From: a virus
Taxonomy: Duplodnaviria; Caudoviricetes
Virus record (IMG/VR): IMGVR_UViG_3300020042_003490
Coordinates: 1 to 24,193 of that record
Length of the DNA: 24,193 nt
Strand: one strand, 5' to 3'
The position numbers and the translations under genes were made by a program. Below, piece by piece: positions 1 to 24,193 of the stretch. The notes under the pieces are model-generated. The model was not told where the DNA came from and did no database searches. It saw nothing but the letters and a program-made list of their open reading frames with translations. Position 1 is the stretch's first letter; the number at the start of each line of letters is the position of its first letter.

Positions 1-32
1 GCTGTCTTAAAAAAATTGCTATACCATGCCAT
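1..32 (-). CDS. 5' end of a CDS running off the window (MAWYSNFFKT...), possibly portal protein
   Basis: ATG at 32, 2 nt after the stop of the upstream gene, and the frame stays open to the window edge. Portal is inferred only because no portal is seen elsewhere in the window. Confidence 0.4.
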   Translation of the reverse strand, partial: MAWYSNFFKT

Positions 33-34
33 AA

Positions 35-385
35 TTAATCGTATATTGAGGTGCCTACTGGCCCACTTACCACCATTCTACCCTCTTCTATCACTACCCC
101 TGTGGATTGTGCAATAGTTAAAGGTAAAGTATAGGGTACTGAGCTCTGATAAATCTGATATATAAACTGCCCTTGTAACAAAGTGATATCTACAGGCTCA
201 TCTAATACAAACAAGTTGTATCTTTCAGGGTATGAGCTAGTATCAGCAGTAGTAAATAGCTGAGTAACTGATAGAGTATTCATCTCATTAGTAAACGCAA
301 ATAGATAGTGAGGGGTGGGTACAGTTGTTACCTCTGTTAAGGTTAGCACTATTTGATTAATCACTCCCTGTTCAATGTATATCAT
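35..385 (-). CDS. Virion structural protein, probably head-tail connector/completion type (116 aa, MIYIEQG...)
   Basis: ORF 35..436 in the track. Start moved to ATG 385 because it carries the late motif TAATATAGGTATG and the longer start lies inside a terminator. Located in the structural module. Confidence 0.6.
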   Translation of the reverse strand: MIYIEQGVINQIVLTLTEVTTVPTPHYLFAFTNEMNTLSVTQLFTTADTSSYPERYNLFVLDEPVDITLLQGQFIYQIYQSSVPYTLPLTIAQSTGVVIEEGRMVVSGPVGTSIYD

Positions 386-416
386 ACCTATATTAGATGA
401 TGTAAGGCAAATGTTT
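386..416 (-). promoter_or_regulatory. Putative leaderless late promoter AAACATTT-N13-TAATATAGGT-ATG
   Basis: Same bipartite motif and spacing as at 5019, 12370 and 14971. Confidence 0.65.
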
Positions 417-422
417 AGAAAT

Positions 423-450
423 AAAAAAAGCCCCACATAATTGTAGGGCT
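423..450 (-). terminator. Intrinsic terminator after the tail tube gene
   Basis: Minus strand AGCCCTACA-ATTA-TGTGGGGCT forms a 9-bp stem with one G-U pair, followed by a T tract. Confidence 0.85.
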
Positions 451-470
451 AATTTTAGAAAGGCAATAGA

Positions 471-1010
471 TTATACTAAACCTAAAGCAGCGTATGCAGC
501 AGGATTAGCTAAATTAACTTCTAGTGCTAAGAACTCATTTTCAGCTACCATAGTAACAGAGTATTTAGAACCATCAGCTCTAGCTGTACCTGATCCTTCA
601 CCTGTAGCAGTAAGCTGCATGTATGGAAAATACCAATAAATGCCATTAGCATCTAATACTACAGCTGCAAGGTATTGCTGCCCTGAAGCAAGTATCTTAA
701 GAGCATTGGACTTAGCAGCTTCACGACGGTGAAACATTAGGTTAATAGTTTGTGTTACAAAAGTAGAGCCATTGATTAGATCAGCAGCCTGCTCTTCTGT
801 ATAGTTTGATGTATTTCTGCGAATGAAATAACTTTCAAAAGTTGTTAGTAGTGGTGTAACTGTAATAGCTGTTACCTCATAGTCAGGAAAAACTGTGTTT
901 GTTGTTACTACATCAATGTTATCCTGAGGGATAAACCATACTTGATAGATCCCACCACTATTATTATCGCAACTTTTTTGAATACCCTCGAGGGCCGTAC
1001 ATACTGGCAT
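471..1010 (-). CDS. Probable major tail (tube) protein, 179 aa
   Basis: Beta-rich 179-aa protein directly after the capsid gene. N-terminal C-x9-C-x4-GGI and C-terminal GSGT..DGSKYSVT motifs resemble Bacteroidetes-phage tail tube proteins. Confidence 0.6.
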   Translation of the reverse strand: MPVCTALEGIQKSCDNNSGGIYQVWFIPQDNIDVVTTNTVFPDYEVTAITVTPLLTTFESYFIRRNTSNYTEEQAADLINGSTFVTQTINLMFHRREAAKSNALKILASGQQYLAAVVLDANGIYWYFPYMQLTATGEGSGTARADGSKYSVTMVAENEFLALEVNLANPAAYAALGLV

Positions 1011-1022
1011 GTGTTTTAAGTT

Positions 1023-1048
1023 TTATATAAAGGGGGTTGCCCCCCTCT
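1023..1048 (-). terminator. GC hairpin with GCAA tetraloop after the major capsid gene (weak terminator or mRNA stabiliser)
   Basis: Minus strand AGGGGG-GCAA-CCCCCT followed by only TTATAT. Confidence 0.6.
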
Positions 1049-1059
1049 ATGAATTAATA

Positions 1060-2007
1060 TTAAGAATAATAAACGATATCACCTGGATTAACATAGTTAA
1101 ATCCTACCTTCATGTTAGCACGTGTTCTGATAACTGGCTCAGCTACAGTATCTGCTAAGTTTACAGCACGTAGATCAGATGGATCACCTTCACCATCAAA
1201 AGCAAAAAGTAAATTGTCCTTTAAAGTAATTACAAATTTGTTGTTTGACATCCCTGGGCAAAGAACAATCTTGATACCTAAGTAAGTCAAAGCTAAGTCT
1301 TGTGTGATAAATGCATTAGTGTTACCACTAGCTACACCTAAACGGTAGATGTTTACTAATTGAGTAGGCATGTAGATACGCAAGTCAGCAGTTCTAGAAG
1401 CAATAGAAGAAGGTACTAAAGCAAAAGCTGTAGTGAGTGCAGTTAATAAACCTGCAAAGTTAAGAATTGCACCTGTACCACCATCGATAACTGGAGTAAT
1501 TCCTGGGCCAGGAGCCAAGCCTGTATCTAATAGAAATTCGTAACCATCACATAAAGCAAGTTCAGGGTTAGCAGAACCTGTATAACCTTTCCATCGTAAA
1601 GATTCAATTTGTCCATTAACTGCATTAGCCATCTCACTCCAGTAGAAGTTAAAGAAGTTAGCTACAGTGAAATCACCGTTTGAACCTTGAGCCATTTGTA
1701 AAGATACAAAAGACTGCTCTAAGTCAAATTGACAAACCTGAGCCATTGCAGATAAAGCACATACGTCAATTTCTACTGAGCTTAAATCATCAGTGTTTAA
1801 GTTAGGGAAGTTACATGGGGATACAGCTAATAAGCCTGTGCCAAAAGTAACTGTACCAATTTTAGTCTTATACTTTATTCCTGGTAAAGTACGAAAGTTG
1901 TCTGTAATCTCAGTACCTCCTAGGTAAGCCTGTGCATAAAATGCCTCAGCGTTGGGTGCAAGTGTTGCACTTGCATCAATAGTTAAATCAAATCTTAGTT
2001 TTCTCAT
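1060..2007 (-). CDS. Major capsid protein, 315 aa
   Basis: Size, position right after the protease/scaffold, a downstream hairpin, and an HK97-like C-terminal pattern (..TYLGIKIVLCPGM..; RTRANMKVGFNYV). Confidence 0.8.
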   Translation of the reverse strand: MRKLRFDLTIDASATLAPNAEAFYAQAYLGGTEITDNFRTLPGIKYKTKIGTVTFGTGLLAVSPCNFPNLNTDDLSSVEIDVCALSAMAQVCQFDLEQSFVSLQMAQGSNGDFTVANFFNFYWSEMANAVNGQIESLRWKGYTGSANPELALCDGYEFLLDTGLAPGPGITPVIDGGTGAILNFAGLLTALTTAFALVPSSIASRTADLRIYMPTQLVNIYRLGVASGNTNAFITQDLALTYLGIKIVLCPGMSNNKFVITLKDNLLFAFDGEGDPSDLRAVNLADTVAEPVIRTRANMKVGFNYVNPGDIVYYS

Positions 2008-2015
2008 TTTGTTTT

Positions 2016-2978
2016 TTATTTGTTATTGTTAAATTTATTAAACATACTTAATTTTTGTTGTGCACTCAAAGCCACAACCTCTTCTACCACATCCTCTTCA
2101 CTATCTACAGCCATAGCATCTTCTAATTGTGCTTTTAGGTCTGCTATCATAGCTACTAAATTATTAACTTCTGCATCTAATGCAGGCTTAACTATTGCTA
2201 GTATTGCCTCAGCATCTAATACAGGATCTACAGCCATAGTCTCTTCCTCTACTACTTCCTCTTCTACTACTGTATCTTCTAGGGCTACCTCTTCTGTGGC
2301 CTCCTCTAGTTCAACATCACGTATCTCAATAATCTCACCGCCTTTTACAACATAGATCTTATCCTCGATAGTGTGTTCTCCATCAGGTAATTTGTTCATA
2401 TTTATATCTGTTTTTAATTGTGTTTCTGCTTTTAATTTCATACCTAAGTAACCCTCAATGCTAAATCCTACCTGATCATTATCTACTAGATGGTTGTAAT
2501 ACTCAACATCAGTTACCTGTGCTGTTACCATTAAGGTGCCTGTAGGTACTTCTATACCGAATGATGAGTATGCCTTATCTTTAAGGGGGCTATCTACAAT
2601 CCATGCTTCCAAAATATATGCTGGCACAGTCTCAGTAGTATCATGCTCTAAATTAAACAGGTCCTTATTAGACATATCCTTCATGAACTTAGAATGTATC
2701 TTCTCTATCTCTTCTTTAGTAAACTTAACATAGTACTCTTTGCCATCCTCATCATCTTTACGATAAATCTCCATAGGTATAAGAGCAGGTGCCACAATAC
2801 GATACTTAACATTATCTTTGAATATCATTTGCTTAGCCTGAGAATTGAATGCCATACCCATTACTTTGATAGCAGGAGTGGATGTAAAAGCTATTTGTTC
2901 TATCCCTAAATCTTCTCCATTTTCAGAGTATTCAGGATCAATCGTAATTTTGTAAATAGGTAAATTATCTTTAGCCAT
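2016..2978 (-). CDS. Prohead protease (XkdF-like) fused to an acidic scaffold domain, 320 aa
   Basis: N-terminal PALIP..IYR, NLEH and VGFSIEG motifs; very acidic, coiled C-terminal third; immediately upstream of the capsid gene. Confidence 0.75.
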   Translation of the reverse strand: MAKDNLPIYKITIDPEYSENGEDLGIEQIAFTSTPAIKVMGMAFNSQAKQMIFKDNVKYRIVAPALIPMEIYRKDDEDGKEYYVKFTKEEIEKIHSKFMKDMSNKDLFNLEHDTTETVPAYILEAWIVDSPLKDKAYSSFGIEVPTGTLMVTAQVTDVEYYNHLVDNDQVGFSIEGYLGMKLKAETQLKTDINMNKLPDGEHTIEDKIYVVKGGEIIEIRDVELEEATEEVALEDTVVEEEVVEEETMAVDPVLDAEAILAIVKPALDAEVNNLVAMIADLKAQLEDAMAVDSEEDVVEEVVALSAQQKLSMFNKFNNNK

Positions 2979-3008
2979 ACCTATATTATATTATTTGTAT
3001 ATTTGTAA
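2979..3008 (-). promoter_or_regulatory. Putative leaderless late promoter for the head operon (TTACAAAT-N12-TAATATAGGT-ATG)
   Basis: Exact TAATATAGGTATG at the start codon. The upstream box is degenerate and 1 nt closer than in the other copies. Confidence 0.6.
2998..3005 (+). promoter_or_regulatory. Bacteroidetes primary-sigma -7 box TATATTTG driving the inverted gene pair
   Basis: Matches TAnnTTTG, 16 nt upstream of ATG 3022 with an A-rich leader. No clear -33 TTG. Confidence 0.6.
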
Positions 3009-3021
3009 AAAAATTAAAACT

Positions 3022-3564
3022 ATGATAACTATTTTAGGAAGGGATATCCCTAACACATTAGAAGAGCTGACCATTGATCAGTTTGAAGTAATAACAGAAC
3101 TAAGTGCTAATAGCACAATAGATCCTGTAGACAAATACCTGCAAATCTTTGGAAGCCTAGGATTAGAGGAAAGCTTATTCTATGATGTAGATATAGCTGA
3201 TTTTATTGAGTTTACTCAAAAGTTTAATGATCTACCTACCATTGATTATCCTACTGTTAGTGAGATAGAGTTAGCAGGTTACAGCTATAGTGCAGAGATG
3301 AAGCTCACAGTAAGAGATACTAAGCTTGTTGAGAAGATAGCCATTGCTAAGCCTAAGGGATATATCTCTGAGATACTTGCTATCATGTTTAAGCGAGATG
3401 ATCTTACAAATGCTGAGCACTATGCAGATGCTCACTTAAAACTTAAAGCAAAATTAATTAAAGAACTTAAGGCTAACATAGCTATCCCTTACTTATTGTT
3501 TATAGCTAAAAAAATATCTAAACAAGTAGAGAAAGTAGAAGATGTTGCCGAAGTCGTGGAGTGA
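3022..3564 (+). CDS. Putative tail assembly chaperone-like protein, paralog 1 (180 aa)
   Basis: Long acidic helical ORF. ATG 3022 is preferred to TTG 2995. Shares IPNTLEELTIDQF and ILAIMFKR motifs with the next gene. Confidence 0.6.
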   Translation: MITILGRDIPNTLEELTIDQFEVITELSANSTIDPVDKYLQIFGSLGLEESLFYDVDIADFIEFTQKFNDLPTIDYPTVSEIELAGYSYSAEMKLTVRDTKLVEKIAIAKPKGYISEILAIMFKRDDLTNAEHYADAHLKLKAKLIKELKANIAIPYLLFIAKKISKQVEKVEDVAEVVE

Positions 3565-4273
3565 TATAAGCCTAGAGCAGTTTATTGAAATAAGTGCTAT
3601 TGAGAAATCATTAGGCTCCTCCCATTACAATGCTGAAACAATATCTATTGTTACAGATATATCTATAGATGAGGTAGATGAGATGGATATAGATGAGCTA
3701 ACTAAATTGGTAGCTAAATATAAGTGGGTAAACTCACAGCCATCTAAACAATATAAGCATGAGCTCCTAGGTATGAAGATAAAGCCATTGTCTAAGCTGT
3801 GCCTATTTGAGTATATTGATATAGACTATTATTTCAATGATAACTACCTGACTAACCTAGATAAAATTTGTGCTATCCTATACAGGCAGTCTAAGGTAAA
3901 CGAGTGGGGTGAGGTAGTGTTAGAGCCTTATGAGTATGATCTCAATACTAGAGCTGAGAAATTTTTAGATCTACCAATCACTGAGGTGTATGGTGTCATT
4001 AATGAGTTTCTAAAATTTAGGGAGAACTTTCTAAAGGTTTATGCTAATTTATTTGGTGAGGCAGATGATGAGCTTACACCTGAGGAGTTAGCTGCCTTAG
4101 ATCCTGATGAGATTAAAGAGGTGGACCAGGAAAAAAAGAATACTAAGTGGTCATGGGAGCACATGATCTACGGTCTCACAAATGGGGATATTACTAAAAC
4201 TGAAGCTGTAGGAGCTCTACCACTTACCTATGTTTTTAATGTATTAGGTATGAAAAAAGAGTTAGACATCTAA
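3542..4273 (+). CDS. Putative tail assembly chaperone-like protein, paralog 2 (243 aa)
   Basis: LPKSWSDISLEQF and ICAILYRQ motifs; overlaps the previous gene by 23 nt; acidic. Confidence 0.6.
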   Translation: MLPKSWSDISLEQFIEISAIEKSLGSSHYNAETISIVTDISIDEVDEMDIDELTKLVAKYKWVNSQPSKQYKHELLGMKIKPLSKLCLFEYIDIDYYFNDNYLTNLDKICAILYRQSKVNEWGEVVLEPYEYDLNTRAEKFLDLPITEVYGVINEFLKFRENFLKVYANLFGEADDELTPEELAALDPDEIKEVDQEKKNTKWSWEHMIYGLTNGDITKTEAVGALPLTYVFNVLGMKKELDI

Positions 4274-4711
4274 GGGGAAGCCTTGCACAAATTCAGGTGG
4301 TGCATAAAGAGCCTCGAAAGTATACACTAATTTTTGTTGCCTTTCTAATACCTCAACAGCTTCTACTAGTGGATATTTTTTAGTAAGCCATTCAGTATAT
4401 TGAGCATATATTTCAGCAGTGATACCTTTGCTAGCAAGCTCATCAGTAAATTGTGCTACGAAATCTCTAGGAGTAATCACTCCACCATTCCATAAGTAAG
4501 CTCCATTGTTTAAGAATATAAAATAATAAGCTGCTACTATTTGTATCTCTAATTTTTGGAAGCCTGTTATCTTTGCATTAATTCTTATAGAACTTACAAG
4601 TGTACCCTCACCATCTACTACCTCAGCATCTACTATACGCTTAAGTATATTAGCCATCCTTCTACTAGTAGGATAGAGCACATTAAATTCTCCTGTGTTT
4701 GCGTATGCCAT
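4262..4711 (-). CDS. Virion morphogenesis/neck protein (HK97 gp10-like by position and motif), 149 aa
   Basis: GTLVSSI...YFIFLNNG...PRDF resembles the TGxLxxSI/YxxxG/PRxF pattern of neck proteins. Confidence 0.5.
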   Translation of the reverse strand: MAYANTGEFNVLYPTSRRMANILKRIVDAEVVDGEGTLVSSIRINAKITGFQKLEIQIVAAYYFIFLNNGAYLWNGGVITPRDFVAQFTDELASKGITAEIYAQYTEWLTKKYPLVEAVEVLERQQKLVYTFEALYAPPEFVQGFPLDV

Positions 4712-4712
4712 C

Positions 4713-4757
4713 TTAGTAAGTCATTAAGTTAAGCCTCCAATTACCCCACCATCCCAT
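4713..4757 (-). CDS. 14-codon mini-ORF MGWWGNWRLNLMTY (micro-peptide or gene remnant)
   Basis: Fills the gap between two structural genes almost exactly (3 nt after the upstream stop, 1 nt before the downstream ATG). Confidence 0.35.
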   Translation of the reverse strand: MGWWGNWRLNLMTY

Positions 4758-4760
4758 ATC

Positions 4761-5018
4761 TTAGATTGTTCTGCTTTCCCATTCTTCTATTACATTAAGG
4801 CTATAATTACCACCTAAGCAGTTTACCACAAAATCCTCCATGTAATTCTTAGAGTTAGCAGCATCACCACCCTGAGTTTCTAAGATATCAAACATTAGAC
4901 AGTTAGAGTGATTAGGATTAACACCATAGTATTCAGCTATGCCAATGAGTAAGCTAGTATCATCATAACCTGTTACTCCTAAATTTGTTGCTATTTGTTG
5001 TAGTGTATTATTCGCCAT
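4761..5018 (-). CDS. Hypothetical late protein with short helical repeats, 85 aa
   Basis: ORF track; preceded by the late promoter motif. Confidence 0.7.
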   Translation of the reverse strand: MANNTLQQIATNLGVTGYDDTSLLIGIAEYYGVNPNHSNCLMFDILETQGGDAANSKNYMEDFVVNCLGGNYSLNVIEEWESRTI

Positions 5019-5049
5019 AACTATATTATATTATTAAAGTGAAATGTTT
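5019..5049 (-). promoter_or_regulatory. Putative leaderless late promoter AAACATTT-N13-TAATATAGTT-ATG
   Basis: Conserved bipartite motif abutting the ATG. Confidence 0.65.
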
Positions 5050-5482
5050 ATATTGGTACAGCACAGTCAGTCCAATCATTGACAGTAAGAGTGATACTCA
5101 TCTGATAGCCTGCAGCGTAATCTAGCAAGTCATTGTTGAGGGGTGTAAAGGTAGGTACTCCTACCACATCAAAGCTATAGTCAGTGCTATCAGTAAAGTA
5201 TATATTCAAATCACTAAGGATCTGTTGAGTATCACTTAAGATAGTGATGATGTTAGCTCTATCCTTTTGAATAATATCATAGCAGTAAATATCAAAGGTA
5301 AACTCAGTAGTGTTCTCAGTAGGGATCACTCCACTAGGCACGATATACACCAGGGGATACTTCTCATTCTGAGTAGCAAAGTTAAAGAGCTGTTCTTTGA
5401 AATCACTACCCACTTTGAACACTTGCTTATGGGCTGTGTAAAATGAAATAATTGTGTTTGTTATTGCTTGTAGACTGTTCAT
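5048..5482 (-). CDS. Probable tail completion/terminator protein, 144 aa
   Basis: Size, acidic composition, YPLVYI motif and beta-rich C-terminus; ATGA overlap with the tape measure gene. Confidence 0.55.
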   Translation of the reverse strand: MNSLQAITNTIISFYTAHKQVFKVGSDFKEQLFNFATQNEKYPLVYIVPSGVIPTENTTEFTFDIYCYDIIQKDRANIITILSDTQQILSDLNIYFTDSTDYSFDVVGVPTFTPLNNDLLDYAAGYQMSITLTVNDWTDCAVPI

Positions 5483-7752
5483 AGCTCTGAGTTTTTATTG
5501 ATCATATTTATTTTTTTCTGCACATTGGTTATCTGAGTTTCACTAACTACAGCTGTAACCATCATATTACCACCACCACCTGCTGTAGTACCTCCTGCAC
5601 TCATAGTGTTAGCATTGTTTGATGAGCCAAACAGCTGAGCTGCCTGAGGTATCATAGTGGCTGTATTGCTACCACCACCAGTATCTCCACCTCCTCCTCC
5701 ACCTCCTGATGTTACAGGGGTAGATGGTGATGTAAGTAACTGCTTAGCCTTAGCTATGTTTGTCGCTATCTGAATGATACCTGATGCGAACTGTGCTATA
5801 CCTGCAGTACCTGCTGTTACAGCATTTGCAGGGTTAGTGTTGGAAGCTGCTACTAATGCTGAGATAGCCTTAGCAGTATCTATACCTATTTGAACTAGAG
5901 CAGATGCCTTATTGAATTTAGCTAGCTTAGCCTGGTCTTTGATTAGCAGTCCTCCTAAGTTAGTCAAGCCATCTACTGTATCCTTAGCAAACCCTAGCTT
6001 AGCATCTCTTACCTTAGTAGCAGTATTTATTTCTGCAAGGGCAGCCATAGTATTAGCATTCTCAATATCTTTATCATGCTTATTTTTCAAAGCTAGTAAA
6101 GTCTCAGCGTGACCATTAGCAAGCTCTTGCTCTTTTATATATTTAGCTTCAATGGCTGCTATTTTTTTCTCATCATCAGTTAAAGTTAATTCATCCAATA
6201 GAGTTTGCTGATCTAGAATTTTCTTAGCTTTAACTGCCTCAGCAGCTGCCACCTTAGCCTCTTCAATTTTTAGATACTTATCTCTAATAGCTTGTAAATC
6301 TGTTTTTTGTTTTTCTAGTAAAACTTTCTCAAGCTCCTCATTACCCTTAGCAGTTTCATTCTTTTTATCATAAGCCTGATTAAGAGCCATCTCTTCTTTT
6401 TGCTGAGCAGTAAGAGTCATCTCATTCATTAAATCAAATTGGGCATCTTCACGCTTTATTCTGTTCTCATTTTCTTTTACTGCCAAATCATTTAATCTCT
6501 TTGCCTCAGCTTCAGCTTCCCTTATTCTCTTATCAGCTTCAGCTTTATTGCTTTTAGTTTTCTTTTTGTCACTATCAATAGTTATGTTATTAGCATCTTC
6601 TAATTTAATGGCTGCCTCCATAGCTTTTGCAGCCTCATCTGCATAGATATCAGCAGTTGCATTAGCTTCTTTCTTTTTTTCTTTTATTCTCTTTTTTTGT
6701 TTAGCTGCCAAGCCCTCATCACTACCATTGACAGCCTCATTCCCCTCTAATATACCTGCTACTAAAGGACCTCCTAGTGCATACCCTAGTAATTTATTTT
6801 CAGCAAACCATGATTTAGTCTTATCTCCTGCAGTAGTTTGGTCTTTCATTCCTGCTGTTATTGCCTTAGCACTTTCCTCAGCTGACTTCTTAGCAAACAC
6901 TTCAGCCTTAGCTCTTAGCATAGTTGCCTCTACGTATGCTTTAGTCTTAGCTACATAGTTTGCTTCAGCTTGAGCTAGAGTAGTAGCAGCTCCAAATGTA
7001 TCTCCTAATTTTTCATTGTATATAGCTAGTGCCTCTTCCTTAGTGATTACCCCTTGAGCTGCCATCTCAAACGCATTACCCACCTCATTGGTTACTTGGA
7101 TAGCTCCTGCTCCTGCAGTTTCATAAGCAGCCATAGCCTCAGTGGTAGTCTCTTGCACTGCCTTAAACTGCTCACTTTCAGTGACAGCTAATCCCATGCT
7201 ATCTATAAATTCATTCAGAGCTTCTAGGGCACCATCAAAAGCTGTACCCACAGCATCCATTATTATTTCTAGATAGCCAAGCTTATCCATTAGTACTACT
7301 ACTATAGCTATTACTGCAGCTATTACTGCAGCTATCAAATAAATTGGGTTAGCCAATAGGGTTTGACCTAATGACATGAATGCTTTACCTACTGTGCCTA
7401 TGGTAGATACTAGACCTGACATTGCCTTTTTAATATCATCAGGCTTAATGTTACCTATAGATTGAGCAAATACCTGAGCTTTCTGAGATGCCTCTTCAAA
7501 GTCCATAGACCTGATACTATCACCAATACCTGCAAAGCCCATAGATGCCTGCTGAAATTTACTCCCTGATGAGAATACATTGACAGCCTCATTAGCATCT
7601 TGTATCTGGTCTTTGAGTACACCTGCAGCTTGACTTAATCTTAATATATCAGCAGGATCAGTAGCATTGGCTATCTCACCTTTGAGTGCTTTTAACTCTG
7701 CTTTGATGGCACCTATGCCTGATATCTTTAATGGTATTTCAACTTCATTCAT
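5479..7752 (-). CDS. Tail tape measure protein, 757 aa
   Basis: Ala/Lys/Glu-rich helical protein with the ANPIYLIAAVIAAVIAIVVVL hydrophobic segment, a long coiled coil and a Gly-rich C-terminal linker. Confidence 0.85.
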   Translation of the reverse strand: MNEVEIPLKISGIGAIKAELKALKGEIANATDPADILRLSQAAGVLKDQIQDANEAVNVFSSGSKFQQASMGFAGIGDSIRSMDFEEASQKAQVFAQSIGNIKPDDIKKAMSGLVSTIGTVGKAFMSLGQTLLANPIYLIAAVIAAVIAIVVVLMDKLGYLEIIMDAVGTAFDGALEALNEFIDSMGLAVTESEQFKAVQETTTEAMAAYETAGAGAIQVTNEVGNAFEMAAQGVITKEEALAIYNEKLGDTFGAATTLAQAEANYVAKTKAYVEATMLRAKAEVFAKKSAEESAKAITAGMKDQTTAGDKTKSWFAENKLLGYALGGPLVAGILEGNEAVNGSDEGLAAKQKKRIKEKKKEANATADIYADEAAKAMEAAIKLEDANNITIDSDKKKTKSNKAEADKRIREAEAEAKRLNDLAVKENENRIKREDAQFDLMNEMTLTAQQKEEMALNQAYDKKNETAKGNEELEKVLLEKQKTDLQAIRDKYLKIEEAKVAAAEAVKAKKILDQQTLLDELTLTDDEKKIAAIEAKYIKEQELANGHAETLLALKNKHDKDIENANTMAALAEINTATKVRDAKLGFAKDTVDGLTNLGGLLIKDQAKLAKFNKASALVQIGIDTAKAISALVAASNTNPANAVTAGTAGIAQFASGIIQIATNIAKAKQLLTSPSTPVTSGGGGGGGDTGGGSNTATMIPQAAQLFGSSNNANTMSAGGTTAGGGGNMMVTAVVSETQITNVQKKINMINKNSEL

Positions 7753-10700
7753 TATGCTAAAAGTATTTTGTGGGCTACCCCGTTAATTCTTACATCCCAT
7801 GTTCGTGTTTGTGCAGCTGCTGCTACGCTCACTGCCCCTGCAGGATAAGCTACACTACCTGATACAAACTGATTAGAAGCTGTGGCAGTTGCCCCTCGGC
7901 CTAGTATTATGCTAGCATTAAAGTTGCCACTATTAGTGCTCATTCCTATAGATGTGTTATTATCACCTGTAGTATTAAGAAGTAAAGCATTATACCCTAA
8001 AGCTGTGTTATTATCACCTGTAGTATTGCTACCTAAGGCAGCTACACCTATAGCTGTGTTACTAAAACCTATACTGTTACTAACCATAGCACCTGAGCCT
8101 ACAGCTGTATTATCAAAACCTAAATTGTTAGTATATAAAGCACCTGATCCTAAAGCTGTGTTATTATCACCTGTGTTATTAGTTAAAGCAGATGCACCTA
8201 CAGCAGTGTCATTGTTACCTATGATGTTGGAAGCAAGTGCACTATCGCCTATAGCTGTGTTACCACCACCTGTAGTATTACTTCTTAACGCACTTTCGCC
8301 ATAGGTAGTATTGTTAACTATACCTCCTTGACCATTATTCCAAAGTGTTAAATCAATATCATTAGTTTGAACAAATGAAGGGAAGAGCTCTGATGTAGAT
8401 GTGCCATTTATGCTAGCAGTTATTAGGTTATCTGTTACCATTTCATTCTCACTCACTATGTACCCATCACCTACTACCACTGATCTAGTACCACCCACTA
8501 TCACGTTACCTCTACCCATTACCATAGCATTAGCTTGGTTACTGAATACATTAGATGCTAGCATCTTAGTGGTGTTAATAGTGCTCATAGCTAGAGCTTG
8601 CATAGGGCCTATACTTGCAGGAGGAGTAGGGATGATAGGACCGCCTGGCCCCATAAAGGTAAAATTAATCTCGTTATCTATACTGATGAGCTCTACCCTT
8701 GTAAGCTTGCGAGCATTAGCATCATAGTCAATTACCTTGTTAATATTCCACCATGAGTTATCTATTCTAATCTTATCATTGAGCTTAAGAGCTTGGATAT
8801 CATTCTCTTTCAAATCAAAGTTAGCTATCAGCATCTTACCATTGTTAATCTGCCCCATTGTACGCCTCCAATATCTGTTATATAGATTGTTATCTGTTAG
8901 GCTAGTAGGTTGGTAATAGTAGAAGTCACAGATAGCGAAGTTAATATCAAAGCTAGGAGTAAGTGGATCATCAAAGTGTCCCACCAAAGGATAGTCTGTT
9001 AAGTTAGTCATACCTACAGATCCATAGTCATAGATATAGAATTGACCACAGGTTGCTAGGGGTACACCTACAAGTGTCTTATCGTATAGTATCCTTATGT
9101 TTGTCTCAGGTGCTGATCCTGCTATCATAGGCACAAATGCTCCGAATAAAGTTTTAATAACAGGAGTAGGGCTAAAAAGTATAGGCTTAGTGTCTACCTC
9201 CTTAACATACTCATTATCAAAAATTACCTCTGCTTGACCATAGATATCACTAGTAGCATTTGAGTAAGTTACATTGGGTGCATCCTTATCTTCAGCATAA
9301 GTGAGTATAACTTTCTTAGCTGTAATCTCAGGTAAAAAAGATAGCTCTTGTTCCTGGTCCTTAGCAAGTTTCTCAGTCCAGTCTACCTCCACCCCACTAT
9401 CATAGAAGTCATCCCTATTCTGCAGTAGCAGTTTGTTAGGTTGAGTGCTATCTACTGAAGCATATAGGTTAAACATATTGAATATGCCCTTAATGAAGTC
9501 TGACTGCTTAATCTTTTTAGGCACGTAATCATTAACCTCTATAGTTCCACCTATGGCATAGATTGTACTGTTAGGCACTATGCTTATTTGTATAGATGTA
9601 ATCACAGCCTCTATAACTACAGCTGCAGAGTTAGTACCTCCTGTTCTAACTGTTCTCCAATATACTTGAGGTGATGCTTGCCCTGCTAATGGAGGTGATA
9701 CGTTTGCCACACCTAAACTTAAAGTGCCTGATGATAATTGATTAAGCTGTGGATAGGTAAGTGGTAAAGTAGTTTGTGCTGTTTGTGAAATAATAGTGGT
9801 AACACCATTAGGTATGGTTAAAGGGGCTTCCACTGCATTGTTTGCTATGTTGCTACCAGAAGGAGGTGTAGGGTTAGTGTATAGGTTACTAACAATAGGG
9901 CCTAAGCCTGCTGCTTGTAGATTTAATCTAGGCTTGTAGTAGGTAGGGTTAGCTGCTCCCTGACTATCACCTGCATATAAAATACCTCCTGATGTATTGT
10001 TTAACTGAAGGCTATAAGCTATGGTAACACTATAGTCATACTGCTGAGAGTTAGCTGAGCTGATATTGAATGGTGTAGTATATACACCTGTTACAGGATC
10101 AAAGATATTTTGAGGATCTTCTAGCTCAGTCCATCCTGTAAAAGTTTGTGCAGGGTTAATCGCAGTTGTACCTGGTCCAAAGTTTGCCCCTACAAAAGTA
10201 GTAGGAGTTGTAATCTCTGCTTTAACCAAATAGTCATTATAGTCAAAGTTATCTACACCTCCATTGTAAGGGATGATGAGCTTATCAAATCTATCATAGG
10301 CAATGGTAGGCCAATCATAAGTGAAGCCAGCATCAGCGAAAATTCTATCAAAGTATACCTTAGTAAAGATAGCAGGCTTAAATTCCTGAGTGTTGTATAC
10401 TCCTACACTTGAAGATGGTAGAAAATACTTGAAGCCATCCACTACTGTGTTAGTAAATCTAGCCACTACATTGGTAGCATCATAGGTATGGTTGAAATCT
10501 GAGAAGTCAATATCAGTTAATTCCTTGTTAGCTATGGCTGTAAAGAAATCTGCTTTGCTATCCTTAATCAATACCTCATACTCCACGTGCTCCTCATAGC
10601 CATCAGTCATCTGAGCCTTCTTAACTGAGGTAAGCTGAACAGATACATCCTCCATGATAGGTATGCCATCCTGAATAACTGATCCTGTAGTAAGAGCATT

Positions 10701-10907
10701 GATGTTGAACGTGCCCTCAATGATATTCACATCGTAGTAGTGGTTGAGTAGGTTGTTGTTATTCTTACTGCCAGTAAGGGTGATAGTCTTAGAGTAGTTA
10801 CCTTGTCTCTTAGATACATCCCTTATGTCTCCCACTTGAAAGTTCAAGGGGAAGGCTGTGCCCTCCTTAACATCTAAGTAGCCTGTTGCTAATTGTATCC
10901 TTACCAT
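7752..10907 (-). CDS. Large tail tip/baseplate hub protein with a C-terminal adhesin-like beta-roll, 1051 aa
   Basis: N-terminal PLNFQVGDIRDVSKRQGNYSKTITL typical of Bacteroidetes-phage tail proteins; C-terminal NTAxGxxAL repeats. Confidence 0.75.
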   Translation of the reverse strand: MVRIQLATGYLDVKEGTAFPLNFQVGDIRDVSKRQGNYSKTITLTGSKNNNNLLNHYYDVNIIEGTFNINALTTGSVIQDGIPIMEDVSVQLTSVKKAQMTDGYEEHVEYEVLIKDSKADFFTAIANKELTDIDFSDFNHTYDATNVVARFTNTVVDGFKYFLPSSSVGVYNTQEFKPAIFTKVYFDRIFADAGFTYDWPTIAYDRFDKLIIPYNGGVDNFDYNDYLVKAEITTPTTFVGANFGPGTTAINPAQTFTGWTELEDPQNIFDPVTGVYTTPFNISSANSQQYDYSVTIAYSLQLNNTSGGILYAGDSQGAANPTYYKPRLNLQAAGLGPIVSNLYTNPTPPSGSNIANNAVEAPLTIPNGVTTIISQTAQTTLPLTYPQLNQLSSGTLSLGVANVSPPLAGQASPQVYWRTVRTGGTNSAAVVIEAVITSIQISIVPNSTIYAIGGTIEVNDYVPKKIKQSDFIKGIFNMFNLYASVDSTQPNKLLLQNRDDFYDSGVEVDWTEKLAKDQEQELSFLPEITAKKVILTYAEDKDAPNVTYSNATSDIYGQAEVIFDNEYVKEVDTKPILFSPTPVIKTLFGAFVPMIAGSAPETNIRILYDKTLVGVPLATCGQFYIYDYGSVGMTNLTDYPLVGHFDDPLTPSFDINFAICDFYYYQPTSLTDNNLYNRYWRRTMGQINNGKMLIANFDLKENDIQALKLNDKIRIDNSWWNINKVIDYDANARKLTRVELISIDNEINFTFMGPGGPIIPTPPASIGPMQALAMSTINTTKMLASNVFSNQANAMVMGRGNVIVGGTRSVVVGDGYIVSENEMVTDNLITASINGTSTSELFPSFVQTNDIDLTLWNNGQGGIVNNTTYGESALRSNTTGGGNTAIGDSALASNIIGNNDTAVGASALTNNTGDNNTALGSGALYTNNLGFDNTAVGSGAMVSNSIGFSNTAIGVAALGSNTTGDNNTALGYNALLLNTTGDNNTSIGMSTNSGNFNASIILGRGATATASNQFVSGSVAYPAGAVSVAAAAQTRTWDVRINGVAHKILLA
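7930..8312 (-). repeat. About nine 13-14-aa coding repeats (NTA[ILV]GxxAL...N)
   Basis: Visible in the translation, and as recurring TGTGTTATTATCACCTGT DNA blocks near 7953, 8004 and 8157. Confidence 0.85.
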
Positions 10908-10908
10908 C

Positions 10909-12369
10909 TTAAGAGTTTACTATATTGTTGTTAGCTAGCTTAACTACTATGCTCTGCTTAATTAAATTCTTATTCCGTTGCTTAAACTCCTCAAAGCTAG
11001 AAGTGACTATAGTACAGCTTACATACTCAGCACTCTCAGGTGCATCACAGTCAGCATCATAGTTGCTAAGCTTAATGTAAGTGTTAGGGGAGCTGATTAA
11101 CTCAGTGAAGTACATAGCCATTGTTTCATTCATCCAATCAGTGTTAAGTGCTATGGTAGTATCAGTGCTTATGTAAGTGTTAGTCATACCTGTCTCAGTA
11201 GTTTCATACAACCATCTATCTATCCCTAAAGTCTCAACGTATCCTGGTATATCCTTATTAAACTGCTCACGTGTTACGTTACCTGTAGTGTATGCCCTAC
11301 CTGTAAAAGCAAAGCTACCCCATGAGCCCATACGATCTAAGAATAAGATAGAGTGCTCTACTGTTCTTACTCTCCTATCTAAGTTCACCTTGTATTGTTT
11401 TGAGTCTGGAAAGCCATTCCTTTCATAGCGTACTGTATACCATTCAGTAGTAGGCTTAATCATTGGTAGTGCTCCTGATACTACAGATAGTACACCATGA
11501 TTGTTAGGCCCTATAGATATACCACTAACATGATCTACAGCTGTTACGTTCTTTTCAAAAGTATCACCATCACTAGTCTGAAAGAACACTGTATCAGGAG
11601 GAGTAGGTGATCCATTAGCCACAGCATTTACCCATAGATCCTGGGATAAAGTAGCATAGAAATCAGAAGGTGGTAGGTTGGTTAAAAATCTATCTTGAAA
11701 GCTATTGAGCATAAACTCATCATAGTCATACACAGGCCACTCTACCCATCTGATTGCTCCGTTGAATACAAAGTTGTTTAGTGCTGTAATGATATCCCTA
11801 GTTACTGTCTTGCGACCATCTGCAAAAGTGATAGCTCCATTGATAGTTATATCAGTTACAGCTGCAAATGGTGAGCTTACTACTAGGAAGCCTACCCCTA
11901 CAGATAGAACTGTTAAGAGCCCCTCAAGGTTTGGGTTGGCTACACCTAGATCTGCCTGAGTGATATTGATTTGATCCCCTGCCACAAATGTATTAGCTAC
12001 GTTTATCTGCACGTTACCTGCATTGTTAGTTAGGTTAGAAGTATAACTAGTAGTAGTCAAGTACTCCTCCCCTACATGAACATCATACTTGTAGTGGCTA
12101 TTGGTTGCATTGTATGCTGTAGTGTTAGTTAGGTTAAGGTCATAGCTTACCTGAGCCTGTAAGAGCTTCGATAGATCTACCTCACCATAACCAGTGCTAT
12201 ATACAGGCATAACTCTGTACTCTGCTATCTTGTTAGCTGTGCCACTTTCGTAGATGTCAAAGATATACTTAAAACCTTGTAGGTTGTTGTTTGAGCTATC
12301 ATAGATAAACTTGATAGGGTTGTATGCAGGCATCAGAGGTTGTGCCCTTGCTATGTTAATTATTGCCAT
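10909..12369 (-). CDS. Tail structural protein (distal tail/baseplate-like), 486 aa
   Basis: Beta-rich; C-terminal ILFLDRMGSWGSFAF and LNTDWM...ELISSP motifs as in Bacteroidetes-phage tail proteins; first gene of the tail operon. Confidence 0.65.
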   Translation of the reverse strand: MAIINIARAQPLMPAYNPIKFIYDSSNNNLQGFKYIFDIYESGTANKIAEYRVMPVYSTGYGEVDLSKLLQAQVSYDLNLTNTTAYNATNSHYKYDVHVGEEYLTTTSYTSNLTNNAGNVQINVANTFVAGDQINITQADLGVANPNLEGLLTVLSVGVGFLVVSSPFAAVTDITINGAITFADGRKTVTRDIITALNNFVFNGAIRWVEWPVYDYDEFMLNSFQDRFLTNLPPSDFYATLSQDLWVNAVANGSPTPPDTVFFQTSDGDTFEKNVTAVDHVSGISIGPNNHGVLSVVSGALPMIKPTTEWYTVRYERNGFPDSKQYKVNLDRRVRTVEHSILFLDRMGSWGSFAFTGRAYTTGNVTREQFNKDIPGYVETLGIDRWLYETTETGMTNTYISTDTTIALNTDWMNETMAMYFTELISSPNTYIKLSNYDADCDAPESAEYVSCTIVTSSFEEFKQRNKNLIKQSIVVKLANNNIVNS

Positions 12370-12400
12370 ACCTATATTATTTAGATTAGATTATTTGTTT
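12370..12400 (-). promoter_or_regulatory. Putative leaderless late promoter AAACAAAT-N13-TAATATAGGT-ATG
   Basis: Conserved bipartite motif abutting the ATG. Confidence 0.65.
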
Positions 12401-12558
12401 TTGAACTCAGCCATAGCCACAGCATAAGCTTGATCTAGTAGCTGAAGGTGCAGCTGCATCCTATCAGGTCTATTGAATACTATCCTCACTTGCTTACCTG
12501 TCTTATGGTATATGAAGGCTTGCACCACTTGTATCTTATGTAGTATATCAGAATGCAT
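12391..12558 (-). CDS. Hypothetical protein, 55 aa (MHSDILHKIQVVQAFIYHKTGK...)
   Basis: Translated by hand (below the ORF-track cutoff); overlaps the terL stop and fills the gap. Confidence 0.6.
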   Translation of the reverse strand: MHSDILHKIQVVQAFIYHKTGKQVRIVFNRPDRMQLHLQLLDQAYAVAMAEFKNK

Positions 12559-13696
12559 AGTAGCTGTCATCAGTGTAGTACTCCTGCCTTATGTGAGTAG
12601 TGGCGTATCTTATTGCATCCATTGCATCATCAAATAGTTTAACAGGCTCATCAGTTATGAAGTCACCTATCTTCTTCCACTTGTAATTCTCATACTCCCT
12701 CTTAAGTGCTTTGTGATCCTGGCATATTACTCCAAAGGTCTTAAGGTTATCTATCCCTTTTTTAACTACCTTGTTTGCGTTGAGTACATCATACCCTGCT
12801 ATGTTCATCTCTTGTATTATCTCAGGTCTAGAGTGGTCAGCGAGTATACTAACAGTCTGCTCTATGTTTAGAGTAGCTAGTCTTTCAATCAGCATAGTAG
12901 TGGTTAGGTAGCTTTCATATATTACAGGTTCTATGTAGATATCATTATCACAGTAGTATACCCTCATCAAAGCTGTGGGGTGGTTATACCCAAAGTCTAA
13001 GCCATACACATACTTGACAAACCTAGCAGGCCTATGAGCTACAAAGGACCAGTTGCTGTAGATGTTACTCTTGCTTGTTGCCTTCTCACCTAGGGCATAG
13101 ATCTGATACAGTGCCTCATCTGTTCTAGCTAGATCCTCTATCTGTGCCTTGATGCTTTCAGGTAGGAAGGGGTTATCTTTATAGGTGCTCTTTATCTTTA
13201 TGCTCTCCTCAGCAGGTAGCTCATATAACCAGGATGCAGAGTCAGATGGGTTATAGTCAAAGATTAGCTTATCCTCAGTTCGCATATTTAATTGGGTGAA
13301 ATCATCAAAATAAATTTCGTTGGCTTCATTGCACCAGGCTATATCTCTCTTCCTACCCCTTATCTTCTGCTCATCATCTACACTAAAAAACTCTACCATA
13401 GATCCATTAGCAAAGGTGTAAATCTGTTCACTCTTATTGTGTGACTCCTGCTTATACAGCCCTATATCTTTTAGTATCTCTATGAAGTCACGAAGTACTG
13501 TAGCACGTAGAGCAGGGAAGGTCTTGCGTATTACACTCACCACCTTATTGTTATTCTGCAGGCAGTATATGATCATGAGCTGACACAGGCTGTAGGTCTT
13601 AGAGCTCCTGGAACCACCCTCATTAATTATGAACCTCTTATCTCCTAAGATAGCCTCATAGTTCTTCTCAAAGATGACTGTGCTTTTTATCTCCAT
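12548..13696 (-). CDS. terL: Terminase large subunit (PBSX-like), 382 aa
   Basis: Walker A GGSRSSKT, Walker B IAWCNEANE, coupling motif DYNP, nuclease motifs GLDFG and DDAMDAIRY. Confidence 0.95.
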   Translation of the reverse strand: MEIKSTVIFEKNYEAILGDKRFIINEGGSRSSKTYSLCQLMIIYCLQNNNKVVSVIRKTFPALRATVLRDFIEILKDIGLYKQESHNKSEQIYTFANGSMVEFFSVDDEQKIRGRKRDIAWCNEANEIYFDDFTQLNMRTEDKLIFDYNPSDSASWLYELPAEESIKIKSTYKDNPFLPESIKAQIEDLARTDEALYQIYALGEKATSKSNIYSNWSFVAHRPARFVKYVYGLDFGYNHPTALMRVYYCDNDIYIEPVIYESYLTTTMLIERLATLNIEQTVSILADHSRPEIIQEMNIAGYDVLNANKVVKKGIDNLKTFGVICQDHKALKREYENYKWKKIGDFITDEPVKLFDDAMDAIRYATTHIRQEYYTDDSYYAF

Positions 13697-13754
13697 AGCA
13701 AAGCTACCCCCCTCTCAGAGACTATATTGTTATTATTGTTATTATACTATACTA

Positions 13755-14165
13755 CTACTTAACTATAGTAACAGTAATAGCTGATATCTTCTCATCACCA
13801 CTGGTTACATCTGTGTGCTCTTTCAGTGCGTTTATTCTCTGAGTGATGGATGCATTATACTGCCCTACCATTCCACCTTCTATCTGATCCATTCTGATTG
13901 CCTCCTCTATGCGTGAGCAGATTGTCGCATACTCAGAATATCTACTATCAGTATTAGCAAAGTAATCCTGCACACTACACTCTTTATCAGCAGCATAAGT
14001 TCTAAACCCTACCTGAGTTAAAGGCCTCTCTAATGGTATAGCTGTAGCCTCGCCTGTTTTAGTAGATAAGCTATAAGAGTATCTAGGTGATGACTTACAC
14101 CACGTTCTATATCCCTCAAATAGCTCCCACATTTTCTCAGGAGTTTCTATGTGTTTAGGTCTCAT
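13755..14165 (-). CDS. terS: Terminase small subunit (P22 gp3-like), 136 aa
   Basis: RPKHIETPEKMWELF..Y, RPLT..GF and GMVGQYNASITQR motifs; directly upstream of terL. Confidence 0.85.
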   Translation of the reverse strand: MRPKHIETPEKMWELFEGYRTWCKSSPRYSYSLSTKTGEATAIPLERPLTQVGFRTYAADKECSVQDYFANTDSRYSEYATICSRIEEAIRMDQIEGGMVGQYNASITQRINALKEHTDVTSGDEKISAITVTIVK

Positions 14166-14638
14166 CTTCTTATTAGTTTATGGTATAAATACTCACTATC
14201 TTCTGTATGGGTTTCTCCTGTCATTAGTTTACCATCTGCATTTTTGTGAGTAGGTCCAGTCCACAGCTTACCATCTTTAGTGTAGTGGGGTTGCCCTTCT
14301 GCTAGTTTAGTGTTATCTATCTGCTTAAGTTTACGCTGAGCCCACTCTACACCCTCATCACCTCCCCAGGCTAACCACATTAATCTACCACATCCATCAC
14401 CTAGCTCTTTCTGTGAGTTCTCTCTTTGTCTCTCAAAGGATGCCATTCTAGCTATAGTATCTCTACTTAAGGCTTCACCCTTTGCTAACTGATTAGCTCT
14501 AGCTTTACCTACAGCAGTTCCACAGTCACCCCATCCATTCTCCTCAGCCCATCTAAGTGCTATCTTAGCATTCTCAGTAGCAGCTGCAGGATAATCTGTG
14601 TAAGTATTAACGAAAGCTGCTCTATATCTATTTAGCAT
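14162..14638 (-). CDS. Conserved phage head-associated hypothetical protein, 158 aa
   Basis: DYPxAA..NA, CGTxVGKxRANQLA and WxxWGG motifs, plus a C-terminal His-containing duplicated module. Confidence 0.7.
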   Translation of the reverse strand: MLNRYRAAFVNTYTDYPAAATENAKIALRWAEENGWGDCGTAVGKARANQLAKGEALSRDTIARMASFERQRENSQKELGDGCGRLMWLAWGGDEGVEWAQRKLKQIDNTKLAEGQPHYTKDGKLWTGPTHKNADGKLMTGETHTEDSEYLYHKLIRR

Positions 14639-14822
14639 TCTCTTCGTTCTCTACCCCTTTATACTTTACCTTAGGAGTTGACTCCTCAAATAAATAAGAT
14701 AACCCAATAGAGCTATAGTACTTATGCTCCTTAGCCATCTCTTCTGTGACCTCTATAGTTCTCTCATAGTTGCCATTGTAGGTAGTAATGTACTGACCTA
14801 AGTATTCATTCTTTATCTTCAT
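14628..14822 (-). CDS. Hypothetical protein, 64 aa
   Basis: ORF track; overlaps both neighbours in the operon. Confidence 0.7.
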   Translation of the reverse strand: MKIKNEYLGQYITTYNGNYERTIEVTEEMAKEHKYYSSIGLSYLFEESTPKVKYKGVENEENAK

Positions 14823-14970
14823 ACTGTGTTAAAATTAAAAAAGTGTAATATAATGCTATCCATAAACCTGCAGCTCTACTTGCCCACTCATAGTCTAAAC
14901 AAAACAAAGCAAGTCCACAGCTCAGAGCTATTAACAGGCTAAAGATACTAATAACTTGGCTCGGTTTCAT
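14806..14970 (-). CDS. Small two-TM membrane protein, 54 aa (MKPSQVISIFSLLIALSCGLALFCLDYEWASRAAGLWIALYYTFLILTQYEDKE)
   Basis: Translated by hand; start sits on the late promoter motif; two hydrophobic stretches and a charged C-terminus. Confidence 0.65.
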   Translation of the reverse strand: MKPSQVISIFSLLIALSCGLALFCLDYEWASRAAGLWIALYYTFLILTQYEDKE

Positions 14971-15481
14971 ACCTATATTGTAATTTGTTTATGTTTTGTT
15001 TCAATTCTTTAATCAGGTAGTAAGCTGAGGTATGAGTAATACCAAAATAAATAGCCATAGCTCTACTAGTAATGTATCCCTTATCTATGTAAGCCTCAAA
15101 TACTATTAGCTGTATCTTATCTGTTATCTCATTCCTATAGATCTCTATCAAACCTTTGTTAAAAGAGTAGGCTCTATCCTCCCTCAGCTTATGCACCAGG
15201 TCATCATCATCTACAGGCTCAGTGTTTGGGTGCTCAATGGCTGTTATCTTATCATCTCGGTGGCTCTTTGATGTACTCCATAGGATCTGATACTTAATTG
15301 TATTGAGCAGATATCCCTTAACCTTATCAGGATCACCATCTATACTAACTACGTGAAGGTAGGAGTTGTTTATGACTGTATCAGCGTCAATGTAGCTACC
15401 CATCTTAGATAGGAAGTAGGCAGTGTATGCCCTTACCTCACCGTAGTGCAGGCTAATGTACTGATCTAAGGCTTTTTTCAT
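14948..15481 (-). CDS. Phage-encoded ECF-like RNA polymerase sigma factor (177 aa, MKKALDQY...)
   Basis: Region-2-like ADTVINNSYL...KGYLLNTIKYQ and region-4-like HTH TSRAMAIYFGITHTSAYYLIKELK. Start moved from 15613 to 15481 to avoid a long overlap with the upstream gene. Confidence 0.65.
   Translation of the reverse strand: MKKALDQYISLHYGEVRAYTAYFLSKMGSYIDADTVINNSYLHVVSIDGDPDKVKGYLLNTIKYQILWSTSKSHRDDKITAIEHPNTEPVDDDDLVHKLREDRAYSFNKGLIEIYRNEITDKIQLIVFEAYIDKGYITSRAMAIYFGITHTSAYYLIKELKQNINKLQYRYETEPSY
14971..15001 (-). promoter_or_regulatory. Putative leaderless late promoter AAACAAAA-N13-CAATATAGGT-ATG inside the 3' end of the sigma gene
   Basis: Same motif and spacing as the other late elements; heads the packaging operon. 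Confidence 0.6.
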
Positions 15482-15668
15482 ACCACGTTTCAAAGTCCTT
15501 TGACCAAATTCTCCTCCTAACAGAAGCACAAAAGCATTCCCTAGGCTGTCTACCCTCATACTTCTCTTTAATTTTGTAGAGTTTAATACAGCTGTATTTA
15601 GTATACCTATCACTATCAGGCATCTTAGCTATATTATCAATTAGTTCTATCTCAGCTTCTGTAAACAT
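15453..15668 (-). CDS. Hypothetical protein with a CFC motif, 71 aa
   Basis: ORF track; operon context upstream of the sigma gene. Confidence 0.7.
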   Translation of the reverse strand: MFTEAEIELIDNIAKMPDSDRYTKYSCIKLYKIKEKYEGRQPRECFCASVRRRIWSKDFETWYEKSLRSVH

Positions 15669-15895
15669 TCATCAAGTATATAAGCAAGCAGTGCAGCCTG
15701 ACAAGCTAAAATAAAATCAAAGGTACAAATTATAGTAAGCCAAAAAGCCACACATTTAATACAGCTCAGTGCAGAGTGTATATGTATGGCTATTGGGTAC
15801 CTGGTGTTATACTTAAATAAGCTGTTAAAGGTTGCTTGTAGTGGCTCAAAAGTAACAAACCACCAAGCTAAAGGTATCAGGGCTAGTAAAGTCAT
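15647..15895 (-). CDS. Membrane protein with a CxxC..FW motif, 82 aa
   Basis: Hydrophobic segments and SCIKCVAFW. Confidence 0.7.
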   Translation of the reverse strand: MTLLALIPLAWWFVTFEPLQATFNSLFKYNTRYPIAIHIHSALSCIKCVAFWLTIICTFDFILACQAALLAYILDECLQKLR

Positions 15896-15899
15896 GGCC

Positions 15900-15907
15900 C
15901 AAATATA
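15900..15907 (-). promoter_or_regulatory. Host-type -7 box TATATTTG, 4 nt before the ATG at 15895
   Basis: TAnnTTTG match in the intergenic gap; same TTACTATATTTG context as at 17670. Confidence 0.7.
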
Positions 15908-15917
15908 GTAATATTAT

Positions 15918-16151
15918 TTAGAACGGCAAATCATCATCCTGCTCATCAGTTACTACTCTAGCTTCAGGTTTCACATAAGGCTCTTGAAAAGTAGCACTAA
16001 AGTACTTTATACCTGTCTTACTTTCTTTAAGCCATAGAGCCACCTCCATGTCAGCACCGTTTACATTTACCTTACCCTTATAGTCGGGGTGAGTTTCTGC
16101 TGTCTTTTTGTCATTTTTGAAGATAGCACCTGTGTTGTTTTTAGTTTCCAT
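15918..16151 (-). CDS. Small single-stranded DNA-binding protein-like, 77 aa
   Basis: GAIFKND...HPDYKG...VALW OB-fold-like pattern and acidic DDDLPF tail; next to recombination genes. Confidence 0.75.
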   Translation of the reverse strand: METKNNTGAIFKNDKKTAETHPDYKGKVNVNGADMEVALWLKESKTGIKYFSATFQEPYVKPEARVVTDEQDDDLPF

Positions 16152-16153
16152 TG

Positions 16154-16249
16154 TTAATCATTGTTAAAAATTGTTAATAAATAAGCGATTGTGCACCACC
16201 ACCCCCACACCACAGCAGGGGTTAGTAATATTGTTAGTAGGATTATCAT
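16154..16249 (-). CDS. Hydrophobic peptide, 31 aa (MIILLTILLTPAVVWGWWCTIAYLLTIFNND)
   Basis: Translated by hand; ATGA-coupled to the upstream ORF and ends 2 nt before the next ATG. Confidence 0.55.
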   Translation of the reverse strand: MIILLTILLTPAVVWGWWCTIAYLLTIFNND

Positions 16250-16425
16250 AGGATCCTATCACTAGGCCATACTATCTCCTCACCACACACCTCTAGTGTG
16301 ATAGCTTCAGCATACTCTAGGGCTTTCTTAGCCACATAGTTAGGGCTTATCCCTTGTTGGCTTAGCATTAGTGCTTCCATAGCCACTAGTATAGCCTTCT
16401 CCTTAAACTCTTCTCTTTGTATCAT
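16246..16425 (-). CDS. Hypothetical protein, 59 aa (MIQREEFKEKAILVAMEAL...)
   Basis: Translated by hand; ATGA overlaps at both ends. Confidence 0.7.
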   Translation of the reverse strand: MIQREEFKEKAILVAMEALMLSQQGISPNYVAKKALEYAEAITLEVCGEEIVWPSDRIL

Positions 16426-17099
16426 AATTGTTTTATTAGTTCGTTAAAATAATCTCTGCACTGTTCTACCCTCACCTTGATCTGCTCTATCACCTCATCA
16501 TCTCTTTTGATTACAAAGGTCTTTACTCTCTTAGCATCAGGGATATGATTAAAGCTGTGCTGTTTCTGCACCTGGTCTCTAAGATCTAAACTCTCCTCCA
16601 TTAGCCCTAACTTGTAGTGTGCACTCTTTACCTCCTGCTCTACGATAGCATGGGGTGTATTGGTTAGGCAGTAACATAGCAGAGCTTCCTGCTTATCACA
16701 TAAAAACATATACCCTTGCAGTTGGTAAAAATAGTCTTTGTTAGGGCATTCATCAGGTTTATCAAACCAGGGGAAAGTAGAGCCACTCCATGAGTTTTTC
16801 ACATCTATTAGCACCTGATCAGTAACTACATCAGGAGTACCTGTTAGCCAATCATTACTAAAGTGCTCTTCGTTCTTAAAGATAAAGCCCTTATCTATCT
16901 GCTCCATTACAAAGCTTAGGCACATATCCTCACACTCATTGCCCTTATCAGTATACTTACTAGTAAACTCTTTACGTATACCATAAACGTGTGCCAGGGC
17001 TAAGCCCTGGATATACGTCTTTGTTGTTTGTGATAGCACCTCCCCTTTAGTCTTAGAAGAGGTCATTATCTTACCTATAGCTGAGCATCTGATTTTCAT
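16422..17099 (-). CDS. YqaJ/lambda-exonuclease-family nuclease, 225 aa
   Basis: IRCSAIG, GNECE, TGTPD...IDVKN and YFYQLQGYM PD-(D/E)XK motifs. Confidence 0.85.
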   Translation of the reverse strand: MKIRCSAIGKIMTSSKTKGEVLSQTTKTYIQGLALAHVYGIRKEFTSKYTDKGNECEDMCLSFVMEQIDKGFIFKNEEHFSNDWLTGTPDVVTDQVLIDVKNSWSGSTFPWFDKPDECPNKDYFYQLQGYMFLCDKQEALLCYCLTNTPHAIVEQEVKSAHYKLGLMEESLDLRDQVQKQHSFNHIPDAKRVKTFVIKRDDEVIEQIKVRVEQCRDYFNELIKQL

Positions 17100-17647
17100 A
17101 TCATAGGTATTAAAAGCAGTGAATTATTTTGTACATCTGTAAGATCGAAGCTCTCTTTAAGTTTCTCTACAGTGAATTTACCATCAGCTATAGCCTTAAC
17201 AGCCTCAGCAAATCTTTTAGCATCTATCTTAGGCTTAGCAGTTGTAGCTACGTGGCCATCATCATCTGTGGCTTGCAAAGTTAGCAGGCTTTGGATGGTG
17301 TACCTACGAAAGTAAGAAATTTGACTACCCTGCTTCTGAGCATCTAGGGATAAATCTAAAGCCATACAGCTAGAGATACTAAAGCCAGTGTAGATACAAA
17401 CTATCTGAGTGCATACACTACCACCATCTATAGGCTGCAGTAATAACAGATCATGCTGTAATAGGATAGGCTCAACAGTTTCTAAGATACTATTGATATC
17501 TGCATAAGATTTCTTAAAATGGGGGTTAGTAGCATTCTTATGTACTTTACCGATTAGTTGTTTAGCCTTGTGAAGGCGAACATAGAAGGGAGCAGGCTGC
17601 TGCTCAACCTCCTGAGGCTTTACAGCCTTAGTTGTTGTTTTTTCCAT
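17096..17647 (-). CDS. erf: ERF-family single-strand annealing protein, 183 aa
   Basis: KNATNPHFKKSYADI and QKQGSQISYFRRYTIQSLLTL...DDDG ERF signature. Confidence 0.9.
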   Translation of the reverse strand: MEKTTTKAVKPQEVEQQPAPFYVRLHKAKQLIGKVHKNATNPHFKKSYADINSILETVEPILLQHDLLLLQPIDGGSVCTQIVCIYTGFSISSCMALDLSLDAQKQGSQISYFRRYTIQSLLTLQATDDDGHVATTAKPKIDAKRFAEAVKAIADGKFTVEKLKESFDLTDVQNNSLLLIPMI

Positions 17648-17669
17648 TGGTTAGTTAATTAATTGTTTA

Positions 17670-17677
17670 CAAATATA
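17670..17677 (-). promoter_or_regulatory. Host-type -7 box TATATTTG for the recombination operon
   Basis: TAnnTTTG 22 nt upstream of the erf ATG. Confidence 0.7.
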
Positions 17678-17740
17678 GTAATTATTATTCTATTTACACA
17701 AAAATCTTTAAAATTATTTATTATACTTCGCCAAAGGTGG

Positions 17741-18202
17741 TTAAATTTGGTAGTTTTGGCTAAAATTATCATACCACTCAATAAAATCATCAAAGGTCTT
17801 GCTTATAATATAGATCCCTCCTGCAGCTTCTATCATCTGTTGGTATTGCTTCTGCACCACTGACTGCTTATCCTTACCTATCTTTACTTCTATCTTTACA
17901 GATCTCCCATAAATAGTAGCAGAGATATCTGCAGATCCTGGGGTGCCTGTGCCCTTGGTCCACATCCCTGCAGTCTTAGTGCCATCAGTCCGGTAGCTTT
18001 GCCTAAATACTCCCATTGTATTAATTCTTTCAGCTTGGTGCTGTGAATAGTTTAGAAAGTCCTTAATACATTTAGTCAAGCCATTAGCTGTAGCATCACT
18101 GTACTTAGTCAGTGGTATGATGTGCCCTGGTGCTGATGGGTACCTGTAGCTCATGTACTTAATTTCTAGCTCTTTTAATCTAGCTTTGTTTTCCTTTGTC
18201 AT
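17741..18202 (-). CDS. VRR-NUC-like PD-(D/E)XK nuclease (putative Holliday junction resolvase), 153 aa
   Basis: PGSADI...KIEVK...DKQSVVQ...GGIYII motif. Confidence 0.8.
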   Translation of the reverse strand: MTKENKARLKELEIKYMSYRYPSAPGHIIPLTKYSDATANGLTKCIKDFLNYSQHQAERINTMGVFRQSYRTDGTKTAGMWTKGTGTPGSADISATIYGRSVKIEVKIGKDKQSVVQKQYQQMIEAAGGIYIISKTFDDFIEWYDNFSQNYQI

Positions 18203-20523
18203 ATCTTAGTAATTATAAAGTATCTACCTCCTACATTCCTATCTTTTTTTAAATTATATCCCTTAAATTTACAGTACTCATTAACCCACTTTAAATACTT
18301 CTGTGTATTTAGATCATGCCATCCTCCTGTAAATGTCTGAAAGTCCTGAATAGAAGTATTGTTATAGTGCATAGCATCTAAAGTAATGTTACCCTCTATT
18401 GCATAATCATAAAACTCCTTGTTAGTAGATGATATAAACCTTTTGTCATTAGCATTAATTGCTACAGCCTTAACTAAGCCCATTGATAAGAATTTCTGCA
18501 GGTTGTTTATCATGTAGTTATCAAATACTAACCAATCTACTACAGTCCAACTATCAAACAATAACCTACCATACTCATCTAGTGGGTTTCGCTGTGCATT
18601 AAAGTACTGATTAAACTCTATCTCATGCCTTCTCCTATCATGGCTACCACCTGCACCACTTATCACATAGTTGGTAGTAATCACAATCTTAGGGGAGCGT
18701 TCAAATGGGATAAAGATCTCATCCTTATTTTTTCTGTTCACTGTTATCCCTTCTGAGATTAAACTAAATAGCTGCTCAAAGTCAAAGTTCTTTTTAACAT
18801 CATCAAATGCTAGGATTTGACTATCTAAATTCACCCTCTGATAAACAAAATCACTCTTCTGAGGGTTGAATGCTTTACCATCTATCTTAACTATATTTCT
18901 AATCTTACCTATGGCAGTTAGTACTAAGCTCTTACCACTCCCTCCATTAGGGTTATCATCTATCTCCTGATCATTAAAAATAATTGCTTTCTGATCTGTT
19001 TTATCTTTGTAGGTATGGAGTAAATAACCTAGGGTAGTCTCTAAGGCGTTTACCCTCTGCTCATCATCTGCAGATACCTTAGATACAAAGCTCTTGAAGT
19101 CATTTTCTATGCTTTTAGTTGGCTTGTAATCCCTATCAATAATTTGCCTATCCCATATGTAGCCATCTATATCAATGTAGGGCACGATATCAATCTTATT
19201 TTTAGTAATCTTAACTACTCCATTACGATAAGGAATAAAGCTCACATCTTTAGTATCCTGCAGCATCATTAATTCAATAGGCTCTAGCATAGATAAGTGA
19301 CCATCTGTAAATAGGTAGGGACTTTTAGAACAGTAATTCCATACATCCACTTGCTTCTGCTTCATTAGGTAAGCTAGCACAAAATCTTTCACCTGGTCCA
19401 CTGAGCTAAGATTAACTTTGTTTTCTATCACCCTTACAAAGGTGGGCTTCTCTGATCTCTCAGGATAATACTTATTAAAGCCATACTTGTAAAGGAAATC
19501 TCTATACTTCATAGGATCTACACTAACTACTTTTTTATCACTAATGGACCAGAATACATCCTCACTATTAGCGACATCCTTTTTAACATCCTCTACCACA
19601 TCAGGCTTAATATCTAATTGCTTAGAGATATCATTAGGGGAGATACCCTCTTTTAGTTTTGACCTTACCTTTAAGATAGTTTCTTTATCCTCAAAATACT
19701 TAGTGCCTTTATTAGGGTTTTTATAAGCAGATCCTACACAGGTATTAATTTCTATTTGAGTAAAGTCCTTAGCACTATATTGGTGAAGGTAAAATTTAGC
19801 AGTATTCTCACTAATGCCATACTCACAAAAACAGTTAGCTACTTTAAATACCCAATTATTTCTCCCATTAGATATATCTCCATGGTTAAACTTCATTATA
19901 TTCTCAATGATATTAGCTTCATTAGTCATGGGTAGCACTGGCACCCTTTCAAATGAGCTATGCCCTTTCTCCTCTTCCATCAAATCAAATACCTCAGCAT
20001 CTAAATTTATATAGGCACCACGATCATAAGACTCAAAGCATACTCTACTAACATTACAGCTACTAGCATCAAAGTAATCACTATCAATAAATTCCTGAAA
20101 AGCTTTAAACCTTCTCTTATGCGTAAATTTGTCTGATGGTGGTATCTTTATCACACATTTTAGCCCTTTACCTGATGGTGATATGAATATCATAAAGACA
20201 TAAGGGCACTCCATTAACCTTGCCTTCTCAGCTTTCATCACCTTAGCACTAGGATAATCATCAAAATCTAAAATACAAAGCCCTGAGTGCTCAATAAGGC
20301 CATTATCATTTCTTTCATTAAAGGTGCCATTAAACATGATAGCCCTGAGGCTGTTTTTTAGGCTGCTGTATGCAGGATCATCCTCCTCCATAGCTCTAAG
20401 AGCAGTTATCTTATTAATTAGTTCAGGATAGCCTTCCTTAATTCTATTGTATACATCCACCACATCTTGTGTGTAGGGAGTTTCTTTAGAATTGAATAAG
20501 GACTTGAATACAGATATCTTCAT
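18199..20523 (-). CDS. Primase-helicase (BT4734/VirE-N-like prim-pol domain, PriCT-like domain, SF3-type helicase), 774 aa
   Basis: HSGLCILDFDD, FISPSGKGLK, GRNNWVF, Walker A GGSGKS, Walker B ILAFDD and motif C IVITTN. Confidence 0.9.
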   Translation of the reverse strand: MKISVFKSLFNSKETPYTQDVVDVYNRIKEGYPELINKITALRAMEEDDPAYSSLKNSLRAIMFNGTFNERNDNGLIEHSGLCILDFDDYPSAKVMKAEKARLMECPYVFMIFISPSGKGLKCVIKIPPSDKFTHKRRFKAFQEFIDSDYFDASSCNVSRVCFESYDRGAYINLDAEVFDLMEEEKGHSSFERVPVLPMTNEANIIENIMKFNHGDISNGRNNWVFKVANCFCEYGISENTAKFYLHQYSAKDFTQIEINTCVGSAYKNPNKGTKYFEDKETILKVRSKLKEGISPNDISKQLDIKPDVVEDVKKDVANSEDVFWSISDKKVVSVDPMKYRDFLYKYGFNKYYPERSEKPTFVRVIENKVNLSSVDQVKDFVLAYLMKQKQVDVWNYCSKSPYLFTDGHLSMLEPIELMMLQDTKDVSFIPYRNGVVKITKNKIDIVPYIDIDGYIWDRQIIDRDYKPTKSIENDFKSFVSKVSADDEQRVNALETTLGYLLHTYKDKTDQKAIIFNDQEIDDNPNGGSGKSLVLTAIGKIRNIVKIDGKAFNPQKSDFVYQRVNLDSQILAFDDVKKNFDFEQLFSLISEGITVNRKNKDEIFIPFERSPKIVITTNYVISGAGGSHDRRRHEIEFNQYFNAQRNPLDEYGRLLFDSWTVVDWLVFDNYMINNLQKFLSMGLVKAVAINANDKRFISSTNKEFYDYAIEGNITLDAMHYNNTSIQDFQTFTGGWHDLNTQKYLKWVNEYCKFKGYNLKKDRNVGGRYFIITKI

Positions 20524-20540
20524 TTAGTTAGTTTTGGCTG

Positions 20541-20548
20541 TAAATGTA
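20541..20548 (-). promoter_or_regulatory. Host-type -7 box variant TACATTTA for the primase-helicase
   Basis: One mismatch to TAnnTTTG; 17 nt upstream of the ATG. Confidence 0.5.
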
Positions 20549-20562
20549 ATCATTATTTTCAC

Positions 20563-20664
20563 ATGACAAGTCTATGACGCATTTATGACAAGTTTATGAC
20601 AAGTTTTTTTTAGCAATATTCCCACTGCTATTGAGTATTAGCGATTTCATGACAAGATGACGAG
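20563..20664 (+). repeat. Iteron-like ATGAC(A/G) repeats; putative replication origin
   Basis: ATGAC at 20563, 20574, 20585 and 20596 (11-bp period) and at 20649 and 20657, flanked by T and A tracts, in the gap upstream of the primase-helicase. Confidence 0.7.
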
Positions 20665-20741
20665 AAAAAAGATAAAAAAAATTATTTGAATTTTCAAATG
20701 TTTCCCAGCCTCCGCTAATAAGAGAATGTGACACAGCGTCA

Positions 20742-21125
20742 TTAATCATGCTGATAATTTCTATATTGGTTATTAAATATCCTTGCCTGCACTAGTGATA
20801 AATGATACATAGACTTGCAATCCTGCACATCTTTAATCAAATTTCTTTGTTCAAATACTATATCTACTCCTGCAAATTCCTTTTGAAGCTCCAAAGTGTC
20901 AAGTAAAAAAAGTTTATCCTTAGTATCTAGAAAATAGTTAGCTTGTGTAATCCCATGGATAACTGTTGCATGGCTTCTGTTACAGATCTTACCAATTCTA
21001 GCCAAAGTTATACCATGCCTACGTAATAGAGTGTACAGATACCACCTCCTATGTACTAAGTACCTGTACCTTGTTTGCTCTTTTAAATTTTGCTCTTCGA
21101 TTATTTGTTCTATCCTTTCTATCAT
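20742..21125 (-). CDS. DnaA domain-IV-like HTH protein, 127 aa
   Basis: TLARIGKICNRSHATVIHGI resembles the DnaA C-terminal signature SLxxIGxxFxRDHTTVxH. Confidence 0.75.
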   Translation of the reverse strand: MIERIEQIIEEQNLKEQTRYRYLVHRRWYLYTLLRRHGITLARIGKICNRSHATVIHGITQANYFLDTKDKLFLLDTLELQKEFAGVDIVFEQRNLIKDVQDCKSMYHLSLVQARIFNNQYRNYQHD

Positions 21126-21364
21126 GATATTAGTTTTGGGTTTACTGATTTAAACAGCTCACTTTGACTGTCTATTAATCCTACTGCATTGATATAGTCT
21201 ATCTCCACCTTTGCACTGGCTATAATGGTAGATGATAGCTGAGCTATTGCTTTAGCTTTTTCTACTTCCTGCTGTACTTTCTCATTACTCATATCCTCAT
21301 CAGCTAATCTTTCAAGTGCCATAAAGATGTGATCTCTTAGATCACTTAGTTTGTTGTTTGCCAT
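21122..21364 (-). CDS. Conserved helical phage protein, 80 aa (partner of the HNH-like gene)
   Basis: NKLSDLRDHIFMALERL...EVEKAKAI pattern; overlaps both neighbours. Confidence 0.75.
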   Translation of the reverse strand: MANNKLSDLRDHIFMALERLADEDMSNEKVQQEVEKAKAIAQLSSTIIASAKVEIDYINAVGLIDSQSELFKSVNPKLIS

Positions 21365-21962
21365 TTGTTTTACGTTTTAGTTTACATGTTAGTTTCATTA
21401 TCTCCTGCAGCTCAGCAGGATATCTTTGTATTGTATTTCGAGCCATATTTTCCTTTCTGCTTATTACTTGTAGATTGCTTAGCTCACAATTCATAAAGTT
21501 CCCATCTAAAAAAATTACTACACATCCTTTTGGTATCTCACCATTTGCCTGAGTCCATACGTGCCTCTGCAGGAGCTCCCAGTGACTATCTTTAATCTTT
21601 ACATATTGGTAAAGTCTACCTGTTTTATCTGCTCTTACATGGATGGTTCCAACCGGTTGGGTGTTAGCTGGCTTGTTACCTTTCTTATACATGGTATGCT
21701 TCACCTTCTCATAAGTTTCTGCAGGCATCTTTACCCCTTTGTTTTTTGGGATATGCCCTGGCTTAAATTGAAAGGCCTCACCACTTCTGATCCCTGCTTT
21801 GTATCTACCACTTGCTGCAGTCTTAAGATAAACAGGATCCTTATGTATCTTGTAGGCCCATGCGATATTATACACCTGTGATATTGTTAGGCCTAATTCC
21901 TTAGCTATTATAGCAGTGCTTTCAAATGGGTACCTTCTAATTACTTCTATCTTTACATTCAT
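21342..21962 (-). CDS. HTH + HNH-like protein, 206 aa
   Basis: N-terminal HTH (TAIIAKELGLTISQVY), FKPGHIPKNKG motif and RHVW...GEIPKG..VIFLDGNFMNCELSNL HNH-like fold. Confidence 0.8.
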   Translation of the reverse strand: MNVKIEVIRRYPFESTAIIAKELGLTISQVYNIAWAYKIHKDPVYLKTAASGRYKAGIRSGEAFQFKPGHIPKNKGVKMPAETYEKVKHTMYKKGNKPANTQPVGTIHVRADKTGRLYQYVKIKDSHWELLQRHVWTQANGEIPKGCVVIFLDGNFMNCELSNLQVISRKENMARNTIQRYPAELQEIMKLTCKLKRKTNGKQQTK

Positions 21963-22129
21963 AGCTTTTCTACTTTATACCCATTATCAATATACCACTG
22001 AGGTGTATCTGCTTGCTCATCTGTGTAAATGTAATCATGCAGCTTACCATCTTTACCTAGGTAACAATACCACCAAAAGCCACCTTCAGGCTCTACTTTA
22101 TCCTCTAGCCATACTCTATATTTTTTCAT
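21959..22129 (-). CDS. Hypothetical protein, 56 aa (MKKYRVWLEDKVEPEGGFWW...)
   Basis: Translated by hand; ATGA overlap with the HNH-like gene. Confidence 0.7.
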   Translation of the reverse strand: MKKYRVWLEDKVEPEGGFWWYCYLGKDGKLHDYIYTDEQADTPQWYIDNGYKVEKL

Positions 22130-22271
22130 ACTGTTCTACTTTTAATATTAGTTTAGGCCACATAGCCATTATCATTATTGCATGATCTCTATCCAGGGCC
22201 TCTAAGATCCTGACAGCTATCCTCTTTTTACCACCATCAAAATAGTTATAGGTTACTTTAAAGCGTTTCAT
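22116..22271 (-). CDS. Hypothetical protein, 51 aa (MKRFKVTYNYFDGGKKR...)
   Basis: Translated by hand; overlaps both neighbours by 14 nt. Confidence 0.65.
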   Translation of the reverse strand: MKRFKVTYNYFDGGKKRIAVRILEALDRDHAIMIMAMWPKLILKVEQYEKI

Positions 22272-22443
22272 GGTCTTGGTCTTTAGGTTTATGATCCTGT
22301 AAGCTGAGGTAGTCTAGGTATAGCTGTAAGTTAAAACTCCCCCCTTTATCTCCCTCACTCTTTTTATTTTTCCACCACTCCATCTTTGCCTTAAGGCTAA
22401 AGTGAGTAGGTACTGGTGCTGTCTTATCTATCATCTCTATCAT
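22258..22443 (-). CDS. Hypothetical protein, 61 aa
   Basis: ORF track; tight operon packing. Confidence 0.65.
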   Translation of the reverse strand: MIEMIDKTAPVPTHFSLKAKMEWWKNKKSEGDKGGSFNLQLYLDYLSLQDHKPKDQDHETL

Positions 22444-22756
22444 TATTTAGTTCGTTATAATACTCTTTGTTATCTAGGTGCCACTGCCATACATCAAATC
22501 TATCAGGATCTTCTAGTATGCTATCCTCAATAGCTGTTATTATTTCTTTTAGCTCTTCTGAGTTAGGGGTGTAGGGATGGCATACGTTGTTACACCACTG
22601 CTCACCTTTATCTAGCCAAATGCTTACTGTGGTTTCATTAGTTTCCTCATCAAATGAGGTAAAGCACCACTCAAAATCAAGGATAAATTCAATGTGATAG
22701 GTTTCATACCAAATGGATGCTGTGTACTTTTCTACTTGTAAATCTTCTAGGTTCAT
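22424..22756 (-). CDS. Acidic, aromatic-rich hypothetical early protein, 110 aa
   Basis: ORF track; A-rich start context. Confidence 0.75.
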   Translation of the reverse strand: MNLEDLQVEKYTASIWYETYHIEFILDFEWCFTSFDEETNETTVSIWLDKGEQWCNNVCHPYTPNSEELKEIITAIEDSILEDPDRFDVWQWHLDNKEYYNELNNDRDDR

Positions 22757-22767
22757 TTTAAAGCGTT

Positions 22768-22905
22768 TTAAAGGTTAGTAATGTATGCAAATGTATAGAC
22801 ACTCACCCAAAACAATATAAACACTACAGCAGTGCTTAAAATGTCTCTATGCTCATCAGTGAGGGGTGTAAAGTAATAGATAAGGTCGGATATTTTCTTT
22901 CTCAT
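22768..22905 (-). CDS. Single-TM small protein, 45 aa (MRKKISDLIYYFTPLTDEHRDILSTAVVFILFWVSVYTFAYITNL)
   Basis: Translated by hand; ATGA overlap with the upstream ORF. Confidence 0.65.
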   Translation of the reverse strand: MRKKISDLIYYFTPLTDEHRDILSTAVVFILFWVSVYTFAYITNL

Positions 22906-23078
22906 TTTCTTTGAATTTTGTAAACATTGTCAGTAGCTTTGATTTCTGCAAGTATAAGCTGTGATCTCTCCATGGCTAGAGCTAATTCGCAGATACTTTC
23001 CCACTGTTCTACAGTAAAGGCTTTGTTGGTGTTAATTTGCTGGAGTAAGTACTCAACAGCTGTTAGTTTTGTTTCCAT
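22902..23078 (-). CDS. Hypothetical early protein, 58 aa (METKLTAVEYLLQQI...)
   Basis: Translated by hand; first ORF after a TATATTTG promoter; TAVExL N-terminal motif common in small Bacteroidetes-phage proteins. Confidence 0.7.
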   Translation of the reverse strand: METKLTAVEYLLQQINTNKAFTVEQWESICELALAMERSQLILAEIKATDNVYKIQRK

Positions 23079-23105
23079 AATTGGTTAGTTTTAATTAGTA
23101 ATGGT

Positions 23106-23134
23106 CAAATATACGTACAAACATTTAAATGTTT
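23106..23134 (-). promoter_or_regulatory. Early promoter (-7 TATATTTG at 23106-23113) with perfect palindrome AAACATTTAAATGTTT (23119-23134)
   Basis: Read directly from the sequence. Confidence 0.7.
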
Positions 23135-23232
23135 ACATAAATACGTTATCAATAATCATTCTAAATAAGGAATGTAAAGGAATAGCCTGAATTTATACAT
23201 GAGAAGTAAGGTGATAACCTTAAATTTAAGGC

Positions 23233-23277
23233 AAAAAAATAGCCCCCCTGCCAAACTAACCAAAGATACAGAGGGGC
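23233..23277 (-). terminator. Intrinsic terminator downstream of the metallophosphoesterase/sRNA
   Basis: 9-bp GC-rich stem that pairs fully only on the minus strand (G-U), followed by a 7-T tract. Confidence 0.8.
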
Positions 23278-23298
23278 CTGGTCTCTAATACGAGACCT
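23233..23298 (-). ncRNA. Candidate ~66-nt antisense small RNA (two hairpins; the second is an intrinsic terminator with an 18-nt loop)
   Basis: GGTCTC-N6-GAGACC hairpin, then GCCCCTCTG-TATCTTTGGTTAGTTTGG-CAGGGGGGC-TATTTTTTT. Upstream TTG-N20-TAATTTTG promoter. The loop is complementary to three early start regions. Confidence 0.6.
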
Positions 23299-23302
23299 AG
23301 TG

Positions 23303-23333
23303 CAAAATTACATATTAAATTTGTAACTATCAA
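23303..23333 (-). promoter_or_regulatory. Host-type promoter TTG-N20-TAATTTTG overlapping the metallophosphoesterase stop codon
   Basis: -7 box at 23310-23303 and TTG at 23333-23331, consistent with Bacteroidetes -33/-7 spacing. Confidence 0.55.
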
Positions 23334-24183
23334 TAAATTTTATAGATTTTCTATCACCTGTAGTCTCTCTACCACATTTAATAGTAAGTATCCTACCACC
23401 TAATGGCTTAATGGGAGCCCCACGTTCAACATGCCACCCATGAGATCCATCTCCATACTCCTCTTTATAGGTACCGGTAAGCATTAAGTGTAATTGTTTT
23501 TGCTTAAGTGTGTAACCTGTTACAGCATGCTTTTCTAATGTATCTCTCACATCATTTCTGCATGAATTTTCATGTATGTGGCCCATTGTAAAAACATCAA
23601 AGTTCTCATAAGTTTCTAGAGCCCTGGTTAAATTTATTGCACCTTTGGTAACTATACCACCACCACCTGATCCATGGAAGTATTTGATCTTAGTAGTAAA
23701 AGAGGTAGTATTGCCAGGACTAAAAGCCTGCTTAACTACTAACCATCCACCATAGCCACCTGTCTGTACATTAGATCCTGCTTTATAGTTGAGGAGGTCC
23801 ACAAATCTCTGCAGTATATCAGTTTCTTGAAATTTAATTATAGCAGTTTCATGGTTACCGTATCCTATTAGCTTAATGATATGTGCATAGGGTAGAAACC
23901 ACTCTGCTGCTGTATTAATTATACTATCTAAGTACATAGCATTGTTATGCTCAGGCCTAATGTCAGACTTGTTTCTCCTATTATCGCCTCTCCCCTGCAT
24001 GCAGCAAAATAGGTCCCCATTTACCATCACAGGTATCTCCTCTTTTACGCAATAGTCCAGGTGTCTCTTTAGCATATCTCTATCACAGTGAGGGTTATCC
24101 CAATGCAAATCACTAAGCATAGCTATCCTTACTTCACTGCCTTCTAGTAAAAGCTCGTGAACATTCTTTGAGTGTCTTATCAT
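23308..24183 (-). CDS. Calcineurin-like metallophosphoesterase, 291 aa
   Basis: All five motifs present: SDLH, NGD, GNHE, FHG and GHIH. Confidence 0.9.
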   Translation of the reverse strand: MIRHSKNVHELLLEGSEVRIAMLSDLHWDNPHCDRDMLKRHLDYCVKEEIPVMVNGDLFCCMQGRGDNRRNKSDIRPEHNNAMYLDSIINTAAEWFLPYAHIIKLIGYGNHETAIIKFQETDILQRFVDLLNYKAGSNVQTGGYGGWLVVKQAFSPGNTTSFTTKIKYFHGSGGGGIVTKGAINLTRALETYENFDVFTMGHIHENSCRNDVRDTLEKHAVTGYTLKQKQLHLMLTGTYKEEYGDGSHGWHVERGAPIKPLGGRILTIKCGRETTGDRKSIKFIDSYKFNM

Positions 24184-24193
24184 TATTTTTTAA

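Follow-up and report, generated by a model that had tools for sequence, protein, structure and literature searches.

What does a short non-coding unit, set between the last late gene and the first early gene of a small phage, do for the virus that carries it? The window, by which we mean the whole stretch of 24,193 nucleotides that was analyzed, is most of a phage genome (completeness rating 84%), and its main genes all lie on the minus strand in the order phosphoesterase, small early genes, HNH, HTH protein, primase-helicase, erf, exonuclease, ssb, terminase, and tail and head genes. A first-pass annotation had read the unit behind the phosphoesterase gene as a small RNA with a loop directed against the starts of three early operons, and had proposed for it the role of an early-to-late switch or of a control of dormancy or superinfection. 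Here we follow this reading through the anatomy of the unit, the starts that it matches, and its relatives.

The unit and its genomic setting

The portal and lysis genes are absent from the window; in a close relative, read by eye, both lie directly upstream of the phosphoesterase gene, and we therefore place the unit at the late-to-early junction (table 1). The best phage matches of the window are Flavobacterium, Polaribacter, and Nonlabens phages, and no close cultured relative was found in the phage collection. Given these matches and the TAnnTTTG-type promoters, the host is probably one of the Bacteroidota, likely a Flavobacterium-type bacterium. GTDB yielded 12 matches, none on a contig longer than 34 kb; the MAGs concerned have mixed labels, in 4 of the 12 cases Flavobacterium or Flavobacteriaceae, and no integrated prophage was seen among these 12. 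About 670 to 1400 stored stretches in IMG/VR match a marker gene of this phage group. The first early operon of the window includes a gene for a 127-aa HTH protein (21125-20742), with a Bac_DnaA_C match at E 1e-6 that falls below the Pfam cut-off. Between this gene and the primase promoter lie four TTGTCAT repeats and one variant (20560-20660, minus), which are partly retained in relatives and are possible origin iterons or a possible operator for the HTH protein.

At the sequence level the unit is a promoter-to-terminator non-coding cassette, and the TTG, the spacer, the TAATTTTG box, the hairpins, the U-tract, and the target motifs described in the first-pass annotation were all located. The TAATTTTG box overlaps the phosphoesterase stop. 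Because the Flavobacterium -7 box is placed at -12 to -5 in the available part of the published account (PMC9723704), the transcript is predicted to start at 23298. The fold of the unit has an energy of -32.1 kcal/mol (z -4.73), which none of 200 shuffles equaled, and an Rfam search of the window returned nothing at E<=5, in line with the earlier remark that it was not recognized as a described RNA family. A large loop complementary to the targets is indeed present; it had been drawn with 18 nt and is better drawn with 16 nt, closed by a U-G/C-G pair that is retained in 17 of 17 distinct hairpins. The loop is mostly unpaired in the structure ensemble, with two weak internal pairs. Contigs from one RNA-labelled run (share 0.06) cover all 30 bins, early and late alike; these are assembled contigs of mixed relatives, mostly below 95% identity, and show neither RNA ends nor strand.

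Table 1. Positions of the unit, of the tags, and of the untagged operon in the window
Feature	Position	Strand	Remarks
Calcineurin-like phosphoesterase	23308..24183	minus	last gene of the late and lysis region; its stop carries the promoter box of the unit
Predicted unit promoter, host sigma-A type	23303..23333	minus	TTG 23333-23331, 20-nt spacer, -7 box TAATTTTG 23310-23303
Predicted 66-nt small RNA	23233..23298	minus	no ORF; two hairpins and U-tract
5' hairpin	23280..23297	minus	sequence differs among relatives, mostly stays a hairpin
Intrinsic terminator hairpin and U-tract	23233..23278	minus	hairpin proper 23278-23241, U-tract 23239-23233; doubles as the 3' end of the late operon
Terminator loop, 16 nt	23252..23267	minus	seed UUGGUUAGUUU at 23263-23253
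Tag 1	23081..23091	minus	11/11; -13 to -3 of the AUG of the first early gene (58 aa, 23078-22902)
Tag 2	17647..17656	minus	10/10; -9 to +1 of erf (17647-17096; erf-exonuclease-ssb operon)
Tag 3	20523..20534	minus	12 nt, one G-U; -11 to +1 of primase-helicase (20523-18199)
Possible weak fourth tag	22773..22779	minus	7 nt; leader of a 110-aa gene (22756-22424), after TACATTTG 22795-22788
Host-type promoter of the untagged operon	15895..15907	minus	box 15907-15900; ATG 4 nt behind the box; predicted leaderless, no tag
Sigma-70-like protein, candidate late-gene activator	14948..15613	minus	

Tags at the starts of early operons

The words to which the loop is complementary, which we call tags, stand directly behind promoter boxes: tag 1 follows a TATATTTG box at 23113-23106, tag 2 the same box at 17677-17670, and tag 3 the variant box TACATTTA at 20548-20541, which in the compared relatives reads TACATTTA or TATATTTA. 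The earlier statement that each target lies behind a host-type promoter thus holds for the boxes, present at all three, but the full TTG-spacer-TAnnTTTG form is found among these promoters only at erf; that of the first gene has its -7 box and no TTG at 17-23 nt. The exact 10-mer AACTAACCAA occurs at three sites in the window, in sense at the 23078 and 17647 starts (23081-23090 and 17647-17656, minus) and in antisense in the loop (23254-23263, plus), against a mean of 0.07 and a maximum of 1 in 100 shuffled windows, so that the motif is not scattered through the genome. With one mismatch allowed there are 6 sites against 2.83 expected, a count that 9 of 100 shuffles reached and that is not significant alone.

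Ranked by pairing with the loop, the three named starts take places 1-3 among the 41 sense ORF starts, and with opening costs included the first gene ranks 1, erf 2, and primase 5 of 268 coding-strand sites; the proposed check, whether these starts rank top, thus came out in favor among the ORF starts. By raw pairing energy on both strands and with accessibility disregarded, the same sites ranked 7th, 14th, and outside the top 25. Raw energy alone therefore does not single out the targets, and the ranking needed restriction to starts or accessibility. The weak fourth tag ranks 15 among the accessibility-scored sites, and in the family of the 110-aa gene the short tag is found at 20 distinct sites. 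The leader of this gene (22756-22795, minus) holds, besides the short tag, a word closer to the AUG that resembles the type-B tag of relatives described below, and the two words are possibly the trace of an exchange between seed groups. In a weak test for host-gene targets, three Flavobacteriaceae-labelled MAGs taken as stand-ins for the host showed no excess of the tag with a start, which was found 1, 5, and 9 times against 5, 2, and 12 times for reversed controls.

Seed and tag among relatives

Three scans with phosphoesterases found 203 loci in which the stop could be read, with some contigs represented more than once, and a terminator unit lies within 140 nt of the stop in 168 of these 203 loci. 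The units fall into seven seed types. Type A, defined by the core of the loop that the window carries, comprises 65 units in which this core is unchanged; the other six (B-G) occupy the same genomic position and carry the seed in a 5' tail, where it mostly includes the complement of the AUG. A loose loop-plus-terminator pattern searched in IMG/VR also gave unrelated chance matches, which were not counted as members. Of 124 distinct related units, 115 have a TAnnTT[TCA]G box in front of them, a box that is also found at 4 of 35 unit-less phosphoesterase stops and at 1 of 433 stops of other genes; in 36 of the 124 units the box, counted here in a relaxed form, lies wholly 3' of the stop. The phosphoesterase gene is not required for the unit, as a pattern scan located L243-type loci in which the type-A loop, again with a promoter box of its own, follows another gene. 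In several units behind another upstream gene, the unpaired 5' part holds a second copy of the seed in place of the 5' hairpin. At L243 itself a 258-aa protein (5184-5960) stands where the phosphoesterase would be, and a 211-aa initiator-like gene, whose untagged start overlaps the preceding gene, replaces the primase-helicase gene. By eye the 258-aa protein resembles, we presume, a DEDD-type exonuclease.

These counts bear on the possibility that the action of the loop is confined to cis or to the late phase, either as the 3' end of the late mRNA in read-through or as part of a promoterless RNA derived from its 3' UTR. The unit does close the late and lysis operon, its nearest target lies about 160 nt downstream, and its -7 box usually overlaps the TAA stop, which supplies part of the box. 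The unit and its three targets are, however, separate loci of one strand, at distances of 0.16, 2.7, and 5.6 kb, an arrangement that is not that of a cis-antisense RNA, and the distant erf and primase leaders have promoter boxes of their own and covary with the seed as strongly as the near one. Nor would action in cis account for the boxes wholly past the stop and their absence from other stops, or for similar units elsewhere and on the other strand (L204, L121), and we regard it as improbable.

In relatives of type A the leaders carry the tag twice, in tandem. Counted with a relaxed 8-10-nt pattern, distinct type-A tag sites number 146 at sense starts (in 12 protein clusters, and with a promoter box ahead of 122), 62 elsewhere, and 0 at antisense starts. 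Were the tag instead a DNA operator or another protein-binding site, with the 127-aa HTH protein as one possible ligand, the terminator copy would be a reversed operator. Such a protein is encoded in the first early operon, and just downstream of a promoter box is a possible place for an operator; but the copy in the unit is antisense in all seven types, whether in the terminator loop or in the 5' tail, and it usually includes the complement of the start codon. Moreover, the tags track the AUG and not the promoter, even on genes that lack a box, and the cassette holds no ORF to be controlled. We consider an operator very improbable.

In L001, L003, L012, L014, and other type-A relatives, a 16-nt word lies in either orientation 10-60 nt downstream of the unit; it is absent from the window and is a possible protein-binding or origin site.

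Among 17 distinct type-A hairpins, 98.7% of the stem cells are paired and 12 cells show two-sided changes, a level that 0 of 500 shuffles reached, with the reservation that this shuffle does not control for relatedness. Conservation is higher in the loop than in the flanking stem and the 5' hairpin, which is not what one would expect if the match to the starts had no function, whether the unit were a plain terminator with an inverted remnant of a repeated leader cassette in its loop or the loop marked where a small opposite-strand gene begins. Early leaders in these phages are repeated AT-rich cassettes, and opposite-strand ORFs of 44-71 codons do start at the seed in some units of types B, D, E, and F, as would suit one or the other of these readings. 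The loop of the window, however, contains no opposite-strand ATG, and across units such ORFs range from absent to 71 codons, on which grounds the opposite-strand gene was rejected; a relic would, in addition, not be renewed in seven seed types. We find a functionless match very improbable, and cis-only action, a DNA operator, and a relic all fit the data poorly.

The first-pass annotation had proposed to test whether loop and leader motif change together in relatives while the stems show compensatory changes. Besides the two-sided stem changes just described, the seven seed types change with their tags. Each seed type was set against the leaders of orthologous genes, group by group, under 5040 label permutations; the groups had been defined after inspection and are not phylogenetically independent. 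The own seed fits best in 6 of 7 groups for the first early gene (p=0.0002), in 6 of 7 groups for erf (p=0.0002), and, with paralogues below 50% identity left out, in 3 of 4 groups for primase (p=0.042), and seven control genes (exo, ssb, VRR-like, capsid, protease, phosphoesterase, and a 149-aa late gene) gave p values of 0.06-0.89. In a tree of 59 Erf proteins, where long branches meet at the root according to a tool warning, the type-A genomes L005 and L036 fall inside the type-B erf clade (100/100) and yet carry the type-A tag, and a type-G genome shares the type-B erf lineage with a leader that matches the G seed. The presence of the type-A tag on two deeply split erf lineages indicates that the tag follows the RNA and not the gene. 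Since loop and tag change together in relatives, the unit likely makes a small RNA that would silence the tagged genes by base pairing.

Exact 10-mer matches are few for three of the types, at 1.1 (D), 0.9-2.0 (F), and 0.0 (G) per 100 starts, and they are not specific for type C, whose seeds hit starts of type A (3.7) no less often than those of type C (3.1). A test for a G-U bias found 9 compatible and 3 incompatible changes and 29 transversions, with 40 leader sites that could not be placed. Wobble pairing was considered for type-B seeds with a C-to-U change at their 5' end and dropped, as the base may precede the predicted start.

In the chief rival reading, the same pairing has as its main purpose the exclusion of later-arriving related phages with the same tag, whose early operons would be silenced by RNA accumulated from the genome that infected first; the seed-tag swaps would then be escapes that define immunity groups. 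Such pairing would silence an incoming phage of the same tag and could thereby explain the re-keying of seed types, of which there are seven at one position behind phosphoesterases about 70% identical; the refitting of the tag onto a foreign erf and the short type-A and type-B-like tags side by side in the leader of the 110-aa gene would also suit exclusion, and C4 specificity in P1/P7 works in this manner in the part of the account available (PMC5320573). Slow co-drift of seed and tag would, however, yield the same pattern, and some seeds cross-pair with the leaders of other groups (F on B, D on G, G on C). In addition, tyrosine integrase (PF00589), serine recombinase (PF07508), and HTH_3 repressor (PF01381) were found in 0 of 5 records (the window and four relatives, 3 of the 5 rated 100% complete), hence there would be no lysogen to defend. 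Exclusion as the main purpose thus seems to us unlikely.

Beyond these groups, the more distant relatives L204, L121, and L193 have similar promoter-seed-terminator units with matching starts at other positions, and at many other distant loci no such unit was present in the fetched DNA. An eighth seed type lies on the strand opposite the phosphoesterase in L204 (about 18058, minus), L175, L178, and L325, and several starts in L204 are matched strongly by its seed (-21 to -16 kcal/mol). On weaker evidence, a version of the unit appears to be present in the cultured Nonlabens phages P12024S and P12024L: it lies behind the holin gene (about 10187-10245 of NC_018271), its tail matches a promoter-led leader over 12/12 nt, and promoter-led leaders match better than other leaders (p 0.02 and 0.006), the seed being AT-rich. 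In P12024S (NC_018271) an unannotated 36-codon ORF stands behind TATATTTG at 11179-11289, directly after a metallophosphatase gene. A scan of G004, a complete relative of 30.4 kb, found neither an antisense copy nor a unit; the unit is accordingly dispensable there and not universal. The erf leader of G004 retains one upstream copy of the tag, and the AUG-proximal copy is degenerate; the retained copy would fit either decay or a different function of the tag. A second non-coding unit of about 90 nt from promoter to terminator, visibly alike in L121 (about 1773-1870, plus) and L327 (about 5046-5145, plus), showed no clear match to start regions, and another long non-coding unit lies near 11043 in L078.

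A probable brake on early genes and its relation to known RNAs

Taken together, we judge it probable, as a reading of the sequence, that the unit makes a trans-acting RNA that would brake the tagged early, replication, and recombination operons by pairing over their starts. That it is a pairing repressor RNA of some kind seems highly probable to us, and that its main job is an early shut-down within one infection somewhat probable. After entry, the host sigma-A would transcribe the RNA and its targets together, and because of their common promoter type the braking by the RNA would be delayed or dose-dependent. A stable RNA of two hairpins would accumulate, transcripts of the late operon, which stop at this terminator too, may supply extra loop, and the loop would pair over -13 to +1 of the tagged starts and block the loading of ribosomes, so that translation of the first cistron of each tagged operon would drop. 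In the available portions of two accounts, Bacteroidetes mRNAs are described as lacking SD sequences (PMC6847099), and GibS is an example of an sRNA that pairs at start regions and represses such SD-less mRNAs (PMC7366714).

An operon with a sigma-like gene is predicted to escape the RNA. The ATG lies 3-4 nt behind the box of this operon in 12 of 12 distinct type-A contexts, and given the distance of 4 nt in the window, its mRNA is predicted to be leaderless; the tag is absent. The protein at 15613-14948 has no Pfam or PHROG match, and in a language-model comparison its nearest Pfam-bearing Atlas clusters (0.96) carry Sigma70_r2/r4 or UPF0122; in phage P12024S a gene with sigma-70 region 2 precedes terL. 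We treat the protein as a putative sigma-like late activator, as a lead only. A leaderless and untagged operon of this kind suits a brake on early genes that leaves the late activator running, and with this operon spared the infection would pass from early to late. The proposal of an early-to-late switch thereby gains support, whereas lysogenic dormancy, offered beside it, is disfavored by the lack of integrase, serine recombinase, and HTH_3 repressor in the five records.

The regulatory RNAs known from phages have, for the most part, a single overlapping gene or genes of the host as targets and come from temperate phages of Proteobacteria and Firmicutes. Among phage RNAs, C4 targets one operon, and P22 sar controls development or superinfection by base pairing. 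The unit differs from C4 in that it has its own promoter box and terminator, its tags stand on three or more separate operons, and no integrase was detected. As described in the available part of one account, the C4 RNA of P1/P7 is phage-encoded and structured, with loops that pair in trans and partly cover the ribosome-binding site (PMC5320573). The likeness thus lies in a small structured phage RNA that pairs loop to target, with changes in the loop that set specificity between related phages. In the same account, however, C4 has three stems, is cut from a precursor by RNase P, and serves lysogeny and immunity of temperate coliphages (PMC5320573), whereas the unit has two hairpins, no Rfam match at E<=5, and no sign of a temperate immunity region in the domain searches above.

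GibS and other sRNAs of Bacteroides thetaiotaomicron, a lineage with no Hfq or ProQ homologue according to the accessible part of the source (PMC7366714), are similar in that a single-stranded seed pairs around the start codon of SD-less mRNAs, and seed types B-G share the layout of a seed in the 5' tail. GibS is, by that source, chromosomal and metabolic, whereas the unit is phage-encoded with the phage's own operons, marked by a shared tag, as its targets, and the type-A seed sits in the terminator loop. A regulatory function in the loop of an intrinsic terminator is also described, in the portion available, for ArrS, RseX, and SdsR on fepA (PMC11979758); that function needs Hfq and RNase E and likely involves no base pairing, whereas the loop of the unit is an 11-nt exact complement of its targets. 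Lambda OOP, PreS, BTP1 STnc6030, and P22 sas are base-pairing phage RNAs in the control of development or superinfection (10.1101/2024.10.31.621285; PMC12197685), but OOP, STnc6030, and sas are cis-antisense to one locus and PreS is Hfq-dependent with mainly host genes as targets, and none of these accounts, in the parts available, describes an RNA aimed at a tag common to several early operons of the phage itself. A search of main texts of the open full-text literature likewise found neither this RNA described nor any phage RNA directed against a shared early-gene tag. The unit resembles C4 and GibS in its working and belongs to neither family; with a promoter, a terminator, no coding sequence, a single-stranded seed directed against distant starts, and covariation, it would have the features of a trans-encoded sRNA.

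The unit points to a regulon-wide RNA control of the phage's own early program through a tag in SD-less leaders, and this tag has been re-keyed at least seven times in one abundant uncultured phage group. A bolder reading, which we hold to be possible rather than probable, is that a single protein-free RNA circuit serves as both clock and immunity in non-integrating Bacteroidota phages: it would recognize the tag at early-operon starts, leave the leaderless late-activator operon alone, and keep out later relatives with the same tag, with seed-tag pairs swapped as immunity groups. As P12024S and P12024L, which appear to carry a version, are cultured, this reading is testable now. The natural seed-tag pairs may also furnish orthogonal translation switches for Bacteroidota, where the tools of other bacteria work poorly. 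If true, RNA control of this kind would answer how small phages that have no recognizable repressor turn down their early genes.
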